Assembly: GCF_036507355.1 (NCBI RefSeq) | Contig: NZ_AP027877.1 | DNA length: 64,000 nucleotides | Strand: one strand, 5' to 3' | DNA from: Escherichia coli | GTDB lineage: Bacteria > Pseudomonadota > Gammaproteobacteria > Enterobacterales > Enterobacteriaceae | Shown here: piece after piece, positions 1 to 64,000 of the stretch | How the letters are laid out: each line of letters starts with the position of its first letter | Numbering within the stretch: position 1 is the first letter of the stretch | Translations under genes and position numbers: made by a program | The notes under the pieces: model-generated | What the model saw: only the letters and a program-made list of their open reading frames with translations | Told to the model about the DNA's origin: nothing | The model's database searches: none

Positions 1-1199
1 ACCGTAAAATCGGTAAACAGCTCGACCTGTACCATATGCAGGAAGAAGCGCCGGGTATGGTATTCTGGCACAACGACGGCTGGACCATCTTCCGTGAACT
101 GGAAGTGTTTGTTCGTTCTAAACTGAAAGAGTACCAGTATCAGGAAGTTAAAGGTCCGTTCATGATGGACCGTGTCCTGTGGGAAAAAACCGGTCACTGG
201 GACAACTACAAAGATGCGATGTTCACCACCTCTTCTGAGAACCGTGAGTATTGCATTAAGCCAATGAACTGTCCGGGTCACGTGCAGATTTTCAACCAGG
301 GGCTGAAGTCTTATCGCGACCTGCCGCTGCGTATGGCCGAGTTTGGTAGCTGCCACCGTAACGAGCCGTCAGGTTCGCTGCATGGCCTGATGCGTGTGCG
401 TGGTTTTACCCAGGATGACGCACATATCTTCTGTACCGAAGAACAAATTCGCGATGAAGTTAACGGATGTATCCGTTTAGTCTATGATATGTACAGCACT
501 TTTGGCTTCGAGAAGATCGTCGTCAAACTCTCCACTCGTCCTGAAAAACGTATTGGCAGCGACGAAATGTGGGATCGTGCTGAGGCGGACCTGGCGGTTG
601 CGCTGGAAGAAAACAACATCCCGTTTGAATATCAACTGGGTGAAGGCGCTTTCTACGGTCCGAAAATTGAATTTACCCTGTATGACTGCCTCGATCGTGC
701 ATGGCAGTGCGGTACAGTACAGCTGGACTTCTCCTTGCCGTCTCGTCTGAGCGCCTCCTATGTGGGCGAAGACAACGAGCGTAAGGTACCGGTAATGATT
801 CACCGCGCAATTCTGGGGTCGATGGAACGTTTCATCGGTATCCTGACCGAAGAATTCGCTGGTTTCTTCCCGACCTGGCTTGCGCCAGTTCAGGTTGTTA
901 TCATGAATATTACCGATTCACAGTCTGAATACGTTAACGAATTGACGCAAAAACTATCAAATGCGGGCATTCGTGTTAAAGCAGACTTGAGAAATGAGAA
1001 GATTGGCTTTAAAATCCGCGAGCACACTTTGCGTCGCGTCCCATATATGCTGGTCTGTGGTGATAAAGAGGTGGAATCAGGCAAAGTTGCCGTTCGCACC
1101 CGCCGTGGTAAAGACCTGGGAAGCATGGACGTAAATGAAGTGATCGAGAAGCTGCAACAAGAGATTCGCAGCCGCAGTCTTAAACAATTGGAGGAATAA
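1..1199 (+). CDS. thrS: Threonyl-tRNA synthetase, C-terminal part (5' end lies outside the window)
   Basis: Open frame from base 3 with no start in window; translation ([23 protein letters not shown]...) recognised as ThrS. Confidence 0.95.
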
Positions 1200-1745
<546 letters not shown>

Positions 1746-1764
1746 GGCCTTCAAGTAGCACTGT

Positions 1765-1800
1765 CTGTGGAGCCTTCGGGCTTCACAGGCTTTGTTCGCC
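1765..1800 (+). terminator. Stable 10-bp hairpin with UUCG tetraloop plus T-rich tail between infC and rpmI (attenuator/terminator-like)
   Basis: ctgtggagcc-ttcg-ggcttcacag followed by gctttgttcgcctttgtttcgttt. Confidence 0.5.
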
Positions 1801-1817
1801 TTTGTTTCGTTTATTAA

Positions 1818-2039
<222 letters not shown>

Positions 2040-2064
2040 GCCGTTAACGTTTTTAACTTTTTAA

Positions 2065-2448
<384 letters not shown>

Positions 2449-2457
2449 GCCAGTTGA

Positions 2458-2486
2458 AAGAGGGAGCTAGTCTCCCTCTTTTCGTT
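2458..2486 (+). terminator. Rho-independent terminator after rplT
   Basis: Hairpin agagggag-ctagt-ctccctct followed by tttcgttt. Confidence 0.7.
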
Positions 2487-2570
2487 TCAACGCCATCAAA
2501 ACATTGACTTTTATCGCCGTAGCCTTTTCAATAAAGGTCTTTTGAAGAGTACCAAAAGGTAACGCAAGCA

Positions 2571-2615
2571 ATGAATGCTGCTATTTTCCGCTTCTTTTTT
2601 TACTTTAGCACCTGA
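2571..2615 (+). CDS. pheM: pheST attenuator leader peptide (14 aa, 5 Phe)
   Basis: atgaatgctgctattttccgcttctttttttactttagcacctga = [14 protein letters not shown]. Confidence 0.9.
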
Positions 2616-2663
2616 ATCCAGGAGGCTAGCGCGTGAGAAGAGAAACGGAAAACAGCGCCTGAA

Positions 2664-2688
2664 AGCCTCCCAGTGGAGGCTTTTTTTG
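2664..2688 (+). terminator. pheST attenuator terminator
   Basis: Hairpin agcctcc-cagt-ggaggct followed by a T7 run, downstream of the pheM leader. Confidence 0.8.
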
Positions 2689-2856
2689 TATGCGCGTTTT
2701 GAAAAATAAAAAGCCTGTCTCATCAGGTGTAATTGTCGCAGCCAGCCTGGACACGGCCAGCGCGGAGAAACCGGAGCGTATTTAAGTACGTGAGAATTTC
2801 GAGCACTGCCCGGGACCAAAATGGCAAGTAAAATAGCCTGATGGGATAGGCTCTAA

Positions 2857-3882
<1,026 letters not shown>

Positions 3883-3893
3883 GGCAGGAATAG

Positions 3894-6284
<2,391 letters not shown>

Positions 6285-6288
6285 ACCT

Positions 6289-6588
6289 ATGGCGCTTACA
6301 AAAGCTGAAATGTCAGAATATCTGTTTGATAAGCTTGGGCTTAGCAAGCGGGATGCCAAAGAACTGGTTGAACTGTTTTTCGAAGAGATCCGTCGCGCTC
6401 TGGAAAACGGCGAACAGGTGAAACTCTCTGGTTTTGGTAACTTCGATCTGCGTGATAAGAATCAACGCCCGGGACGTAACCCGAAAACGGGCGAGGATAT
6501 TCCCATTACAGCACGGCGCGTGGTGACCTTCAGACCCGGGCAGAAGTTAAAAAGCCGGGTCGAAAACGCTTCGCCCAAAGACGAGTAA
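6289..6588 (+). CDS. ihfA: Integration host factor alpha subunit
   Basis: 99-aa [52 protein letters not shown]... Confidence 0.95.
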
Positions 6589-6602
6589 TCTGATCTAACT
6601 AA

Positions 6603-6628
6603 AAAGGCCGCTCTGCGGCCTTTTTTCT
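6603..6628 (+). terminator. Rho-independent terminator after ihfA
   Basis: Hairpin aggccgc-tct-gcggcct followed by ttttttc. Confidence 0.8.
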
Positions 6629-6688
6629 TTTCACTGTCGAAGAGTCACCGTAAAATCAACGCCATGACACTTCAGCAGAACGGATACC

Positions 6689-7669
6689 ATGCTGACACTT
6701 GCCCGCCAACAACAGCGACAAAATATTCGCTGGTTATTATGCCTGTCAGTTTTGATGCTGCTGGCGCTTCTCTTAAGCCTTTGCGCCGGTGAACAATGGA
6801 TCTCGCCAGGTGACTGGTTTTCTCCTCGTGGCGAACTGTTCGTCTGGCAAATTCGCCTGCCACGTACGCTGGCTGTATTGCTGGTTGGTGCGGCGCTGGC
6901 TATATCCGGCGCTGTAATGCAGGCGTTGTTTGAAAATCCTCTGGCAGAACCTGGACTACTTGGCGTCTCTAACGGCGCAGGCGTGGGGCTTATCGCCGCG
7001 GTATTGCTTGGGCAAGGGCAACTCCCCAACTGGGCGCTAGGGCTGTGTGCGATTGCTGGGGCGCTTATCATCACTTTAATACTCTTACGTTTCGCCCGTC
7101 GTCATCTTTCGACCAGTCGGTTATTGCTGGCTGGCGTTGCATTAGGGATTATCTGTAGCGCACTAATGACGTGGGCTATCTACTTTTCCACCTCTGTTGA
7201 TTTACGTCAGCTGATGTACTGGATGATGGGCGGTTTTGGCGGCGTAGACTGGCGGCAAAGCTGGCTGATGCTGGCATTGATCCCCGTGTTGTTGTGGATC
7301 TGTTGTCAGTCCAGGCCGATGAATATGTTAGCACTTGGCGAGATCTCGGCGCGGCAACTGGGTTTACCCCTGTGGTTCTGGCGCAATGTGCTGGTGGCAG
7401 CGACCGGCTGGATGGTTGGCGTCAGTGTAGCGCTGGCGGGTGCTATCGGCTTTATTGGTCTGGTGATCCCACATATTCTTCGGTTGTGTGGTTTAACCGA
7501 TCATCGCGTATTACTTCCCGGCTGCGCGCTGGCAGGGGCGAGCGCATTGCTGCTGGCCGATATTGTAGCGCGCCTGGCATTAGCTGCCGCAGAGCTGCCT
7601 ATTGGCGTGGTCACCGCAACGTTGGGTGCGCCGGTGTTTATCTGGTTATTGTTAAAAGCAGGACGTTAG
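6689..7669 (+). CDS. btuC: Vitamin B12 ABC transporter permease
   Basis: 326-aa hydrophobic protein [34 protein letters not shown]... Confidence 0.93.
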
Positions 7670-7731
7670 CCGCAAAAAGACGGTCTATGATTAAAAGCTA
7701 AGATTTTTACTGACCACACCCAGGAGAAACG

Positions 7732-8283
7732 ATGCAAGATTCCATTCTGACGACCGTAGTGAAAGATATCGACGGTGAAGTGACCACGCTGGAGAAGTAC
7801 GCCGGTAATGTGCTGTTGATTGTCAATGTCGCCTCAAAGTGTGGCTTAACGCCGCAATATGAGCAGTTGGAGAATATTCAGAAAGCCTGGGCCGATCGAG
7901 GTTTTGTGGTGCTGGGATTCCCGTGCAACCAGTTTCTGGAACAAGAACCGGGCAGCGATGAAGAGATTAAAACTTACTGTACCACCACATGGGGGGTGAC
8001 GTTCCCGATGTTCAGTAAGATTGAAGTTAACGGCGAAGGACGCCATCCGCTGTATCAAAAATTGATTGCCGCAGCGCCGACCGCAGTCGCGCCGGAAGAG
8101 AGCGGATTCTATGCCCGTATGGTCAGCAAAGGTCGTGCACCGCTGTACCCTGATGATATTTTATGGAATTTTGAGAAATTTTTAGTTGGCAGGGACGGAT
8201 TGGTCATCCAGCGTTTTTCCCCGGATATGACGCCGGAAGATCCCATTGTGATGGAAAGCATTAAACTGGCGTTGGCAAAATAA
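7732..8283 (+). CDS. btuE: Glutathione peroxidase-family peroxiredoxin
   Basis: 183-aa protein with the CGLTPQY peroxidase motif. Confidence 0.92.
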
Positions 8284-9032
8284 TGTCTATTGTGATGCAG
8301 TTACAGGATGTTGCGGAATCTACCCGCCTGGGGCCGCTTTCTGGCGAGGTTCGGGCTGGGGAGATCCTGCATCTGGTGGGGCCGAATGGCGCGGGTAAGA
8401 GTACCTTACTGGCGCGAATGGCCGGAATGACCAGCGGTAAGGGAAGCATTCAGTTCGCGGGGCAACCACTGGAAGCATGGTCCGCAACAAAACTCGCGCT
8501 GCATCGCGCCTATCTTTCACAACAGCAGACGCCGCCGTTTGCAATGCCGGTCTGGCACTACCTGACACTGCATCAGCACGATAAAACGCGTACCGAACTA
8601 CTGAATGATGTCGCAGGGGCGCTGGCTCTTGATGACAAACTCGGACGTAGCACCAATCAACTTTCCGGCGGTGAATGGCAACGCGTACGTCTTGCTGCGG
8701 TGGTGCTGCAAATCACACCACAAGCCAATCCCGCAGGCCAATTGCTGCTTCTTGATGAGCCGATGAACAGTCTTGATGTTGCGCAACAAAGTGCGTTAGA
8801 CAAAATTCTGAGCGCGCTGTGTCAGCAAGGACTGGCGATTGTGATGAGCAGTCACGATCTCAACCACACATTGCGTCATGCGCATCGGGCGTGGTTGCTA
8901 AAAGGTGGAAAAATGCTGGCCAGTGGACGCAGAGAAGAGGTGCTCACGCCGCCAAATCTGGCGCAGGCCTATGGGATGAATTTTCGCCGTCTGGATATCG
9001 AAGGTCACAGAATGCTGATTTCGACCATCTGA
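8283..9032 (+). CDS. btuD: Vitamin B12 ABC transporter ATPase
   Basis: 249 aa with Walker [10 protein letters not shown] and signature LSGGEWQR; ATG overlaps the btuE stop (ATAATG). Confidence 0.93.
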
Positions 9033-9109
9033 TTTCATCAGTATCTTGAAAATCGGGTAATTACGACGCTAAATTAATGCAAGAATAAAAAACAGAGGAA
9101 CCGTACGGA

Positions 9110-9574
9110 ATGCGTTTCTGCCTTATTTTGATCACAGCACTGTTTCTGGCCGGGTGTAGCCACCATAAAGCACCGCCGCCAAATGCCAGACTTTCTGATT
9201 CGATTACCGTTATTGCCGGTTTGAACGACCAGCTACAAAGCTGGCATGGCACGCCGTATCGTTATGGTGGCATGACGCGGGGCGGTGTGGACTGTTCGGG
9301 ATTTGTGGTTGTGACGATGCGCGATCGTTTCGATTTGCAGCTGCCCCGAGAAACCAAAGAACAAGCCTCTATCGGCACGCAAATTGATAAAGACGAGTTG
9401 CTGCCTGGTGACCTGGTCTTTTTCAAAACGGGTTCCGGACAAAATGGTTTGCATGTAGGTATTTACGATACCAACAACCAATTTATCCACGCCTCTACCA
9501 GCAAGGGAGTGATGCGTTCCTCACTTGATAATGTCTATTGGCAGAAAAATTTCTGGCAGGCGAGACGAATCTAG
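9110..9574 (+). CDS. nlpC: NlpC/P60-family lipoprotein (peptidoglycan endopeptidase)
   Basis: 154 aa; lipobox LFLAGCS and catalytic Cys context DCSGFV. Confidence 0.9.
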   Translation: MRFCLILITALFLAGCSHHKAPPPNARLSDSITVIAGLNDQLQSWHGTPYRYGGMTRGGVDCSGFVVVTMRDRFDLQLPRETKEQASIGTQIDKDELLPGDLVFFKTGSGQNGLHVGIYDTNNQFIHASTSKGVMRSSLDNVYWQKNFWQARRI

Positions 9575-9820
9575 TATGTCGAAAAATGGACGGTGATGAT
9601 ACATCGCCGTCCATTTACTCCTGAATACAGTAGTATTTTGCAGACAACAATTCCGTAAATGGATTATTCGTTTATAATCAGGATAATCTAAAAAAAGGAC
9701 CCCTGAAAAAGTGGTTAACATGGAACAAATGAAAGTTACTCCTTATGTAATTGTTATGTCTTATGGCCTCATCCCTTTTAGCCGGATACTGAAAAACATC
9801 CTTCGAGAGGGACGGTTACC

Positions 9821-10534
9821 ATGAAGATTTTTTTGGAGAATCTTTATCATTCTGATTGCTATTTCCTGCCGATAAGAGATAACCAGCAAGACCTTGTCGG
9901 CGTTGAGTTAATTACCCATTTCTCCAGTGAAGATGGTACGGTTCGTATCCCGACGAGTCGGGTTATAGCGCAACTTACCGAGGAGCAACATTGGCAATTA
10001 TTTTCAGAGCAGTTGGAATTACTAAAATCATGCCAACATTTTTTTATTCAACATAAACTCTTTGCCTGGCTTAATTTAACGCCACAAGTGGCTACATTAT
10101 TATTAGAGAGGGATAATTACGCAGGCGAACTATTAAAATATCCGTTTATTGAACTGTTGATTAATGAGAATTACCCGCATCTCAATGAAGGAAAAGATAA
10201 TCGCGGTCTTTTATCCTTATCGCAAGTGTATCCCCTTGTGTTAGGTAATTTGGGAGCAGGCAATAGCACAATGAAAGCGGTTTTTGATGGTCTTTTCACC
10301 CGCGTCATGCTGGATAAAAGTTTTATTCAGCAACAAATCACGCACCGCTCCTTCGAACCGTTTATTCGTGCGATCCAGGCGCAAATTTCCCCTTGTTGCA
10401 ATTGCATCATCGCGGGGGGCATTGATACGACAGAAATATTGGCACAGATTACCCCCTTCGATTTCCATGCTCTCCAGGGATGCCTGTGGCCTGCCGTTCC
10501 TATAAATCAGATAACGACGTTGGTTCAGCGATAA
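9821..10534 (+). CDS. ydiV: Degenerate EAL-domain protein, anti-FlhD4C2 factor
   Basis: 237-aa MKIFLENLYHSDCYFLPIRDNQQDLVGVELITHF...; AT-rich gene. Confidence 0.88.
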   Translation: MKIFLENLYHSDCYFLPIRDNQQDLVGVELITHFSSEDGTVRIPTSRVIAQLTEEQHWQLFSEQLELLKSCQHFFIQHKLFAWLNLTPQVATLLLERDNYAGELLKYPFIELLINENYPHLNEGKDNRGLLSLSQVYPLVLGNLGAGNSTMKAVFDGLFTRVMLDKSFIQQQITHRSFEPFIRAIQAQISPCCNCIIAGGIDTTEILAQITPFDFHALQGCLWPAVPINQITTLVQR

Positions 10535-10557
10535 CCCTCCTGTTTGCTGGTGTTTAA

Positions 10558-12033
<1,476 letters not shown>

Positions 12034-12036
12034 AGG

Positions 12037-12228
12037 CTACTTGGTCAACAGCAGCTTGCCAGCCTGAGTTTTACGGAGCAGATATTCTTGCCCGTCATGA
12101 TCGATAATCAGTTTGCCATCCGGACCTAACAGTGTCTGGCTGGAAATTCGCCGAATAGGCTGCGGGGAAGCGGTCTTGTGATTGGCATCCGTTTCAGGCG
12201 TGAGTTTTCTGCTATCCGTATAACGCAT
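12037..12228 (-). CDS. ydiE: HemP-like small protein
   Basis: 63-aa [27 protein letters not shown]...; track ORF extends 9 codons further upstream. Confidence 0.8.
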
Positions 12229-12236
12229 AAAAATTA

Positions 12237-12275
12237 ATAATAATTGATATAACAATGATTCTTATTATCAATATT
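12237..12275 (-). promoter_or_regulatory. Fur-box-like AT-rich hexamer array upstream of ydiE
   Basis: Minus strand reads GATAATAAGAATCATTGTTATATCAATTATTATT, i.e. GATAAT/ATTATC-type repeats. Confidence 0.45.
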
Positions 12276-12330
12276 ATGGCTGACCAGAGCAAGCAGTAAT
12301 GTGTTGAGAAGACAACAAGTTGCGCAGAAA

Positions 12331-12354
12331 TGCCCATTCCGTCAGGAATGGGCA
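12331..12354 (-). terminator. Hairpin immediately downstream of aroH (terminator-like, weak U tract)
   Basis: Perfect inverted repeat tgcccattcc-gtca-ggaatgggca abutting the aroH stop. Confidence 0.5.
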
Positions 12355-12359
12355 CGCAT

Positions 12360-13406
12360 TCAGAAGCGGGTATCTACCGCAGAGGCGAGTTTTTCGACCA
12401 GGCGTTCGGTATCTTCCCAGCCCAGACACGGGTCGGTAATGGATTGACCGTAAGTGAGCGGCTGACCGCCGACGATTTTTTGCGTTCCTTCGCGCAGGAA
12501 ACTTTCCGCCATAATTCCAGCAATCGCCGTAGAGCCATTGCGGATTTGCTGACAAATATCCTCACAAACTTCTAACTGGCGACGGTGCTGCTTCTGGCAG
12601 TTACCGTGGCTGAAATCCACCACCAGATGTTCAGGTAAATCAAACTCGTGCAGCGTATCGCAGGCTGCGGCGATATCATCGGCATGATAATTCGGTTTTT
12701 TGCCGCCACGCATAATAATGTGGCCATACGGGTTGCCGCTGGTCTGATAGATGGTCATCTGACCATTTTTGTCTGGCGAGAGGAACATATGGCTGGCGCG
12801 GGCTGCGCGGATAGCATCCACAGCAATCCGCGTGTTGCCATCGGTACCATTTTTAAAACCTACCGGACAGGAGAGTGCCGAAGCCATTTCGCGGTGGATC
12901 TGACTTTCGGTAGTACGTGCGCCAATCGCGCCCCAACTGATTAAATCAGCAATAAACTGACCGGTCACCATATCGAGGAACTCGGTCGCGGTTGGGACGC
13001 CCAGCTCATTTACCTGTAAAAGTAATTTGCGCGCCAGTTCCAGACCGTGATTTACCCGATAGCTGCCGTTTAAATCTGGATCGGAGATTAGTCCTTTCCA
13101 GCCGACAACAGTTCGTGGTTTTTCAAAATAGGTGCGCATTACGATTTCCAGCCGTGACTGGTACTGGTTGCGCAGCGACTGCAGACGGGTGGCGTACTCC
13201 ATTGCAGCGGTGAGATCGTGGATCGAGCAGGGGCCAATAATGACCAACAGTCGCTTATCTTCACCATTGAGTATTTTTTCAATTCTGCGGCGGGAGTCGG
13301 TGACATGGGTGGCGACGCCAGGCGTTACGGGATACCGTAGCGCGAGTTCGGCGGGCGTTACCAGGCTCTCAATACGCGCAGTACGGAGTTCGTCAGTTCT
13401 GTTCAT
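12360..13406 (-). CDS. aroH: DAHP synthase, tryptophan-sensitive isozyme
   Basis: 348-aa MNRTDELRTARIESLVTPAELALRYPVT...; track ORF extends 41 codons upstream. Confidence 0.93.
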   Translation of the reverse strand: MNRTDELRTARIESLVTPAELALRYPVTPGVATHVTDSRRRIEKILNGEDKRLLVIIGPCSIHDLTAAMEYATRLQSLRNQYQSRLEIVMRTYFEKPRTVVGWKGLISDPDLNGSYRVNHGLELARKLLLQVNELGVPTATEFLDMVTGQFIADLISWGAIGARTTESQIHREMASALSCPVGFKNGTDGNTRIAVDAIRAARASHMFLSPDKNGQMTIYQTSGNPYGHIIMRGGKKPNYHADDIAAACDTLHEFDLPEHLVVDFSHGNCQKQHRRQLEVCEDICQQIRNGSTAIAGIMAESFLREGTQKIVGGQPLTYGQSITDPCLGWEDTERLVEKLASAVDTRF

Positions 13407-13551
13407 TACAAGTCTCAGAAATTTGTTGCTTCTACGGCAGGACTGCCGGGAAGTGATGCGCATCACGATAAACCAATCGCTGCTGATTTCAAGTGCGAGG
13501 TGTGTCACACCTCGCCGGGTGGTTAGCATGATAACAAAAAAATAAGCTAAT

Positions 13552-13569
13552 GCACTAGTTCTCTAGTAC
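13552..13569 (-). promoter_or_regulatory. TrpR operator of the aroH promoter
   Basis: Minus strand GTACTAGAGAACTAGTGC matches the trp-repressor palindrome; overlaps the ppsR stop codon. Confidence 0.8.
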
Positions 13570-14396
13570 ATTCGGCGACTAAGGCCCATGATATCGAGGA
13601 TCTTGGTGGCAATCTCTTCTACCGAATAATTGGTACTGTTAATCCACGGGATCTGATTTTTACGGTACAAGGCTTCCACTTCCGCGACTTCCATCCTGCA
13701 CTGACGAAGCGAGGCATAGCGACTGTTCTCCCGACGTTCCTCGCGAATCGCCGCCAGACGTTCCGGGTCGATAGTCAGGCCGAACAATTTATGCTGAAGC
13801 GGTTTGAGCGACGCGGGTAGCACCAGATTATCCATATCGTCGGCAATAAAGGGGTAGTTTGCCGCGCGGATACCAAATTGCATTGCCAGATACAGACTGG
13901 TGGGGGTTTTACCACAGCGAGAAACACCGAGCAGGATCACCTGAGCCTGATCCAGATTGCGCAACGAAATGCCGTCATCGTGGGCGAGGGTGTAATCAAT
14001 CGCCGCAATGCGCGCATCATATTTATTGAGATTATTAGGGTTAAGGCCATGGGTACGATGAGCAATCGGCGTTGGATCCAGTTTCATCTCTTGTTGTAGC
14101 GGGGCAACCAGCGCCTGAACGATATCCTGGCAAAAGCCTTCACTTTGCAAGATGATGGCGCGAATCTCCGGCAACACGATGGAGTAGAAGACCAGCGGGC
14201 GCACGCCTGTCTGGTGATAAATTGCGTCAATCTGATCCTTCACTGCCCGTGCTCGGCTCTCATTTTCGACAAACGGCAGCGTGATGCTGCTGATAGTGAC
14301 GGGAAATTGTGACATTACTGCGTGTCCTAATACCTCCGCAGTTATTGCCGTACCATCAGAAATATAAAAAACGTGGCGATCAACAGCATTATCCAT
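13563..14396 (-). CDS. ppsR: PEP synthetase regulatory protein (bifunctional kinase/pyrophosphorylase)
   Basis: 277-aa [32 protein letters not shown]... Confidence 0.92.
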
Positions 14397-14627
14397 TTTG
14401 TTCTTCCCGTGATGCAGACATAATTCTATGAAAGCATAAATTAAAAACGCACAGAAGCGTAGAACGTTATGTCTGGTTTATAAAATGAACCTTCAATTTT
14501 ATTTTTTATGAAAACAGTATTTCATTTTTATGGTTTCGTTTATACCGATGGTTTATGTGGAAATTGTCGAAGAGAGCAGATTTGCGCAACGCTGGGATCA
14601 GTCTTAAAAAGTAAAAAAATATATTTG

Positions 14628-14642
14628 CTTGAACGATTCACC
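14628..14642. promoter_or_regulatory. Cra (FruR)-like site in the ppsR/ppsA divergent region
   Basis: cTTGAACGATTCAcc resembles the TGAAWCGWTTCA Cra half-palindrome. Confidence 0.45.
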
Positions 14643-14728
14643 GTTTTTTTCATCCGGTTAAATATGCAAAGATAAATGCGCAGAAATGTGTTTCTCAAAC
14701 CGTTCATTTATCACAAAAGGATTGTTCG

Positions 14729-17107
14729 ATGTCCAACAATGGCTCGTCACCGCTGGTGCTTTGGTATAACCAACTCGGCATGAATGATGTAGACAGGGTT
14801 GGGGGCAAAAATGCCTCCCTGGGTGAAATGATTACTAACCTTTCCGGAATGGGTGTTTCCGTTCCGAATGGTTTCGCCACAACCGCCGACGCGTTTAACC
14901 AGTTTCTGGACCAAAGCGGCGTAAACCAGCGCATTTATGAACTGCTGGATAAAACGGATATTGACGATGTTACTCAGCTTGCGAAAGCGGGCGCGCAAAT
15001 CCGCCAGTGGATTATCGACACTCCCTTCCAGCCTGAGCTGGAAAACGCCATCCGCGAAGCCTATGCACAGCTTTCCGCCGATGACGAAAATGCCTCTTTT
15101 GCGGTGCGCTCCTCCGCCACCGCAGAAGATATGCCGGACGCTTCTTTTGCCGGTCAGCAGGAAACCTTCCTCAACGTTCAGGGTTTTGACGCCGTTCTCG
15201 TGGCAGTGAAACATGTATTTGCTTCTCTGTTTAACGATCGCGCCATCTCTTATCGTGTGCACCAGGGTTACGATCACCGTGGTGTGGCGCTCTCCGCCGG
15301 TGTTCAACGGATGGTGCGCTCTGACCTCGCATCATCTGGCGTGATGTTCTCCATTGATACCGAATCCGGCTTTGACCAGGTGGTGTTTATCACATCCGCA
15401 TGGGGCCTTGGTGAGATGGTCGTGCAGGGTGCGGTTAACCCGGATGAGTTTTACGTGCATAAACCGACACTGGCGGCGAATCGCCCGGCTATCGTGCGCC
15501 GTACCATGGGGTCGAAAAAAATCCGCATGGTTTACGCGCCGACCCAGGAGCACGGCAAGCAGGTTAAAATCGAAGACGTACCGCAGGAACAGCGTGACAT
15601 CTTCTCGCTGACCAACGAAGAAGTGCAGGAACTGGCAAAACAGGCCGTACAAATTGAGAAACACTACGGTCGCCCGATGGATATTGAGTGGGCGAAAGAT
15701 GGCCACACCGGTAAACTGTTCATTGTGCAGGCGCGTCCGGAAACCGTGCGCTCACGCGGTCAGGTCATGGAGCGTTATACGCTGCATTCACAGGGTAAGA
15801 TTATCGCCGAAGGCCGTGCTATCGGTCATCGCATCGGTGCGGGTCCGGTGAAAGTCATCCATGATATCAGCGAAATGAACCGCATCGAACCTGGTGACGT
15901 GCTGGTCACTGACATGACCGACCCGGACTGGGAACCGATCATGAAGAAAGCATCTGCCATCGTCACCAACCGTGGCGGTCGTACCTGTCACGCGGCGATC
16001 ATCGCTCGTGAACTGGGCATTCCGGCGGTAGTGGGCTGTGGTGATGCAACAGAACGGATGAAAGACGGTGAGAACGTCACTGTTTCTTGTGCCGAAGGTG
16101 ATACCGGTTACGTCTATGCGGAGTTGCTGGAATTTAGCGTGAAAAGCTCCAGTGTAGAAACGATGCCGGATCTGCCGTTGAAAGTGATGATGAACGTCGG
16201 TAACCCGGACCGAGCTTTCGACTTCGCCTGTCTGCCGAACGAAGGTGTGGGACTTGCGCGTCTGGAATTTATCATCAACCGTATGATTGGCGTCCACCCA
16301 CGCGCACTGCTTGAGTTTGACGATCAGGAACCGCAGTTGCAAAACGAAATCCGCGAGATGATGAAAGGTTTTGATTTTCCGCGTGAATTTTACGTTGGTC
16401 GTCTGACTGAAGGGATCGCGACGCTGGGTGCCGCGTTTTATCCGAAGCGCGTCATTGTCCGTCTCTCTGATTTTAAATCGAACGAATATGCCAATCTGGT
16501 CGGTGGTGAGCGTTACGAGCCAGATGAAGAGAACCCGATGCTCGGCTTCCGTGGCGCGGGACGCTATGTTTCCGACAGCTTCCGCGACTGTTTCGCGCTG
16601 GAGTGTGAAGCAGTGAAACGTGTGCGCAACGACATGGGGCTGACCAACGTTGAGATCATGATCCCGTTCGTGCGTACCGTAGATCAGGCGAAAGCGGTGG
16701 TTGAAGAACTGGCGCGTCAGGGGCTGAAACGTGGTGAGAACGGGCTGAAAATCATCATGATGTGTGAAATCCCGTCCAACGCCTTGCTGGCCGAGCAGTT
16801 CCTCGAATATTTCGACGGCTTCTCAATTGGCTCAAACGACATGACGCAGCTGGCGCTCGGTCTGGATCGTGACTCCGGCGTGGTGTCTGAACTGTTCGAT
16901 GAGCGCAACGATGCGGTGAAAGCACTGCTGTCGATGGCGATTCGTGCCGCGAAGAAACAGGGCAAATATGTCGGGATTTGCGGTCAGGGTCCGTCCGACC
17001 ACGAAGACTTTGCCGCATGGTTGATGGAAGAGGGGATCGATAGCCTGTCTCTGAATCCGGACACCGTGGTGCAAACCTGGTTAAGCCTGGCTGAACTGAA
17101 GAAATAA
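14729..17107 (+). CDS. ppsA: Phosphoenolpyruvate synthase
   Basis: 792-aa [34 protein letters not shown]... Confidence 0.95.
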
Positions 17108-17115
17108 AATAAATA

Positions 17116-17138
17116 CCCGGCGGCGTTTTGTCGCCGGG
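17116..17138. terminator. Hairpin between convergent ppsA and fadK
   Basis: cccggcg-gcgttttgt-cgccggg. Confidence 0.5.
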
Positions 17139-17163
17139 TTTATGTGATCCCCGAAGATGAAAC

Positions 17164-18810
17164 TTATTCAATCTCTTCACAGGCATCCTGAGTTAACCGC
17201 CGCATAATATCTTTTCTTAACAAAAACTTTTGTATTTTACCTGAGGCAGTGCGCGGTAGTTTTTCGATTACCACGATATGTTCAGGATATTTATATTTTG
17301 CGACCCGTTTACGGCTAAAAAAAGCCACCACCTCTTCCAGCGATAATGAATGATGCGGCGCTTTCAGCACGACATAAGCGCATGATCGTTCACCTAAACG
17401 TTCATCGGGCATTGCAACCACACAGGCATCGTGAATTTTAGGATGCTGCAATAAAATATCTTCCACTTCACGGCTGCTAATATTTTCGCCGCCGCGGACA
17501 ATAATATCTTTTTTGCGTCCGGTAATTTTTATATAGCCAGCCTCATCCATGCGGCAGAGATCGCCGCTGTAATACCAGCCTTCTTCATCCAGGGCACGGG
17601 CGGTTAATTCAGGTTCATCAAAATACCCCATAAACACATTGGGGCCACGCGAGGCTTCTTCACCTTCGCAACCTGGCGGTAAGGTCTTGCGTGCGTCATC
17701 GACCACTTTAATCTCTACACCTGCGGCAGCGTAACCATCGGTGTGCATAAAGCGCGACAAAGGATCATCGAGATTCACCACCGCATGCGGCGAACTTTCT
17801 GTGGAACCATAAACACTTAATAATTTAATGCCGCGCTGCTGGCATTCACGTGCCACTTTTTTGGGGATTGTGGTACCGCCGCAAAGAAAGAAACGCAGCG
17901 CTGAAAGGTCTGCGGGCTGTTTCTCTAGTAAATTCAAAAGATCATAGACAAACGGCGTTGCGCCGAGCATACAGGTGCAACGCTGCTGCTCAAGCAGCGC
18001 GAGACACGCATCAGGAGTGAAAATATCTAACAACACGCTGCGAGCGCCAATTAAGAATGGTGCCGTTACGCCATGCAGAAAGCCCGTTGCGTGACCAAGT
18101 GGCGCAGGCATCATAAAGACATCCTGCCAGGTCAGATTCAGCCGCGCGCAATAAGCTCGCTCACTGGCGAGAATATTGTTATGCGTTAGCATCACGCCCT
18201 TTGGCAGGCCCTCGGTTCCGGAGGTAAACAGCACCGCGGCTAATTCATCGCCGTGGGTCGTTATCGCCGTGGTCAGTGGGGTATTGTCGGCGATAATCTG
18301 ACTTAATGAGAGGGAAGAGGTGGCGGGAGCCAGTTTGTCCACGCCGACAATTTGTTGTAGTTGTGGAAGCTGATTTTGCAGCGGCAGGATTAAATCTACC
18401 GGACGCGTTTGTTTAAACAACGTCGGTGCAAAGAACATTTTTGCCTGACACTTATTGAGCACCCACACCAGTTCTGCTTCTCGCCAGGAAGGCAACAACG
18501 GCACGGAAACCGCACCGGTTTTCAGGCAGGCAAGATAGATAACAGTAAATTCACACCAGCCAGGCAGCTGAAAAGCGATGCGATCGCCCGATTCAATACC
18601 GTTAGCCAGTAACCAGCTTGCCAGACAGTTCGCGGCGTGATCGAGTGCGCTATAGGTGTACGATGCACCATGATTATCGACCACGGCAATTTTGTCAGGC
18701 ATCGCACGAGCGGTCTGCTGCCAGTAATCAGCCAGCGAAGCATCGCCCCATAACCCTTGCTGACGATACGCCGCACGACGTTGTTCGTTAAACGTTAATG
18801 TCACTTTCAT
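17164..18810 (-). CDS. fadK: Short-chain acyl-CoA synthetase (anaerobic)
   Basis: 548-aa AMP-binding-family protein; start as given by the track, not independently verified. Confidence 0.85.
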   Translation of the reverse strand: MKVTLTFNEQRRAAYRQQGLWGDASLADYWQQTARAMPDKIAVVDNHGASYTYSALDHAANCLASWLLANGIESGDRIAFQLPGWCEFTVIYLACLKTGAVSVPLLPSWREAELVWVLNKCQAKMFFAPTLFKQTRPVDLILPLQNQLPQLQQIVGVDKLAPATSSLSLSQIIADNTPLTTAITTHGDELAAVLFTSGTEGLPKGVMLTHNNILASERAYCARLNLTWQDVFMMPAPLGHATGFLHGVTAPFLIGARSVLLDIFTPDACLALLEQQRCTCMLGATPFVYDLLNLLEKQPADLSALRFFLCGGTTIPKKVARECQQRGIKLLSVYGSTESSPHAVVNLDDPLSRFMHTDGYAAAGVEIKVVDDARKTLPPGCEGEEASRGPNVFMGYFDEPELTARALDEEGWYYSGDLCRMDEAGYIKITGRKKDIIVRGGENISSREVEDILLQHPKIHDACVVAMPDERLGERSCAYVVLKAPHHSLSLEEVVAFFSRKRVAKYKYPEHIVVIEKLPRTASGKIQKFLLRKDIMRRLTQDACEEIE

Positions 18811-18866
18811 TTTGGACTCTCGAAACAGAACGTCAGGCCCGATGTGCGGGCCTGTGGGATGCGTGA

Positions 18867-19160
18867 TTAGCCGTAACGGAAATCAATACCGAAGGTGCCT
18901 GCGGGGTATTGCCATTGTTCGAGAATAGTGTTGCCACACAGCACCCGACAGGTGCCGCACTCCAGACAACCGGCAGAATCAAAATGAATGTTTCCTGCAT
19001 CATCCTGCTTATACAGTCCGGCAGGGCAGGCTTTCATTAATTTTTGAAATTCTTTGATGTCGGGATTTGCCGCCAGAATGATATGCGGATGGCCCTCATC
19101 AACATGGAATTTATTGACGCCTAATTTGACGTCAACGTTGACCGTAGCGTTCTGGCTCAT
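18867..19160 (-). CDS. ydiT: Ferredoxin-like protein (FixX-like)
   Basis: 97 aa with CxxC/CGxC pattern; start overlaps the ydiS stop. Confidence 0.85.
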   Translation of the reverse strand: MSQNATVNVDVKLGVNKFHVDEGHPHIILAANPDIKEFQKLMKACPAGLYKQDDAGNIHFDSAGCLECGTCRVLCGNTILEQWQYPAGTFGIDFRYG

Positions 19161-20446
19161 AGCGCGGTTGCTCCCTTAATGCCATCTTTCAGCAGATTGA
19201 TCAGCCCGATTTTCTTCGCATGTCCAAGAATCATTTTTCGTACCGGCTGGTTTGGTTTGCCGTCAATGGTGAACATATCGTTCATGATGTCGGCGACCAT
19301 GCGCGGATACTGACTAAACAGGCGCGGGTTTTCCATCAGCGCCGGGATCTTGCGAAAATGCTGCATATCACGCATGACGCAGCTTTGTTCCAGCTCACGT
19401 TTGTATTGCGCCAGACTGCTGGCGGAGAAATCCGCGCGTTCTTTGGCGGCGATCACCGTTGTGGCGGCAGCCTGAGCCGATGCAATGGCTAAATCCATGC
19501 CGCGGACCGTAAAACCCAAATTCAGGCAGAAGCCTGCGGCGTCACCAACGATCATCACGCCCTCGTTAACCAGTTGTGGCACCATTGCCAGACCGCCTTC
19601 CGGCACCATATGCGCGGAATATTCAAGCAGTTTGCCGCCGCTAATCAGCGGGCGAATGGCGGGGTGTTGTTTAAAATCTTCCAGCATTTGCGGCACGCTT
19701 TTTTGCGCATGGGCGATATCACCCAATCCACAAACCAGCCCCAACGATATGGAATCCTTATTGGTATAGAGGAATCCGCCACCCATCAGACCGTCAGAAG
19801 GGGAACCGGCAAACAGCCAGGCGGCACCTTCCTCGCCCGTAATATTAAAGCGATCGTTGATCTGTTCTGGTGTAAGGCCAATAACCTCTTTAACACCAAC
19901 AGCGTAATGATGCGGATCGGAAGCGGGAACCATTCCCAGCGAGCGGCCAAGCATCGAGTTAACGCCATCAGCCAGAATCACCACATTCGCTTCGAGAATA
20001 TCATCCCCAGCCTGCACGCCAGTGACCTTGTTTCCTTCACGAACCAGCGCATCGACGCGAACGCCTGGGATAAACTGCGCGCCCGCCTGCTCGGCTTGTT
20101 CCATCAACCACGGGTCCAGACGATTACGCAATACGGTATAAGATGCGTGTTGCGGAACATCTGGTTGCTCGCGGTGAAAATCGAGGGTAACGGCGCTTTC
20201 TTCGGTTAAGAAGGAGATTTTCTCGCGTGTGACCTTGCGTTCTACCGGCGCTGATACTGCAAAGCCTGGAATGATTGCTTCAAGTGTGTGGGCATAAAGA
20301 CGCCCGCCGGTCATGTTTTTACATCCGGCACTGTCGCCGCGTTCTATCACCAGGACATCCAGCCCGGCACGCGCCATGACCAGTGCGGCAACGCTACCAG
20401 CAACGCCCGCACCGACCACAATGGCATCAAATTTGTCATCCGACAT
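19157..20446 (-). CDS. ydiS: FAD-dependent ETF-quinone oxidoreductase-like (FixC-like)
   Basis: 429 aa with N-terminal FAD fold FDAIVVGAGVAGSVAALVMA. Confidence 0.88.
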   Translation of the reverse strand: MSDDKFDAIVVGAGVAGSVAALVMARAGLDVLVIERGDSAGCKNMTGGRLYAHTLEAIIPGFAVSAPVERKVTREKISFLTEESAVTLDFHREQPDVPQHASYTVLRNRLDPWLMEQAEQAGAQFIPGVRVDALVREGNKVTGVQAGDDILEANVVILADGVNSMLGRSLGMVPASDPHHYAVGVKEVIGLTPEQINDRFNITGEEGAAWLFAGSPSDGLMGGGFLYTNKDSISLGLVCGLGDIAHAQKSVPQMLEDFKQHPAIRPLISGGKLLEYSAHMVPEGGLAMVPQLVNEGVMIVGDAAGFCLNLGFTVRGMDLAIASAQAAATTVIAAKERADFSASSLAQYKRELEQSCVMRDMQHFRKIPALMENPRLFSQYPRMVADIMNDMFTIDGKPNQPVRKMILGHAKKIGLINLLKDGIKGATAL

Positions 20447-20501
20447 GCGTTATGCTCCCTTCCCGCTGCGTTTACAGCGGGAGATGTGGTTGAAAGGGGA
20501 A

Positions 20502-21440
20502 TTAGCGGCTCAACTGGCTAATCAGGGCAGGGACGACTTTGTAGATATCGCCCACCAGACCGTAGTCGGCATAGTTGAAGATTGGCGCATTTTTATCTTT
20601 ATTGATGGCGACAATCACTTTTGCGCCGTTGCCGCCAACCATATGTTGGATCTGCCCGGAGATCCCCAGCGTCAGGTAGAGATCGGATTTCAGCAACACG
20701 CCGGAGACACCGATATAACGTTCACGCTCCATCCAGTTCTCGCCTTCGGCAATTGGACGTGAACAGCCGACTTCAGCATTCAGCACCGCCGCCAGTTCGT
20801 GGACCATTTTCAGGTCATCCTGCGCCGCCAGACCACGACCGACGCCAACCACACGTTTTGCTTTGCTCAGGTCCACGCTGCTTGCGGCTTTCGCACGGCG
20901 TTCGCGACAGAGAATTTCATGACGCGGAGCAACGTAAGGTACCGTTTCTGTCGGGCACTGATGAGAGGTATCACTGGTGCACGGTTCCTGAACACCGGGT
21001 GCAAGGGTAATGATCGCCAGCGAGCTGTTGATCTTTTCCTGAGCGAACGCTAACCCGCCATACATCCGGTGTTCGACGCAAATGTGACCATCGACAATAT
21101 CCACCGCCGTGGCATCGTTCACCAGCGCCGCATTCAGTTGCACACTTAACCGTGCTGCCAGAGCTTTACCACGTTTCGTCGCGGCCAGTAGCAACATAGC
21201 GGGGTGTTTATCTTTCAGCAGAGCAGCAATGCTTTCGGCGTAATTTTCAGTGCGTTGCAGCGCGTCGTTTTGCGCAAGAACATAAATACATTTTGGCCCA
21301 TAAGGCATAACTGCCTGCGCCTGGTCGGTATTTTGTACAATGGCATACACCTGTTGGCCCCATTGCTGAGCGCCGCCAAACAGTTCAGCATAACGTTCAG
21401 GATTATCGCTAAAGACCCAGACGCTGTTTAATTGACTCAT
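20502..21440 (-). CDS. ydiR: Electron transfer flavoprotein alpha subunit (FixB-like)
   Basis: 312 aa, ETF-alpha-like. Confidence 0.88.
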   Translation of the reverse strand: MSQLNSVWVFSDNPERYAELFGGAQQWGQQVYAIVQNTDQAQAVMPYGPKCIYVLAQNDALQRTENYAESIAALLKDKHPAMLLLAATKRGKALAARLSVQLNAALVNDATAVDIVDGHICVEHRMYGGLAFAQEKINSSLAIITLAPGVQEPCTSDTSHQCPTETVPYVAPRHEILCRERRAKAASSVDLSKAKRVVGVGRGLAAQDDLKMVHELAAVLNAEVGCSRPIAEGENWMERERYIGVSGVLLKSDLYLTLGISGQIQHMVGGNGAKVIVAINKDKNAPIFNYADYGLVGDIYKVVPALISQLSR

Positions 21441-21459
21441 CGTTTCTTCTCCGTAGGCT

Positions 21460-22224
21460 TCAGTTCAGGGCTTTCTTCAGATGTTCCGCCAGCTCGGCAA
21501 TGGCCTCCGGCGAATCGTTATCGAGAATGATGTGCTTACGTTCTGTTTGCGGCGGTACGCGAATGCCGGTCAGTTCAGCAAGTGGTGCGCTCTGGCTCCA
21601 GCCAATATCACTTGCCTGCCACTGATTTACCGGTTTTTTACCCGCGCCGAGAATGGCTTTCATCGAAGGAATGCGTGGCACGTTAATATCGGAGGTGACG
21701 CAGAGCACGGCTGGAACAGAGAGTTCAATAACTTCAACGTTATCTTCAAGCGTGCGTTCAATCACCAGTGTATTTCCCTGACGCTGAATAGCACTCACTG
21801 CATTAATCACCGGAAGTTGCAGAATTTCTCCGACCAGCAAGCCAACCTGCTGGGCATAAAGGTCGCCGGAACCTTCACCAAAGATCAGTAAATCGAAGCC
21901 GATCTTTTCAACTGCTGCCGCCAGCGCTTTTGCGGTATCGAGAGGCAGTGCATGTTCAAGTTGCGCATCCTGCACCAAATACAGGCTGTGCGGCCCGCGA
22001 GATAGCACGTCTTTGCGCACTTTCGAGTTCTGCAACAATGAGCCGCCAACGGTCAGCGCGGCTATCTCATCGTCATCTGTTGCAAGCTGGCTTGCAGCTT
22101 CAATGGCATTGAGATCGAACTGGCTGATTTTGGCGTCGGCATTGTCGAAATTCAGGGTGTATTCTGGAGTGACAACAATGTCCTGTTCTTCAGGCACCAG
22201 CTTAAAGCAGGTTATTATTTTCAT
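21460..22224 (-). CDS. ydiQ: Electron transfer flavoprotein beta subunit (FixA-like)
   Basis: 254 aa from MKIITCFKLVPEEQDIV...; track ORF extends 33 codons upstream. Confidence 0.85.
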   Translation of the reverse strand: MKIITCFKLVPEEQDIVVTPEYTLNFDNADAKISQFDLNAIEAASQLATDDDEIAALTVGGSLLQNSKVRKDVLSRGPHSLYLVQDAQLEHALPLDTAKALAAAVEKIGFDLLIFGEGSGDLYAQQVGLLVGEILQLPVINAVSAIQRQGNTLVIERTLEDNVEVIELSVPAVLCVTSDINVPRIPSMKAILGAGKKPVNQWQASDIGWSQSAPLAELTGIRVPPQTERKHIILDNDSPEAIAELAEHLKKALN

Positions 22225-22538
22225 GATTTCTCCTGTGAGTCGCATACGGAACCATCTCCGATGGAAGGTAAAAATGGCCTGAAAATAGTGTGCGATAGCG
22301 GTGCGGGGTTTTCGACGGAGCAAGCTGTTTTCCTTGCCAACAATCTTGCAAAAAAATGCGATCGCTAAAACAAAAGTGCAATTTGCGGCAATATAGTTAT
22401 TCCATGACCGTACAATCTTGCATTCAGGGTAAATAATCTTGTTTAGCTCTCGCTAAACGCGGTTGTATAACCGCAATACACGCCGTATTTTATCCGGCAT
22501 ATATTGTTTTTGCTTGCTCATGGAATAGGGAGGTTGTC

Positions 22539-23450
22539 ATGTATCAACGCTGTTTTGATAATGCCAGTGAAACGCTGTTTGTCGCCGGTAAAACGCCACG
22601 GCTTTCACGTTTTGCATTTAGCGATGATCCAAAATGGGAGTCTGGACATCACGTTCATGACAATGAAACCGAGCTGATTTACGTCAAGAAAGGGGTGGCA
22701 AGGTTTACCATCGATTCTTCGTTATATGTCGCGCATGCAGATGATATAGTGGTGATAGAACGCGGCAGGCTGCATGCGGTGGCCTCTGACGTTAACGATC
22801 CGGCAACGACGTGTACCTGTGCGCTGTACGGCTTTCAGTTTCAGGGGGCTGAGGAAAATCATCTACTGCAACCGCATTCTTGTCCGGTAATTGCCGCGGG
22901 GCAGGGAAAAGAAGTCATTAAAACCTTATTTAATGAGCTAAGTGTGATTTTGCCGCAAAGTAAAAATAGCCAAACATCTTCGTTATGGGATGCATTTACC
23001 TATACATTAGCAATTCTTTACTACGAAAACTTTAAAAATGCTTATCGTTCGGAGCAGGGGTATATTAAAAAAGATGTTCTGATAAAAGATATTCTTTTCT
23101 ATCTGAATAATAATTATCGCGAAAAAATCACTTTAGAACAGTTATCGAAAAAATTTCGTGCCAGCGTCAGTTATATTTGCCATGAATTTACCAAAGAGTA
23201 TCGTATTTCCCCAATTAACTATGTTATTCAACGGCGTATGACGGAAGCAAAATGGTTACTCACTAATACTGAATTATCACAGGCAGAGATCTCCTGGCGT
23301 GTGGGTTATGAAAATGTCGATCACTTTGGCAAACTGTTTTTGCGCCATGTCGGCTGTTCACCCAGCGATTACCGCAGGCAATTTAAAAACTGTTTTGCGG
23401 AACAAGAAATCCTATCTGAATTTCCTCAACCGGTAAGTCTTGTTGGATAA
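22539..23450 (+). CDS. ydiP: AraC/XylS-family transcriptional regulator
   Basis: 303 aa with C-terminal AraC-type HTH; divergent from ydiQ. Confidence 0.85.
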   Translation: MYQRCFDNASETLFVAGKTPRLSRFAFSDDPKWESGHHVHDNETELIYVKKGVARFTIDSSLYVAHADDIVVIERGRLHAVASDVNDPATTCTCALYGFQFQGAEENHLLQPHSCPVIAAGQGKEVIKTLFNELSVILPQSKNSQTSSLWDAFTYTLAILYYENFKNAYRSEQGYIKKDVLIKDILFYLNNNYREKITLEQLSKKFRASVSYICHEFTKEYRISPINYVIQRRMTEAKWLLTNTELSQAEISWRVGYENVDHFGKLFLRHVGCSPSDYRRQFKNCFAEQEILSEFPQPVSLVG

Positions 23451-23492
23451 ATCTGGCGGCGCAGTTTGTTAAGAAGCTGCGCCGCCTGCAGA

Positions 23493-24644
23493 TTATTTGT
23501 TCTGATAGTCTTTCAGGATCTGCCGACCTGCTACGTAAATCATAATTTCGTCTGTACCGCCGCCGATACGTTCACAACGGACATCACGCCAGAAGCGGGA
23601 GACGCGCGCCTCATCGGTATAGCCCAGACCGCCCATGATTTGAATCGCATCATCAATGACTTCCATTGCGGTACGTGCGCAATACAGTTTTGCCAGCGCC
23701 GCGCTGGTGCGCAGTGACTGATGCTGATCGGCTTGCCATGCCACTTTCAGCACCATGTTGCGCATGTTGTCGATCTTAATCGCCATCAGCGCCAGTTTTT
23801 CCTGGATCATCTGGTTATGCCCAATGGGTTTACCAAAAGCGATACGCTGGTTGGCATAGCGAGCGGCATCTTCAAAGGCACACTCGGCAAAGCCGGTGCT
23901 GCGCGCGGCGTTGATCAGGCGCTCCATCTCAAAGTTGTACATCACATTGAGGAAACCCATTCCTTCTTCGCCCACCATGTCGCTCTCTTCAACTTCCACG
24001 TTGTCGAGATAGACTTCGCAGGTGCTGAGCATATGCCAGCCGATTTTATGCAGCGGGTTAATCTTAATGCCGGGCTTACTGGAGTCGACCCACCACAGGG
24101 TGAAGACTTTTTTGGGATCTTTCGGTTCAGGATCGCGCGCCAGCACCAGCATATACGGGTACTCTTTCGCACCGGTAATAAAGGTTTTCTGTCCGTTGAT
24201 GTAAACCTTGCCGTTTTTACGCGTGTAAGTGGTGGTGGCACTGTTGTTATCTGAGCCAGCACCTGGTTCCGTCAACGCTAGGGCATAGGCGGGGTCGCCG
24301 GTTTCCAGGGTGCTTTCTGCCGTTTTACGTAGCTGCTCTGCAGAACCGAAACGGCGCATACTGTGAATACATTGACCGTTGGTGATCAAAAATGCCGGAG
24401 CACCGCATTTTGACACTTCCATCAGCGCCAGCATCTGGGTGACGTAATCCGCAGGGATACCACCAAATTCTTCCGGCACGCCAAGCATGGAAATACCGTT
24501 ATCCGCCAGTGCCCGCATAAATTCACGCGGGTATGTCCCGTTTTGATCGCAGGTGCGGAAATACTCTTCCGGAAAGTTAGTCGTAATCAGTTCGCGAATA
24601 CTGGCCAGCAGCAGTTCTTGTTCTTCAGTTAAAGAAAAATCCAT
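23493..24644 (-). CDS. ydiO: Acyl-CoA dehydrogenase-family protein
   Basis: 383 aa from MDFSLTEEQELLLASIRELITTNFPEEY...; good RBS (aggagt) upstream; track ORF extends 18 codons. Confidence 0.88.
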   Translation of the reverse strand: MDFSLTEEQELLLASIRELITTNFPEEYFRTCDQNGTYPREFMRALADNGISMLGVPEEFGGIPADYVTQMLALMEVSKCGAPAFLITNGQCIHSMRRFGSAEQLRKTAESTLETGDPAYALALTEPGAGSDNNSATTTYTRKNGKVYINGQKTFITGAKEYPYMLVLARDPEPKDPKKVFTLWWVDSSKPGIKINPLHKIGWHMLSTCEVYLDNVEVEESDMVGEEGMGFLNVMYNFEMERLINAARSTGFAECAFEDAARYANQRIAFGKPIGHNQMIQEKLALMAIKIDNMRNMVLKVAWQADQHQSLRTSAALAKLYCARTAMEVIDDAIQIMGGLGYTDEARVSRFWRDVRCERIGGGTDEIMIYVAGRQILKDYQNK

Positions 24645-24657
24645 CGTGATACTCCTG

Positions 24658-26253
24658 TTAATGAGCCGCTTCAGGCAGGACAAAACCCATCGCCGCATCG
24701 ATAAATAATCTTTCGTCCATCAGTTTGAGTTCTGGCGAAATCACTGGGGTGAAATCCATTTTGTCGAGAATATCTTTTTGTAAATCGACGCCAGGGGCGA
24801 TTTCGATTAAATGCAGGCCGTCTTCTTTCAGCGTGAATACTGCGCGCTCAGTGATATAACGAACATCCAGCCCTCGCTCGAGAGCGATTTTTCCGCTGAA
24901 AGTAATTTCCGGTAGTTCCCGAATAAATTTCTTCACCCGTCCTTCCTGGACGATATTTAATTTGCCGTCGGTAATTTCTGTTTTTAAACTGCCCGCAGTT
25001 AATGTGCCGCAGAAAATGATTTTCTTCGAAGTGGCACTGATATCAATAAATCCACCGGTGCCCATGATTTTACCATTGAATTTATGCACGCCGACGTTAC
25101 CGTGCTGGTCGACTTCAGCAAAACTCAAATAACAAACATCCAGACCACCACCGTGATAAAAATCAAACTGGGACGTCATATCCAGAATGGCACGGGTATT
25201 CACGTTCGCGCCAAAGGCGATACCCTGTGAAGTAATTCCGCCAATCGGACCTGTTTCTACCGTCAGAATAAAGTCATCAGCACAACCTTCTTCCCGGGCG
25301 ACCAGGCCAATGCCGTCAGCAATACCGACGCCGACATTCCCCACCGCGCCTTTACGCATTTCGAATAATGCACGCCGCGCAACTAATTTACGTTGGTTTA
25401 GGGGCAGGCTAAGTTTGGTGCTGTCATCAAGGGTGAAGTCACCAGAAATAAAGCGGTTAACCGGCGCACCGCCATACAGTTGGGTTTGATCCGGATCGAC
25501 CACCACAATATCCACCAGATAACCCGGAATACGGACAGATTTAGGATGCAGCGTGGCTTTCTTAACCATTTTCTGCACCTGCATCATCACAATACCGCCG
25601 TTATTGTGCACCGCCTGGGCAATAACCAATGCGTCGAGATACATCACCTCATCTTCAAAAGTGGCGTAGCCTTCGCTGTCGCAGGTGGTAGCGCGAATGA
25701 AGGCGATATCTGGCGCAATCGCTTTGTAATAGAGATATTCTTTGTTATCAAACTCGACCAGTTTAATCAGGTCTTCTTTAGTGACTTCATTCAGTTTGCC
25801 GCCTTGCTGGCGTGGATCGACAAATGTCCCGATGCCAATATCACTAATAATACCTGGCTGGTGGGCTGCGGCGGCGCGTAAGGTTTGTGTAAGTACACCT
25901 TGTGGATAGTTATAAGCAATAATTTTATTTTGTTCTGCGAGATCAGAAATACGCGGCGATTGTCCCCAGTGACCGCATAATGCCCATTTCACCAGACCTT
26001 CTTGCGCCAGCGGACTAATACCGCGGTCGGCGCGATCGCCAAGCCCTGTTGGACTAATAATCGATAAATTACGTGGCGTTTGAGTCTGTTTATATTTATC
26101 AGCAAGAGCAGTAATTAACGTGGTGGCTTCCAGAATACCGCCGCCAGCGCCTAACACACAAAGTGTTGCTTCGTCGGGAATATAATTCACCGCTTCCTGT
26201 GCCGACAGGACCGGCACTCGTCCATTAATACGAGGTGGTTTTACAGGTTTCAT
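24658..26253 (-). CDS. ydiF: Acetate/acyl CoA-transferase (fused alpha/beta)
   Basis: 531-aa MKPVKPPRINGRVPVLSAQEAVNYIPDEATLCVLGAGGG... Confidence 0.88.
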   Translation of the reverse strand: MKPVKPPRINGRVPVLSAQEAVNYIPDEATLCVLGAGGGILEATTLITALADKYKQTQTPRNLSIISPTGLGDRADRGISPLAQEGLVKWALCGHWGQSPRISDLAEQNKIIAYNYPQGVLTQTLRAAAAHQPGIISDIGIGTFVDPRQQGGKLNEVTKEDLIKLVEFDNKEYLYYKAIAPDIAFIRATTCDSEGYATFEDEVMYLDALVIAQAVHNNGGIVMMQVQKMVKKATLHPKSVRIPGYLVDIVVVDPDQTQLYGGAPVNRFISGDFTLDDSTKLSLPLNQRKLVARRALFEMRKGAVGNVGVGIADGIGLVAREEGCADDFILTVETGPIGGITSQGIAFGANVNTRAILDMTSQFDFYHGGGLDVCYLSFAEVDQHGNVGVHKFNGKIMGTGGFIDISATSKKIIFCGTLTAGSLKTEITDGKLNIVQEGRVKKFIRELPEITFSGKIALERGLDVRYITERAVFTLKEDGLHLIEIAPGVDLQKDILDKMDFTPVISPELKLMDERLFIDAAMGFVLPEAAH

Positions 26254-26396
26254 TGTTAATTCCTGATTCAGGTGTGATTTTCCCTATGCCAGATGGATAA
26301 TTAGCGCACAGAGACTCACGAAATATTTTTATTAAATACGGTTGAATATATTTTTTAGTTCGGCGGGGGAGGATATTCCCGCCGAAATATTATTGC

Positions 26397-27155
26397 TTAT
26401 GCCTGATGTAAAATAGTTAATACTGTGCGCAAATCATTTACCGAGATTTGCCCTGGCGCAGAGGCTTTTTTTACCGCACCAAAAGTTGCCGCCGAGCCAA
26501 ATACTTCACCAGCCAGACGAGAAATTACGCCAGTTTTTGCCATCGACATCGTGATGATTGGACGATCGGCATACTGCTCCTGCATCTCCAGGGTCGCGGC
26601 AAGCAACGTCAGCACATCGCTGGTACTTTGCGGCATCAGCGCAATCTTAGGAATATCGGCGTCGAAGGATTGCATTTTGCGCAGACGGGCAATGATTTCT
26701 TCGGCTTCCGGCGTTTTATGGAAGTCATGGTTGGACATGACAACTTTCACATCATGCGCGTGGGCGTAGGCGACGGTTTCTTTAACCTGATCATCGCCGG
26801 TAAATAACTCCAGATCGATCATATCAACCAGGCCGCTGTCGATGGCTGCACGATTGAGTGCAATATAAGCCTCGGTGGAAATCGCCTGCTCGCCGCCTTC
26901 TTTGGCACTGCGGAAGGTAAACAGCAGCGGTTTTTCTGGCATGGTTTCACGGAGAATTTTTGCCGCCGCCATGACAGACTCCACATTGGAGAGGTCGGCA
27001 AAGTGGTCCACACGCCATTCCAGAATATCAAAGTCCGCTTCACGATAGGCGAGAGCTTCGGATTTCACGCGGGCGATATCTTTCGCCATCAGCGAGACGA
27101 TGATTTTAGGTGCGCCCGTACCAATGACGAGATCTTTTACAGTTACGGTTTTCAT
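26397..27155 (-). CDS. aroD: 3-dehydroquinate dehydratase (type I)
   Basis: 252-aa [39 protein letters not shown]... Confidence 0.93.
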
Positions 27156-27185
27156 TTTTTACCCTTTCTGCACGCGGTCAGCCTG

Positions 27186-28052
27186 TCAGGCACCGAACCC
27201 CATGACCTGTTTAACATATTCCAGAGGGAAATCTTTGCCAGTCCATAACGTGAACTGTTCAGCCCCTTGCCACAACAACATGCCGTATCCATCAATCGTT
27301 TTGCAACCAGCTTGTTGCGCCTGCCGCAATAACTTCGTCATATGCGGGTTATACACGCATTCAGTGACCAGCAGTCCCGGATGTAACAGACTGATATCAT
27401 TAACTAATGATTCATTCTCAAGGGGTTTCATACCCACTTTTGTGCCATTGGTTAAAATGTCGGCGGAAGCCAGGGCTTCAGCAAAGGCTTGCTGATCGGC
27501 GAGATCGGTAACCGTGACGACACAATCGGTGTTTTCGTTAACCCGCTGCGCGAAGGCGAGGGCTTTATCGAAGAACTCATCCCGACGGTTAAAGAGTTTA
27601 ATTTCTTTTAAACCTTCAATTGCCCCCTGCGCGCCAATCGCCGTTGAGGCACCTCCGGCCCCTAACAGCACCATCGTTTTGCCTTTGATATCAAAACCGC
27701 TCTCTTTAATGGCGCGAATATGGCCCGTGCCGTCGGTGTTATAGCCACGCAGATAGCCATCATCATTAACGATGGTGTTGATGGCACCCACCAGTTTGGC
27801 TGCTGGCGTTAATTCATCAACATATTCACACGCCAGTTGTTTGTTCGGCATTGATACGCCAGTTCCGCGCATTTTTAGAGCTTTTAATCCTTCAATTGCT
27901 CCGGGAAAGCTATCGTTATCCACTTCGAAGGCCATATAGGTAAATGGCAATCCCGCTTTTTCTAAGGCTTTATTCTGCATTTCAGGCGATAAACTGTGGC
28001 GGATAGGATAAGCCATCAACCCAATCAATTCGTATTTTGCGGTAACATCCAT
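27186..28052 (-). CDS. ydiB: Quinate/shikimate dehydrogenase
   Basis: 288-aa [39 protein letters not shown]... Confidence 0.92.
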
Positions 28053-28063
28053 AATTAACTCCT

Positions 28064-29065
28064 TTAACCTCTATGCTTAATTGTGTTTAACCGGGTGCTA
28101 AATTTGCGCTCGCCAAACCGCACATCATTCTCAGGAATAATAAAAACGCGGTAATAGCGGATAAAAACAATAATTGCGGTAATCAGGGCCAGCAGCGCGA
28201 AAGTAAAATCGAGAACAATGATATATTGCAGGCCGATGTTCGACAGATAACCGGTAATCAGCGGAATAACAAAGTTAGCCAGTCCACCCATCATCATATA
28301 AATACTGGTGACTTTGGCTTTGCTTTTTGGGAAAAACTCTGACATGACCGAAACACCGAGCTGTAAAATGCCGCCAGCTGCTGAGAAACCGATAACAAAG
28401 GCGCCGGCATTACACACCAGTGGAGAAGGGTACAGGTAGATAATGGCTGCTGTTATTGTTGCCAGTGCAGAGTTAAATACATTAGCCCAGATGGGCCGGA
28501 CCATTTTTTTCAGTAGTGCGGCAAAAATAAAGACACAGACCAACGAGCCCATACTGTAATAAGAGATGGTTTTTAATGCCTCAGCTTCTGACATACCAGC
28601 AAAAGCCATCGCATATTTGGGCATCCACACCACAATCACATAAAAGGTCGAGAATGCGGCTACACCGAACAGTACCGATGAAACACCTTCCAGCCAGACT
28701 AACGGTTTGCTGTTCATTTGCGGTAATTCATTAGCTACGCTGGCGTCCACCAACTGGCTGGGGAATTTGCTTTTCAACAGCATCAGCGTGATCAGTACAA
28801 ACAGAATACCCGGAATAATCAGCCCATAGCCGTACCAGATATTATTGAGCAACATATAGCTCACCAGCATTGGGTAGAACATTTGCCCGAATGACACCAT
28901 CGCTTTAACCAGTATGACCGCCGAACCAGAGGCTTTCGGAAAGCATTCCATGAGCGCGGGGTAGCCACCCGTATCCAGCGCTGAGTTAGCGATACCTACG
29001 CACACTGCCAGACCGTAGGCGAGAGTTAAATTCGGGCAAGCGGGAATACCAAAGAAGAATAGCAG
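28064..29065 (-). pseudogene. ydiN: MFS transporter ydiN, 5'-truncated by IS1 (C-terminal ~330 codons remain)
   Basis: The MFS reading frame runs without a stop straight into the IS1 left end at 29066 (...LLFFFGIPACPNLTLAYGLAVCVGIANSAL...); the track 'start' at 29005 is an internal GTG. Confidence 0.8.
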
Positions 29066-29120
29066 GGTGATGCTGCCAACTTACTGATTTAGTGTATGAT
29101 GGTGTTTTTGAGGTGCTCCA

Positions 29121-29396
29121 GTGGCTTCTGTTTCTATCAGCTGTCCCTCCTGTTCAGCTACTGACGGGGTGGTGCGTAACGGCAAAAGCACCGCCGGACA
29201 TCAGCGCTATCTCTGCTCTCACTGCCGTAAAACATGGCAACTGCAGTTCACTTACACCGCTTCTCAACCCGGTACGCACCAGAAAATCATTGATATGGCC
29301 ATGAATGGCGTTGGATGCCGGGCAACAGCCCGCATTATGGGCGTTGGCCTCAACACGATTTTACGTCACTTAAAAAACTCAGGCCGCAGTCGGTAA
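29121..29396 (+). CDS. insA: IS1 InsA
   Basis: 91-aa [43 protein letters not shown]... Confidence 0.95.
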
Positions 29397-29818
29397 CCTC
29401 GCGCATACAGCCGGGCAGTGACGTCATCGTCTGCGCGGAAATGGACGAACAGTGGGGCTATGTCGGGGCTAAATCGCGCCAGCGCTGGCTGTTTTACGCG
29501 TATGACAGGCTCCGGAAGACGGTTGTTGCGCACGTATTCGGTGAACGCACGATGGCGACGCTGGGGCGTCTTATGAGCCTGCTGTCACCCTTTGACGTGG
29601 TGATATGGATGACGGATGGCTGGCCGCTGTATGAATCCCGCCTGAAGGGAAAGCTGCACGTAATCAGCAAGCGATATACGCAGCGAATTGAGCGGCATAA
29701 CCTGAATCTGAGGCAGCACCTGGCACGGCTGGGACGGAAGTCGCTGTCGTTCTCAAAATCGGTGGAGCTGCATGACAAAGTCATCGGGCATTATCTGAAC
29801 ATAAAACACTATCAATAA
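29315..29818 (+). CDS. insB: IS1 InsB frame, expressed as the InsAB' transposase by -1 frameshift
   Basis: InsB reading frame; A6 slippery run at 29372-29377 inside the insA 3' end. The 5' boundary is frame-defined only. Confidence 0.85.
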
Positions 29819-29924
29819 GTTGGAGTCATTACCCAGCTTGCTGACGGCTTGAAGAGAGTCACAGTATCTTGTGCAACATTATTGGAAAGAGTGAGGGGCG
29901 AGGTAGCGAAGCGGAAAAATGTTA

Positions 29925-30029
29925 AAAAAAAGCCCATCGTGGGAGATGGGCAAAGACTACACACAGCAATTCGTTGTTTCACTCAGGGGATTTCCATGCT
30001 TATAAATCAATATGTTGATTTATAACCGT
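29925..30029 (-). ncRNA. rprA: Small RNA RprA (positive regulator of rpoS translation)
   Basis: Minus strand ACGGTTATAAATCAACATATTGATTTATAAGCATGGAAATCCCC...CCCACGATGGGCTTTTTTTT recognised as RprA, with -10 TACTAT at 30036-30041 and an intrinsic terminator. Confidence 0.85.
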
Positions 30030-30064
30030 GAGCTAATAGTAGGCATACGGACTTTTTGCGTCGA

Positions 30065-30078
30065 TCAGATTCGTCTCA
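30065..30078 (-). promoter_or_regulatory. RcsB box upstream of rprA
   Basis: Minus strand TGAGACGAATCTGA, about 36-49 nt upstream of the RprA 5' end. Confidence 0.6.
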
Positions 30079-30214
30079 TTAGTTTAAAAACTGTAAAGAA
30101 TTTGCGACAGGTACTACCAGCTGAATGGCGGTACGCAGGAAAATATGGGGAAGAGCAAGCAAATATCAATTAGCGGTGGTTAACAATCAGGCGGCAGAGC
30201 CGCCTGATGAGAAA

Positions 30215-31327
30215 TTACTTATTCGGTTTCTCGATTTCGCCAAGTTCTTCGAGAATTTCTTCCGGTTGGTCCGTCGGCGGCGGGACTTCTTCCACCCACG
30301 CGGCAAACAGACGCCAGGAAACGGCTAACAGAACCGGACCAATAAACAGACCGATCATCCCGAAAGCAATCAAACCACCAATAACGCCAGAGAGGATCAG
30401 GATCAGCGGTAAATCGGCACCCATGCGAATTAACATTGGGCGGATGACGTTATCCAGCGTGCCAACCACACCGCTCCACACTAACAATACCGTTCCCCAG
30501 GTGGTATCGCCGGTCCAGTAGAGCCAGATAATCGCCGGAATCAGTACCGGCAACGGGCCAAGCTGGACAAGGCAGGAGAGGATCATTAACACCGTTAGCA
30601 ACGTTGCATAAGGTACGCCGGATACGGCGAGGCCGATACCGCCAAGCACTGCCTGTACTAACGCCGTCACCACCACACCCAGCGCCACCGCGCGGATAGC
30701 CTGTGCCGCCAGCAGCACGGCGGCATCTCCGCGAACGCCTGCCAGACGGGTTGCAAAATGGCGAATGCCTTGTGCCACCTGTTCACCGCGCCAGTACAGC
30801 AGGGCACTGAAGAGAAGCATCAGCGCACAATGCACCATAAAGCGCCCGATATGCGCCGCTTGCCCAACGAACCAGGTGGTGGTGGTGCCAATATAAGGGC
30901 GGACTTTCGCCATGATCGCCGTCCCCCCCATATCCAGCAAGTTGTGCCAGCCTGCATATAGCTTCGCGCCAATCACCGGAATGGTATTAAGCCACGCCAG
31001 ATCGGGTAACGTCATGTCACCGCTGGAAATGGCTTTAATTAGCGGGCCGCTGCCGTCGACGATACTGTTAACCAGCAAAGCAATAGGGATGATAAACACC
31101 ATCACTAATAACAGTGTCATCACCAGAACGGCGAGAGAGCGGCGGCCAAACATGATCTTTTGCAAACGTAACAATACCGGCCAGGTGGCGATAACCACCG
31201 TACCGGCCCATGCAAAGCCGAGAATAAAGGGTTGAACAATCCACAGACATGCCACAATCATGATGGCTAAAAACAGCACCGAAAGCAGAATTTGTGCGAC
31301 ATCCCTGGGCTGACGAACATTTACCAT
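30215..31327 (-). CDS. ydiK: AI-2E (PerM)-family membrane transporter
   Basis: 370-aa polytopic membrane protein MVNVRQPRDVAQILLSVLFLAIMIVACLWIV... Confidence 0.9.
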   Translation of the reverse strand: MVNVRQPRDVAQILLSVLFLAIMIVACLWIVQPFILGFAWAGTVVIATWPVLLRLQKIMFGRRSLAVLVMTLLLVMVFIIPIALLVNSIVDGSGPLIKAISSGDMTLPDLAWLNTIPVIGAKLYAGWHNLLDMGGTAIMAKVRPYIGTTTTWFVGQAAHIGRFMVHCALMLLFSALLYWRGEQVAQGIRHFATRLAGVRGDAAVLLAAQAIRAVALGVVVTALVQAVLGGIGLAVSGVPYATLLTVLMILSCLVQLGPLPVLIPAIIWLYWTGDTTWGTVLLVWSGVVGTLDNVIRPMLIRMGADLPLILILSGVIGGLIAFGMIGLFIGPVLLAVSWRLFAAWVEEVPPPTDQPEEILEELGEIEKPNK

Positions 31328-31715
31328 AACTACTTTTCACCTTTTTTGTGCGTCAAATCGTCGACGCGACGTGAACACGCGAAACTCACCTGCATAATGA
31401 TGAGCAATTTCAGCGGTTTTTAACAGGCCGATTCTGCCCTTAATTCTGATGGGCGTGTTAGAAAAAAATGTGGTACAACAACTCAGGCAACACGCAAACG
31501 ATTTACTCGTCGTATTTCAAGTTGCATATGCTGCGGCTACGTTCGTTCACCCCAGTTACTTACTGTTGTAAGCTCCTGGAGTTCACTCGCTTGCCGCCTT
31601 CCTGCAACTCGAAATCCATAGAGTAAATAAACATCACCTTTCTGTGCGCTATTGCAGCCGCCTGAAAGAACAGTGTATCGACCTACATCACAGACCGCAG
31701 GAAAGGGTCAATATA

Positions 31716-34700
31716 ATGATTCCACAGATTTCCCAGGCACCCGGCGTCGTTCAACTGGTGCTTAATTTTTTGCAAGAGCTGGAGCAACAAGGTTTTACCG
31801 GCGATACGGCGACAAGTTATGCCGATCGTCTGACAATGTCGACCGACAACAGTATTTACCAACTTCTCCCCGATGCGGTGGTATTTCCGCGTTCAACCGC
31901 AGATGTGGCGCTGATCGCCCGTCTTGCCGCGCAGGAACGCTATTCATCGCTGATCTTTACCCCCCGCGGCGGCGGCACCGGCACTAACGGTCAGGCGCTC
32001 AACCAGGGGATTATTGTTGATATGTCCCGCCATATGAACCGCATCATCGAAATTAACCCTGAAGAGGGCTGGGTGCGCGTTGAGGCCGGGGTGATAAAAG
32101 ACCAACTCAATCAGTACCTGAAACCGTTCGGCTACTTTTTTGCGCCGGAACTTTCGACCAGCAACCGGGCAACGCTCGGTGGGATGATCAATACCGATGC
32201 ATCCGGTCAGGGATCGCTGGTCTATGGCAAAACGTCAGATCACGTACTTGGCGTACGCGCGGTATTGTTGGGGGGCGATATTCTCGATACGCAACCTTTA
32301 CCCGTCGAGCTGGCGGAAACGCTGGGTAAATCCAATACCACAATCGGGCGAATTTATAACACGGTTTATCAACGTTGCCGTCAGCAACGCCAGTTAATCA
32401 TCGACAACTTCCCCAAACTTAACCGCTTTCTTACCGGTTACGATCTGCGTCATGTCTTTAACGATGAGATGACCGAGTTCGATCTGACGCGCATTCTGAC
32501 GGGTTCAGAAGGGACGCTGGCCTTTATTACCGAAGCGCGGCTGGATATTACGCGCTTGCCTAAAGTGCGCCGTCTGGTGAACGTCAAATATGACTCTTTT
32601 GACTCTGCGCTGCGTAACGCGCCGTTTATGGTTGAGGCGCGGGCGCTTTCGGTAGAGACGGTGGACTCAAAAGTGCTGAATCTGGCGCGGGAAGATATTG
32701 TCTGGCATTCCGTCAGCGAGTTGATTACCGATGTGCCTGACAAAGAGATGCTCGGGCTGAACATTGTGGAATTTGCTGGTGATGATGAGGCGCTGATTGA
32801 TGAGCGGGTAAATGCACTCTGTGCGCGGTTGGATGAGCTGATCGCCAGTCATCAAGCAGGTGTCATCGGCTGGCAGGTGTGCCGTGAGCTGGCGGGGGTT
32901 GAACGTATCTATGCAATGCGCAAAAAAGCCGTTGGTCTGCTTGGCAATGCCAAAGGTGCCGCTAAGCCAATTCCGTTTGCTGAGGATACCTGCGTACCGC
33001 CGGAACATCTGGCCGATTATATTGCTGAATTTCGCGCGCTGCTCGACAGCCACGGCTTAAGTTATGGCATGTTTGGTCATGTCGATGCTGGGGTGTTGCA
33101 CGTCCGTCCGGCGCTGGATATGTGCGATCCACAACAAGAGATTTTGATGAAGCAAATCTCTGATGACGTGGTTGCGCTGACTGCGAAATACGGTGGTTTG
33201 TTGTGGGGCGAACACGGAAAAGGTTTTCGTGCCGAATACAGCCCGGCGTTTTTTGGGGAGGAACTTTTTGCAGAACTGCGCAAAGTGAAAGCGGCATTTG
33301 ACCCGCATAACCGACTCAACCCAGGGAAGATTTGCCCGCCAGAAGGTCTCGATGCGCCGATGATGAAAGTGGACGCGGTGAAGCGCGGTACATTCGATCG
33401 GCAGATCCCCATTGCGGTACGCCAGCAGTGGCGCGGTGCGATGGAGTGTAACGGCAACGGTTTATGCTTCAACTTTGATGCCCGTAGTCCGATGTGTCCG
33501 TCGATGAAGATCACCCAGAACCGGATTCATTCACCGAAAGGGCGCGCAACGCTGGTGCGTGAATGGCTGCGTTTGTTGGCGGATCGCGGCGTTGACCCAC
33601 TCAAACTGGAACAAGAACTGCCTGAATCCGGCGTCAGTTTGCGGACGTTAATTGCCCGCACGCGCAATAGCTGGCATGCGAATAAAGGCGAATATGACTT
33701 CTCACACGAAGTCAAAGAGGCGATGTCGGGCTGTCTGGCCTGTAAAGCGTGTTCGACCCAGTGCCCCATCAAAATTGATGTGCCGGAGTTTCGCTCTCGT
33801 TTTCTGCAGCTCTATCACACCCGTTATTTACGCCCGCTGCGCGACCACCTCGTCGCTACGGTCGAGAGCTACGCGCCGCTGATGGCACGCGCGCCGAAAA
33901 CCTTTAACTTCTTCATTAACCAGCCGCTGATGCGCAAACTCTCGGAAAAACATATCGGCATGGTTGATTTGCCGCTGCTGTCGGTCCCCTCGCTACAACA
34001 ACAAATGGTGGGGCATCGCTCGGCAAACATGACGCTGGAACAGCTTGAAGCTCTCAATGCAGAGCAGAAAGCGCGCACGGTGTTGGTGGTGCAGGACCCC
34101 TTTACCAGCTATTACGATGCGCAAGTGGTGGCGGATTTTGTCCGTCTGGTCGAAAAATTAGGTTTCCAGCCTGTGTTACTGCCATTTTCGCCAAATGGCA
34201 AAGCCCAGCATATTAAAGGTTTTCTTAATCGTTTTGCGAAGACGGCGAAAAAGACGGCGGATTTCCTCAACCGTATGGCGAAGCTGGGTATGCCAATGGT
34301 AGGCGTCGATCCGGCGCTGGTACTTTGTTATCGCGATGAATATAAACTGGCACTGGGCGAGGAACGTGGCGAGTTTAACGTCTTACTGGCGAATGAATGG
34401 CTGGCAAGCGCACTTGAGTCACAGCCAGTGGCTACAGTCAGCGGTGAATCATGGTATTTCTTTGGTCACTGTACCGAAGTTACCGCCTTGCCGGGTGCGC
34501 CAGCACAATGGGCCGCGATATTTGCCCGTTTTGGCGCGAAACTGGAAAATGTCAGCGTGGGTTGCTGCGGCATGGCAGGGACTTACGGACATGAAGCGAA
34601 AAACCATAAAAATTCGCTCGGGATCTATGAGTTATCCTGGCATCAGGCTATGCAGCGACTGCCGCGTAACCGCTGTCTGGCGACCGGATATTCCTGCCGT

Positions 34701-34772
34701 AGTCAGGTCAAACGGGTTGAAGGCACGGGGGTACGCCATCCTGTGCAGGCTTTACTGGAGATTATTAAATGA
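31716..34772 (+). CDS. ydiJ: FAD-linked oxidoreductase with Fe-S domain (D-2-hydroxyglutarate dehydrogenase-like)
   Basis: 1018 aa from MIPQISQAPGVVQLV...; track ORF extends 24 codons upstream. Confidence 0.85.
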   Translation: MIPQISQAPGVVQLVLNFLQELEQQGFTGDTATSYADRLTMSTDNSIYQLLPDAVVFPRSTADVALIARLAAQERYSSLIFTPRGGGTGTNGQALNQGIIVDMSRHMNRIIEINPEEGWVRVEAGVIKDQLNQYLKPFGYFFAPELSTSNRATLGGMINTDASGQGSLVYGKTSDHVLGVRAVLLGGDILDTQPLPVELAETLGKSNTTIGRIYNTVYQRCRQQRQLIIDNFPKLNRFLTGYDLRHVFNDEMTEFDLTRILTGSEGTLAFITEARLDITRLPKVRRLVNVKYDSFDSALRNAPFMVEARALSVETVDSKVLNLAREDIVWHSVSELITDVPDKEMLGLNIVEFAGDDEALIDERVNALCARLDELIASHQAGVIGWQVCRELAGVERIYAMRKKAVGLLGNAKGAAKPIPFAEDTCVPPEHLADYIAEFRALLDSHGLSYGMFGHVDAGVLHVRPALDMCDPQQEILMKQISDDVVALTAKYGGLLWGEHGKGFRAEYSPAFFGEELFAELRKVKAAFDPHNRLNPGKICPPEGLDAPMMKVDAVKRGTFDRQIPIAVRQQWRGAMECNGNGLCFNFDARSPMCPSMKITQNRIHSPKGRATLVREWLRLLADRGVDPLKLEQELPESGVSLRTLIARTRNSWHANKGEYDFSHEVKEAMSGCLACKACSTQCPIKIDVPEFRSRFLQLYHTRYLRPLRDHLVATVESYAPLMARAPKTFNFFINQPLMRKLSEKHIGMVDLPLLSVPSLQQQMVGHRSANMTLEQLEALNAEQKARTVLVVQDPFTSYYDAQVVADFVRLVEKLGFQPVLLPFSPNGKAQHIKGFLNRFAKTAKKTADFLNRMAKLGMPMVGVDPALVLCYRDEYKLALGEERGEFNVLLANEWLASALESQPVATVSGESWYFFGHCTEVTALPGAPAQWAAIFARFGAKLENVSVGCCGMAGTYGHEAKNHKNSLGIYELSWHQAMQRLPRNRCLATGYSCRSQVKRVEGTGVRHPVQALLEIIK

Positions 34773-35179
34773 TATGGAAACGAAAAATCACCCTGGAAGC
34801 ACTGAATGCCATGGGTGAAGGAAACATGGTGGGGTTACTGGATATTCGCTTTGAACATATTGGTGATGACACCCTTGAAGCGACAATGCCAGTAGACTCG
34901 CGGACAAAGCAGCCTTTCGGGTTGCTACATGGAGGTGCATCCGTGGTACTGGCCGAAAGTATCGGTTCCGTTGCCGGTTATTTATGTACCGAAGGTGAGC
35001 AAAAAGTGGTTGGTCTGGAAATCAATGCTAACCACGTCCGCTCGGCACGAGAAGGGCGGGTGCGCGGCGTATGCAAACCGTTGCATCTCGGTTCGCGTCA
35101 CCAGGTCTGGCAGATTGAAATCTTCGATGAGAAAGGGCGTTTGTGCTGTTCGTCACGATTGACGACCGCCATTTTGTGA
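34769..35179 (+). CDS. menI: 1,4-dihydroxy-2-naphthoyl-CoA hydrolase (hotdog thioesterase)
   Basis: 136-aa MIWKRKITLEALNAMGEGNMVGLLDIRFEHIGDD...; ATG overlaps the ydiJ stop. Confidence 0.9.
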   Translation: MIWKRKITLEALNAMGEGNMVGLLDIRFEHIGDDTLEATMPVDSRTKQPFGLLHGGASVVLAESIGSVAGYLCTEGEQKVVGLEINANHVRSAREGRVRGVCKPLHLGSRHQVWQIEIFDEKGRLCCSSRLTTAIL

Positions 35180-35278
35180 CGTTGTCACCAGAAAAGTGTG
35201 ACGCATATTGCTTTTGGTCATTATCTGCACAGTAAACGGTGGTATACTGTGCAGGTCTTGTCTAAAAGCGAGGATGCT

Positions 35279-35467
35279 ATGTCTACTCAACTTGATCCCA
35301 CCCAGCTGGCCATTGAATTTTTACGCCGTGACCAGAGCAATCTTTCACCTGCCCAATATCTCAAACGTCTGAAACAACTAGAACTTGAATTTGCTGACCT
35401 GCTTACTCTCTCTTCTGCTGAATTAAAAGAAGAAATCTACTTTGCCTGGCGTCTGGGTGTGCATTGA
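35279..35467 (+). CDS. ydiH: Small protein of unknown function
   Basis: 62-aa MSTQLDPTQLAIEFLRRDQSNLSPAQYLKRLKQLELEF...; track ORF extends 27 codons upstream. Confidence 0.7.
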   Translation: MSTQLDPTQLAIEFLRRDQSNLSPAQYLKRLKQLELEFADLLTLSSAELKEEIYFAWRLGVH

Positions 35468-35692
35468 TCCTGACTTAATGCCGCAAGTTCGCCAAATCGA
35501 CCTGGATTAACCTCCGTCCAGGTTCGATGACCTTCTTAATACTGCTTATCTACCCGCCTGATATTGTTCAAAAATAATACTAATCGCAGTTTGTGTTAAA
35601 ACGGCGGCTTAGCTTTATGAGATTATTCTTATCGCCCCTTCAAGAGCTAAGCCACTGAGAGTGCCGGAGATAAGCGCCGGATGGGGTAGAAA

Positions 35693-35737
35693 CCCTTAAG
35701 CCTGTGTCGCACAGACTTAAGGGTTTTCTTATTTCTG
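35693..35737 (+). terminator. Intrinsic terminator about 230 bp downstream of ydiH; possible 3' end of a small RNA (RydB locus?)
   Basis: cccttaagcctgtg-tcg-cacagacttaaggg followed by ttttcttatttctg; too far from ydiH to be its own terminator. Confidence 0.35.
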
Positions 35738-35820
35738 AACGCTGCACTTTTTTACCTATCTCTTAAATAGTCAGTTTCAATACAACTTTTTCTTTTTCAT
35801 CACAGCCTTAATTCTCCTTA

Positions 35821-35839
35821 GATAATAACCATTATCTAA
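35821..35839 (+). promoter_or_regulatory. Fur box in the suf operon promoter region
   Basis: GATAATAACCATTATCTAA matches the GATAATGATAATCATTATC-type Fur consensus, about 180 bp upstream of sufA. Confidence 0.65.
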
Positions 35840-36015
35840 CAATGAGATACCTAATTCTTAGCGTGCCTGTTAACCCACACATCAGGGTCTATGCTTATTA
35901 AAAGCAGGCAAAAAGCATGTTTTACGGTAAAGCCCCTGCGTTTGCTGGGTTGAACTGATAATCATTATCACTAACATGCTGTTATACGCTGAAAGCGATG
36001 AAGTGAGGTAAATCG

Positions 36016-36384
36016 ATGGACATGCATTCAGGAACCTTTAATCCACAGGATTTCGTCTGGCAGGGCTTAACGCTGACACCCGCAGCGGCGATACACATCC
36101 GCGAGCTGGTGGCAAAACAGCCAGGTATGGTCGGCGTGCGCTTAGGTGTGAAGCAAACGGGCTGCGCGGGCTTTGGCTATGTGCTCGACAGTGTTAGCGA
36201 GCCGGACAAAGACGATCTGCTGTTTGAACACGACGGCGCGAAGCTGTTTGTCCCGCTGCAAGCGATGCCGTTTATTGATGGCACGGAAGTCGATTTCGTT
36301 CGTGAAGGACTTAATCAGATATTCAAATTTCACAACCCTAAAGCCCAGAATGAATGTGGCTGTGGCGAAAGCTTTGGGGTATAG
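36016..36384 (+). CDS. sufA: Fe-S cluster A-type carrier
   Basis: 122 aa with C-terminal CGCGESF motif. Confidence 0.93.
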
Positions 36385-36392
36385 GCGGTACT

Positions 36393-37880
36393 ATGTCTCG
36401 TAATATTGAAGCAACTGACGATGTCAAAACCTGGACCGGCGGCCCGCTGAATTATAAAGAAGGATTCTTCACCCAGTTAGCCACCGATGAGCTGGCAAAG
36501 GGGATAAACGAAGAGGTGGTGCGCGCAATTTCGGCGAAGCGTAATGAGCCGGAGTGGATGCTGGAGTTTCGTCTAAACGCCTATCGCGCATGGCTGGAGA
36601 TGGAAGAACCGCACTGGTTGAAAGCGCACTACGACAAGCTGAATTATCAGGATTACAGCTACTACTCGGCACCATCGTGCGGTAATTGTGACGACACTTG
36701 CGCGTCTGAACCCGGCGCGGTGCAGCAAACTGGCGCGAACGCCTTTTTAAGTAAAGAGGTGGAGGCGGCGTTTGAGCAGCTAGGCGTTCCCGTGCGGGAA
36801 GGCAAAGAGGTGGCGGTGGATGCCATTTTCGACTCTGTTTCGGTTGCCACCACTTATCGCGAAAAACTGGCGGAGCAGGGAATTATCTTTTGCTCCTTTG
36901 GTGAGGCGATCCACGATCACCCGGAGCTGGTGCGTAAATATCTCGGCACCGTGGTGCCGGGGAATGACAACTTCTTTGCCGCGCTTAATGCGGCGGTGGC
37001 CTCTGACGGTACGTTTATTTATGTGCCTAAAGGCGTGCGCTGCCCGATGGAACTTTCCACCTATTTTCGCATTAACGCGGAAAAAACCGGGCAGTTTGAG
37101 CGCACCATTCTGGTGGCCGACGAAGACAGCTACGTCAGCTACATTGAAGGCTGTTCCGCTCCGGTGCGTGACAGCTATCAGTTACACGCGGCGGTGGTGG
37201 AAGTCATCATCCATAAAAACGCCGAGGTGAAATATTCCACGGTACAAAACTGGTTCCCTGGTGATAACAACACCGGCGGTATTCTCAACTTCGTCACCAA
37301 GCGTGCTTTGTGCGAAGGCGAAAATAGCAAAATGTCATGGACGCAATCAGAAACCGGATCCGCGATTACGTGGAAATATCCCAGCTGCATTCTGCGCGGC
37401 GATAACTCCATTGGTGAGTTTTACTCAGTGGCGTTGACCAGCGGTCATCAGCAAGCGGATACCGGCACCAAGATGATCCACATCGGTAAAAACACCAAAT
37501 CGACCATTATCTCGAAAGGGATCTCTGCCGGACATAGTCAGAACAGTTATCGCGGCTTAGTGAAAATCATGCCGACGGCAACCAATGCGCGCAATTTCAC
37601 TCAGTGCGACTCAATGCTGATTGGCGCTAATTGTGGGGCGCATACCTTCCCGTATGTCGAATGTCGCAATAACAGCGCACAACTGGAGCACGAGGCAACG
37701 ACATCACGTATTGGTGAAGATCAACTGTTTTACTGCCTGCAACGCGGGATCAGCGAAGAAGACGCCATCTCGATGATTGTTAACGGTTTCTGCAAAGACG
37801 TGTTCTCAGAACTGCCGCTGGAATTTGCCGTTGAAGCACAAAAACTCCTCGCCATCAGTCTTGAACACAGCGTCGGATAA
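36393..37880 (+). CDS. sufB: Fe-S cluster assembly scaffold SufB
   Basis: 495 aa from [26 protein letters not shown]...; track ORF extends 13 codons upstream. Confidence 0.93.
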
Positions 37881-37889
37881 GGAATAAAC

Positions 37890-38636
37890 ATGTTAAGTAT
37901 TAAAGATTTACACGTCAGCGTGGAAGATAAAGCTATTCTGCGCGGATTAAGCCTCGACGTTCGTCCCGGCGAAGTTCACGCCATTATGGGGCCAAACGGT
38001 TCGGGCAAAAGTACCTTATCGGCAACGCTTGCCGGGCGAGAAGATTATGAAGTGACGGGCGGCACGGTTGAGTTCAAAGGCAAAAATTTGCTTGCACTGT
38101 CGCCGGAAGATCGTGCAGGCGAAGGCATCTTTATGGCCTTCCAGTATCCGGTGGAGATTCCAGGTGTCAGTAACCAGTTTTTCCTGCAAACGGCACTTAA
38201 TGCGGTGCGCAGCTATCGCGGCCAGGAAACGCTCGACCGCTTTGATTTTCAGGATTTGATGGAAGAGAAAATCGCTCTCCTGAAGATGCCGGAAGATTTA
38301 TTAACCCGTTCGGTAAACGTTGGCTTTTCCGGCGGCGAGAAAAAGCGCAACGATATTCTGCAAATGGCGGTGCTGGAACCGGACTTATGCATTCTTGATG
38401 AGTCGGACTCCGGGCTGGATATTGACGCATTAAAAGTGGTCGCCGATGGCGTGAACTCGCTGCGTGATGGCAAGCGCTCATTCATCATTGTTACGCACTA
38501 CCAACGCATTCTCGACTACATCAAGCCTGATTACGTTCATGTGCTATATCAGGGACGAATTGTGAAATCCGGCGATTTCACGTTGGTCAAACAACTGGAG
38601 GAGCAGGGTTATGGCTGGCTTACCGAACAGCAGTAA
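37890..38636 (+). CDS. sufC: Fe-S cluster assembly ATPase SufC
   Basis: 248 aa with Walker A GPNGSGKST. Confidence 0.95.
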   Translation: MLSIKDLHVSVEDKAILRGLSLDVRPGEVHAIMGPNGSGKSTLSATLAGREDYEVTGGTVEFKGKNLLALSPEDRAGEGIFMAFQYPVEIPGVSNQFFLQTALNAVRSYRGQETLDRFDFQDLMEEKIALLKMPEDLLTRSVNVGFSGGEKKRNDILQMAVLEPDLCILDESDSGLDIDALKVVADGVNSLRDGKRSFIIVTHYQRILDYIKPDYVHVLYQGRIVKSGDFTLVKQLEEQGYGWLTEQQ

Positions 38637-39882
38637 CGCACTGCAACAGTGGCATCATTTGTTTGAAGCTGAAGGGGTGAAACGTTCCCCGCAAGCACAA
38701 CAGCATTTACAACAATTGCTGCGTACCGGACTGCCGACACGTAAACATGAAAACTGGAAATATACGCCGCTGGAAGGGCTGACCAATAGTCAGTTTGTCA
38801 GCATTGCGGGAGATATATCCCCACAGCAGCGTGATGCCTTAGCGTTAACGTTAGACGCCGTGCGGCTGGTGTTTGTCGATGGACGTTACGTGCCCGCGCT
38901 GAGCGATGCAACTGAAGGCAGCGGATATGAAGTGAGCATTAACGACGACCGTCAGGGGTTACCCGACGCTATTCAGGCGGAAGTGTTTCTGCATTTGACG
39001 GAAAGCCTGGCGCATAGCGTGACGCATATCGCCGTGAAGCGCGGTCAACGGCCGGCAAAGCCATTGCTGTTAATGCATATCACCCAGGGCGTGGCAGGTG
39101 AAGAGGTGAACACTGCCCATTACCGACATCATCTGGATCTGGCGGAAGGTGCCGAAGCAACGGTGATCGAACATTTTGTCAGCCTTAATGATGCTCGTCA
39201 TTTTACCGGGGCACGGTTCACTATCAACGTCGCAGCGAATGCCCACTTGCAGCATATCAAGCTGGCGTTTGAAAACCCGCTCAGTCACCACTTTGCTCAT
39301 AACGATTTGTTGCTGGCTGACGATGCCACCGCATTTAGCCACAGTTTCCTGCTGGGTGGCGCAGTGTTACGACACAACACCAGTACGCAACTCAATGGCG
39401 AAAACAGCATGTTGCGGATCAATAGCCTGGCGATGCCGGTGAAAAACGAGGTGTGTGATACCCGTACCTGGCTGGAACACAATAAAGGTTTTTGTAACAG
39501 CCGACAGTTGCACAAAACTATCGTCAGCGACAAAGGCCGCGCGGTATTTAACGGTTTGATCAACGTCGCGCAGCACGCCATCAAAACGGATGGTCAGATG
39601 ACCAACAATAATCTGCTGATGGGCAAACTGGCGGAAGTGGATACGAAACCGCAGCTGGAAATCTATGCAGATGATGTGAAATGCAGCCACGGCGCGACGG
39701 TGGGGCGTATTGATGATGAACAGATGTTCTATCTGCGCTCGCGCGGGATCAATCAGCAGGATGCCCAGCAGATGATCATTTACGCCTTTGCTGCCGAACT
39801 GACGGAAGCACTGCGTGATGAGGGGCTTAAACAGCAGGTGCTGGCCCGAATCGGTCAACGGCTGCCAGGAGGTGCAAGATGA
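38611..39882 (+). CDS. sufD: Fe-S cluster assembly protein SufD
   Basis: 423 aa; overlaps the sufC 3' end by 26 bp. Confidence 0.92.
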
Positions 39883-41099
39883 CTTTTTCCGTCGACAAAG
39901 TGCGGGCCGACTTTCCGGTGCTTTCGCGTGAGGTAAACGGTTTGCCGCTGGCTTATCTCGACAGCGCCGCCAGTGCGCAGAAACCGAGCCAGGTGATTGA
40001 CGCCGAGGCCGAGTTTTATCGTCATGGCTACGCGGCGGTGCATCGCGGTATTCATACCTTAAGCGCCCAGGCGACCGAGAAAATGGAGAACGTGCGCAAG
40101 CGGGCATCGCTGTTTATTAATGCCCGTTCGGCGGAAGAGCTGGTGTTCGTCCGCGGCACGACGGAAGGGATCAATCTGGTCGCCAATAGCTGGGGCAACA
40201 GCAACGTGCGGGCGGGCGATAACATCATCATAAGTCAGATGGAGCACCACGCTAACATTGTTCCATGGCAGATGCTTTGCGCACGCGTTGGCGCAGAGCT
40301 GCGTGTGATCCCGCTCAATCCCGACGGTACGTTGCAACTGGAGATGCTACCTAATCTGTTCGATGAGAAAACTCGCCTGCTGGCAATTACTCATGTCTCC
40401 AACGTGCTTGGCACAGAAAATCCACTGGCGGAAATGATCACGCTTGCGCACCAGCATGGCGCAAAAGTGCTGGTGGATGGCGCTCAGGCGGTGATGCATC
40501 ATCCGGTGGATGTTCAGGCGCTGGATTGCGACTTTTACGTGTTCTCCGGGCATAAACTGTATGGCCCCACCGGAATTGGCATTCTTTATGTGAAAGAAGC
40601 CTTGTTGCAGGAGATGCCGCCGTGGGAAGGGGGCGGTTCTATGATCGCCACCGTCAGCCTGAGTGAAGGCACTACCTGGACCAAAGCACCATGGCGGTTT
40701 GAAGCCGGTACACCCAATACCGGGGGCATCATTGGTCTTGGCGCGGCGCTGGAGTATGTTTCGGCGCTGGGGCTTAATAACATAGCCGAGTATGAACAGA
40801 ATCTGATGCATTACGCGCTATCACAGCTGGAATCTGTACCGGATCTCACTCTCTATGGTCCGCAGAACAGGCTTGGCGTTATTGCTTTTAATCTCGGTAA
40901 ACACCACGCCTATGATGTTGGCAGTTTTCTCGATAATTACGGCATTGCTGTGCGTACCGGACATCACTGCGCTATGCCATTAATGGCCTATTACAACGTC
41001 CCTGCGATGTGTCGGGCGTCGCTGGCCATGTATAACACCCATGAAGAAGTGGATCGTCTGGTGACCGGATTGCAACGTATTCACCGTCTGCTGGGATAA
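39879..41099 (+). CDS. sufS: Cysteine desulfurase SufS (PLP-dependent)
   Basis: 406-aa [36 protein letters not shown]...; 4-bp overlap with sufD. Confidence 0.95.
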
Positions 41100-41111
41100 C
41101 AGGGAGGCACT

Positions 41112-41528
41112 ATGGCTGTATTGCCGGATAAAGAAAAATTGCTGCGTAATTTTTTACGCTGCGCCAACTGGGAAGAGAAATATCTCTACATTATTGAGCT
41201 GGGCCAGCGTCTGCCAGAATTACGCGACGAAGACAGAAGCCCACAAAATAGCATTCAGGGCTGCCAGAGTCAGGTGTGGATTGTCATGCGCCAGAATGCG
41301 CAGGGAATTATTGAATTGCAGGGCGACAGCGATGCGGCGATTGTGAAAGGGCTTATTGCGGTCGTCTTTATTCTCTACGATCAGATGACGCCGCAGGATA
41401 TTGTCAATTTCGATGTGCGTCCGTGGTTTGAAAAAATGGCGCTCACCCAACATCTCACCCCATCTCGTTCACAAGGTCTGGAAGCGATGATTCGCGCAAT
41501 TCGCGCCAAAGCCGCTGCACTTAGCTAA
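41112..41528 (+). CDS. sufE: Sulfur acceptor SufE
   Basis: 138 aa. Confidence 0.93.
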
Positions 41529-41676
41529 ACTAAAGGGACAGCTTTCATCCGGTTGGCTCACATTGCCGGATGGTCAATGTTTACACTGACCTGCACAGGA
41601 GTGTTTCGGTTTCAGGTGAACATAAGCGCCATCCGACGTTTCAGCGTGAGTCTCCGGCAAATACAGGAGGTTTACA

Positions 41677-42681
41677 ATGAAACGCGCGTCTTTGCTTACA
41701 CTCACGCTTATCGGCGCTTTTAGCGCCATCCAGGCTGCCTGGGCGGTTGATTATCCGCTACCACCAACCGGAAGCCGACTGGTTGGGCAAAATCAAACGT
41801 ATACGGTGCAGGAAGGGGATAAAAACCTTCAGGCCATCGCCCGACGTTTTGATACTGCGGCAATGTTGATCCTTGAAGCCAATAACACTATCGCCCCGGT
41901 GCCAAAACCCGGTACGACGATAACTATTCCTTCGCAACTGTTATTACCTGATGCGCCGCGTCAGGGGATTATCGTTAACCTTGCAGAGCTGCGCCTTTAT
42001 TATTATCCGCCGGGAGAAAATATCGTGCAGGTTTATCCGATAGGTATTGGCTTGCAGGGGCTGGAAACGCCAGTGATGGAAACGCGTGTGGGGCAGAAAA
42101 TCCCTAACCCAACCTGGACGCCTACGGCAGGCATTCGTCAACGTTCGCTGGAGCGTGGCATTAAATTACCGCCAGTCGTTCCTGCCGGACCAAATAACCC
42201 GCTAGGACGTTACGCACTGCGCCTCGCGCATGGTAATGGCGAATACCTCATTCATGGCACCAGTGCGCCGGACAGCGTCGGTTTGCGCGTCAGTTCAGGG
42301 TGTATTCGCATGAATGCACCGGATATTAAAGCCTTGTTCTCCAGCGTGCGGACGGGAATGCCGGTGAAAGTGATCAACGAACCGGTGAAATATTCCGTGG
42401 AGCCTAACGGGATGCGTTATGTTGAAGTACATCGACCACTATCGGCAGAAGAACAGCAGAACGTTCAGACAATGCCATACATACTGCCAGCAGGCTTTAC
42501 GCAATTTAAAGACAATAAGGCTGTAGATCAGAAGTTAGTCGATAAAGCGTTGTATCGTCGGGCAGGGTATCCGGTTGCGGTGAGCAGTGGAGCAACTCCC
42601 ACAGCCAGCAATGCGCCTTCAGTAGAGTCAGCGCAGAATGGTGAACCAGAGCAAGGGAATATGTTACGCGCGACGCAGTAA
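41677..42681 (+). CDS. ldtE: L,D-transpeptidase with LysM domain (YnhG)
   Basis: 334 aa with signal peptide and the YkuD catalytic motif [20 protein letters not shown]. Confidence 0.9.
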
Positions 42682-42695
42682 TGGTAAATAGCAGA

Positions 42696-42729
42696 CAAAA
42701 AAAATGGCGCACAATGTGCGCCATTTTTC
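42696..42729. terminator. Bidirectional intrinsic terminator between ldtE and lpp
   Basis: A8-atggcgcaca-a-tgtgcgccat-T5; A-run and T-run flank a perfect hairpin. Confidence 0.8.
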
Positions 42730-42744
42730 ACTTCACAGGTACTA

Positions 42745-42993
<249 letters not shown>

Positions 42994-43236
42994 CTAGATT
43001 GAGTTAATCTCCATGTAGCGTTACAAGTATTACACAAAGTTTTTTATGTTGAGAATATTTTTTTGATGGGAAGGCACTTATTTTTGATCGTTCGCTCAAA
43101 GAAGCATCGAACGCTGGGTTTTAGATAAAAAAATTGAGAGAAAACAGGATGCTTCCATCGGATTCATCTTAGATAAAGTGAGATTATATAGTGAAATCCG
43201 ATTTGATTTTTTATTGCTTCTGGTTATCGATTAAAT

Positions 43237-43262
43237 AAAAAAAGCGCCCATCAGGGCGCTTC
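43237..43262 (-). terminator. Rho-independent terminator of pykF
   Basis: Minus strand hairpin agcgccc-tgat-gggcgct followed by TTTTTTT. Confidence 0.8.
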
Positions 43263-43291
43263 GATATACAAATTAATTCACAAAAGCAATA

Positions 43292-44704
43292 TTACAGGAC
43301 GTGAACAGATGCGGTGTTAGTAGTGCCGCTCGGTACCAGTGCACCAGAAACCATAACTACAACGTCACCTTTGTGTGCCAGACCGCTCTGCAGAGCCAGT
43401 TCTTTACCCAGACGGTAGAAATCATCAGTAGAAGTGATCTCTTTAACCAGCTGCGGCACAACGCCTTTGCTCAGTACCAACTGATGAGCCGTTTTTTCGT
43501 TGGTGGTCAGTGCCAGGATGGTGGCATCCGGGAAGTATTTACGTACTGCGCGAGCAGATTTACCGCCCTGGGTAGCAACCACGATCAGCGGAGCATCCAG
43601 TTTTTCAGCAGTTTCAACGGCACCACGGCATACCGCTTCGGTAATGCGCAGTTTACGGTTGTCATTGTTGAACTCGAGACGGCTGTTCATCACGCGGTCG
43701 GTACGTTCGCAGATGGTCGCCATGATAGAAACCGCTTCCAGCGGGTATTTACCTTTTGCGGATTCACCAGACAGCATCACTGCGTCAGTACCGTCGAGGA
43801 TGGCGTTTGCAACGTCACCGGCTTCTGCGCGAGTCGGGCGTGGGTTTTTGATCATGGAATCCAGCATCTGGGTCGCAGTGATAACGACTTTACGTGCACG
43901 GATACATTTTTCGATCATCATCTTCTGGGCGAAGATAACTTCTTCTACCGGGATTTCTACACCCAGGTCGCCACGCGCAACCATGATGCCGTCAGAGGCT
44001 TCGAGGATTTCGTCGAAGTTGTTGAGGCCTTCCTGGTTTTCGATTTTGGAGATGATGTGGATGTTTTCGCCGCCGTGCGCTTTCAGGTGCTCACGGATTT
44101 CGATAACGTCAGAACGCTTACGAATAAAGGAAGCAGCAACAAAGTCTACGCCTTGTTCGCAACCAAAGATCAGGTCCTGTTTGTCTTTTTCAGCCAGTGC
44201 TGGCAGAGCAATGGAAACGCCAGGCAGGTTCACACCTTTGTTTTCGCCCAGGTCGCCGTTGTTCAGTACTTTACAGATAACTTTGTTACCTTCAATGGCG
44301 GTAACTTCCATACCGATCAGACCATCGTCAACCAGTACGGTGTTGCCAACAGACAGGTCAGTAGTGAAACCTTCATACGTTACCGCAACCATTTCGCTGT
44401 TGCCGATAACAGATTTATCAGTGGTGAAAGTAAAGGTCTGACCAGCTTTCAGAGAAACGTCGTTACCGCCTTCCAGTTTCATGGTGCGGATTTCCGGACC
44501 TTTGGTATCAAGCAGGATAGCGGCGGTTTTACCAGTTTTGCTCATCACGTTGCGCAGATTCTGAATGCGCTGACCGTGTTCTGCATAGTCACCATGAGAG
44601 AAGTTCAGACGCATAACGTTCATGCCAGCGTCCAGCATTTTAGCTAACATCTCTTCAGATTCGGTTTTCGGTCCGATGGTGCAAACAATTTTGGTCTTTT
44701 TCAT
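43292..44704 (-). CDS. pykF: Pyruvate kinase I
   Basis: 470 aa from [38 protein letters not shown]...; track ORF extends 72 codons upstream. Confidence 0.95.
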
Positions 44705-44909
44705 GACAGTCTTAGTCTTTAAGTTGAGAAGGATGGGAGAAACTTGCTTTCTGGGCGCACTGCCGGAAAGCGAATCCGGTATTACGAAAGTGGTGGTGCC
44801 TCGCTCTAAGGATAGGTGACATCGAAAAAGCGTGCAGAGGAATGTGTGCTTGTGTCTCAGCCCAACGTGAGTGCCTGTTTTTGAGTCGTTGAGTTCTACA
44901 GTCCAAAGT

Positions 44910-44923
44910 GCTGAAACCATTCA
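44910..44923. promoter_or_regulatory. Cra (FruR)-like box upstream of pykF
   Basis: GCTGAAACCATTCA against consensus GCTGAAACGTTTCA. Confidence 0.4.
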
Positions 44924-45260
44924 AGAGTCAATTGGCGCGTATTATACGCTGAAATTAATCCAAAAGGAAAACAAAAACAGCGTTTCAAAAAATATACAAC
45001 TTGTTAGACAATAAATTGTTATCAAAGATTTAACGTTCCAGGAAAAAGGTTACGCAAAAACTTCGCTGTTTGCGCAACGTCTGGTGCCGAAGTTGTCAGT
45101 GTGAGGATAAGTGAAAGTTCATCCGGTGTATAAATATATCATCGCTCAATTGCTACAGTTAAAATAATTTATCGCGTTATTTGTCTGATTTTGTTTGATT
45201 TTTGTTTAATTGGTTAGATTGATATATGCTGATAGTTGGCATGATAAATAGGTATAAAGA

Positions 45261-45470
45261 ATGGGAAATCGGACAAAAGAGGATGAACTGTACCGAGAAA
45301 TGTGCAGAGTTGTCGGTAAAGTTGTGCTGGAAATGCGCGATCTGGGGCAGGAACCAAAGCATATTGTTATCGCAGGCGTATTACGTACAGCATTAGCCAA
45401 TAAACGCATTCAGCGCAGTGAGCTGGAAAAGCAGGCGATGGAAACCGTCATTAACGCACTGGTAAAATGA
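45261..45470 (+). CDS. fumD: Small fumarase-like protein (YdhZ)
   Basis: 69-aa MGNRTKEDELYREMCRVVGKVVLEMRDLGQEPKHIVIAG... Confidence 0.8.
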   Translation: MGNRTKEDELYREMCRVVGKVVLEMRDLGQEPKHIVIAGVLRTALANKRIQRSELEKQAMETVINALVK

Positions 45471-45710
45471 CCATTCAGGATGAGGCGGTAAGCTTCATCC
45501 TGATATTCTTGCTTCAGTTGCGGTCCAGTTAATCATTCTAAATAACAACTGCTGAAATTATACGAATTTCGGTATGTATTTTAATTTATAGCGATAATGT
45601 TATTTTTATTTTCTGCAATGAACGTCACAAATAATTGTCGCTTAAGTTAAATTTATTTCAAATGATAATAAATATCAGTTCACTTATAATTTCTTGCTTT
45701 GTAATTTTAA

Positions 45711-45724
45711 TTGATAACGATCAA
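45711..45724 (+). promoter_or_regulatory. Consensus FNR box upstream of ydhY
   Basis: TTGATAACGATCAA is a perfect TTGAT-N4-ATCAA, about 200 bp upstream of the ydhY ATG. Confidence 0.75.
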
Positions 45725-45925
45725 TGTTAAGGGCTCAGAATAATCACATTATTTTTTCTCCTAACCATAAAGGATTAGTTTATCGGCGTTAAATCTTTTC
45801 TCATACACTATCAGGTTAGGGAAAATATCTGGTGTTGAGGACAGAGTCAGCAGCGTATTAGTTGAATGCTTAATATCAGTCTGCTGAATTGTCAGCACTG
45901 TGTTTGCGAAGAGGATGCGAAATAA

Positions 45926-48675
<2,750 letters not shown>

Positions 48676-48678
48676 GGA

Positions 48679-49326
48679 ATGGGTAAGATGAACCATCAGG
48701 ATGAATTGCCGTTAGCGAAAGTCAGCGAAGTTGACGAGGCGAAGCGGCAATGGTTGCAGGGGATGCGTCACCCCGTTGATACGGTAACCGAACCAGAACC
48801 GGCTGAAATCCTGGCAGAGTTCATTCGCCAGCATTCTGTGGCTGGGCAGCTGGTGGCGCGCGCCGTGTTTCTCTCGCCACCCTATTCAGTTGCAGAAGAG
48901 GAACTGTCAGTTTTGCTGGAAAGCATTAAGCAGAACGGAGACTACGCGGATATCGCTTGTATGACGGGAAGTCAGGATGATTACTATTACTCAACGCAGG
49001 CCATGAGTGAAAACTACGCGGCGATGTCTTTGCAAGTTGTGGAGCAGGACATTTGTCGCGCCATTGCACACGCCGTTCGTTTTGAGTGCCAGACGTATCC
49101 TCGTCCTTACAAAGTCGCCATGCTGATGCAAGCGCCATATTACTTCCAGGAAGCGCAGATTGAAGCCGCGATCGCCGCGATGGATGTTGCACCTGAATAT
49201 GCCGATATACGGCAGGTGGAGTCATCGACGGCGGTGTTGTACTTGTTTAGCGAGCGATTTATGACCTATGGCAAGGCTTATGGCTTATGCGAATGGTTCG
49301 AGGTAGAGCAGTTTCAGAACCCCTGA
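48679..49326 (+). CDS. ydhW: Protein of unknown function
   Basis: 215 aa; position and sequence within the ydhY-T cluster. Confidence 0.8.
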   Translation: MGKMNHQDELPLAKVSEVDEAKRQWLQGMRHPVDTVTEPEPAEILAEFIRQHSVAGQLVARAVFLSPPYSVAEEELSVLLESIKQNGDYADIACMTGSQDDYYYSTQAMSENYAAMSLQVVEQDICRAIAHAVRFECQTYPRPYKVAMLMQAPYYFQEAQIEAAIAAMDVAPEYADIRQVESSTAVLYLFSERFMTYGKAYGLCEWFEVEQFQNP

Positions 49327-49389
49327 AATTTCAGGGAGATGTCATGGATAGGGTGGACAGTTGCAGCCACTGCATTAGGGGATAATCAG

Positions 49390-50058
49390 ATGTCCTTCAC
49401 TCGACGCAAATTTGTTCTGGGGATGGGAACAGTAATCTTTTTTACTGGTTCTGCGTCTTCTCTGTTAGCGAACACGAGGCAAGAAAAGGAAGTTCGGTAT
49501 GCCATGATTCATGACGAGTCACGGTGCAATGGCTGTAATATTTGCGCCCGCGCATGCCGTAAAACTAACCACGTCCCCGCTCAGGGAAGCCGTTTATCGA
49601 TAGCACACATTCCAGTCACCGATAACGACAACGAAACGCAGTATCACTTTTTTCGCCAGTCATGTCAGCACTGCGAAGATGCTCCGTGCATCGACGTATG
49701 CCCGACAGGGGCGTCGTGGCGTGATGAGCAGGGGATCGTGCGGGTAGAAAAATCGCAGTGCATCGGCTGCAGTTATTGCATTGGCGCTTGTCCGTACCAG
49801 GTTCGCTACCTTAACCCTGTCACTAAAGTGGCAGATAAATGTGATTTCTGCGCTGAGTCCCGACTGGCAAAAGGCTTTCCGCCCATTTGCGTCAGCGCCT
49901 GCCCGGAACACGCATTGATCTTTGGTCGCGAAGATAGCCCAGAAATTCAGGCGTGGTTGCAGGATAATAAATACTATCAATATCAGCTACCTGGTGCCGG
50001 GAAACCGCATCTGTATCGCCGGTTCGGTCAACATTTGATTAAAAAGGAAAATGTATGA
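49390..50058 (+). CDS. ydhX: Tat-exported 4Fe-4S ferredoxin-like protein
   Basis: 222 aa from MSFTRRKFVLGMGT... (twin-arginine-like signal) with four Cys clusters; track ORF extends 17 codons upstream. Confidence 0.85.
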   Translation: MSFTRRKFVLGMGTVIFFTGSASSLLANTRQEKEVRYAMIHDESRCNGCNICARACRKTNHVPAQGSRLSIAHIPVTDNDNETQYHFFRQSCQHCEDAPCIDVCPTGASWRDEQGIVRVEKSQCIGCSYCIGACPYQVRYLNPVTKVADKCDFCAESRLAKGFPPICVSACPEHALIFGREDSPEIQAWLQDNKYYQYQLPGAGKPHLYRRFGQHLIKKENV

Positions 50059-50840
50059 ACCCGTCGCAACATGCTGAACAGTTTCAGAGCCAGTTAGCGA
50101 ACTATGTGCCACAGTTCACTCCCGAATTTTGGCCGGTGTGGTTGATCATTGCCGGAGTATTGCTGGTTGGGATGTGGTTGGTGCTGGGGCTGCACGCCTT
50201 GCTTCGTGCTCGTGGCGTGAAGAAATCAGCCACCGATCATGGTGAGAAGATTTATCTTTACAGCAAAGCGGTCAGATTATGGCACTGGTCGAATGCGTTA
50301 CTCTTTGTATTGTTGCTGGCAAGTGGGCTGATAAATCACTTTGCGATGGTGGGCGCAACTGCGGTTAAAAGTCTGGTTGCGGTGCATGAAGTTTGCGGAT
50401 TTTTGTTACTGGCATGCTGGCTCGGCTTTGTGCTGATCAATGCCGTTGGGGATAATGGTCACCACTATCGCATTCGTCGTCAGGGGTGGCTGGAACGAGC
50501 GGCAAAACAAACGCGATTTTATTTGTTTGGCATTATGCAGGGGGAAGAACATCCTTTCCCGGCAACAACCCAGTCTAAATTTAATCCCTTACAGCAGGTC
50601 GCCTATGTTGGTGTCATGTATGGATTGCTGCCGTTGTTACTATTGACGGGGCTGCTGTGTCTCTATCCGCAAGCCGTGGGAGATGTGTTTCCTGGCGTTA
50701 GATACTGGTTATTGCAGGCGCATTTTGCTCTGGCATTTATAAGCCTCTTTTTTATCTTCGGTCATCTTTATCTTTGCACCACGGGGCGTACGCCACACGA
50801 AACCTTTAAAAGCATGGTCGATGGCTATCACCGGCACTAA
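50055..50840 (+). CDS. ydhU: Membrane cytochrome b-like subunit (PhsC-like)
   Basis: 261-aa polytopic membrane protein; 4-bp overlap with ydhX. Confidence 0.85.
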   Translation: MNPSQHAEQFQSQLANYVPQFTPEFWPVWLIIAGVLLVGMWLVLGLHALLRARGVKKSATDHGEKIYLYSKAVRLWHWSNALLFVLLLASGLINHFAMVGATAVKSLVAVHEVCGFLLLACWLGFVLINAVGDNGHHYRIRRQGWLERAAKQTRFYLFGIMQGEEHPFPATTQSKFNPLQQVAYVGVMYGLLPLLLLTGLLCLYPQAVGDVFPGVRYWLLQAHFALAFISLFFIFGHLYLCTTGRTPHETFKSMVDGYHRH

Positions 50841-50843
50841 CGA

Positions 50844-51656
50844 ATGATCATTACACGAGCAGACCTGCGAGAATGGCGTATCGGAGCGGTGATGTATCGC
50901 TGGTTCCTGCGCCATTTCCCACGCGGCGGTAGTTATGCCGATATTCATCATGCACTGATTGAGGAAGGATATACGGACTGGGCGGAGAGTCTTGTTGAGT
51001 ATGCGTGGAAAAAATGGCTGGCTGATGAAAACTTCGCGCATCAGGAAGTTTCCTCTATGCAAAAACTGGCCACAGACCCCGGAGAGATACCATTTTGCAG
51101 TCAGTTTGCCCGCAGCGACGATCATGCTCGCATCGGCTGTTGTGAGGATAACGCCCGAATCGCAACCGCTGGGTATGCCGCGCAAATTGCGAGTATGGGT
51201 TATAGCGTGCGGATTGGAAGTGTCGGCTTTAACAGTCACATTGGCAGCTCCGGTGAACGCGCACGGGTTGCTGTAACCGGTAATTCTTCGCGGATAAGCA
51301 GCGCTGGAGATAGTAGTCGGATTGCGAATACCGGAATGCGAGTACGCGTTTGTACATTGGGTGAACGATGTCATGTCGCCAGTAATGGTGACCTGGTGCA
51401 AATCGCCAGCTTTGGCGCAAACGCCAGAATTGCCAACAGCGGCGACAATGTACACATCATTGCCAGCGGTGAAAATTCAACGGTAGTGAGCACGGGCGTG
51501 GTCGACTCAATTATTCTCGGGCCAGGGGGCAGCGCCGCACTGGCATATCATGACGGCGAAAGAGTTCGCTTCGCCGTCGCCATTGAAGGTGAAAACAATA
51601 TTCGAGCCGGAGTCCGCTATCGTCTTAATGAACAGCATCAGTTTGTTGAGTGCTGA
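50844..51656 (+). CDS. ydhT: Repeat protein of unknown function (last gene of ydhYVWXUT)
   Basis: 270 aa; the C-terminal two thirds consist of nonapeptide tandem repeats. Confidence 0.85.
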   Translation: MIITRADLREWRIGAVMYRWFLRHFPRGGSYADIHHALIEEGYTDWAESLVEYAWKKWLADENFAHQEVSSMQKLATDPGEIPFCSQFARSDDHARIGCCEDNARIATAGYAAQIASMGYSVRIGSVGFNSHIGSSGERARVAVTGNSSRISSAGDSSRIANTGMRVRVCTLGERCHVASNGDLVQIASFGANARIANSGDNVHIIASGENSTVVSTGVVDSIILGPGGSAALAYHDGERVRFAVAIEGENNIRAGVRYRLNEQHQFVEC

Positions 51657-51667
51657 TAGCTTTACCT

Positions 51668-53272
51668 TTAATCAAACGAAAGACGCCGACGAGCACGGGA
51701 TGCAGGCTTTACGACCGCCCGAGCCATCGCCTCACCAATTTCTGCACATGCCGTAAGTCCCTGAACGAAAGGCTGGTCGTGCATCAACCAGGGCAACGCG
51801 CCGAACGCTACGCGCCCACGAATATCTTCGGGTTGCTGTAACGTATAATCTTCGCCAACATCAGGGATTTCATCCCCTGTTTTCTGTAATTGTTCGCGTA
51901 GTCCATGGAAAGGAATATCTTTCATTTTAAGCGGACGCTGCCCGCGGGCATCAATAAAAACGTCAAACGAGTAGCTGTTGTCTTCCGTTTTCAGGACGGT
52001 GCGCGACTCATTAATTTCCATTTTGTAGTCTTCACCGAGGGCGAGAATATGAATGATTCCCGCTTCACGTAAGGCAAGTAGGCGACGAATAGACTCTGAA
52101 GGGATTGCCGCATAATTATCGATGAAAACCCGGGCAAGGCCTTTACTGAACCGTTTATGGTCGTGTTCATTCAGATGTGGAACAATTTCCTGTACTGCTT
52201 CATGCAGGCGCAGAATGACATAACGCCAGGGAACAGTATGTTTTTCTCGTTTATTGCGTTCGACTTCCTGGAGATTTTTTTCTGCCCAGTCAAATGGGTC
52301 GCGTTGTTTGCGCTCGGCAAACCAGGCTTGAGCAAAGAAATCGACATTCAGGCTCTCTAAGGCTATGCGTTGGCTCCAGTCTGGATCAGCAAACTTGATT
52401 TCCTCTACTATCAATCTAAATACCCGATCCAAAAGGCCATATTCGCCTTTTTGAATCTCAGCATTTAATGCCTGATCAGTGACGATGTGTAAGGGCTCGT
52501 AGGGAATAGGGCAATAGAAATCGGCTTCGGGTAAAATACCCGTGCGCGACATTAACGTAATATTTAGCTTTTCACTTGCGTTATCGCGGTGAAAAACGAC
52601 GTGTTGTTTATCATCTTCAATGAACGAACCATGCTGAATTGCCACTGCCATTGCCGCATCCAGTCCGCTCAAGGATGTTCCCATAATACCCACGTTACAC
52701 GCATCGACCTTTGCTTCCATCAGGCCTGACCACGGGCTGGGAAAATACGTTCGGATTGCTTCTTCTTCATCAGGCCAGACGTGACCCGTGGCAATCACCG
52801 CTAAATCAAACGTCTCGCTGGGTAAATCCTGATTTGTAGCGAGCATGACGCCAGCATTTGTAATTTGCAGATCGGTAACCTGGCATGATTCATAAACAGC
52901 CACTGCAAATTTTTGCTGTCGTGCCTGGTCTACTAATCGTAAAAATTGATCGCGGAAATATTCGCCCAGCAGAATTCGCGGTAAAAACTGACGATCGTGC
53001 AAGGTTTCTTTTTTAACGCCATAACGCTGGAGATGGCTGGCTTCTTGCTTTTGTAGCCATTCGAGATACGTACAATAAATCGGCGGTATTTCAATACTGG
53101 CAATATTTGCCAGCATCATTTTTGAGTTTTCCTCATCACTGTATGGCATCCCGACACCGGCCACATCAGCCTGCTCGAAGATAGAAATAGAAAGTGGAGT
53201 TTGTTGCTGTAGAAGCGAGAATAAGGTGTAGATCCCCGTAGGCCCGGCACCTACAATAGCAATTTTTTTCAT
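51668..53272 (-). CDS. ydhS: FAD/NAD(P)-binding protein of unknown function
   Basis: 534 aa with N-terminal Rossmann motif IAIVGAGPTG. Confidence 0.85.
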   Translation of the reverse strand: MKKIAIVGAGPTGIYTLFSLLQQQTPLSISIFEQADVAGVGMPYSDEENSKMMLANIASIEIPPIYCTYLEWLQKQEASHLQRYGVKKETLHDRQFLPRILLGEYFRDQFLRLVDQARQQKFAVAVYESCQVTDLQITNAGVMLATNQDLPSETFDLAVIATGHVWPDEEEAIRTYFPSPWSGLMEAKVDACNVGIMGTSLSGLDAAMAVAIQHGSFIEDDKQHVVFHRDNASEKLNITLMSRTGILPEADFYCPIPYEPLHIVTDQALNAEIQKGEYGLLDRVFRLIVEEIKFADPDWSQRIALESLNVDFFAQAWFAERKQRDPFDWAEKNLQEVERNKREKHTVPWRYVILRLHEAVQEIVPHLNEHDHKRFSKGLARVFIDNYAAIPSESIRRLLALREAGIIHILALGEDYKMEINESRTVLKTEDNSYSFDVFIDARGQRPLKMKDIPFHGLREQLQKTGDEIPDVGEDYTLQQPEDIRGRVAFGALPWLMHDQPFVQGLTACAEIGEAMARAVVKPASRARRRLSFD

Positions 53273-53397
53273 TGTTACTTACCTGTACGCATTCTTTCGA
53301 ATTTAGTGTTATCAGATAAGTTTGGTTGAAATTTTTAGAATTTGAGAAATTTCAGACAGGGATGAAAAGGGCGCTAACCGCCCTTGATTAAAATCTG

Positions 53398-53703
53398 TCA
53401 GGCGAGTTTTGCCTGATTGATTTGACTCAGTGGCTCATTGACATCGAAAACTTTGGCGACAACTTCCTCAACGCCGAGATTTTTCAGTCGGGCAGTGTGT
53501 TTTTCCAGATAGGCAAGGGCGCTTTTTTCATCAGTGAAAAGGTAGATCCCACCGGCTTCGTGGTTCTTTTCACTTTCGGTCCATACCTTCCACAGAAAAC
53601 CAGGTTCCTGATTAATCGACTCAGCAAGCGGTTTAAGCTGCTCAGCCATTGCGTCGCCAAATGGGCCATTGAAAGAAAAATGAAGTTGTAACAAAGTTGC
53701 CAT
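53398..53703 (-). CDS. ydhR: Small dimeric alpha+beta barrel protein (putative monooxygenase)
   Basis: 101-aa [41 protein letters not shown]... Confidence 0.85.
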
Positions 53704-53810
53704 AGCGATTCTCCTTCTGATAACGCATACGAAGACAGTGTAAATCTTTTAACGTATTGGATACAGAGAAGAAGCAGAGGGAAAAAGGAGAAGACCAGAT
53801 TAAGAAAATC

Positions 53811-53887
53811 TGGTGCGTCCGAGTGGACTCGAACCACCGACCCCCACCATGTCAAGGTGGTGCTCTAACCAACTGAGCTACGGACGC
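53811..53887 (-). tRNA. valW: tRNA-Val (anticodon GAC)
   Basis: Reverse complement GCGTCCGTAGCTCAGTTGGTTAGAGCACCACCTTGACATGGTGGGGGTCGGTGGTTCGAGTCCACTCGGACGCACCA; valV/valW assignment is by position only. Confidence 0.9.
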
Positions 53888-53891
53888 AGGA

Positions 53892-53968
53892 TGGTGCGTT
53901 CAATTGGACTCGAACCAACGACCCCCACCATGTCAAGGTGGTGCTCTAACCAACTGAGCTATGAACGC
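53892..53968 (-). tRNA. valV: tRNA-Val (anticodon GAC)
   Basis: Reverse complement GCGTTCATAGCTCAGTTGGTTAGAGCACCACCTTGACATGGTGGGGGTCGTTGGTTCGAGTCCAATTGAACGCACCA; 4-bp spacer to the second copy. Confidence 0.9.
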
Positions 53969-53994
53969 AACGTTGTAGGTGACAACGGGGACGA

Positions 53995-54023
53995 ATATTA
54001 GCGGCAGAGTGGGAAGGTGGCAA
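53995..54023 (-). promoter_or_regulatory. Sigma70 promoter of the valVW tRNA pair, with GC-rich discriminator
   Basis: Minus strand TTGCCA-N17-TAATAT followed by TCGTCCCCG. Confidence 0.6.
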
Positions 54024-54275
54024 GAGGCAAAACGTAATTTTCTGCGCTATTTCGACCGTTTGCAGAGCTTTTAAGCAAATTGGCTATATTTTGTTGATTT
54101 GCAAGGGCGATTTTTATTCAGGATCGCATTTACATCTGATACAACCCAATAATTCGTGTATCAGAGTTTAAACAGAGTTGTTTGCCACCATCTCAAATCT
54201 GTCGTGGATAAATCCTCCGTAGCCTTTACACTTAGGTAGCAATAAAGGCACACAGATGCAGCAAAGGAATAAATC

Positions 54276-55532
54276 ATGGGATCTGATGCGAAAAACTTGA
54301 TGAGCGACGGGAATGTGCAAATTGTTAAGACCGGCGAGGTCATTGGCGCGACGCAACTTACTGAAGGCGAGTTGATTGTTGAAGCTGGCGGAAGAGCCGA
54401 AAATACCGTGGTCACGGGGGCTGGCTGGTTGAAAGTGACAACCGGTGGGATCGCCAAATGCACACAGTACGGTAACAATGGCACGCTATCGGTCAGCGAC
54501 GGTGCCATTGCCACAGATATTGTTCAGTCCGAGGGAGGCGCAATTAGTCTCTCTACGCTCGCTACGGTTAATGGCCGCCATCCCGAAGGTGAATTCAGCG
54601 TTGATAAAGGTTATGCCTGCGGTTTGTTGCTGGAAAATGGCGGTAACCTGCGTGTACTGGAAGGCCATCGCGCGGAAAAAATTATTCTCGATCAAGAGGG
54701 CGGCCTGTTGGTCAATGGGACAACCTCAGCGGTCGTGGTAGATGAAGGTGGTGAATTGTTGGTGTATCCAGGTGGGGAAGCCAGCAATTGTGAGATTAAT
54801 CAGGGCGGCGTTTTTATGCTGGCGGGGAAAGCCAATGATACGTTGCTTGCTGGTGGCACCATGAATAATCTCGGTGGTGAAGACTCTGACACTATTGTTG
54901 AGAATGGAGCCATCTATCGTCTGGGGACGGATGGTCTTCAGCTCTACAGTTCCGGTAAGACGCAAAACCTGTCCGTTAATGTGGGTGGTCGGGCTGAAGT
55001 GCATGCCGGTACGCTGGAAAATGCGGTAATACAAGGTGGAACAGTGATCCTGTTGTCACCCACCAGCGCGGACGAAAATTTTGTCGTAGAGGAAGATCGC
55101 GCACCGGTTGAACTGACCGGGAGTGTTGCATTACTGGACGGCGCTTCAATGATTATTGGCTATGGCGCAGATCTGCAACAATCAACGATTACTGTACAGC
55201 AGGGCGGTGTATTGATTCTCGACGGCAGTACGGTAAAAGGTGACAGTGTCACTTTCAGTATTGGTAACATCAATCTGAATGGCGGAAAACTGTGGCTGAT
55301 CACTGGTGCGGCAACGCATGTGCAGCTGAAAGTGAAACGCCTGCGCGGAGAGGGAGCGATTTGCCTGCAAACCAGTGCGAAAGAAATTTCACCTGACTTC
55401 ATCAATGTGAAAGGGGAAGTTACCGGGGATATACACGTTGAGATAACAGATGCCAGTCGGCAAACTCTGTGTAACGCACTGAAACTACAGCCAGACGAAG
55501 ACGGGATTGGCGCAACGCTCCAGCCTGCGTAA
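54276..55532 (+). CDS. ydhQ: Glycine-rich beta-helix-like protein (autotransporter-passenger-like, no obvious beta-barrel)
   Basis: 418 aa with repeated G-G-x-x-x-V/L motifs. Confidence 0.8.
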   Translation: MGSDAKNLMSDGNVQIVKTGEVIGATQLTEGELIVEAGGRAENTVVTGAGWLKVTTGGIAKCTQYGNNGTLSVSDGAIATDIVQSEGGAISLSTLATVNGRHPEGEFSVDKGYACGLLLENGGNLRVLEGHRAEKIILDQEGGLLVNGTTSAVVVDEGGELLVYPGGEASNCEINQGGVFMLAGKANDTLLAGGTMNNLGGEDSDTIVENGAIYRLGTDGLQLYSSGKTQNLSVNVGGRAEVHAGTLENAVIQGGTVILLSPTSADENFVVEEDRAPVELTGSVALLDGASMIIGYGADLQQSTITVQQGGVLILDGSTVKGDSVTFSIGNINLNGGKLWLITGAATHVQLKVKRLRGEGAICLQTSAKEISPDFINVKGEVTGDIHVEITDASRQTLCNALKLQPDEDGIGATLQPA

Positions 55533-55538
55533 AAACAC

Positions 55539-55564
55539 AGGCGCAACCCGCGAAGGTTGCGCCT
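55539..55564. terminator. Hairpin terminator between convergent ydhQ and mdtK
   Basis: aggcgcaacc-cgcgaa-ggttgcgcct. Confidence 0.65.
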
Positions 55565-55572
55565 TGTCTTTA

Positions 55573-56967
<1,395 letters not shown>

Positions 56968-57160
56968 TTATATGAGAGACTAAAAAGCCGCCTGAATGGG
57001 CAGCAAAAAGAAGAAGCAGGGGAAATTCAGTCTATTGTAGCGAGGATTTATTAATTCTCCAGTGAAAAAATAGTCATTCTTACCCCTTCACTGGTAAGGG
57101 CGTTTGCCACCTGCTATTGTGCTGAACAGAATGTCTTAACTGATTTCAGGAGTTGTAAGT

Positions 57161-57802
57161 ATGTTTACGGGGATTGTACAGGGCACCGCAAAACTGGTGT
57201 CGATTGACGAGAAACCAAATTTTCGTACGCATGTGGTGGAGTTACCCGATCACATGCTGGACGGCCTGGAAACCGGTGCCTCCGTGGCGCATAACGGTTG
57301 CTGCCTGACCGTGACGGAAATTAACGGCAACCATGTCAGTTTTGACCTGATGAAAGAAACGTTGCGCATTACCAATCTTGGCGATTTAAAAGTGGGGGAT
57401 TGGGTAAACGTTGAGCGTGCGGCGAAATTCAGTGATGAAATTGGCGGACACTTAATGTCAGGTCATATTATGACCACCGCTGAAGTGGCGAAAATATTAA
57501 CCTCGGAAAATAATCGCCAGATCTGGTTTAAAGTCCAGGATAGTCAGTTGATGAAATATATCCTGTACAAAGGATTTATTGGCATCGACGGTATTAGCCT
57601 GACCGTCGGCGAAGTCACGCCAACGCGTTTTTGCGTCCATTTAATTCCGGAAACTCTGGAACGCACGACTCTTGGGAAGAAAAAACTCGGCGCACGCGTC
57701 AACATTGAAATTGATCCACAAACTCAGGCAGTGGTAGATACAGTAGAACGTGTGCTGGCGGCACGAGAAAATGCCATGAATCAACCAGGTACAGAAGCCT
57801 GA
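57161..57802 (+). CDS. ribC: Riboflavin synthase
   Basis: 213-aa [30 protein letters not shown]... Confidence 0.93.
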
Positions 57803-57808
57803 TCTGAA

Positions 57809-57831
57809 ATCGCCCCCGGAGAGGGGGCGAT
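57809..57831. terminator. Bidirectional hairpin terminator between ribC and cfa
   Basis: Perfect palindrome atcgccccc-ggaga-gggggcgat. Confidence 0.75.
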
Positions 57832-57841
57832 AGAATAGCCT

Positions 57842-58990
57842 TTAGCGAGCGACTCGAAGGCCGTTTTCAACACCGCGTGAGAACACCACCTGCCAGAGCT
57901 GAATATCACGGGCGCGGAAAGCACCTGCACAGGCATTCAGATAATAGGTAAACATTCGTTTAAAGCGTTCACTGTAGTTATCCGCAATTTCTGGCCATGC
58001 GGCGAGGAATCGTTCATACCACGCCATCAACGTAGTATCGTAATCAGCACCGAAGTTATGCCAGTCTTCCATCACAAAGTGGGGTTCGCTGGACTGAGCA
58101 ATCTGGCGTACAGAGGGCAGGCAACCGTTCGGAAAAATATATTTATTAATCCAGGGATCAACATTCAGATCGGTTTTTTTCGAACCGATAGTATGGAGCA
58201 GGAATATGCCTTCCGGTTTCAAATTACGATCCACCACCGCAAAATAGGTATCGTAATTTTTCGGTCCGACGTGCTCGAACATCCCCACAGAAACAATACG
58301 ATCAAACTGGTCGTTCAGGTCACGATAATCTTGCAGCAAAATGGTGACATCCAGGCCTTCACAACGTTCCTGAGCCATTTTTTGCTGTTCGGCAGAAATG
58401 GTGACGCCAACCACGCTTACGTCATAATTAGATGCCATGTAGTGCGCCAGTCCGCCCCAGCCGCAGCCAATATCCAGTACGCGCATCCCTGGTTTTAACT
58501 GCAATTTTTCACAAATCATTTTGAGCTTCGCCTGCTGGGCAGATTCCAGATTATCGGCATCTTTCCAGTAAGCGCAGGAATATTGCATGAAGGGATCAAG
58601 CATGCGGCTGAACAAGTCATTACCCAAATCGTAATGCTCTTTGCCGACTATCCAGGCACGTTTTTTACTCTGCAGATTGAAGAGACGAGCGCCGGCAATA
58701 CGCAGCGTGTCTTTGAAATGATGGGGGAGTTGGTTCTCGAGACCTGCGCGTAAGACTTTGCTAAAAAACATATCCAGTCGGTCACATTCCCACCAGCCAT
58801 CCATATAACTTTCGCCTAACCCCAAAGAGCCTTCTTGCAGAACGCGTTTAAAAAAATCGGGGTTTTTCACACGAATATCCGCCGGGGCAGAACCGTTAAT
58901 GGCTATACCGGCACGGCTAAGTAATTCGTTGGCGATACGGTACCAGTTGTCATCCGGTACACTGACTTCTTCTATACACGATGAACTCAT
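57842..58990 (-). CDS. cfa: Cyclopropane-fatty-acyl-phospholipid synthase
   Basis: 382 aa with SAM-binding motif VLDIGCGWGG. Confidence 0.95.
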   Translation of the reverse strand: MSSSCIEEVSVPDDNWYRIANELLSRAGIAINGSAPADIRVKNPDFFKRVLQEGSLGLGESYMDGWWECDRLDMFFSKVLRAGLENQLPHHFKDTLRIAGARLFNLQSKKRAWIVGKEHYDLGNDLFSRMLDPFMQYSCAYWKDADNLESAQQAKLKMICEKLQLKPGMRVLDIGCGWGGLAHYMASNYDVSVVGVTISAEQQKMAQERCEGLDVTILLQDYRDLNDQFDRIVSVGMFEHVGPKNYDTYFAVVDRNLKPEGIFLLHTIGSKKTDLNVDPWINKYIFPNGCLPSVRQIAQSSEPHFVMEDWHNFGADYDTTLMAWYERFLAAWPEIADNYSERFKRMFTYYLNACAGAFRARDIQLWQVVFSRGVENGLRVAR

Positions 58991-59280
58991 AGTTTCTCCA
59001 TCACTGGTCGGTGATCAGAACCTTAAAACAGCGTAGACGCTTTTTGGGCTTTGTGAGAAATCTCGCAGAAAAAACCGCGAGTCTATAATCCGACGTAGAA
59101 CAGAGGGAAAGGAGGAACCCTTGCCGAAATGACCATCCATAGTGAGTCGGGAACGATCCTGTCCCCGTAAAAACATAATATTTATCGTAGCTTTAACAAC
59201 TCGAAATTAGTATAGGCCGCTAATTTCAATCATACAACAAAATTTTGTTAGCAGCCTAAGTATAAGTATATCGATATAGA

Positions 59281-60492
59281 TCAGTGTGATTCGCTATGAG
59301 CGACTTCGGCATTGCCATGATTCTGGCAGCCAACTTCTTCACAACGTTGCATCATGTAACCCAGCGCGACCAGCACTACTGTTGATAACATCACGCTGGT
59401 GGTGGTGAGCAATGGCGTGCTGATACTGATCAGCCAGGAAACTACCAGACTTGCGAGGAAGCACAGACCCAGTTGTAGAGTGTTCTGCAACGCTGCGGCG
59501 CGACCAGTTGCGTGTGGGAAGGGACGCAGCGCCTGGGCGACAACAATAGGGTAGATCGCGCCATTGGCAATCGCCATCACACAGAATGGGATCAGGATTT
59601 CGACCAGCGACACATGGCTAATGAAGCCCGCAGCCCAGGTCGCAATGACGCTGACAGCAAACAGCACCAGCAACCACGGTAATAACTGCTTGCCTTGCCA
59701 TTTCTGCAGCGCGGCGCGACAGCCATAACCACCAATCAGAAACGCGATAGTTTGCGGGACATAACTTAAACCAATTACTGCCGGGCTGTAGCCCATTTCA
59801 CTAAGGATGAACGGTGAACCGGTCAGCCATGCAAAAAAACTGGCTGAACAGGCTGCGTATATCAGCACGTTGCCGCGATAGGTTTTAGAACGTAGCAGGT
59901 CGGTAAAGGTCAGACCATCCTGACTATTGTTACGGGCCTTCGTCGTGGGTTTGAGCCAGAAAATAGGCAGAATCAGCACCACGGTAATGGCAAAAAGGGT
60001 GGCGAAAATCGCCTGCCAGGAAAAATGGACCAGCAGCCAGCTTCCTAACAGAGGAGCCAGGGCCGGAGATAGACCCACCAGCGGCATGATGGTCGCAAAA
60101 ATTCGGTTAACTTTCTGTGAAGGATAATAATCCGTCACTAACGCTTGCCAGATAACCGCCGCGGCGCAGACACCCACAGCCTGTACAAAACGCAATACCA
60201 GCAGCATAGCGGCGTTTTCTACCCACAGCATCCCCAGACTACCTAACGCAAAAATTGTCAGGCCGATTAATAATACCGGTTTACGACCATAACGGTCGGA
60301 GAGCGGCCCCCACAGAAGTTGGGCTGCGGCAAAACCGGCAAGGAACAGACTAAGGCTGGCACTGACAGCAGACGCAGGCGTTTGCAGGTCGGCCTGTATG
60401 GCGGCGAAAGCAGGCAGATACATATCGGTTGCCAGAAAACCGAGTACGCTCAAACCCGCCAGCCAGACTAAAAATCTTTTCCCAGGTTGCAT
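59281..60492 (-). CDS. ydhC: MFS transporter (purine nucleoside transporter PunC/YdhC)
   Basis: 403-aa 12-TM-like MFS protein. Confidence 0.88.
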
Positions 60493-60604
60493 GTATATTC
60501 TCTAAATCTCTCAATTAAACACCGCCGCAAAGTGTAGGGAGTGAAATTAGTGTTGTGAAACGGTAATATTTGATGACTGGTTTCAAAAATTTTGCAGGCA
60601 GACT

Positions 60605-61537
60605 ATGTGGTCAGAATATTCACTCGAAGTTGTTGATGCGGTAGCGCGTAATGGTAGTTTTAGCGCTGCAGCCCAGGAGTTGCATCGCGTTCCTTCTGCG
60701 GTCAGCTATACCGTGCGTCAGCTGGAAGAGTGGCTGGCGGTGCCGCTCTTTGAACGACGGCACCGTGATGTGGAGCTGACCGCTGCCGGAGCGTGGTTTC
60801 TCAAAGAAGGGCGCTCTGTTGTCAAAAAAATGCAGATCACCCGCCAGCAATGTCAGCAGATAGCGAACGGCTGGCGTGGTCAGTTAGCTATCGCAGTGGA
60901 TAATATTGTCAGGCCAGAACGTACACGGCAGATGATCGTTGATTTTTATCGCCATTTTGATGATGTCGAACTTCTTGTCTTTCAGGAAGTGTTCAACGGT
61001 GTCTGGGATGCGCTTTCCGACGGGCGCGTGGAACTGGCGATTGGCGCAACACGCGCGATTCCGGTAGGCGGTCGTTATGCCTTCCGGGATATGGGGATGC
61101 TAAGCTGGAGTTGCGTTGTTGCCAGTCACCACCCGCTGGCGTTGATGGATGGCCCGTTCAGCGATGATACGTTGCGCAACTGGCCGTCGTTGGTGCGCGA
61201 AGACACCTCGCGAACGCTACCTAAACGTATTACCTGGTTGCTGGATAACCAAAAAAGAGTTGTCGTGCCTGACTGGGAATCATCGGCAACCTGTATCTCG
61301 GCAGGATTATGCATAGGGATGGTGCCAACACATTTCGCCAAACCGTGGCTTAATGAGGGGAAGTGGGTAGCACTTGAATTGGAAAACCCCTTCCCGGATT
61401 CGGCATGTTGTCTGACATGGCAGCAAAATGATATGTCGCCTGCGTTAACCTGGCTGCTTGAGTATCTCGGCGATAGTGAGACGCTGAATAAGGAGTGGCT
61501 GCGGGAGCCGGAAGAGACTCCCGCAACGGCTGATTAA
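60605..61537 (+). CDS. ydhB: LysR-family transcriptional regulator (PunR/YdhB)
   Basis: 310 aa with N-terminal LysR HTH; divergent from ydhC. Confidence 0.88.
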
Positions 61538-62559
61538 CGACGATAGTCGCGGAACGGGCCGTCAGCCACGGAGCGGCGTTCAATCAAACGCGGATGCACT
61601 TCAATGGACTGCGGTTCTTCACGTTTGTTGACGATACGATCCAACAGCATGTTGAACGCTGTTTCACCCAGCGAATCTTTTGGCTGATGGATCGTGGTCA
61701 GCGCCGGCGTAAAATAGCGGGCGTTGCGCACGTTATCATAACCAATCAGCGAAACATCCTGCGGGACGCGCAGGCCCATTTCATCAGCAGCACAAAGTGC
61801 GCCCATTGCCATGATATCGCCACCACAGAAAACGGCAGTAGGGCGATGCGGCTGCGACAGGATTTGCTGCATGGCGCGATAACCGGATTCAGGTTCAAAG
61901 TCACCCTGCACAATCCAGCTTTCCGGCACCTTGATCATTGCTTCTTCCATCGCCTTCATAAAACCGGCAAGGCGGCCTGCGCCAGTGTTACGTTCCAGCG
62001 GGCCGGGGATAACGCCGATTTCGCGATGGCCGCGTTCTATCAGATAACGCCCGGCCATGTAGCCGCCTTCGAACGCGTTATCAATGACCGCATCGGTGAA
62101 GTCAGCTTTTGCTTCACCCCAGTCCATCACCACCATTGGGATATGGCGATACTCTTCCAGCATCGCCAGCAACGGCTCTGGGTACTCAGAACACATTACC
62201 AGCAGACCATCGACGCGTTTTTGCGCCATCATCGACAGATAAGCCCGCTGTTTCTCAAGATTGTTCCACGCATTGCCCAGAATCAGGGTGTAACCTTTCT
62301 GGAAGCAATTTTTTTCAACTGCTTCAATGATCTCGGCAAAATAGGCCGCTTCGCTGCTGGTCGCCAGCAAACCGATAGACTTGGTGTGGTTAACCTTCAG
62401 GCTACGCGCCACCGCGCTAGGGGAGTAGTGTAATTCTTTAATCGCTGCCCACACGGCGTTGCGCGTTTCTTCAGCGACGAAACGTGTTTTGTTGATCACG
62501 TGTGACACAGTTGTAGTGGAAACGTTTGCTCGTTTCGCTACATCTTTTATTGTTGCCAT
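61534..62559 (-). CDS. purR: Purine repressor (LacI family)
   Basis: 341-aa [47 protein letters not shown]... Confidence 0.97.
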
Positions 62560-62602
62560 TCCATTTCACTCCAGACCCTAACTTCAGCTCCTGCAAAATC
62601 GC

Positions 62603-62618
62603 AAGGTAAACGTTTGCC
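62603..62618 (-). promoter_or_regulatory. PurR box (autoregulatory operator) in the purR 5' region
   Basis: Minus strand GGCAAACGTTTACCTT against PurR consensus ANGCAAACGTTTNCNT. Confidence 0.65.
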
Positions 62619-62857
62619 TTTACACACCTTACGCACAACAAAAGTGTTGCGGTACGCCGGAAAAACGACACGGAGCGTCAGGAAGGGGTCAATGGCCAGT
62701 ACGCAAATAGTGTAAGCGTGGAATTTTGGCCGATCTTGACGAAAAGGGGAAGTGGTAAAAACACTTATCATTATAAATGACGGGAGATTTTTTCATCACA
62801 GTGTGTAAAAATGCGTAATATCACTTTTTGTGTGGTAATAAAAAAGGAGAAAACTTG

Positions 62858-62947
62858 ATGAGCACCGACCTTAAATTTTCACTGGTAACAACGATTATCG
62901 TCCTCGGTTTGATCGTAGCCGTGGGTTTGACTGCCGCGCTGCACTGA
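62858..62947 (+). CDS. ynhF: Small membrane protein (29 aa)
   Basis: MSTDLKFSLVTTIIVLGLIVAVGLTAALH* preceded by RBS aaggaga and followed by hairpin cgagggag-cgcgtt-ctccctcg. Confidence 0.75.
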   Translation: MSTDLKFSLVTTIIVLGLIVAVGLTAALH

Positions 62948-63112
62948 TTTCCTCTCGAGGGAGCGCGTTCTCCCTCGCATCTCCTTCCTGTTTGTTAGCA
63001 AAATGGCAAAAGTGTTTTCTCTTTTTGTTATTTTCATTTTTTTGTGATTGCTGTCATGCTTTCGCCACTTTAATGAATATCGCGTAATGACGCGAAGAGG
63101 TGGAGATAAGGC

Positions 63113-64000
63113 ATGAAAATTAACTATCCGTTGCTGGCGCTGGCGATTGGCGCGTTTGGTATCGGGACAACGGAGTTCTCGCCAATGGGCTTGTTGCCCG
63201 TCATTGCGCGCGGTGTGGATGTCTCGATTCCCGCTGCCGGAATGTTAATCAGTGCCTATGCAGTTGGCGTAATGGTTGGCGCGCCGCTGATGACGCTTCT
63301 ACTTTCTCATCGTGCCCGCCGCAGTGCGTTGATTTTCCTGATGGCAATTTTCACGCTAGGCAACGTACTTTCCGCCATCGCGCCGGATTATATGACCCTG
63401 ATGCTTTCACGCATTTTGACCAGCCTGAATCACGGAGCATTTTTTGGTTTGGGTTCAGTCGTGGCCGCAAGCGTGGTGCCAAAACATAAACAGGCCAGCG
63501 CAGTTGCCACTATGTTTATGGGGTTAACCCTGGCAAATATCGGTGGCGTGCCGGCGGCGACCTGGTTGGGTGAAACCATCGGCTGGCGGATGTCATTTCT
63601 GGCAACGGCGGGGCTGGGCGTGATTTCAATGGTAAGTCTGTTCTTCTCATTACCTAAAGGTGGTGCAGGGGCACGACCTGAAGTGAAAAAAGAGCTGGCG
63701 GTATTAATGCGTCCGCAGGTGCTGTCTGCATTGCTGACGACGGTACTGGGAGCTGGTGCAATGTTTACTCTCTACACCTATATCTCTCCGGTACTGCAAA
63801 GTATTACCCACGCAACACCAGTGTTCGTCACGGCAATGCTGGTGCTGATTGGTGTCGGATTCTCTATCGGTAACTATCTCGGCGGCAAACTGGCAGATCG
63901 TTCAGTTAACGGCACGTTGAAAGGCTTTTTGTTGTTGTTGATGGTGATTATGCTGGTAATCCCGTTCTTGGCCCGCAATGAGTTCGGCGCAGCTATTAGC
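63113..64000 (+). CDS. ydhP: MFS transporter, N-terminal part (3' end outside the window)
   Basis: ATG at 63113 with RBS gagg; hydrophobic frame open to the window end (MKINYPLLALAIGAFGIGTTEFSPMGLLP...). Confidence 0.85.
   Translation, partial: MKINYPLLALAIGAFGIGTTEFSPMGLLPVIARGVDVSIPAAGMLISAYAVGVMVGAPLMTLLLSHRARRSALIFLMAIFTLGNVLSAIAPDYMTLMLSRILTSLNHGAFFGLGSVVAASVVPKHKQASAVATMFMGLTLANIGGVPAATWLGETIGWRMSFLATAGLGVISMVSLFFSLPKGGAGARPEVKKELAVLMRPQVLSALLTTVLGAGAMFTLYTYISPVLQSITHATPVFVTAMLVLIGVGFSIGNYLGGKLADRSVNGTLKGFLLLLMVIMLVIPFLARNEFGAAIS

Follow-up and report, generated by a model that had tools for sequence, protein, structure and literature searches.

The hairpin that lies between infC and rpmI at positions 1763-1790 of the window (the whole stretch of DNA analysed here, 64,000 nucleotides of an Escherichia coli genome) is the apical part of L20-binding site 2 in the operator that controls rpmI-rplT translation. 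We consider it highly probable that this apical helix performs two jobs, serving both as a structural clamp for site 2 and as the stem of a partial Rho-independent terminator. The E. coli L20 operator is a classic example of feedback by a ribosomal protein through mimicry of rRNA, and the hairpin itself is already known, being part of a published operator element that has been drawn in a published structure; current knowledge of it is unchanged by this work. What is added consists of exact window and MG1655 coordinates for the parts of an operator that is without an Rfam match, a count of covariation over 80 species in which the helix is kept and the UUCG loop and U tail are not, a description of polymorphism in the loop and tail, and the assignment of an 'orphan' Term-seq 3' end to an element already described. 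The genome annotation at this locus lists CDS features only, with the operator unlisted.

The locus and the architecture of site 2

The gene order in the window is that of E. coli thrS-infC-rpmI-rplT-pheMST, with the window starting inside thrS. Over 1200-2500 the window matches numerous E. coli chromosomes at 100% identity, and 1740-1845 show no difference from K-12 MG1655, whose coordinates are obtained as 1801841 minus the window position. The infC coding sequence (IF3) occupies 1203-1745 on the plus strand (MG1655 1800096..1800638, minus strand), from an AUU start at 1203 to a TAA stop at 1743-1745, and is followed on the same strand by rpmI (1842-2039, AUG at 1842-1844) and rplT (2092-2448). 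The list of open reading frames gives only a shorter, GTG-initiated infC frame from 1311, because the real start is AUU, the known unusual codon used in IF3 autoregulation. The infC-rpmI intergenic sequence is 96 nt long, which equals the published length, and from its sequence GGAAG at 1829-1833 (plus strand) is the probable Shine-Dalgarno element of rpmI. Antisense to infC and rpmI there is also a minus-strand frame of 203 amino acids (1359-1970), which we take to be spurious. Among 5426 places in E. coli genomes that match infC-rpmI-rplT, two fall in records labelled as plasmid, and one genome of the E. coli collection holds two copies.

The hairpin reads GUCUGUGGAGCC-UUCG-GGCUUCACAGGC, with the 5' arm at 1763-1774, the UUCG tetraloop at 1775-1778 (closed by C1774-G1779) and the 3' arm at 1779-1790, all on the plus strand. 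The initial annotation had described a UUCG-capped stem of 10 bp; this core is correct at 1765-1774/1779-1788, and it extends through U1764.G1789 and G1763-C1790 to 12 pairs, of which 7 are G-C and 2 are G.U (1764.1789 and 1770.1783). Its further statements on position, namely that the stem begins 20 nt after the infC stop (counted to 1765), lies just upstream of rpmI and is followed by a T-rich tract, are likewise borne out; the sequence directly 3' of the hairpin is UUUGUUCGCCUUUGUUU, and the 25 nt after the stem (1791-1815, TTTGTTCGCCTTTGTTTCGTTTATT) contain 16 T. The RNAfold energy of the hairpin is -21.6 kcal/mol, at 87% of the ensemble, with z = -5.16 and none of 200 dinucleotide shuffles folding equally well. 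The complementary strand folds far more weakly (-14.1 kcal/mol) because the G.U pairs turn into C.A, and the hairpin is therefore a feature of the RNA transcribed from the plus strand. A minus-strand reading was rejected, as the complement folds weakly and is without a U tail.

Allemand et al. 2007 (PMC1888825) numbered the 96-nt intergenic sequence 'iris', and by setting iris1 to window position 1746 every nucleotide named in that work falls upon the expected base: G iris1-2 on G1746-G1747, A iris8-9 on A1753-A1754, G53 C54 C55 on 1798-1800, U56-58 G59 on 1801-1804, A iris74-75 on 1819-1820, C iris78 on C1823 and G infC335 on G1537. In this numbering the hairpin is iris18-45, at the top of an imperfect stem-loop of roughly 59 nt that extends over 1744-1802. 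The minimum free energy (MFE) fold of 1740-1808 alone reproduces the published site 2 (-28.5 kcal/mol, z = -4.1). Its lower helix is formed by the 5' strand AAGGC at 1744-1748 (infC542-543 and iris1-3) and the 3' strand GCCUU at 1798-1802 (iris53-57), with the GGC/GCC pairs invariant in 78 aligned sequences and with the final two bases of the infC stop codon paired within it. Above this lies an asymmetric internal loop, CUUCAA (1749-1754), in which A1753 and A1754 are the invariant adenosines of the L20 recognition motif. The middle helix, found in the MFE fold and in the covariation, has its 5' strand at 1755-1760 and consists of G1755-C1797, a bulged U1756 and then AGCA 1757-1760 paired with UGUU 1793-1796; a 2x2 loop in the MFE fold separates it from the 12-bp apical stem. 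The sequence UUUGUUC at 1791-1797 is both the U-rich tail of the terminator and, from U1793 to C1797, the 3' strand of the middle helix. The whole hairpin is followed by UGU at 1803-1805, and all of these elements are on the plus strand.

Two L20-binding sites have been described in the operator, namely a pseudoknot (site 1) and an imperfect stem and loop (site 2), and the long-range pairing of site 1 includes GinfC335-Ciris78 (PMC1888825). We place the 5' strand of pseudoknot stem S2, ACUCCGCA, inside infC at 1532-1539, and its 3' strand, UGCGAAGU, at 1821-1828, directly after the AA of site 1 (iris74-75), such that this part of site 1 spans 1819-1828 on the plus strand; the S2 pairing beyond GinfC335-Ciris78 was read from the sequence. 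Site 2 sits at the infC/rpmI junction and precedes both rpmI and the S2 3' strand. Stem S2 contains a C1535.A1825 mismatch, and in most Enterobacterales loci from outside the Enterobacteriaceae the 5' strand is ACUACGCA, which places A.A at that position.

The published experiments define the determinants of site 2 in some detail. In its lower helix, GG iris1-2 (5' strand) faces GCC iris53-55 (3' strand), and mutation of either of these, or of AA iris8-9, abolishes repression (PMC1888825). An isolated site-2 fragment of exactly this sequence binds L20 with a Kd of 63 nM, both sites are needed in vivo, and one L20 is bound per operator despite the two sites; site 2 is transcribed complete before site 1, and it has been suggested that it may be the first to capture L20 (PMC1888825). 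L20 represses the translation of rpmI, and that of rplT by coupling (PMC1888825; 2024 review). These observations on binding and repression, and likewise the name 'terminator', come from the literature and not from the present analysis, whose own results are the fold, the covariation, the match to the published numbering and the placement of in vivo 3' ends from published data. The nucleotides that L20 is reported to need for recognition, namely A1753-A1754 and those of the lower helix, are situated beneath the hairpin and not inside it (PMC1888825), and any contribution of the hairpin's own to repression is inferred.

It is reasonable to postulate that the hairpin would act as a fast-folding and very stable clamp that nucleates and locks the site-2 fold, and would thereby let the junction below it (the lower helix, the A1753-A1754 loop and the middle helix) mimic the H40/H41 junction of 23S rRNA, which L20 recognises. 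L20 present in excess over 23S rRNA binds the operator through site 2 and the pseudoknot of site 1, the latter adjoining the rpmI Shine-Dalgarno element, and bound L20 blocks translation of rpmI and, through translational coupling with rpmI, that of rplT as well. A ribosome at the infC stop should cover the RNA to about 1755-1758, judging from usual ribosome footprints, and would open the lower helix together with the AA loop while leaving the apical stem free. Such melting fits an idea found in the literature, namely that translation of infC interferes with the operator. In its second capacity, the hairpin together with its U-rich 3' flank would form a partial Rho-independent terminator, or 3'-end-forming signal, for the transcripts that carry infC, with part of them stopping at 1796-1805 and the remainder reading through into rpmI-rplT.

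RNA 3' ends and the terminator t1

A transcriptional terminator 't1' of the thrS-infC-rpmI-rplT cluster is named in the legend to Fig. 1 of PMC1888825. A terminator consensus scan flags 1763-1790 and its tail, and over 1000-3000 the hairpin is the sole terminator-like site on the plus strand within the operator; from its position and its likeness to a terminator, the hairpin is very probably the stem of t1. The tail of the hairpin is UUUGUUCGCCUUUGUUUCGUUUAUU. Its U tract, UUUGUUCG, has 5 U in 8 nt and is short and interrupted, and it passes the simple scan. Termination at t1 must be leaky, because rpmI and rplT lie downstream. A 2024 review places the promoter for rpmI-rplT inside infC.

In vivo 3' ends were taken from the curated minus-strand Term-seq table of Adams et al. 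2021 (supplementary file 1; PMC7815308), which gives the top peak per condition only, with average Term-seq counts. In LB at OD 0.4 the 3' end is at MG1655 1800036, or window 1805 (515,922 reads, against 2,213,960 at the rplT terminator); in LB at OD 2.0 it is at 1800044, or window 1797 (321,741 reads, against 387,194); and in M63 it is at 1800045, or window 1796 (220,610 reads, against 1,079,487), the rplT terminator being at 1799356, or window 2485, in each of these conditions (PMC7815308). The flanks printed with these ends match the window exactly, and the rplT row bears out that base 51 of the 61 printed is the 3' end. The ends at 1796 and 1797 fall 6-7 nt past C1790 and inside UUUGUU, an arrangement that is canonical for intrinsic termination. 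The end at 1805 falls 8 nt past C1797 and 3 nt past the complete site-2 hairpin, and could reflect either termination in a second register or the stalling of an exonuclease, which Term-seq cannot separate. We infer that the ends at 1796-1805 arise through termination and not through trimming. The 3' ends at this site were classed as 'orphan' and are not discussed in Adams 2021; supplementary file 3, which holds the intrinsic-terminator and Rho scores, is without the 3' end of this hairpin, and the string 'rpmI' is absent from all of the supplementary files (PMC7815308). The suggestion in the initial annotation that the hairpin is a partial terminator thus finds agreement in the t1 label, in the terminator scan and in the 3' ends located downstream.

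The two 3' ends could be two registers of one terminator, with the apical stem giving rise to 1796/7 and the apical and middle helices together giving rise to 1805. By their sequence, RNAs ending at 1796/7 are missing the GCCUU strand and are unable to form site 2, and those ending at 1805 have site 2 complete. RNAs of the latter kind could act as an L20-binding decoy upon infC transcripts, or could have 3' ends that are protected by L20. A functional link between termination at t1 and the binding of L20 at site 2 is, in our view, decidedly improbable; if it were true, the change in the dominant end between LB at OD 0.4 (1805) and LB at OD 2.0 or M63 (1796/7) would report or tune free L20.

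Two other 3' ends of the region may be mentioned. One lies inside infC within the L20 operator, at window 1613 (MG1655 1800228), and has an intrinsic-terminator score of 4.79 while falling inside a Rho termination region (Adams 2021, PMC7815308); no U tract is evident in the sequence there. The other, at 2485, is the strongest Term-seq 3' end of the region (PMC7815308) and belongs to the rplT terminator hairpin at 2457-2485 (AAGAGGGAG/CUCCCUCUU, followed by UUCGU), which was missed by the simple scan, probably because its stem is able to run on into its own U tract.

Conservation, variation and alternative explanations

A scan of species-representative genomes with L35 yielded 80 Enterobacterales loci, drawn from the Enterobacteriaceae, Erwiniaceae, Pectobacteriaceae, Yersiniaceae and Morganellaceae. 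All 80 have a hairpin between the conserved sequences CAAGUA and UUCGCC, with stem sequences that are very different; the apical stem of the Pluralibacter locus, for instance, has 11 bp. When 78 distinct sequences (the window and 77 Enterobacterales loci) are aligned with MAFFT, the columns A-A-G (1753-1755) and U-C-G-C-C (1796-1800) are invariant, and RNAalifold predicts the site-2 fold from this alignment with compensatory changes in 14 of its 19 pairs; within the apical stem there are compensatory changes at every pair across species. Upon realignment with a covariance model, 95.9% of the site-2 cells are paired, compared with 78.2% in column shuffles and 39-48% when the partners are slid by 1-3 columns, and 269 double-change cells are observed where 73 are expected, with none of 500 shuffles reaching the observed values. 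The covariance-model alignment is fitted to the structure, and these counts are somewhat inflated by it; the unfitted MAFFT/RNAalifold analysis shows the same pattern. This pattern agrees with the description by Fu et al. 2013 of the L20 site-2 RNA as having rigorously conserved adenosines, few conserved helix bases and a variable helix length, the last of which also agrees with truncation experiments. In the long-range stem S2, no covariation was found among the 80 loci; both of its strands are nearly invariant, and its sole variable position is the C1535.A1825 mismatch.

The loop and the tail behave differently from the helix. UUCG loops occur in 19 of 76 species, and UNCG loops of some form in 26 of 76; this is far above chance, but the occurrences are not independent of one another, and the loop is variable. 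A U-rich tail, taken as 5 or more U among the first 8 nt past the stem, occurs in 30 of 76 species according to an emulation of the terminator scan and in 42 of 78 sequences according to an alignment-based recount. The emulation takes uninterrupted stems and is crude, in that nothing qualified as a stem in 5 loci and a short sub-stem was chosen in several others, and the recount is offset by one base in some rows; by these two crude counts, about half of the species carry a U-rich tail. Variation also exists within E. coli itself. Over 1730-1845, 1720 of 5425 complete E. coli genomes are 95-99% identical to the window, three sampled variants being at 98.3% identity, and the one among these that was aligned has a UUUG loop together with U1791A, with the loss of the first U of the tail. 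A further 27 E. coli genomes have a wholly different middle and apical helix (1755-1797) between identical flanks, which looks like a replaced patch. The U-rich tail is thus missing in many species and weakened in an E. coli variant, and termination is therefore not the constraint that is conserved. Judged from these alignments, selection keeps the helix and the L20 junction, and not the UUCG loop or the U tail.

This distinction bears upon the alternative that deserves the most attention, namely that the hairpin has no function other than to cap L20 site 2 structurally, the 3' ends being left by 3'-5' exonucleases or processing that stall at a very stable structure, possibly with L20 bound. 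The retention of the helix, but not of the U-rich tail, by covariation throughout the 78 sequences is what such a cap would lead one to expect, the LB OD 0.4 end at 1805 is at a typical stall distance, 3 nt below the complete hairpin, and Term-seq alone does not separate termination from exonuclease stalling. However, the literature names t1 as a transcriptional terminator in the operator, the ends at 1796/1797 are at the canonical distance for intrinsic termination from the G+C-rich stem, and an exonuclease halted by the complete hairpin would not reach 1796/7, which lie within the hairpin's 3' strand. We regard this explanation as unlikely. The converse proposal, that the hairpin is nothing more than an intrinsic terminator for infC, with no role in L20 control, draws upon the terminator-like anatomy and the strong 3' ends, and is very improbable: the hairpin is continuous with the helices in which mutation (GG iris1-2 and GCC iris53-55) abolishes L20 repression, the stem-loop covaries in its entirety as a single unit, of which the invariant AA is part, and the stem is still kept in species that have no U tail.

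Two further explanations can be given next to no credence. The hairpin does lie inside the operator and between both strands of the pseudoknot, and it could be supposed to be a strand or element of the long-range pairing of site 1; that pairing, however, uses approximately 1532-1539 and 1821-1828, anchored by G1537-C1823, and the arms of the hairpin pair locally with each other. The initial annotation had offered, besides termination, a part in the long-range structure through which L20 represses rpmI-rplT, and of this the connection to L20 control stands, in that the hairpin is the apical part of site 2, while its involvement in the long-range pairing does not. Nor is there anything beyond the form of an inverted repeat to suggest a chance arrangement or a member of a repeat family such as REP; this candidate was refuted by the folding statistics (z = -5.2, 0/200 shuffles), by the presence of a single copy in the window, and by synteny and covariation in 80 species. 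Our preferred explanation accordingly remains the apical helix of site 2 acting as both clamp and partial terminator stem, and the initial annotation is confirmed as an observation, with an interpretation that was essentially right and already in the literature.

Relation to known regulatory elements

The E. coli L20 site 2 is reportedly also treated by Guillier (2002/2005), in the context of the rpmI-rplT operator. The hairpin is that same element (Allemand 2007; the 'L20-interacting RNA' of Fu et al. 2013), as it occupies the same locus in a sequence identical to MG1655 and has the same lower helix, AA internal loop and upper helix of variable length. With t1 it shares a G+C-rich hairpin and a U-rich tail between infC and rpmI, although the U tract here is interrupted and also supplies the 3' strand of the L20 site. 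Rho-independent terminators of the generic kind with UUCG or other UNCG tetraloops similarly combine a stable stem, here 12 bp in length, with a 4-nt loop and a U-rich tail; in contrast to these, only 5 of 8 nt in the tail here are U, the tail pairs with an upstream strand in the mature fold, and the hairpin must permit readthrough into rpmI-rplT.

The Firmicute L20 leader (RF00558; the B. subtilis infC leader, Choonee 2007) responds to the same effector, L20, shares the mimicry of the 23S H40/H41 junction with two conserved adenosines, and likewise has a terminator hairpin in its regulatory region. Unlike the E. coli element, which lies between infC and rpmI and exerts translational control, the Firmicute leader is upstream of infC and is one in which L20 promotes termination. 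An Rfam cmscan of 1-4000 (E <= 1) returned no match in 1200-1850, L20_leader RF00558 included, and given this together with the difference in position and mechanism, the E. coli element falls outside the Firmicute L20 leader family. The only match above its gathering score in that scan was Phe_leader RF01859 at 2565-2689 (75 bits, against a threshold of 55), which corresponds to the pheM leader/attenuator and has its terminator at 2661-2684.

Follow-up and report, generated by a model that had tools for sequence, protein, structure and literature searches.

The pheM leader region and pheST attenuator of Escherichia coli: anatomy, conservation and an adjacent repeat insertion

Genes and annotated features of the locus

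The locus analyzed here lies near the left end of a 64,000-nucleotide stretch of Escherichia coli DNA (contig NZ_AP027877.1 of the RefSeq assembly GCF_036507355.1; hereinafter, the window). The gene order thrS-infC-rpmI-rplT-pheM-pheS-pheT-ihfA-btuC is the same as in E. coli K-12 (Table 1); the coordinates of the genes were transferred from the RefSeq annotation of E. coli with an offset of 2061.

Table 1. Genes and regulatory elements between thrS and btuC, in window coordinates
Feature	Position	Strand	Description	Basis
thrS	stop at 1199		interrupted by the left end of the window	RefSeq transfer
infC	1203-1745			RefSeq transfer
rpmI	1842-2039			RefSeq transfer
rplT	2092-2448			RefSeq transfer
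Hairpin after rplT	2453-2491		AGAGGGAG-CUAGU-CUCCCUCU followed by UUUUCGUUUC; -17 kcal/mol with the outer stem	
pheM/pheST promoter	2504-2533	+	-35 TTGACT (2504-2509), 17-nt spacer, -10 TTCAAT(A) (2527-2533)	conservation, literature
Probable Shine-Dalgarno AAGG of pheM	2556-2559	+	within the conserved AAGGTAACGCAAGCA(A)TG	
pheM	2571-2615	+	leader ORF	RefSeq transfer, translation
Phe codons of pheM	2586-2588, 2592-2600, 2604-2606	+		translation
Segment 1 (5' strand of the protector helix)	2577-2603	+	overlaps Phe codons 6-10; pairs with 2633-2658	MFE
Apical hairpin of the protector	2605-2629	+	holds the TGA stop; -9.9 kcal/mol alone	
Antiterminator, 5' strand	2621-2634	+	GGAGGCUAG.GCGU, just past the stop codon	
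Segment 2 (3' strand of the protector helix)	2633-2658	+	GUGAGAAGAGAAACGGAAAACAGCGC	MFE, alignment
Antiterminator, 3' strand	2655-2670	+	2661-2670 doubles as the terminator 5' arm (contested segment)	
Intrinsic terminator (attenuator proper)	2661-2687	+	stem 2661-2670/2675-2684, loop CAGU, T7 at 2681-2687	
pheS	2899-3882	+	regulated structural gene	ORF list, RefSeq transfer
pheT	3897-6284	+	regulated structural gene	ORF list, RefSeq transfer
ihfA	6289-6588		follows pheT	ORF list, RefSeq transfer
btuC	6689 onward			RefSeq transfer

For two of these genes, the mechanically listed open reading frame (ORF) differs from the annotated one. The ORF lister begins infC only at a GTG (1311) because the annotated start, as transferred from RefSeq, is an ATT (1203-1205) located 4 nt past the thrS stop codon TAA (1197-1199); this ATT is the well-known non-canonical AUU start of IF3. 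In the case of pheS, the lister uses an in-frame ATG at 2887, 12 nt upstream of the true start, so that the mechanical ORF encodes 331 rather than 327 amino acids; the annotated start is preceded by GAGGAAAACC. At the distal end of the operon, the Rfam family STnc540, an enterobacterial sRNA, matches positions 6530-6688 of the plus strand with 67 bits (the gathering score is 38). The match spans the last 59 nt of ihfA, a terminator hairpin AAAAAGGCCGC-TCT-GCGGCCTTTTTT (6602-6626) and the spacer to btuC, and looks like a putative 3'-UTR-derived sRNA of the pheST-ihfA transcript.

Identity of the region between rplT and pheS

The region between rplT and pheS is the annotated E. coli pheM gene, or 'Phe leader region', the attenuator of pheST. 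The 481-nt stretch 2440-2920 is present, with 95-100% identity, in 5425 of the 5426 complete E. coli genomes, where the features annotated on it are 'Phe leader region', 'pheM: pheST operon leader peptide PheM', rplT and pheS; at the equivalent location, E. coli genomes are annotated with the RefSeq protein WP_001386830.1. From the rplT stop codon to the terminator, the sequence is base-for-base the same as that of pheM (b1715) from K-12 MG1655, with no difference in the attenuator, the same peptide and the same position of the promoter. Only positions 2749 and 2810 of the compared stretch differ from K-12, and both are inside the repeat insertion located downstream (see below). The gene is marked as the pheM ortholog by a peptide identical to that of b1715 and by its conserved location, flanked by rplT and pheS.

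An Rfam search identifies a full-length match (2565-2689 on the plus strand, model positions 1-125) to the family RF01859, Phe_leader, with 75.0 bits, above the gathering score of 55 bits, and an E-value of 1.1e-11; a search of a 551-nt sub-region again recovers this match, with an E-value of 5.9e-13. Codons 6-10 of the leader ORF (2586-2600) fall in segment 1 of the structure described below, and codon 12 is at the foot of its apical hairpin. None of the other Rfam families matches the leader region. The Phe-rich leader peptide upstream of pheST that had been proposed in the initial annotation is thus corroborated by the translation, by the identity to b1715 and by the RF01859 match, and the comparison with the published pheST attenuator that it called for yields the same sequence as K-12 pheM, for which the literature describes attenuation control. 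The feature itself is already known and has been established since the 1980s.

Promoter and upstream signals

The promoter of pheM and pheST was identified from conservation and from the literature. According to a passage in PMC4082710, the native pheST promoter 'TTCAATA' (Fayat et al. 1983) precedes the ATG of pheS by 368 nt, a distance that corresponds to window position 2531. The sequences ATTGAC and TTTCAATA are conserved in at least 70% of 76 enterobacterial species, and both promoter hexamers, together with the ribosome-binding region AAGGTAACGCAAGCA(A)TG, are conserved across species. A scan of the sequence for the sigma-70 consensus did not report this promoter because its -10 element has no A at position 2. 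Conservation reaches at least 90% over AAGGTAA-CGCAAGCA-TG (76 species), and the AAGG motif at the start of this stretch is the probable ribosome-binding site of pheM. A further hairpin stands between the rplT unit and the pheM promoter (2453-2491, Table 1); it was not listed by the terminator scan.

The leader ORF and its peptide

The pheM ORF (ATG AAT GCT GCT ATT TTC CGC TTC TTT TTT TAC TTT AGC ACC TGA, from the ATG at 2571 to the TGA at 2613-2615, plus strand) consists of 14 codons and the stop and encodes five phenylalanines, in codons 6, 8, 9, 10 and 12, exactly as initially annotated. Its absence from the ORF list had been attributed to its size, and this attribution is correct because 14 codons are below the 20-amino-acid floor of the lister. 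When all six frames of the window are scanned for at least five Phe codons per seven consecutive codons, a single site is found, at 2586; dinucleotide-preserving shuffles contain, on average, 0.15 such sites.

A search for PheS with one genome taken per species yielded 80 loci from Enterobacterales, with genera including Escherichia, Salmonella, Citrobacter, Enterobacter, Erwinia, Pantoea, Yersinia, Dickeya, Pectobacterium, Edwardsiella, Hafnia, Rahnella and Lonsdalea. Upstream of pheS, 78 of these loci encode the peptide core FRFFFYFS(T/A); the remaining two are incomplete within the leader at the 5' end, with the 3' half of the leader still visible. The ATG, the frame and the stop codon, which is always TGA, are retained in all species examined.

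Anatomy of the attenuator RNA

The RNA encoded by positions 2560-2700 folds with a free energy of -58.5 kcal/mol, compared to -36.1 +/- 3.4 kcal/mol for shuffled sequences (z = -6.7), and none of the 200 shuffles is as stable; this is the fold by which the attenuator was to be checked according to the initial annotation, and it agrees with the arrangement proposed there. The unconstrained fold consists of a 33-pair protector structure (2577-2658, -37.3 kcal/mol) and the terminator. The protector is a near-continuous duplex of about 24 bp topped by a 9-bp apical hairpin, which sequesters the 5' strand of the antiterminator, including the motif GGAGGCU. The terminator stem, GAAAGCCUCC-CAGU-GGAGGCUUUU, has 10 bp, of which five are G-C pairs, with a 4-nt loop and a free energy of -14.9 kcal/mol; together with its T-run, it represents an intrinsic terminator located downstream of the leader ORF and 214 nt ahead of pheS, the first of the structural genes. 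The terminator hairpin and T7 run previously placed at 2664-2688 are accurate to within a few bases.

The competing antiterminator pairs 2621-2627 with 2664-2670, 2628-2629 with 2659-2660 and 2631-2634 with 2655-2658 (-17.0 kcal/mol). The GGAGGCU at 2621-2627 is, in effect, a copy of the 3' arm of the terminator and is complementary to the AGCCUCC of the 5' arm (2664-2670). Both pairings exist and share positions 2661-2670, so that the antiterminator takes the 5' arm and excludes the terminator; the support for the antiterminator pairing comes from conservation, not from covariation. The lack of mutually exclusive structures, which was named initially as the outcome that would speak against attenuation, is therefore not what is found.

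Considered on its own, the hairpin at 2661-2687 scores as an ordinary intrinsic terminator and might be a constitutive terminator, or an insulator between the rplT and pheST units, in which case the Phe-rich ORF would be a coincidence of T-rich sequence: TTCTTTTTTTACTTT would yield Phe codons in one frame by composition alone. This explanation is already disfavoured and has next to no credibility, considering that the rplT unit has its own terminator hairpin (2453-2491) and that the pheST promoter lies between the two hairpins. Furthermore, the leader ORF is conserved with its start, frame and stop in all species examined, the Phe cluster is unique in the window against an expectation of 0.15, and the competing copy of GGAGGCU is conserved as well.

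A footprint-constrained model of the switch

The attenuation switch was modeled by representing the ribosome as about 30 nt of RNA that are forced to remain unpaired. In the minimum free energy fold of the full-length leader, the terminator is retained even under the mask of a stalled ribosome; this type of calculation was dropped as uninformative, given that attenuation is decided before the 3' arm of the terminator exists. Instead, the transcript was cut at 2672, that is, before the 3' arm is made. In the cut transcript, a mask positioned with any of the five Phe codons in the A site leads to the antiterminator, with 7 of the 10 bases of the terminator 5' arm paired with 2621-2627, whereas with no mask, or with a mask at the stop codon, the protector forms, none of these antiterminator pairs is present and the 5' arm is free. 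Thus, a ribosome at the Phe codons, as opposed to one at the stop codon, is predicted to break the protector, in the window as well as in 74 of the 76 distinct sequences from Enterobacterales for which this strict switch logic was evaluated. The model yields the switch only if transcription is assumed, on kinetic grounds, not to have reached the 3' arm yet. With this proviso, the alternative pairing segments and the classic attenuation arrangement claimed in the initial annotation are reproduced as a protector, an antiterminator and a terminator.

The count of 74 sequences was obtained with a refined criterion whereby only the pairing of the arm with the segment after the stop codon is considered. 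An earlier criterion for the unstalled state, any upstream pairing of the arm, was passed by 49 of the 76 sequences and was abandoned as it counted trivial local pairings of 2-5 nt. The two exceptions under the refined criterion, the leaders of Lelliottia nimipressuralis and Cedecea neteri (L020 and L037, respectively), are predicted to form the antiterminator even without a ribosome, which could be either noise of the model or a sign of a leakier attenuator. Among 500 dinucleotide-preserving shuffles of positions 2616-2660, 77 form an antiterminator and 33 (6.6%) pass the entire switch test. The fold of a single sequence is, accordingly, not very specific, being suggestive by itself but not decisive.

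Comparative evidence in Enterobacterales

A covariance model built from the leaders finds one strong plus-strand match, between rplT and pheS, in each of 81 sources; 79 of these matches are full-length, with scores of 102-153 bits, and two are incomplete at the end of the DNA. In all 76 species compared, the antiterminator strand contains a contiguous 6-11 bp complement to the 5' arm of the terminator, and the terminator stem has 8-11 bp. Over the same species, the protector helix has 22 pairs, with 94% of the cells paired and five pairs that show changes on both sides. By four of five measures, the whole structure scores higher than every one of 500 shuffles, and pairing amounts to 91% compared to 46-65% for slid partners.

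For the antiterminator, two of the five covariation measures do not exceed the shuffles (165/500 and 337/500), in columns that are disturbed by a register shift. Specifically, the alignment used here (A4) is shifted by 1 nt in the 5' arm of the terminator in about half of the rows, and its column counts for the terminator and for the outer antiterminator helix ('other: 40', 'AU 28 / GC 24') are for this reason artefactual; the counts given above for these two elements were taken from motif-anchored counting in each sequence, which replaced the A4 columns. The terminator and the core of the antiterminator are almost invariant, so that covariation cannot add support for them. Two other alignments were set aside. 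RNAalifold applied to a MAFFT alignment (A2), with inconsistent gaps around the terminator arm, gave a weak consensus of -6.7 kcal/mol and was not used. The first alignment produced with a covariance model (A3) was contaminated by weak minus-strand matches, which represent the palindromic helix read backwards, and was replaced by A4. Within E. coli, allelic differences are found at 2547, at 2616 (A/C, in the apical loop) and at 2672 (in the terminator loop), and never in a stem.

The extent of conservation of the peptide calls for consideration of a role for PheM itself. The sequence FRFFFYFS(T/A) is near-invariant over 78 species, from Escherichia to Yersinia, Dickeya and Lonsdalea, and the invariance encompasses the residues Arg7, Tyr11 and Ser13 that are not phenylalanines, as might be expected if this hydrophobic peptide of 14 residues were conserved for a function of its own, as a membrane micropeptide or as a nascent-chain arrest peptide. 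The nucleotides involved, however, are those of one strand of the conserved helix, and their synonymous sites are frozen or co-vary with the partner, which is the signature of constraint at the RNA level rather than at the peptide level. Codons 8, 10 and 12 (TTC8, TTT10 and TTT12) are invariant at the nucleotide level in 76 of 76 species despite the existence of synonymous alternatives, and in codon 9, the TTT/TTC variation is compensated by the partner (UA 33, UG 33, CG 9, 0 mismatches). Residues 2-5 of PheM, which are mostly outside the core of the helix, are free to vary in the 76 species. No evidence of a function of the peptide was found, and such a function is highly improbable. The extreme conservation of PheM is largely a consequence of RNA-level constraint, given the frozen or compensated synonymous Phe sites.

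Proposed mechanism and evidence from the literature

Taken together, these observations leave very little doubt that positions 2504-2687 comprise the promoter, pheM and a transcription attenuator of pheST(-ihfA) that senses charged tRNA-Phe by means of the ribosome. The sequence elements, their mutual exclusivity in the footprint-constrained model, the family membership and the conservation come from the present analysis, and the in vivo response to the charging of tRNA-Phe, the polymerase pause and the RNase III cleavage are taken from the literature. In the following scheme, the exact footprint of the ribosome and the kinetics are inferred. Transcription would start a few tens of bases upstream of pheM, and a ribosome would translate the 14-codon ORF as the remainder of the leader is being transcribed by RNA polymerase. 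With abundant Phe-tRNA-Phe, the ribosome would reach the TGA and depart, whereupon segment 1 would pair with segment 2 and the apical hairpin would hide the GGAGGCU; the 5' arm of the terminator would then be free, the hairpin at 2661-2684 would form and transcription would stop at the U-run, ahead of pheS. When Phe-tRNA-Phe is scarce, the ribosome would stall on one of the five Phe codons and cover segment 1 together with the 5' half of the apical hairpin. The freed GGAGGCUAG.GCGU would then pair with the antiterminator 3' strand before the 3' arm of the terminator is made, and, with the antiterminator in place, no terminator would form, resulting in read-through into pheS and pheT.

Several lines of published work bear on this scheme. 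According to a passage in PMC4082710, attenuation controls transcription from the pheST promoter (Fayat 1983; Trudel 1984; Springer 1985; Mechulam 1987, with 'tRNA(Phe)-dependent attenuation'), and a passage in PMC3831192 refers to site-directed mutagenesis of the regulatory region (Mayaux et al. 1985); a reporter for the pheM attenuator has been used as well (PMC3831192). A pause of RNA polymerase in pheM, measured in vitro, has a half-life of 25.2 s and is NusA-independent, and compensatory mutations of the hairpin gave no rescue (PMC9291695). Because the pause is independent of NusA and the hairpin rescue failed, the coupling step is less well understood than it is in trp and his.

For pheM RNA, alternative terminating and read-through structures have been described, with RNase III cutting within them (PMC5371410), and the RNase III site located by RNA-seq at position 1799278 of K-12 in that study corresponds to window position 2563. 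It could be argued on this basis that the 2577-2658 duplex is primarily an RNase III processing or decay element of the pheST mRNA or of the leader, with the peptide and the alternative pairings being secondary. Indeed, the protector duplex of about 24 bp and its 9-bp hairpin are long enough for an RNase III substrate, cleavage of the pheM leader in vitro generates several ends that map inside the termination structure, and decay of the downstream message is slower in an rnc mutant than in the wild type (PMC5371410). A primary role of this kind nevertheless seems very unlikely, as it leaves unexplained the run of Phe codons, the invariant UGA and the duplicated GGAGGCU in 76 of 76 species; moreover, the authors of PMC5371410 treat the cleavage as turnover on top of attenuation. 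Processing by RNase III is best seen as an additional layer rather than as an alternative. The evidence presented here is computational and has its limits, but nothing contradicts the explanation of the locus as an attenuator.

Comparison with other leaders

In the leaders trpL, hisL, leuL, thrL and ilvL, the ribosome stalls at codons for the regulating amino acid, and a protector, an antiterminator and a terminator compete. The pheM leader differs from these in its codon specificity, which is for Phe, and in its target, which is a tRNA synthetase operon and not a biosynthetic one. It has been placed in the class of leader-peptide attenuators (PMC5371410, PMC9291695), and the NusA-independence of its pause distinguishes it from hisL, leuL and pheL (PMC9291695).

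The closest comparison is with the leader of pheL-pheA, which is the core of RF01859. In both leaders, a Phe-rich ORF provides one strand of a long protector helix, with an apical hairpin over the stop codon, and the terminator is G+C-rich, of the GCCUCC/GGAGGC type; both score above the RF01859 threshold. A covariance model built from pheM only detects pheL, with 40.9 bits and a rough E-value of about 2e-9. The score of pheL against RF01859 is much higher than that of pheM (132 bits vs 75 bits), the two peptides are different (15 and 14 residues, respectively), and so are the targets, a biosynthetic enzyme in the case of pheL and an aminoacyl-tRNA synthetase in the case of pheM. Judging from the sequences, pheL and pheM are best described as distinct subtypes that share the architecture and a part of the sequence, with pheM being the more distant member of RF01859.

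Regulation of a synthetase gene through the choice between a terminator and an antiterminator is also characteristic of the T-box leaders of Firmicutes, where the uncharged cognate tRNA increases expression of the synthetase (PMC1262725), and the classical attenuators of gamma-proteobacterial synthetase genes have been contrasted with T-boxes in the same work. A T-box senses the tRNA by direct binding, whereas the sensor of pheM is the ribosome that translates the leader ORF. The possibility that the leader is a T-box was rejected, since no T-box match was detected either at the gathering threshold (positions 1-10000) or with E-values of up to 1 (positions 2400-2950).

A repeat insertion between the attenuator and pheS

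A 147-nt inverted-repeat block (approximately 2707-2853), which the window shares with K-12 and with about 88% of E. coli, lies downstream of the terminator and ahead of pheS. Some 12% of E. coli (about 644 genomes) lack the block and have 'AT' in its position, and it is likewise missing from other genera. There, the leader stop codon and pheS are mostly 111-200 nt apart and, therefore, the block is an insertion. It has imperfect terminal inverted repeats (2712-2727 and 2837-2852, with 14 of 16 positions matching) and folds as a single long hairpin of -60.8 kcal/mol; all Rfam matches within it (search of 2400-2950 with E-values of up to 1) are far below threshold. There are up to 8 copies of the block per E. 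coli genome, with a median of 5, and another copy, 83% identical, is located between rlmKL and ycbX. In a comparison by size and copy number alone, the block fits the 'RSA' repeat of the K-12 record (150/151 bp, 6 copies; PMC5172473) and can be called RSA-like.

According to a passage in PMC4082710 that draws on an unpublished thesis, an 'alternate promoter', TCTAAGT, has been proposed about 45 bp upstream of pheS. This motif is found at window positions 2852-2858, straddling the right junction of the block, where the sigma-70 consensus scan detects no promoter. If the TCTAAGT promoter is real, it was created by the insertion, bypasses the attenuator and is missing in the strains with the short allele. 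It is conceivable, if rather unlikely, that the block alters the control of pheST, either through such a junction promoter or through the presence of the -61 kcal/mol hairpin in the read-through mRNA; should this be the case, E. coli lineages would, either way, differ in the coupling of Phe-tRNA synthetase to the charging of tRNA-Phe.

Conclusions

The main value of this case is as a positive control, given that reading of the sequence alone caught a regulatory ORF of 14 codons that ORF callers skip, a reading that all of the tools bear out. What the present analysis adds is a compact comparative picture, with one copy of the leader per genome in all 80 species of Enterobacterales sampled, synonymous Phe-codon sites that are frozen or compensated, and an antiterminator strand that is effectively a duplicate of the 3' arm of the terminator. 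In most E. coli, although not in all, the leader additionally harbors a mobile repeat. In biological terms, the attenuator ties production of an essential aminoacyl-tRNA synthetase to the level at which its own tRNA is charged.

Follow-up and report, generated by a model that had tools for sequence, protein, structure and literature searches.

A 31-codon upstream open reading frame (uORF) precedes the ydiV (rflP) gene of Escherichia coli, and its stop codon falls on the ydiV start codon. The frame has been kept open in most of the enterobacterial lineages compared, with peptides that differ widely between them. We consider that it probably works in cis, as a leader uORF in translational coupling with ydiV, whose own ribosome-binding site (RBS) is predicted to be weak and occluded by structure, and that its translation matters and its peptide does not. 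We found no description of the uORF in the searchable literature, in RefSeq annotation or among the entries listed in three small-ORF catalogues, and on this reading it is a new instance of a coupled regulatory uORF.

The ydiV leader in E. coli

The window analysed here is a stretch of 64,000 nucleotides of E. coli DNA. On its plus strand lie btuD (8283-9032), nlpC (9110-9574), an intergenic region of 246 nt, ydiV and selO (10597-12033), in that order (Table 1). The initial annotation had described an ORF from ATG 9720-9722 to TGA 9822-9824, and this ORF was present base for base, with 34 codons and the translation MEQMKVTPYVIVMSYGLIPFSRILKNILREGRLP. Its TGA shares the ydiV ATG at 9821 as ccATGA, and the ydiV Shine-Dalgarno (SD) sequence GAGAGGGA lies within its terminal codons, both as had been claimed. 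Several of those codons had been called rare. Judged by the window's own codon usage this holds for ATA, CGA and GGA, whereas the two CGG codons are merely low-usage. The RBS of the ORF itself had been considered weak, in agreement with a best anti-SD pairing of -3.3 kcal/mol before ATG 9729 versus -7.8 kcal/mol for ydiV. Nothing SD-like was found upstream of ATG 9720. A GTG at 9711 is likewise in the uORF frame and is not conserved.

In a single genome the chance of 29 stop-free codons is 0.165 (composition-matched shuffles). The ORF in one genome is therefore within chance, and it gains significance only through comparison across genomes. Of 5,417 complete E. coli genomes, 4,693 have a 136-nt leader with no more than one base changed, and all 11 E. 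coli alleles compared base by base retain the ORF, with differences limited to Y/S, V/I, S/N or one synonymous change. K-12 MG1655 carries an identical ORF except for a Y-to-S change, and RefSeq K-12 has no CDS annotated between nlpC and rflP. On the minus strand of MG1655 (NC_000913.3) the A corresponding to that of ATG 9729 is base 1,792,112. Within window positions 9744-9750 stands a TAT (Tyr) codon, in place of the TCT (Ser) shared by K-12 and the ten further E. coli alleles compared. The TAT variant also yields an ATGTAA start-stop pair (9745-9750) in a different frame.

Table 1. Features of the ydiV leader, in window coordinates.
Feature	Position	Strand	Remarks
TATAAT box (TATAATCAGGATAA), candidate -10 of a shared ydiV promoter	9673..9678	+	would put the 5' end near 9684
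In-frame ATG of the initial annotation	9720..9728	+	three codons upstream of ATG 9729; not conserved
Weak SD-like GGA	9722..9724	+	4 nt 5' of the conserved uORF start; duplex -3.3 kcal/mol
Conserved uORF	9729..9824	+	ATG 9729, 31 codons (MKVTPYVIVMSYGLIPFSRILKNILREGRLP), TGA 9822-9824
UCCCUUUU within the uORF (codons 15-17)	9772..9779	+	predicted to pair with the ydiV SD 9805-9812 in MFE and centroid folds
ydiV SD GAGAGGGA	9805..9812	+	doubles as uORF codons 26-28 (CGA GAG GGA)
ATGA stop/start overlap	9821..9824	+	uORF TGA on the ydiV ATG
Predicted hairpin pairing the ydiV AUG	9821..9847	+	9821-9832 with 9836-9847
ydiV (rflP), anti-FlhD4C2 factor, regulated gene	9821..10534	+	RefSeq annotation in E. 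coli genomes

Frame, start and stop across enterobacteria

We compared the nlpC-ydiV-selO locus in 21 distinct lineages, drawn from a selO-anchored genome scan (at least 10 enterobacterial loci) and from 12 further contigs. Coordinates are counted from the A of the ydiV ATG (0, window position 9821). The sample held E. coli, three Escherichia-like lineages (YdiV 81%, 79% and 62-63% identical to that of E. coli), E. albertii, E. fergusonii, three Citrobacter, Intestinirhabdus, Salmonella enterica, S. salamae, Lelliottia, Yokenella, Buttiauxella, Superficieibacter and four Enterobacter-like genomes or MAGs. E. coli ECJXMCRH7 (H30/H70; L004, NZ_CP067342.1) was left out as a frameshift-ridden assembly. 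Its btuE-nlpC-ydiV-selO genes are annotated as frameshifted or partial pseudogenes and the match to its leader spans 69 nt at just 85%, so that either the assembly is of low quality or the locus has decayed. The two neighbouring proteins evolve far more slowly than YdiV: E. coli and E. albertii share 97% identity in NlpC and 92% in SelO against 73% in YdiV, and the YdiV of E. fergusonii is only 49% identical to that of E. coli.

The 92 nt before the ydiV ATG align without indels in 15 taxa, and the intergenic region as a whole is anywhere between 244 and 1268 nt long. When all six frames were read across the 30 codons between -92 and -3 in 19 taxa, 3 stop codons fell in the uORF frame (36, 3 and 55 in the three plus-strand frames; 26, 45 and 37 in the minus-strand frames). 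The numbers of stop-free taxa in the six frames are 2, 16, 1, 3, 0 and 3, the uORF frame being open in 16/19. Among 12 lineages with a median pairwise identity of 46% and a maximum of 69%, 11 were stop-free against an expectation of 0.12-0.27 per lineage (Poisson-binomial P = 1e-7, lineages taken as independent). An ancestry-aware null, in which a stop-free ancestor was mutated to the observed divergence of each lineage, gave P = 2e-6 to 5e-5. The initial annotation had suggested looking for the frame in other enterobacteria, and these results indicate that selection across species holds it open. An antisense gene was rejected as the reason for the open frame, since all three minus-strand frames contain stops. 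Yokenella has two alternative frames open, which makes its case ambiguous.

The start proposed earlier, ATG 9720, did not hold up. An ATG at the corresponding position -101 occurs only in E. coli, lineage L088, Superficieibacter and Yokenella, and it overlaps the GGA; we therefore prefer ATG 9729 on the basis of its position across taxa. An ATG stands at exactly -92 (window 9729) in 13 of the 21 taxa, and two others have GTG or TTG there, both with a further ATG in frame two codons earlier. Four Escherichia-clade lineages have the start ATG displaced by 1-6 nt. The codon directly 3' of the start is usually AAA or AAG. GGA, AGGA or GGGA is found 2-5 nt 5' of the start in 17 of the 21 taxa, and the motif is absent from the two start-less taxa (L009 and L024) and from both Salmonella lineages.

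At the other end, the uORF stop lies on the ydiV ATG in 16 of the 21 taxa, as an ATGA overlap (12 taxa), as TAATG (both Salmonella) or as TGATG (C. amalonaticus and L102). In two more taxa it is no further than 14 nt away: 3 nt before the ydiV ATG in L089, and 14 nt before it in E. albertii following a 1-nt deletion. A short same-strand ORF that ends at or beside the main start codon is the configuration of translationally coupled regulatory uORFs. Alignment of the leaders shows the start, SD-like and stop geometry to be conserved. The initial annotation had seen in the leader an arrangement suited to coupling or stalling. The coupling geometry stands, in that frame, start and stop position recur beyond chance; rare-codon stalling found no support.

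The uORF has been lost in a few lineages. In E. fergusonii (L087) it is cut to a 5-codon remnant. L009 has CTG at -92, no GGA and gained in-frame stops, and L024 has CTA at -92 and no GGA. Joint loss of the start and the GGA, with the gain of stops in L009, looks like loss of a whole functional unit. Truncation in E. fergusonii and absence from the two Enterobacter-like lineages further suggest that the uORF is dispensable in some backgrounds. These three lineages are natural uORF knock-outs.

The encoded peptides are highly divergent among taxa and show no codon-position periodicity. Mean pairwise identity at the three codon positions was 0.45/0.48/0.48 for the uORF and 0.62/0.69/0.36 for the first 30 ydiV codons. 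About one third of the residues differ even between close relatives (E. coli and L088; one of the two Citrobacter and the other). A shared C-terminal xGLAx derives from the conserved GGG(A/G)CTGGC of the ydiV SD region, and no C-terminal peptide motif common to the taxa was found beyond what this region encodes. Searches of Pfam and NCBIfam with the uORF peptides gave no match, and in a collection of 15 billion proteins they are present only as unnamed automated gene calls. These comparisons of aligned peptides and codons show no constraint on the uORF peptide sequence. A small-protein gene was rejected because the amino acids show no purifying selection and the peptides match no Pfam or NCBIfam family.

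Rare codons cluster within the last 12 uORF codons of E. coli; the other taxa mostly have 0-2 in their last 12. Stalling on rare codons was accordingly rejected as a conserved feature, the cluster being specific to E. coli and the Pro-stop ending likewise not conserved.

Leader RNA structure and transcript extent

The fixed geometry is not explained by an RNA fold common to the taxa. An Rfam scan of 9300-10200 returned only sub-threshold chance matches to unrelated families, with none at the gathering score, and RNAalifold over 19 leaders found 0 consensus pairs, on which ground a family-wide RNA structure was rejected. The same 19 leaders gave no conserved alternative RNA structures that might switch on stalling. 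Whole-leader folds were no better than shuffles (z = -0.43 and -0.98).

Locally, the predicted E. coli SD stem and AUG hairpin (Table 1) together reach -24.1 kcal/mol with a local z of -2.07. L088 and E. albertii retain most of these predicted elements, one both-sides change included; outside Escherichia they are not kept. Predicted accessibility is higher for the uORF RBS than for the ydiV RBS in 18/19 taxa, predictions that have no consensus fold behind them. K-12 transcribes ydiV and translates it poorly, which has been attributed to 5'-UTR structure over the start site, and the structure predicted here over the SD and AUG matches the one postulated (PMC3484386; PMC7157525).

The best conserved block of the leader is GGG(A/G)C at about -12; others are TGCCGGATATCAC at -35 and GGA at -100. 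For Salmonella ydiV (STM1344), a CsrA site has been reported around the SD (PMC4066749). The -35 block, (A/G/T)TGCCGGATATCAC at window positions 9780-9789 (-41..-32), was also seen in L006, L007, L008, L009, L024, L093, L094 and L095, so that both taxa devoid of the -92 start retain it. In at least 9 taxa it includes an in-frame ATG that would open a 12-codon ORF of the MPDITHNAGLAQ type, with no SD, and in several it reads CAGGAUG, resembling a CsrB repeat or a CsrA site. The E. coli block is AGCCGGATAC and has no start codon there.

A TATAAT-like hexamer lies -144 to -151 from ydiV in most taxa, Salmonella included, and at about -148 in E. coli. As a candidate promoter it has a poor -35 element, and it would place the 5' end some 45 nt upstream of the uORF. 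Scanning for sigma-70 promoters and terminators gave no plus-strand call in the leader, the TATAAT included. In Salmonella the rflP transcription start site (TSS) was mapped to -230 by 5'-RACE (bioRxiv 10.1101/2020.05.29.124750), which puts the uORF of that species within the 5' UTR. The Salmonella TSS and its TATAAT fall in a segment of about 67 nt (L085, about -265 to -200) that is absent from E. coli, so the two species may use different or additional promoters. In earlier bioinformatic predictions the TSS of E. coli lies over 150 bp further downstream than the Salmonella position (bioRxiv 10.1101/2020.05.29.124750); by these predictions it could lie inside the uORF. Downstream of nlpC there is a terminator-like hairpin at 9588-9612 (GGACGGTGATG / CATCGCCGTCC), followed only by ATTT (to 9616), a poor U-run, with which transcription could plausibly run on from nlpC into the ydiV leader. 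Either the conserved TATAAT promoter or nlpC read-through would put the uORF on the E. coli ydiV transcript.

Probable translational coupling, its alternatives and its meaning

We infer that the uORF is translated and is carried on E. coli mRNA. If it is coupled to ydiV, ribosomes would load on an A-rich, accessible site whose SD is weak and would then pass through the region that pairs with the ydiV SD, unwinding the helix. Termination on or beside the ydiV AUG would leave the site unmasked, allowing reinitiation at AUGA on an RBS that would be weak and structure-occluded by itself. The frequency of uORF translation would in this manner gate YdiV output. The least secure part of this reading is that the coupling is positive. 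Set against it are the weak uORF SD and its short spacing, the lack of an SD in Salmonella, and the SD-occluding hairpin, a component of the mechanism that was reproduced only within the Escherichia clade. Among the entries listed, the uORF has none in the E. coli small-ORF table of Stringer 2021, nor in the supplements of the Enterobacteriaceae smORF survey (Cryptic Microproteome) or the Salmonella small-protein census, and this absence has to be read with the poor expression of ydiV in laboratory K-12 in mind. In the searchable literature we found no paper linking ydiV to an upstream ORF, uORF or leader peptide in the relevant sense.

Translation of the uORF might instead repress ydiV, with ribosomes over GAGAGGGA and the AUG blocking independent initiation and keeping YdiV low; we regard this as unlikely. 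The stalling idea of the initial annotation is a variant of it, in which ATA, CGA, GGA, CGG and the Pro-UGA ending of the E. coli uORF would slow ribosomes further. The uORF does span the entire ydiV RBS, the rare codons are clustered at its E. coli end, K-12 yields little YdiV despite the transcript (PMC3484386; PMC7157525), and rare-codon decoding modulates the coupled uORF of uof-fur (PMC11550727). However, neither the rare-codon cluster nor the Pro-stop ending is conserved, and Salmonella, with the same overlap architecture, expresses YdiV well. An exact stop/start overlap is also the classic geometry of positive coupling. Furthermore, K-12 has essentially the same leader as pathogenic strains with active RflP (PMC3484386; PMC7157525), and the silence of ydiV in K-12 is therefore not explained by the uORF sequence alone.

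It is more doubtful still that the ORF is untranslated and its frame open through promoter elements, CsrA or sRNA sites, RNA structure, or chance combined with shared ancestry. The single-genome probability of 0.165, the weak SD signals, the conserved nucleotide blocks at -12, -35 and -100, the published CsrA site at the ydiV SD (PMC4066749) and the absence of the ORF from all three catalogues (among the entries listed) would fit such an explanation. Against it, stop depletion affects one of six frames only and survives the ancestry-aware nulls, and 90 nt that are poorly conserved (median pairwise identity 46%) are yet free of stops and indels. Nor is there a consensus RNA structure, and the start codon and the GGA were lost jointly in both taxa that are without them.

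It is highly improbable that the uORF encodes a small protein acting in trans, for instance a small, hydrophobic membrane peptide made together with YdiV. In favour of such a protein, the length is conserved (28-31 residues), the centre of the E. coli peptide is hydrophobic (VIVMSYGLIPF) and automated gene callers occasionally pick it up. Against it, conservation shows no third-position relaxation, about one residue in three differs between close relatives, the Salmonella peptide is not hydrophobic, Pfam and NCBIfam gave no match, and the shared xGLAx just mirrors the ydiV SD region.

Taking the uORF as a coupled leader element, its closest analogue by likeness of arrangement is uof-fur of E. 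coli, in which a uORF is translationally coupled to the regulator gene fur (PMC11550727). Both have a uORF of about 30 codons before a gene for a regulatory protein, and the uof peptide has no assigned function. Rare uORF codons have been proposed as a tuning device in uof-fur, as the initial annotation proposed for ydiV. Main-ORF expression is coupled to uORF translation in uof-fur, whereas for ydiV the coupling is putative. The uof-fur system is reportedly targeted by the sRNA RyhB, a finding said to be that of Vecerek and colleagues in 2007. An sRNA partner and iron-dependent decoding belong to uof-fur, which has no sequence homology with the ydiV uORF, and the ydiV uORF differs in having its stop exactly on the AUG in most taxa.

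Translational coupling at overlapping stop and start codons is familiar from operons, as at the AUGA and UGAUG junctions of the trp genes. The ydiV leader resembles these in its ATGA, TGATG and TAATG junctions and in a downstream cistron whose RBS is predicted to be weak or masked; it differs in that the upstream cistron is a 31-codon ORF with an unconstrained peptide and not a protein gene. Leader attenuators and arrest peptides (ermC/ermB, cat/cmlA, secM-secA, tnaC, speFL and toiL) likewise rely on translation of a short leader ORF to remodel the structure that hides the downstream SD, as is predicted for ydiV. In contrast to the ydiV leader, which has no conserved peptide or codon feature, they need a specific arrest peptide or sensing codons, and their leader stop is usually apart from the main start. 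An arrest-peptide or codon-sensing attenuator of the erm, secM, tnaC or his/trp type was rejected for ydiV, as neither an arrest motif nor a run of sensing codons is conserved. Among CsrA-controlled leaders, Salmonella ydiV is the same leader, with GGA at the ydiV SD and in the SD-like element of the uORF. CsrA may act on top of the uORF there, and its binding would not explain the open reading frame.

YdiV/RflP directs the flagellar master regulator FlhD4C2 to inactivation and degradation. Both the nutrient-dependent, bistable flagellation of Salmonella and the control of motility in pathogenic E. coli rest on it. Post-transcriptional control of ydiV has been known for more than a decade, with no cis element defined besides the postulated hairpin. 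Tentatively, the uORF could be the missing cis element of ydiV translational control, its loading (through growth state, CsrA at the GGA, or an sRNA) opening the occluded start; we hold this possible, if on the unlikely side. If true, the nutrient-dependent, bistable choice between flagellar ON and OFF in Salmonella would be set by uORF loading, which would also explain the silence of ydiV in laboratory E. coli, and E. fergusonii and the two Enterobacter-like taxa would have rewired their ydiV control. Conservation of a frame without conservation of its peptide can reveal regulatory uORFs that peptide-based small-protein screens miss. In the case of ydiV, a conserved, putatively start-coupled uORF is a concrete and mutable element through which its translational control becomes directly testable.

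What the first reader, a model, noticed from the sequence alone, without database searches (positions are those of the whole stretch)
12229..12359. Fur-box-like array upstream of hemP-like ydiE
The ydiE upstream region carries a tandem AT-rich hexamer array resembling overlapping Fur boxes, consistent with iron control of a HemP-family small protein. It sits next to a perfect 10-bp hairpin downstream of aroH that lacks a clear U tract.
Basis: partly seen in the sequence, partly recalled or inferred. Interest (0 to 1): 0.3.

Follow-up and report, generated by a model that had tools for sequence, protein, structure and literature searches.

The report
Known Fur box upstream of ydiE
The AT-rich repeat in front of the small E. 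coli gene ydiE (hemP family) is a real binding site for the iron-sensing repressor Fur, but published genome-wide experiments already show this, so the finding is correct and ordinary.

Summary
The window is E. coli chromosome. Positions 12229-12359 are exactly the 131-bp aroH-ydiE intergenic region, identical to K-12 MG1655 except for one base.

Both observations are real:
- **Fur box.** Two overlapping Fur-box 19-mers lie at 12251-12275 on the minus strand (15/19 and 14/19 to consensus). The 7-1-7 core is at 12256-12270. Only 3 such sites occur in 64 kb against 0.24 expected; one other is upstream of sufA (a known Fur target), the third ~250 bp upstream of ydhY.
- **Hairpin.** A perfect 10-bp hairpin (12331-12354) starts 5 nt after the aroH stop codon and is followed by UUUCU.

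ydiE is one of 36 core Fur-regulon genes in nine E. coli strains. The ChIP-exo peak lies 20-32 bp upstream of the ATG, which is window 12248-12260. ydiE rises about 7-fold in MG1655 delta-fur and is also Fur-repressed in Salmonella.

My 13-sequence alignment across Escherichia, Citrobacter and Salmonella shows TTGATAATAAnAATCATTGT as the most conserved block of the intergenic region (19 of 20 columns invariant). A conserved TTGC -35 element sits exactly 17 bp upstream of GATAAT.

The likely mechanism is Fe2+-Fur occluding the ydiE promoter. The hairpin is most likely the aroH terminator.

Novelty: already known. Interest is low.

The parts
   Evidence: ORF and sequence reading. Identical in length to MG1655 NC_000913.3 1789482-1789612, with one substitution.
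12251..12275 (-). Fur operator: two overlapping 19-bp Fur boxes offset by 6 bp (12269..12251 at 15/19; 12275..12257 at 14/19), with the 7-1-7 core TGATAATaAgaATCA at 12270..12256
   Evidence: Consensus scans. Overlaps the published ChIP-exo peak, equivalent to window 12248-12260. Positions 12252-12271 are 19/20 invariant in 13 Escherichia, Citrobacter and Salmonella sequences.
12264..12269 (-). Inferred -10 hexamer GATAAT of the ydiE promoter, lying inside the Fur box
   Evidence: 5/6 match to TATAAT. Invariant in all 13 sequences, with a fixed 17-bp spacing to the conserved TTGC block. No transcription start data were examined.
12287..12292 (-). Inferred -35 hexamer TTGCTC (3/6 to TTGACA)
   Evidence: CTTG at 12293-12290 is invariant and the next base is nearly invariant across three genera, while the flanks diverge. 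No indels separate it from GATAAT. It falls below the threshold of the promoter scan.
12233..12244 (-). Second conserved AT-rich block ATTATTATTAAT, in hexamer phase with the Fur box. Either further Fur hexamers or an A/U-rich 5' leader without a Shine-Dalgarno sequence.
   Evidence: Mean identity 0.94 and 7 of 12 columns invariant. ATTATT is 5/6 to ATTATC. Its function is not resolved.
12331..12354 (-). Perfect 10-bp stem with a 4-nt loop, starting 5 nt after the aroH stop codon. Probable aroH intrinsic terminator or 3'-end stabiliser.
   Evidence: Fold at -17.8 kcal/mol. The stem is kept in 13 sequences from three genera while the loop varies freely, and one pair changes UA to UG to CG. Perfect stems of 10 bp or more are enriched over chance.
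12323..12330 (-). Weak U tract UUUCUGCG following the hairpin
   Evidence: 4 T in 8, below the scan threshold of 5. By my count from alignment A3, the Salmonella arizonae and Citrobacter R56 tails reach 5 of 8.
12037..12228 (-). ydiE (hemP-family protein, 63 aa), the regulated gene
   Evidence: Pfam PF10636 at E = 2e-15. Protein identical to K-12 YdiE. Crystal structure 4YNX is named 'Uncharacterized protein YdiE'.
12360..13406 (-). aroH (Trp-sensitive DAHP synthase), the upstream gene whose transcript the hairpin ends
   Evidence: ORF list; RefSeq annotation of identical loci.

Best explanation
Positions 12251-12275 form a Fur operator that overlaps the ydiE promoter.

When iron is plentiful, Fe2+-Fur dimers bind the two overlapping 19-bp boxes, and possibly spread onto the in-phase ATTATT ATTAAT hexamers downstream. 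The bound Fur covers the -10 hexamer GATAAT and the predicted transcription start near 12257. RNA polymerase is excluded and ydiE stays almost silent. When iron is scarce, or in a fur mutant, the operator is vacated and ydiE is transcribed from its own promoter, TTGCTC-17 bp-GATAAT.

The hairpin at 12331-12354 belongs to the upstream transcription unit. It ends or stabilises the aroH mRNA, so ydiE is insulated from TrpR-controlled aroH transcription.

What is shown: the sequence match, cross-genus conservation, in vivo Fur occupancy, and derepression in delta-fur (the last two from the literature).

What is inferred: the exact promoter hexamers and start site, the number of Fur dimers, and terminator activity of the hairpin.
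For: - Sequence match: 15/19 and 14/19 Fur boxes and a 7-1-7 core with 2 mismatches. The window has 3 such sites against 0.24 expected; the other two sit upstream of sufA and ydhY, and Gao et al. list suf genes and ydhY in their Fur iModulons.
- In vivo binding: ChIP-exo peak P53 in MG1655 at 1787605-1787617, labelled intergenic with target ydiE. In W3110 the peak is at 1791295-1791307, and hemP starts at 1791327 in NC_007779.1. The peak is therefore -32 to -20 from the ATG, which is window 12260-12248.
- Expression: ydiE rises by log2 +2.87 in MG1655 delta-fur (about 10 to about 86 normalised counts), while aroH falls slightly (282 to 205). In W3110 ydiE goes from 0 to about 32. ydiE is in the 36-gene core regulon.
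- Other species: Salmonella ydiE is 7.4-fold up in delta-fur and is induced in iron-restricting egg white. In a UPEC study ydiE appears in an up-regulated gene table (4.2) alongside suf and enterobactin-related genes.
- Phylogenetic footprint: 12252-12271 is the best-conserved 20-column block of the intergenic region (19/20 invariant). It is more conserved than the flanking coding sequence (mean identity 0.98 against 0.67-0.83). The CTTGC block sits at a fixed 17-bp spacing.
- Within E. coli: in five divergent or reference strains compared with the window, polymorphisms fall in the promoter spacer, downstream of the box and in the hairpin arm, but never in the box or the -35 element.
- No Rfam family matches the region.
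Against: - The -35 hexamer is weak (3/6) and the promoter scan did not call this promoter.
- I examined no transcription start data. A second geometry, TTGATA-16 bp-TATCAA, would put the box over the -35 element instead.
- There is no Shine-Dalgarno sequence before the ATG.
- In BL21, ydiE was reported as down-regulated in delta-fur (log2 -1.1) although it is Fur-bound.
- The published expression data do not separate promoter occlusion from a block to read-through from aroH.
Confidence: 0.9

Rival explanations
1. Fur acts here mainly as a roadblock rather than by promoter occlusion. The aroH hairpin, with its poor U tract, leaks. Read-through transcripts from the aroH promoter are stopped by Fur bound at 12251-12275, and ydiE induction in low iron comes from relief of that block.
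For: The hairpin tail has only 4 U in 8 and fails the terminator scan. The Fur box lies 56 bp downstream of the hairpin on the same strand. In MG1655, aroH is expressed about 25-fold above ydiE in wild type and only about 2.4-fold above it in delta-fur, which read-through would also explain.
Against: A -35/-10 pair at a fixed 17-bp spacing is conserved across three genera, and the -10 lies inside the box. This is the usual repression geometry. The hairpin is itself under purifying selection, and by my count the tails in some Salmonella and Citrobacter sequences are richer in U. To my knowledge (not checked here), Fur roadblocking of elongating polymerase is not an established mechanism.
Confidence: 0.07
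2. The promoter geometry differs. The ydiE promoter is TTGATA (12271-12266), a 16-bp spacer, then TATCAA (12249-12244; TATAAA in phylogroup B2-like strains). Fur would then cover the -35 element and spacer, and the mRNA would have a leader of only about 9 nt.
For: TTGATA is 5/6 to the -35 consensus and is invariant. The C-to-A polymorphism at 12246 in JJ1886-like strains creates TATAAA. A very short leader would fit the absence of a Shine-Dalgarno sequence.
Against: The candidate -10 is not conserved outside Escherichia: it reads TAAATT or GAGTTT in Citrobacter and Salmonella. It also lacks the key final T. The invariant CTTGC block further upstream would be left without an explanation.
Confidence: 0.15
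3. The AT-rich block is only generic promoter or curved DNA, or a site for another AT-binding protein such as H-NS, IHF or Fis. On this view the resemblance to a Fur box is coincidental.
For: AT-rich intergenic DNA often scores moderately against the AT-rich Fur consensus. One 15/19 hit in the window (50451) lies inside an ORF and is probably chance.
Against: ChIP-exo shows Fur on exactly this spot in nine strains, together with fur-dependent expression. The conserved bases are those of the Fur consensus, TGATAAT...ATCA.
Confidence: 0.02

Closest known systems
Fur-repressed promoters of the E. coli core Fur regulon (for example sufA in this same window, fepA-entD, fhuA, cirA)
   Same: A 19-bp Fur-box match with a second box offset by 6 bp, overlapping the -10 region, bound by Fur in vivo and derepressed in delta-fur. 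The perfect 7-1-7 box 41-65 bp upstream of sufA (35951-35975) serves as an internal comparison.
   Different: Nothing essential differs. The match is slightly weaker (15/19 against 16/19 for sufA). The regulated gene is a 63-aa protein of unknown function, not a transporter or biosynthetic operon.
Yersinia enterocolitica hemP, first gene of the Fur-regulated hemPRSTUV haemin-uptake operon (Stojiljkovic and Hantke 1992, as cited in PMC3212961 and PMC5428311)
   Same: The same protein family (PF10636) with a Fur box directly upstream.
   Different: In E. coli, Citrobacter and Salmonella, ydiE is a stand-alone gene between aroH and selO with no haem-transport genes next to it. The Yersinia locus itself was not examined here.
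Salmonella enterica ydiE (STM1346)
   Same: An orthologous gene in the same aroH-ydiE position. In the two Salmonella subspecies aligned here the box core TTGATAATAATAATCATTGT is identical, and published work shows Fur repression in S. Typhimurium.
   Different: The spacer between hairpin and promoter is longer. The start codon lies three codons downstream of the Escherichia one.
Rho-independent terminators of E. coli
   Same: A GC-rich perfect stem with a tetraloop, placed 5 nt after a stop codon and conserved in relatives.
   Different: The U tract is interrupted (UUUCU) and the site fails the consensus scan by one T. A 3' end at this position was not verified.

Membership tests
Fur box / Fur operator | Match to the 19-bp consensus GATAATGATAATCATTATC, or the 7-1-7 form TGATAATNATTATCA, beyond chance | tested here: met
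   15/19 and 14/19 for the two boxes; 2 mismatches in the 7-1-7 form. The window has 3 sites against 0.24 expected by shuffling.
Fur box / Fur operator | Position overlapping the core promoter of the regulated gene | tested here: inconclusive
   The box contains a conserved GATAAT located 17 bp from a conserved TTGC block. The promoter is inferred, and no start-site data were examined.
Fur box / Fur operator | Fur occupancy in vivo or in vitro | not testable with these tools
   Taken from the literature. ChIP-exo peaks lie at -32 to -20 from the ydiE ATG in MG1655 and W3110, and ydiE is a core regulon member in nine strains (PMC10164565).
Fur box / Fur operator | Fur- and iron-dependent expression of the downstream gene | not testable with these tools
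   Taken from the literature. Delta-fur log2 fold change is +2.2 to +8.1 in 8 of 9 strains and -1.1 in BL21. Salmonella shows 7.4-fold derepression and induction by iron restriction.
Fur box / Fur operator | Conservation of the site upstream of orthologues | tested here: met
   19 of 20 columns are invariant in 13 sequences from Escherichia, Citrobacter and Salmonella, and this is the most conserved block of the intergenic region.
HemP family (Pfam PF10636) | Profile match above the curated threshold | tested here: met
   E = 2e-15, 56.8 bits against a 25-bit cut-off, covering residues 27-63 and the full 37-position profile.
HemP family (Pfam PF10636) | Association with a haem-uptake operon, as for the founding Yersinia hemP | tested here: not met
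   The neighbours are aroH and selO in all loci whose annotation was inspected, with no haem-transport genes adjacent. This bears on function, not on sequence-family membership.
Intrinsic (Rho-independent) terminator | Stable GC-rich stem-loop directly downstream of a stop codon | tested here: met
   A 10-bp perfect stem at -17.8 kcal/mol, starting 5 nt after the aroH TGA. It is conserved with one compensatory pair.
Intrinsic (Rho-independent) terminator | U tract immediately after the stem | tested here: not met
   The tail UUUCUGCG has 4 T in 8, and the scan requires at least 5.
Intrinsic (Rho-independent) terminator | Mapped RNA 3' end at the site | not tested

The most novel reading that the evidence does not exclude
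Fur control of ydiE may reach beyond ydiE itself. The ydiE and selO stop codons are only 3 bp apart and convergent, with no room for a terminator. Iron-starvation-induced ydiE transcription must therefore run antisense into selO, and the pair is listed as a candidate excludon. This could link iron status to expression of the SelO AMPylase. A related possibility is that the weak aroH terminator plus a Fur roadblock couples TrpR-controlled and Fur-controlled transcription.
Probability: 0.1. Interest if true: 0.35.

Novelty: already known. Interest (0 to 1): 0.08.

Why it matters
The finding adds little that is new. ydiE is an established core member of the E. coli and Salmonella Fur regulon, and the site found by eye coincides with the published ChIP-exo peak.

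The result is useful in three ways:
- It validates the first-stage reader: both the observation and the interpretation are correct.
- It gives a base-resolution description of the operator, which has a 20-bp core that is almost invariant across three genera.
- It points to what remains open. The function of the orphan HemP-family protein YdiE in bacteria without a linked haem-uptake operon is unknown. So are the true ydiE start site, how an mRNA without a Shine-Dalgarno sequence is translated, and whether the convergent ydiE-selO overlap has regulatory consequences.

Tried and rejected
- **Promoter/terminator scan.** It found no minus-strand promoter and no terminator. One plus-strand (antisense) promoter-like hit, ATAACA-17-TATTAT at 12249-12277, is at chance level (1 found, 0.9 expected) and was dismissed.
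- **Rfam search of 11900-12600 at E up to 1.** Nothing was found, so no known RNA element explains the hairpin or the leader.
- **Direct use of the MG1655 ChIP-exo coordinates on NC_000913.3.** This failed because 1787605 falls inside ppsR there. The paper evidently uses older MG1655 coordinates. I resolved this with the W3110 peak and the W3110 RefSeq annotation, which give the same -32 to -20 position. Applying a +1976 offset to MG1655 gives that same position; this offset is my recollection of the U00096.2-to-U00096.3 coordinate difference, not a measured value.
- **Literature searches for an aroH terminator or a ydiE transcription start.** They found only the excludon list.
- **A cis explanation for the BL21 anomaly (ydiE down in delta-fur).** BL21(DE3) differs from K-12 by one base, T to A at window-equivalent 12273, in the upstream hexamer and promoter spacer. 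This is unlikely to invert regulation and I did not pursue it further.
- **The genome-contig scan.** It returned only 13 loci, all Escherichia, Citrobacter or Salmonella apart from one contaminant contig labelled Streptomyces (L005). More distant HemP loci such as Yersinia were not sampled.

Full report
**Identity of the region**

The window is E. coli chromosome. A 601-bp piece around the finding matches 5,422 of 5,426 complete E. coli genomes at 95-99.8% identity, and the annotated neighbours are aroH, hemP and selO. The window runs in the opposite orientation to K-12:
- selO (ydiU) is at 10597-12033 (+).
- ydiE/hemP is at 12228..12037 (-).
- aroH is at 13406..12360 (-).

The flagged interval 12229-12359 is exactly the 131-bp aroH-ydiE intergenic region. 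It has no indels relative to MG1655 and differs at one base, 12301. The ydiE product is identical to K-12 YdiE. It matches Pfam PF10636 (hemP) at E = 2e-15, and a crystal structure exists under the name 'Uncharacterized protein YdiE' (4YNX).

**Checking the Fur-box observation**

The promoter-proximal 53 bp (12229-12281) are 85% A+T, against 50% for the window.

I scanned all 64 kb on both strands with the classical 19-bp Fur consensus, GATAATGATAATCATTATC. This consensus and the 7-1-7 form are established knowledge. The motif reported by Gao et al. is TGAnAATnATTcTCA.
- GATAATAAGAATCATTGTT at 12269..12251 scores 15/19.
- The overlapping site shifted by 6 bp (12275..12257) scores 14/19.
- Only the sufA site scores higher (16/19), and one intragenic site ties at 15/19.

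The 7-1-7 pattern with up to 2 mismatches hits three places, against 0.24 +/- 0.53 expected from shuffles:
- the present site, 12256-12270;
- a perfect match at 35956-35970, which lies 46-60 bp upstream of sufA (36016-36384);
- 45663-45677, about 250 bp upstream of ydhY.

In the paper of Gao et al., sufA carries a Fur ChIP-exo peak and sufB is in the core-regulon table, while ydhY and ydhV are listed in the Fur-2 iModulon. The simple scan therefore behaves specifically in this window.

Read in phase, the array is AATATT GATAAT AAGAAT C ATTGTT ATATCA ATTATT ATTAAT. The description 'tandem AT-rich hexamer array resembling overlapping Fur boxes' is accurate.

**Checking the hairpin observation**

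TGCCCATTCC-GTCA-GGAATGGGCA at 12331-12354 is a perfect 10-bp stem with a 4-nt loop. On the aroH strand it starts 5 nt after the TGA.
- The centroid structure is -17.8 kcal/mol.
- Perfect stems of 10 bp or more occur at 7 distinct loci in the window, against 0.65 expected in random sequence.
- The tail is UUUCUGCG. With 4 T in 8 it misses the terminator scan's threshold by one.

Both halves of the observation are confirmed.

**Published evidence**

Gao et al. 2023 (PMC10164565) ran Fur ChIP-exo and delta-fur RNA-seq in nine E. coli strains. ydiE is one of the 36 core-regulon genes.

*Binding position*
- The supplement lists MG1655 peak P53 at 1787605-1787617 (intergenic, target ydiE). The W3110 peak P67 is at 1791295-1791307.
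- In W3110 RefSeq, hemP starts at 1791327. The peak therefore spans -32 to -20 relative to the ATG, which is window 12260-12248. It lies on the 3' half of the 19-mer and overlaps the 7-1-7 core.
- The MG1655 numbers are in older coordinates, because in NC_000913.3 they fall inside ppsR. With the +1976 offset between the U00096.2 and U00096.3 records (recalled, not measured here) they give the same -32 to -20 position relative to ydiE at 1789613.

*Expression*
- In MG1655, ydiE rises from about 10 to about 86 normalised counts in delta-fur (log2 +2.87), while aroH falls slightly.
- In W3110, ydiE goes from 0 to about 32.
- Eight of the nine strains show +2.2 to +8.1 log2. BL21 shows -1.1.

*Other organisms and conditions*
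- In Salmonella Typhimurium, ydiE is 7.4-fold up in delta-fur, with a predicted box and earlier binding evidence cited (PMC3212961).
- It is induced in iron-restricting egg white (PMC5428311). That paper also cites Panina et al. 2001 and Bjarnason et al. 2003.
- A UPEC study lists ydiE (4.2) in an up-regulated gene table next to suf and enterobactin-related genes.

**Comparative evidence produced here**

A scan of one genome per species with YdiE returned 13 loci. They are Escherichia species and clades, six Citrobacter, two Salmonella subspecies, and one 417-bp contaminant contig. I aligned the aroH-ydiE spacer of 12 of them with the window.
- TTGATAATAAnAATCATTGT (12271-12252) is invariant at 19 of 20 columns. 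It is the best 20-column block in the intergenic region, with mean identity 0.98.
- For comparison, mean identity is 0.61 for the stretch between hairpin and promoter, 0.64 for the promoter spacer, and 0.67-0.83 for the flanking coding ends.
- Upstream, CTTG (12293-12290) is invariant and the following C is nearly so.
- No sequence has an indel between this block and GATAAT, so TTGCnn-17 bp-GATAAT is a conserved geometry.
- A second block, ATTATTATTAAT (12244-12233), is also well conserved (0.94).

Within E. coli the spacer varies from 90% to 100% identity. Five divergent or reference strains were compared with the window. Substitutions fall in the hairpin 3' arm (A to G, giving a U-G pair), in the -35/-10 spacer and just downstream of the box. 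None falls in the box or the -35 block.

The hairpin stem is preserved in all 13 sequences while the loop varies freely. One pair goes UA to UG to CG. By my count from that alignment, the tails in Salmonella arizonae and Citrobacter R56 reach 5 T in 8. No Rfam family matches the region.

**Mechanism**

The best-supported model is classical Fur repression. Fe2+-Fur binds the overlapping boxes, which contain the -10 hexamer GATAAT and the predicted start near 12257, and so excludes RNA polymerase. Loss of Fe2+ or of Fur frees the promoter.
- Shown: the site, its conservation, in vivo occupancy and fur-dependent expression (the last two from the literature).
- Inferred: the promoter hexamers, the start site, how many Fur dimers bind, and whether they spread onto the downstream block.

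The hairpin is most simply the aroH terminator or 3' stabiliser. The roughly 25-fold drop in expression from aroH to ydiE in wild-type MG1655 is consistent with this.

**Rival readings**

- **Fur as roadblock.** Fur might block read-through from a leaky aroH terminator. The published counts cannot exclude this, but the conserved promoter geometry argues against it as the main route.
- **Alternative promoter.** TTGATA-16-TATCAA would place the box over the -35 element. Its -10 is not conserved outside Escherichia.
- **Coincidental AT-rich DNA.** The ChIP-exo data contradict this.

**Comparison with known systems, and novelty**

The site meets the sequence, conservation and (through the literature) binding and regulation criteria of a Fur operator. 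YdiE meets the Pfam criterion for HemP, but it lacks the haem-uptake operon context of the founding Yersinia hemP.

Everything essential in the finding is already published, so the novelty class is 'already known' and interest is low.

Open questions remain:
- the function of YdiE;
- translation of an mRNA without a Shine-Dalgarno sequence;
- the BL21 anomaly;
- whether Fur-induced ydiE transcription interferes with the convergent selO gene. The stop codons are 3 bp apart, and the pair is listed among excludon candidates in PMC12288877.

Noticed in passing
window 35951-35975, upstream of sufA (36016-36384, +): A perfect 7-1-7 Fur box, TGATAATCATTATCA, with a 16/19 19-mer, lies 41-65 bp upstream of sufA. 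It is the known suf Fur site and served as a positive control for the scans.
   Followed up: partly
window 45663-45677: TGATAATAAATATCA (1 mismatch to the 7-1-7 form) sits in a long AT-rich region about 250 bp upstream of ydhY (45926-46552, +). ydhY and ydhV are listed in the Fur-2 iModulon in PMC10164565.
   Followed up: partly
window 12031-12039: The ydiE stop (12037-12039, minus strand) and the selO stop (12031-12033, plus strand) are convergent and only 3 bp apart, so the 3' ends of the transcripts must overlap. ydiE-selO is listed as a candidate excludon in PMC12288877. selO (ydiU) rose by log2 1.6 in W3110 delta-fur and 0.3 in MG1655.
   Followed up: partly
L023 (NZ_CM169499.1, E. coli strain EC02) 2500-2680: A rare natural deletion removes the promoter, the Fur box and roughly the first 26 codons of ydiE. 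The remnant is annotated as a 51-aa hemP starting inside the aroH hairpin region. About 15 of 5,422 genomes cover less than 80% of the intergenic query.
   Followed up: partly
L024 (BL21(DE3), NC_012971.2) 3985; window-equivalent 12273: BL21(DE3) differs from K-12 in the whole spacer plus ydiE by a single base. CATAATATTGATAAT becomes CATAAAATTGATAAT, in the upstream Fur hexamer and promoter spacer. BL21 is the one strain in which ydiE was reported as down-regulated in delta-fur. A causal link is untested.
   Followed up: partly
L005 (NZ_POTZ01001146.1, 'Streptomyces sp. NTH33', 417 bp, coverage 0.8): A tiny low-coverage contig in a Streptomyces assembly encodes a protein 100% identical to E. 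coli YdiE. It is almost certainly E. coli contamination of that assembly.
   Followed up: no
window 12217-12228 and alignment A2 columns 197-215: The ydiE start codon is not fixed. Escherichia uses ATG CGT TAT ACG GAT (MRYTD). Citrobacter and Salmonella have an ATG three codons downstream (ATG GAT), where Escherichia has ACG, and S. arizonae lacks the upstream ATG. No Shine-Dalgarno sequence precedes the E. coli ATG; the leader is purely A/U-rich.
   Followed up: partly
window 50451-50469: The palindromic sequence GATAATGGTCACCACTATC scores 15/19 to the Fur consensus on both strands but lies inside a 261-aa ORF (50055-50840, +). It is probably a chance match.
   Followed up: no
window 6601-6625, 42701-42727, 30000-30025, 55539-55564, 2457-2481, 30186-30208: These are the other perfect hairpins of 10 bp or more in the window. 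Several have A and T runs on both sides, for example AAAAAGGCCG...CGGCCTTTTT, and are likely bidirectional terminators.
   Followed up: no

What the first reader, a model, noticed from the sequence alone, without database searches (positions are those of the whole stretch)
13552..13569. TrpR operator of aroH lies over the ppsR stop codon
The palindrome GTACTAGAGAACTAGTGC (minus strand) spans the last ppsR codon and stop, so the aroH promoter and operator are embedded in the 3' end of the upstream gene. TrpR binding and ppsR read-through transcription could therefore interfere with each other.
Basis: partly seen in the sequence, partly recalled or inferred. Interest (0 to 1): 0.3.

Follow-up and report, generated by a model that had tools for sequence, protein, structure and literature searches.

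The report
aroH TrpR operator overlapping ppsR stop
This is the long-known binding site of the tryptophan repressor in front of the E. coli aroH gene; it does cover the stop codon of the upstream gene ppsR, a compact arrangement kept across the family Enterobacteriaceae, but it is ordinary, already-annotated biology.

Summary
GTACTAGAGAACTAGTGC lies on the minus strand at 13569..13552. Its first 7 bases are the last base of the ppsR Met codon, the final Tyr codon TAC and the stop TAG (13565..13563).

The window is E. coli chromosome. The site is unique in it and far from a chance match. It shares all 10 core bases (ACTAG/CTAGT) with the trp operon operator. It sits at -48..-31 of a published aroH start site (1788320).

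The same register over the ppsR stop is kept in 23 of 53 Enterobacterales loci, all Enterobacteriaceae-type genera. In these the Tyr codon is always TAC and the stop is TAA or TAG in 22, while neighbouring codons vary freely. The last ppsR codons are therefore under double constraint.

The claim that the promoter is embedded in ppsR is overstated: only the left half-site overlaps, and the -10 lies downstream. Read-through from ppsR into aroH is published (a ppsR-aroH co-transcript in long-read data). Two 3'-end data sets list no end between the genes. Interference between TrpR and this read-through is plausible but untested. Its textbook precedent is lac O3 over the lacI stop codon.

Verdict: already known, low interest.

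The parts
13552..13569 (-). aroH operator for TrpR: GTACTAGAGAACTAGTGC, two CTAG-containing half-sites with centres 8 bp apart
   Evidence: Sequence read. Unique in the window. 10/10 core and 14/18 overall identity to the MG1655 trp operator GAACTAGTTAACTAGTAC. Invariant in the sampled E. coli variants.
13563..13565 (-). ppsR stop codon TAG, which is the TAG of the left CTAG half-site
   Evidence: ORF end, translation, RefSeq ppsR end at 1788278.
13563..14396 (-). ppsR (ydiA) coding sequence, 277 codons plus stop
13528..13533 (-). -10 hexamer TATCAT of aroH promoter P1, preceded by TGT (extended -10-like). No good -35; the operator occupies that position.
   Evidence: Sequence. It lies 7 nt upstream of the published start site 1788320 = window 13521. 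A TAnnnT at the same distance from the operator is kept in the other genera.
13521..13521 (-). aroH P1 transcription start (MG1655 1788320); the operator spans -48..-31
   Evidence: SMRT-Cappable-seq Supplementary Data 2 of PMC6131387. Coordinates converted.
13536..13542 (-). Run of 7 T in the P1 spacer. Together with the palindrome it is what the terminator scan flagged.
13465..13492 (-). aroH promoter P2: TTGAAA, 16 nt, TATCGT, with start site at 13458 (MG1655 1788383). It lies downstream of the operator and is not covered by it.
   Evidence: Promoter scan, published start site 1788383, strong conservation across genera.
14427..14427 (-). Start site (MG1655 1787414) of the published ppsR-aroH co-transcript, which must cross the operator
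   Evidence: PMC6131387 Supplementary Data 2 and 3: operon b1703|b1704 starting at 1787414.
12360..13406 (-). aroH coding sequence (Trp-sensitive DAHP synthase), 348 codons plus stop

Best explanation
The palindrome is the classical operator of aroH. The tryptophan-loaded TrpR dimer binds the two CTAG-centred half-sites. Because the site occupies -48..-31 of promoter P1, which has only an extended -10-like element and no real -35, bound repressor keeps RNA polymerase off P1. The left half-site GTACTAG is at the same time the end of ppsR (atG TAC TAG = Met-Tyr-stop). These bases therefore serve both the protein end and the operator. The overlap is best read as tight gene packing in which a Met-Tyr-stop ending already resembled a TrpR half-site and a right half-site arose next to it. 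It need not be a device in its own right. Shown here: the sequence, the overlap, the promoter geometry, the conservation and the double constraint. Taken from the literature: TrpR binding and repression. Inferred: the evolutionary order and repression by occlusion.
For: Identity and position. Similarity to the trp operator of the same genome, 10/10 core. The start site 1788320 lies exactly 7 nt after TATCAT and puts the operator at -48..-31. TrpR represses aroH (text of PMC5343134). Titles of Kumamoto 1987 and Klig 1988 on TrpR binding to the aroH operator. Conservation: the right half-site CTAGT is in the same register in 23 of 53 Enteroberales loci that keep ppsR-aroH synteny. Double constraint: within those 23, the Tyr codon is TAC in 23/23 and the stop is TAA or TAG in 22/23, while the five preceding codons (-7 to -3) each show 4-6 different codons. 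In the 30 other loci TAC:TAT is 7:6 and TGA is the stop in 14 (Fisher p about 0.001 for each, not corrected for relatedness). Within E. coli, sampled variants differ only outside the 18-mer. Met-Tyr-stop as ATG TAC TAG/TGA also occurs without a right half-site in Rouxiella and Erwinia, consistent with the half-site look-alike predating the operator.
Against: No binding or expression experiment can be run here, and the primary papers (Zurawski 1981, Grove and Gunsalus 1987, Kumamoto 1987, Klig 1988, Hudson 1991) were not readable. In most genera the left half is CTAA because the stop is TAA, so the site is less symmetric than in E. coli. The 23 loci form one clade, so the codon statistics partly reflect shared ancestry; the variable neighbouring codons are the only internal control. 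Operators separate from the stop codon exist (L014 at +20, L033 at +205, Hafnia and Edwardsiella at +61 to +126), so the overlap itself is not needed for regulation.
Confidence: 0.93

Rival explanations
1. Transcription from the ppsR promoter runs through the operator into aroH. Bound TrpR acts as a roadblock, making the co-transcript tryptophan-sensitive too and possibly truncating ppsR mRNA before its stop codon. Conversely, read-through polymerases displace TrpR and occlude P1.
For: A ppsR-aroH transcript starting at 1787414 is listed in SMRT-Cappable-seq data, and ppsR is found in only that one transcriptional context in both media. No + strand 3' end is listed between the genes in Term-seq or in the TRS termini, where the only + strand terminus listed with these genes follows aroH at 1789516. 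Precedent: lac O3 spans the last codon and stop of lacI (sequence checked; the O3 sequence itself is from memory). The abstract of PMC3711431 states that Lac repressor forms a transcriptional roadblock at O3.
Against: Nothing tests it for TrpR. The long-read library was size-selected above 1 kb, so a ppsR-only RNA of about 0.9 kb would have been lost, and 'only one context' is weak evidence. ppsR may simply be too weakly expressed for 3' ends to be called. From general knowledge, TrpR-operator complexes are short-lived compared with LacI, and a ribosome can follow the polymerase to the very edge of the operator. Both points argue for a weak block. Natural uncoupling of operator and stop codon in some genera shows the overlap is dispensable.
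Confidence: 0.2
2. In ppsR RNA the palindrome forms a hairpin that, with the following U run, acts as a leaky intrinsic terminator of ppsR. One sequence would then be an operator in DNA and a terminator in RNA.
For: The terminator scan flags exactly this element: 10 pairs, then AGCTTATTTT. The hairpin is the centroid structure at -11.4 kcal/mol. In Escherichia and Citrobacter youngae, extended stems of -11 to -18 kcal/mol are followed by a T run (L001, L002, L003, L040).
Against: Only 3 of the 10 pairs are G-C. The folding energy of the 71-nt stretch containing it is not unusual for its composition (z = -1.2). The run of seven U starts 6 nt after the basic stem. The T run is absent in most genera that keep the operator. 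No 3' end is reported here in two 3'-end data sets, and a co-transcript exists. My own terminator scan did not separate the two groups of loci cleanly.
Confidence: 0.1
3. A chance palindrome at the end of a gene with no regulatory role.
For: Met-Tyr-stop alone gives GTACTAG or GTACTAA without any selection for binding. The loose core pattern is not significant by itself.
Against: The exact 18-mer is expected 0.01 times. CTAG is about eight-fold depleted in the window, yet two copies sit 8 bp apart here. The right half-site is conserved in register in 23 loci while the flanks vary. It is placed at the -35 position of a mapped start site. The literature reports TrpR control of aroH.
Confidence: 0.01

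Closest known systems
trp operon operator (trpO) and the other TrpR operators of E. coli (trpR, mtr, aroL)
   Same: An 18-bp palindrome with ACTAG/CTAGT cores whose centres lie 8 bp apart. The MG1655 trp operator GAACTAGTTAACTAGTAC, the mtr site GTACTCGTGTACTGGTAC and the aroL site GTACTAGTTTGATGGTAT were recovered with the same scan. All lie inside a promoter of a tryptophan or aromatic-pathway gene.
   Different: From memory of Klig et al. 1988 (not read), the trp operator covers the -10 region and the trpR operator the start site. The aroH operator covers the -35 region (-48..-31). It is also the one whose half-site is made of the last codon and stop of an upstream gene. The trpR operator lies 25 nt after the slt stop.
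lac operator O3 over the end of lacI
   Same: An operator of the downstream promoter spans the last codon and the stop codon of a co-directional upstream gene (lacI ...GGG CAG TGA inside GGCAGTGAGCGCAACGCAATT). Transcription of the upstream gene must cross it. A roadblock role is published for O3 (abstract).
   Different: O3 is an auxiliary operator that works by looping with O1, and the blocked gene encodes the repressor itself (autoregulation). Here the operator is the primary one, the upstream gene (ppsR) is unrelated to TrpR, and no roadblock has been shown.
Read-through operon variants described by SMRT-Cappable-seq
   Same: ppsR-aroH is listed there as one of the RegulonDB operons extended by read-through.
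   Different: That work catalogues transcripts. It does not address repressor binding at the gene junction.

Membership tests
TrpR operator | Near-palindromic 18-mer with two CTAG-containing half-sites (ACTAG N4 CTAGT) | tested here: met
   10/10 core positions. 15/18 to the idealised GTACTAGTTAACTAGTAC and 14/18 to the MG1655 trp operator.
TrpR operator | Lies within the promoter of a tryptophan or aromatic-pathway gene, so that a bound repressor excludes RNA polymerase | tested here: met
   The operator spans -48..-31 of the aroH start site 1788320, and the -10 TATCAT lies 7 nt upstream of that start.
TrpR operator | Bound by TrpR with tryptophan in vitro | not testable with these tools
   Only the titles of Kumamoto 1987 and Klig 1988 were seen in a reference list. 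The papers are not held.
TrpR operator | TrpR-dependent repression of the downstream gene in vivo | not testable with these tools
   Stated in PMC5343134: TrpR negatively regulates aroL and aroH, an interaction conserved in a few closely related Enterobacteriales.
TrpR operator | Conserved in related genomes beyond neutral expectation | tested here: met
   The same register is kept in 23 loci with variable flanks. The 18-mer is invariant in the sampled E. coli variants.
Rho-independent terminator (of ppsR) | G+C-rich stem immediately followed by a U tract | tested here: inconclusive
   Flagged by the scan, but only 3 G-C pairs, -11.4 kcal/mol, z = -1.2 for the surrounding 71 nt, and the run of seven U begins 6 nt after the stem. 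The T run is not conserved outside Escherichia and Citrobacter.
Rho-independent terminator (of ppsR) | Mapped RNA 3' ends at the U tract | tested here: not met
   No + strand 3' end at 17882xx-17884xx in the Adams 2021 tables. No terminus at 17882xx-17883xx and none listed for ppsR in the TRS 2023 tables. None in the Yan 2018 tables. Low ppsR expression and size selection limit this test.
Roadblock operator at the end of an upstream gene (lac O3 type) | Operator overlaps the 3' end of a co-directional upstream gene whose transcription crosses it | tested here: met
   Overlap. Co-transcript from 1787414.
Roadblock operator at the end of an upstream gene (lac O3 type) | Repressor-dependent truncation of the upstream transcript, or tmRNA tagging of its product | not tested
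   No data set that I could reach addresses this for TrpR and ppsR.

The most novel reading that the evidence does not exclude
The element could be a junction device rather than mere packing. Tryptophan-loaded TrpR would sit on the last two codons of ppsR and stall polymerases coming from the ppsR promoter. This would make the ppsR-aroH co-transcript tryptophan-sensitive. It would also yield ppsR messages without a stop codon, whose product is tagged by tmRNA. Tryptophan status would then feed back on PpsR, the regulator of PEP synthetase, and so on the supply of PEP, which is the substrate of AroH. In Escherichia the same palindrome might additionally act as a weak RNA terminator hairpin.
Probability: 0.07. 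Interest if true: 0.5.

Novelty: already known. Interest (0 to 1): 0.14.

Why it matters
It matters little as a discovery. The aroH operator, TrpR control of aroH, the ppsR annotation and even the ppsR-aroH co-transcript are all on record.

The comparative result has modest value. The left half-site of a classical operator is written in the last codon and stop codon of another gene. In the 23 related loci examined, the synonymous choice TAC is fixed, and the stop is TAA or TAG in 22. This is a clean small example of regulatory constraint on coding and stop-codon usage. It also suggests how an operator may have been built beside a pre-existing look-alike.

If TrpR did block ppsR transcription at this point, it would be a second natural case of the lacI-O3 arrangement. 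It would also link tryptophan status to PEP supply.

Tried and rejected
- **Primary literature.** Kumamoto 1987 (by DOI) and Grove and Gunsalus 1987 (PMC212118) are not held. [quoted passage not shown] A full-text search for the operator sequence found nothing.
- **3'-end and start-site tables.** No supplements are held for Dar and Sorek 2018, for the Rend-seq annotation or for the 3'-UTR valve paper. The Cappable-seq 2016 files held no matching coordinates.
- **Rfam.** There is no match at E-value up to 1 in 13300-13700, so no known RNA family lies in the aroH leader or at the junction.
- **Terminator scan.** My own scan of 53 loci did not separate loci with and without the operator cleanly. 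I therefore drop the idea that Enterobacteriaceae lost a ppsR terminator when the operator arose; only some outgroups (Hafnia, Serratia, Pantoea) show a convincing hairpin plus T run.
- **Chance palindrome.** Rejected.
- **Promoter embedded in ppsR.** Rejected as stated: only 7 bp overlap.

Full report
**What is in the sequence**

On the minus strand the window reads ...AGT CGC CGA ATG TAC TAG AGAACTAGTGCATTAGCTTATTTTTTTGTTATCATGC....

The ORF 14396..13563 translates to a 277-residue protein ending SRRMY*, with its stop TAG at 13565..13563. The palindrome therefore covers the last base of the Met codon, the last codon TAC, the stop codon and 11 bases of spacer. The stop TAG is the TAG of the left CTAG half-site.

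The next gene starts at 13406 and encodes a 348-residue DAHP synthase.

**Where the window comes from**

A 701-base query across the junction matches 5423 of 5426 complete E. coli genomes. Many matches are 100% identical, with ppsR and aroH annotated under the match. In MG1655, ppsR is 1787445-1788278 and aroH is 1788435-1789481. The operator is therefore MG1655 1788272-1788289. The conversion is: MG1655 position = 1788278 + (13563 - window position).

**More than chance?**

- With up to three mismatches the 18-mer occurs once in the window, against 0.01 expected.
- CTAG is about eight-fold depleted in the window (15 found, about 120 expected), and two of the 15 copies lie 8 bp apart in this site.
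- The loose core with one mismatch allowed is not significant by itself. The argument rests on the full site, the CTAG depletion and the conservation.

**Identity as a TrpR operator**

The same scan applied to other MG1655 regions recovers three further sites:

| Region | Site |
|---|---|
| trp operon operator | GAACTAGTTAACTAGTAC |
| upstream of mtr | GTACTCGTGTACTGGTAC |
| upstream of aroL | GTACTAGTTTGATGGTAT |

The aroH site has all 10 core bases (ACTAG/CTAGT) and 14 of 18 identities with the trp operator.

A review-type comparative paper states that TrpR negatively regulates aroH, and that this interaction is conserved only in a few closely related Enterobacteriales. Titles in a reference list record in vitro binding of TrpR to the aroH operator: Kumamoto 1987 and Klig 1988. 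I could not read those papers.

**Promoter geometry**

Published SMRT-Cappable-seq tables list three start sites that serve aroH:

| MG1655 start | Window position | Meaning |
|---|---|---|
| 1788320 | 13521 | P1. It lies exactly 7 nt after TATCAT (13533..13528, preceded by TGT). The operator spans -48..-31, where a -35 would be, and no good -35 hexamer exists there. |
| 1788383 | 13458 | P2. It lies 7 nt after the TATCGT of a TTGAAA-16-TATCGT promoter, which the consensus scan also found. P2 is 63 bp downstream of P1 and is not covered by the operator. |
| 1787414 | 14427 | Start of a b1703\|b1704 transcript, that is, a ppsR-aroH co-transcript. |

[quoted passage not shown] I could not read it, so I do not know which pair of promoters it describes.

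Only the left half-site (7 of 18 bp) overlaps ppsR.

**Comparative evidence**

A scan of one genome per species with AroH returned 80 loci.

- ppsR lies directly upstream of aroH in all 52 of these loci that belong to Enterobacterales. With the MG1655 reference region this gives 53 loci. The synteny is absent in Vibrio, Photobacterium and Aeromonas.
- In 23 of the 53 loci the right half-site CTAGT stands in the same register, so the operator starts 4 bases before the ppsR stop. These loci are Escherichia, Citrobacter, Pseudocitrobacter, Enterobacter, Lelliottia, Pluralibacter, Cedecea, Shimwellia, Phytobacter, Siccibacter, Mangrovibacter and relatives.
- Within these 23, the Tyr codon is TAC in all. 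The stop is TAA in 17, TAG in 5 and TGA in 1. The five preceding codons (-7 to -3) each show 4-6 different codons.
- In the 30 other loci, TAC:TAT is 7:6, Phe replaces Tyr in 17, and TGA is the stop in 14.
- The last two ppsR codons are therefore under a second, non-coding constraint wherever the operator is present. The statistics (Fisher p about 0.001 each) are not corrected for shared ancestry. The variable neighbouring codons are the internal control.
- E. coli, E. albertii and C. youngae use TAG, which gives a perfect left CTAG. Most other genera have CTAA on the left and a perfect CTAGTAC on the right. A Salmonella study lists a single conserved CTAG between aroH and ydiA, against two in front of trpL. 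This fits a TAA stop there, but I did not see the Salmonella sequence.
- Within E. coli, sampled variants of a 60-base query differ only outside the 18-mer.
- ATG TAC TAG or TGA without a right half-site occurs in Rouxiella and Erwinia. Budvicia has a degenerate site in the same register. This fits, but does not prove, an origin in which a Met-Tyr-stop ending supplied a ready-made half-site.
- Operator-like sites detached from the stop codon occur in L014 (+20), L033 (+205), Hafnia (+126) and Edwardsiella (+61, +80). The overlap is therefore not required for regulation.

**Read-through and interference**

The co-transcript from 1787414 shows that polymerases do cross the operator. In that data set ppsR appears in only one transcriptional context, together with aroH.

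This is weaker than it looks. The library was size-selected above 1 kb, and a ppsR-only RNA would be about 0.9 kb.

Two independent 3'-end data sets list no + strand end between the genes. The Term-seq tables of Adams 2021 have none at 17882xx-17884xx. The TRS tables list an aroH terminus at 1789512-1789516 and none for ppsR.

Taken together, ppsR has no detectable terminator of its own in E. coli, and its transcripts probably end at the aroH terminator. TrpR on the operator would stand in their path.

Whether TrpR stops them is untested. From general knowledge, TrpR complexes are short-lived, and a ribosome translating ppsR can follow the polymerase right up to the operator edge. Both points argue for a weak block.

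The textbook precedent is lac O3. I checked in MG1655 that it spans the last codon and stop of lacI (...GGG CAG TGA GCGCAACGCAATT). The abstract of a modelling paper states that it forms a transcriptional roadblock for lacI.

**Terminator reading**

The consensus scan flags the palindrome plus the T run as terminator-like, and the hairpin is the centroid structure at -11.4 kcal/mol. Several points count against this reading:

- Only 3 of the 10 pairs are G-C.
- The folding energy of the surrounding 71 nt is ordinary for its composition (z = -1.2).
- The run of seven U starts 6 nt after the stem.
- The T run is confined to Escherichia and Citrobacter.
- No 3' ends are reported there.

I keep it as a low-probability side function.

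**Verdict**

Both are already known biology. The overlap with the ppsR stop can be read off any annotated E. coli genome.

The proposed interference remains a reasonable, untested and probably small effect.

Noticed in passing
window 13452-13467 (minus strand CGTGATGCGCATCACT), at the P2 start site: This palindrome, not the TrpR operator, is the most conserved block of the ppsR-aroH spacer. Its form is GTGAT-N4-ATCAC, with 8-9 of 10 matches to the CRP core TGTGA-N6-TCACA. It starts 52-69 nt (mostly 59-63) before the aroH ATG in 40 of 53 Enterobacterales loci, including Yersinia, Serratia, Hafnia, Proteus and Providencia. A CRP ChIP-seq table for ETEC H10407 lists exactly AGTGATGCGCATCACG at aroH. 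I did not work out its role at P2 (centred on the start site, so probably repressive).
   Followed up: partly
window 13495-13515: A perfect 10+10 inverted repeat GCGAGGTGTG/CACACCTCGC lies at about +7 to +27 of the P1 transcript and just upstream of the P2 -35. The ETEC CRP table lists the overlapping TGCGAGGTGTGTCACA as a second site at aroH. Other genera carry a different CRP-like 16-mer at the same place, for example TGTGATGTGCATCACC in L010 and TGTGATGCACATCACG in L014. It lies about 42 bp from the first site.
   Followed up: partly
window 13435-13448 (minus strand CGGCAGTCCTGCCG): A small hairpin in the aroH leader follows the conserved TTCC. The stem is kept with different loops and some stem changes across genera (CGGCATTGAGCCG, CGGTAAATCTGCCG), which hints at a conserved RNA structure. 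There is no Rfam match.
   Followed up: no
L088 (E. coli strain A39), aligned to window 13543-13546: One E. coli lineage has a 2-bp insertion (TA) in the spacer between the operator and the P1 -10. This would lengthen the P1 spacer while leaving the operator intact.
   Followed up: no
MG1655 1787648, minus strand = window about 14193 on the + strand, inside ppsR: The Adams 2021 Term-seq table lists a strong 3' end antisense to ppsR. This implies an antisense transcript running into ppsR from the aroH side.
   Followed up: no
L033 2140-2345 (soil MAG with PpsR 94% identical to E. coli): About 205 bp lie between the ppsR stop (ATG TAT TAG) and an intact operator GTACTAACAAGCTAGTAC, which still begins with GTACTAA as if it carried a copy of the old ppsR end. 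The nature of the insert was not examined.
   Followed up: no
L083 369-413 (MG1655 slt-trpR junction): The trpR operator GTACTCTTTAGCGAGTAC starts 25 nt after the slt stop, so the -35 region of the trpR promoter probably lies within the last slt codons. This is another case of a TrpR-controlled promoter packed against the end of an upstream gene.
   Followed up: no
whole window: CTAG occurs only 15 times in 64 kb, against about 120 expected from dinucleotide-preserving shuffles. This is the well-known CTAG avoidance of enterobacteria.
   Followed up: yes

Follow-up and report, generated by a model that had tools for sequence, protein, structure and literature searches.

Cra (FruR)-type operators upstream of ppsA and pykF in an Escherichia coli chromosomal window, and the leader of pykF

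Described Cra operators of ppsA and pykF

Reciprocal control of ppsA and pykF by Cra is a classic flux-sensing switch against futile cycling between PEP and pyruvate, and the ppsA promoter is already in use as a biosensor of glycolytic flux. Cra is an activator of ppsA and a repressor of pykF (PMC2759082; reviews), and the sign of its effect follows from where it binds: overlapping or following a promoter it represses, and from upstream it activates, as at aceBA (PMC5888115). In the formulation of Kim et al. (2018), repression results when Cra covers the -35 element, the -10 element or the start site, or sits downstream (PMC5888115). Operators identified by ChIP-exo on or after the promoters of pfkA, tpiA, epd, pdhR-aceEF, gapA and mtlA obey the same positional rule as the pykF site described below; these examples are, however, other genes, and the main text of the study does not mention pykF (PMC5888115).

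The closest described systems are the operators of the same two genes in E. coli. For ppsA (Negre 1998; Ramseier 1993), the passage of PMC7897506 that cites Negre 1998 describes E. coli FruR as a class I activator at -45.5 that strengthens alpha-CTD binding, and controls with a scrambled-site ppsA promoter and with delta-cra have been reported (PMC5555440). For pykF (Bledig, Ramseier and Saier 1996; RegulonDB), the part of PMC2759082 that cites Bledig 1996 and RegulonDB reports a Cra site upstream of the gene together with a predicted TATAAT promoter, and Table 1 of that paper (Olvera 2009) lists, again citing Bledig 1996, a promoter at -231 from the pykF ATG. Olvera 2009 did not detect a transcript from this distal promoter but mapped 5' ends at -34, -80 and -97, assigned Cra a minor role in pykF expression under their conditions, and considered that the proximal 5' ends might be processing products of a longer mRNA (PMC2759082).

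The DNA analysed here (the window, 64,000 nucleotides) is a segment of E. coli chromosome running from thrS to purR, as judged from the annotation of near-identical strains, with the gene order thrS, ppsR-ppsA, ydi genes, suf operon, lpp, pykF, fumD, purR. Its ppsA and pykF regulatory regions are 95-100% identical to those of ~5420 complete E. coli genomes. At ppsA the gene, the organism and the sequence block are those of the known operator, the layout fits, and nothing material differs; the ppsA regulatory region is 100% identical to that of many sequenced E. coli. At pykF the site again belongs to the same gene and the same upstream region, and the promoter that Olvera 2009 places at -231 from the ATG, ending in ..TTTCAGCGTATAATGCGCGC, directly precedes the box in the window. 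Just after the -10 hexamer this strain reads TATAATACGCGCC, whereas K-12 reads TATAATGCGCGC. Olvera 2009 gives the Cra site as 197 nt upstream of the pykF ATG, as against 206-221 nt here, apparently a difference of numbering.

Table 1. Coordinates of the genes and regulatory features considered, in window numbering
Feature	Position	Strand	Basis
ppsA, PEP synthase, 792 aa, activated target	14729..17107	+	ORF list; RefSeq annotation of identical strain; homologues named phosphoenolpyruvate synthase
ppsR, divergent from ppsA	13563-14396		
pykF, pyruvate kinase I, 470 aa, repressed target	43292..44704	-	Sequence read; annotation; 80 orthologous loci
Cra (FruR) operator of ppsA promoter, GCTTGAACGATTCACC	14627..14642	.	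Consensus match; 7-genus invariance; literature centre -45.5
Cra (FruR) operator of pykF, GCTGAAACCATTCAAG, both half-sites	44910..44925	.	Matches to RSTGAAWCSNTHHW and TGAAWCSNTTCA; 73/80 species
Distal pykF promoter, -10 hexamer TATAAT (predicted)	44941..44946	-	Spacing kept in 72/73 species; same hexamer as Olvera 2009 Table 1 promoter, -231 from ATG
ynhH, 64-codon small ORF, TTG start	44712..44906	-	RefSeq annotation 'protein YnhH'; translation and tblastn

Consensus matches and conservation of the two boxes

A first-pass annotation of the window had proposed Cra-like boxes upstream of ppsA, at 14628-14642, and of pykF, at 44910-44923, the latter about 200 bp from its ATG. The gene assignments on which this rested are correct (Table 1), and both boxes are borne out by comparison with RSTGAAWCSNTHHW, which we take to be the asymmetric 14-nt Cra consensus of Ramseier 1995: the window contains three perfect matches against 0.53 expected, a number reached in 2 of 100 shuffles, and two of the three are the proposed boxes, each with 0 mismatches to the 14-mer. 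Upstream of pykF, GCTGAAACCATTCA lies exactly at the proposed position and extends to the 16-nt GCTGAAACCATTCAAG, 206-221 nt upstream of the ATG, close to the ~200 that had been estimated; upstream of ppsA, TTGAACGATTCA occupies 14629-14640 within the full 16-nt box GCTTGAACGATTCACC, which lies 87-102 nt from the ATG and whose match, GGTGAATCGTTCAA, is on the minus strand. Within the 888 nt of ppsR-ppsA and pykF-fumD intergenic DNA these 2 matches compare with ~0.007 expected, a value obtained by arithmetic from the window-wide RSTGAAWCSNTHHW rate.

The published Cra motif is given as ctgaAtCGaTtcag / gcTGAAtCGaTTCAgc (PMC5888115), and the 16-mer palindrome that we searched, GCTGAAWCGWTTCAGC, is close to the second of these. 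With up to 3 mismatches allowed it has 6 matches in the window against 1.17 expected, and no shuffle gives 6; the ppsA and pykF boxes carry 3 mismatches each, and other near-matches fall at 821 (in the thrS CDS) and 11946 (in the selO CDS). The pykF box is the only one of the two to match TGAAWCSNTTCA with 0 mismatches (half-sites TGAAACCATTCA), whereas in the ppsA box one half-site is strong (GGTGAATCG, minus strand) and the other degenerate.

Two candidates were rejected. The third perfect match to the 14-mer, AGTGAAACCTTCAT at 44363-44376 (+), lies inside the pykF CDS and is attributed to chance, being kept in 10 of 80 species with variation at silent codon positions. A weak Cra-like sequence near the ppsA ATG, TCAAACCGTTCA at 14695-14706, is absent from Salmonella, Enterobacter and Erwinia. 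Two more 3-mismatch matches to the 16-nt palindrome, GCTGAACAGTTTCAGA and GATTAATCGACTCAGC, were observed at 50073-50088 and 53610-53625.

Conservation of the pykF box was followed in the gene start plus 1200 nt upstream, taken from species-representative genomes of 80 Enterobacterales species and an Aeromonas. Between -211 and -261 from the pykF ATG, 73 of the 80 Enterobacterales species have the sequence TGAAWGGWTTCAGC, in genera that include Escherichia, Citrobacter, Enterobacter, Kluyvera, Pantoea, Erwinia and Serratia as well as Yersinia, Photorhabdus, Proteus, Dickeya, Pectobacterium, Edwardsiella and Budvicia; two further species have one-mismatch versions, and the same scan found no box in Rosenbergiella, Zophobihabitans or Aeromonas. 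When the sequences are aligned on the box, its 14 columns are essentially invariant and the flanks carry little information, and no other island upstream of pykF is as well conserved. Among 5426 E. coli records, 5408 have the same 30-nt segment centred on the box, which is a weak test given its short length.

For ppsA, PpsA homologues were traced to contigs of Salmonella, Enterobacter, Cronobacter, Tenebrionibacter, Erwinia and Pantoea, all of which have a box ~100 nt ahead of the ppsA start codon. Salmonella, Cronobacter and Tenebrionibacter have a perfect box, and in the others the weak half-site varies. In the alignment of 7 genera no invariant run upstream of ppsA is longer than TGCTT..ACGATTCA.C, whose core ACGATTCA occurs in 7/7 genera; of 5420 E. 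coli genomes, 5365 share the same 30 nt centred on the box, again a weak test for a short segment. For one PpsA (P0088), recorded as Serratia fonticola, the 140 nt of upstream DNA compared do not differ from those of Pantoea rwandensis, and to judge from this identity its source record is probably mislabelled or contaminated.

Both boxes combine a motif match, a position in a regulatory region and a phylogenetic footprint, and the match, its excess over chance, the conservation and the positions together support reading both as Cra sites. We put the probability that they are Cra (FruR) operators, through which ppsA is activated and pykF repressed in a flux-dependent manner, at roughly 94%; the binding itself, its release by effectors and the direction of regulation are taken from the literature, binding and release through citations of Bledig 1996, Negre 1998 and Ramseier 1993/1995 (PMC2759082, PMC5555440, PMC7897506). 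The pykF box had been rated the weaker call of the two, and this ranking is reversed: it has both half-sites, 0 mismatches to TGAAWCSNTTCA and the same sequence in 73/80 species, as against one degenerate half at ppsA. Its distance of ~200 nt from the ATG reflects a long leader and not a misplaced site.

Promoters, the pykF leader and neighbouring sites

An operator centred at -45.5 would place the ppsA transcript start near 14680, ~49 nt before the ATG. A consensus sigma-70 scan found no promoter on the ppsA strand, which lends no positive support to one but is expected given the poor -35 region and fits an activator-dependent promoter. With the start located from the literature, the box lies upstream of the core promoter, and its location fits that of an activator.

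At pykF, 72 of the 73 box-bearing species have TATAAT or TATACT at a distance of 15-18 nt on the upstream side of the box. In the window the corresponding start would fall at ~44934-44935. Counted from there, the operator would span ~+11 to +26 of a conserved distal promoter, a location that fits a repressor. A simple consensus promoter scan did not find this distal promoter, and the promoter positions used here rest on the literature together with conservation; the fixed spacing between hexamer and operator across Enterobacterales argues that the distal promoter is real. A second conserved island of the leader, CTCTGCACGCTTTTTCGATGTCACCTATCCTTA at 44807-44839 (-), with the form CTCTGCACGC..GTCACCTATCCTTA, has its core GTCAYCTATCC 113-134 nt before the ATG in 40 of 80 species (41 of 81 sequences including the window), and it overlaps the proximal promoter P4/P5 of Olvera 2009 (-10 TATCCT, start at -97; PMC2759082).

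RefSeq now annotates a small ORF, ynhH, in the leader of E. coli pykF. It fills the leader from 3 nt past the Cra box to 7 nt short of the pykF ATG. Translation and tblastn found the frame open at 50-97% identity in Escherichia, Citrobacter, Kluyvera, Enterobacter and others, and not open in Pantoea, Serratia and Yersinia. The ORF may be co-regulated by Cra, and the end of its translation, so close to the pykF start codon, could couple to or tune pykF translation. The pykF frame itself (43292-44920, -) continues without a stop for 72 codons ahead of the true start, beginning at an ATG inside the Cra box; we reject this as a longer PykF and regard it as an accident of sequence, the extension being open in E. 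coli and E. albertii and interrupted by stops in other genera.

Sites resembling those of two other regulators lie nearby. The palindrome AATRAAAYRNYRTTTYATT is the type that we take to represent KdgR operators, and the KdgR-type form TRAAAYRNYRTTTYA, searched with at most 1 mismatch, has only 2 matches in the window, at 14510-14524 and 44973-44987, against 1.11 expected; both fall in regulatory regions, those of ppsR-ppsA and upstream of pykF. In ~36 of the 80 species searched (Enterobacteriaceae-type genera) the pykF copy, GAAAC-N3-GTTTY, recurs 60-64 nt upstream of the Cra box; Dickeya, Pectobacterium, Brenneria, some Erwinia and Yersinia aldovae have a similar palindrome in a different place, between the Cra box and the -10 hexamer. 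The portion of PMC6127512 that follows Rodionov 2004 lists ppsA, pykF and ydiA as KdgR targets. For PdhR, boxes have been reported by genomic SELEX for ppsA/ppsR and fumD/pykF (PMC7660256). These occur exactly at 14759-14775 and 44431-44447, both inside coding sequence (ppsA codons 11-16 and ~260 nt into pykF, respectively), where their conservation is inseparable from protein constraint.

Competing explanations and the regulatory model

That both boxes are functionless chance matches to a short consensus we regard as practically negligible. The consensus is indeed degenerate, and the perfect match within the pykF CDS is clearly chance, but the excess over expectation in the two regulatory regions, the deep conservation of both boxes while their flanks diverge, and the published binding and regulation at both genes all speak against it. 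Another LacI/GalR-family repressor with a similar palindrome might conceivably use both boxes in place of Cra, a central CG and general symmetry being common to LacI-family operators; this is extremely improbable given the exact fit of both boxes to the Cra-specific half-site TGAAWC and a literature that assigns regulation of both genes to Cra, backed for ppsA by controls with a scrambled site and with delta-cra (PMC5555440, PMC7897506). A role confined to pykF would be that the box is kept for the RNA leader, as a hairpin or as the ynhH translation start region, and not as a DNA operator. The box would be transcribed if the distal promoter is used, it adjoins the ynhH TTG start, and its only variable positions, TGAA[T/A]GG[T/A]TTCA, would form the loop of a small hairpin. 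However, the leader folds at -4.3 kcal/mol (z = +1.23), no better than shuffled sequence; the box is kept equally well in Pantoea, Serratia, Yersinia and Pectobacterium, whose leaders have stops in all frames; and the conserved GC beside one half-site (TTTCAGC) suits the asymmetric Cra consensus and not a hairpin, such that this reading, too, is very improbable.

A further explanation accepts Cra binding at pykF without a block of the distal promoter: the proximal promoters at -34, -80 and -97 would dominate, and Cra, bound 110-190 nt upstream, would act weakly or indirectly. Olvera 2009 found only proximal 5' ends, no distal product and slight changes attributable to Cra (PMC2759082), and the conserved island at 44807-44839 coincides with the P4/P5 -10 region. 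Nevertheless, the same authors allow that the proximal ends originate by processing (PMC2759082), the annotated ynhH requires transcription to start upstream of 44906, and a TATAAT/TATACT hexamer at a fixed 15-18 nt in 72/73 species is hard to explain unless promoter and operator form a unit. Accordingly, we consider this explanation unlikely.

The preferred reading thus remains that of two Cra operators of opposite effect, and activation of ppsA and repression of pykF, as the first-pass annotation had suggested, agree with the box positions, the cross-genus conservation and the published regulation. In the corresponding model Cra (FruR), a LacI/GalR-family regulator, reports glycolytic flux, and at low flux (acetate, pyruvate) free Cra would occupy both boxes. 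At ppsA, Cra just upstream of a weak -35 element, centred at ~-45.5, would aid RNA polymerase, so that PEP synthase is made. At pykF, Cra on +11 to +26, 15-18 nt after the -10 hexamer, would block polymerase and lower pyruvate kinase I, a steric block at the distal promoter that we infer from this geometry; the leader ORF ynhH would probably drop together with pykF. At high flux, fructose-1-phosphate or fructose-1,6-bisphosphate would release Cra and reverse both effects, and reciprocal control of this kind would avoid a futile PEP/pyruvate cycle. What the present analysis contributes to the model is the sequence match, its excess over chance, the positions and the conservation.

Both sites are the textbook Cra operators of ppsA and pykF; as such they are already known and represent no new biology. 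The comparative addition lies in the fixed spacing between operator and -10 hexamer across Enterobacterales, which supports a promoter that went undetected in one mapping study, and in the annotated small ORF ynhH, which is now placed between the operator and pykF. We suggest, tentatively and as a possibility somewhat against the odds, that the Cra-controlled distal promoter makes a ynhH-pykF transcript and that YnhH is an unrecognised member of the Cra regulon, coupling to or tuning pykF translation. If this is true, the PEP/pyruvate switch would gain a post-transcriptional layer, and the discordant 5' ends reported for the pykF leader could be accounted for.
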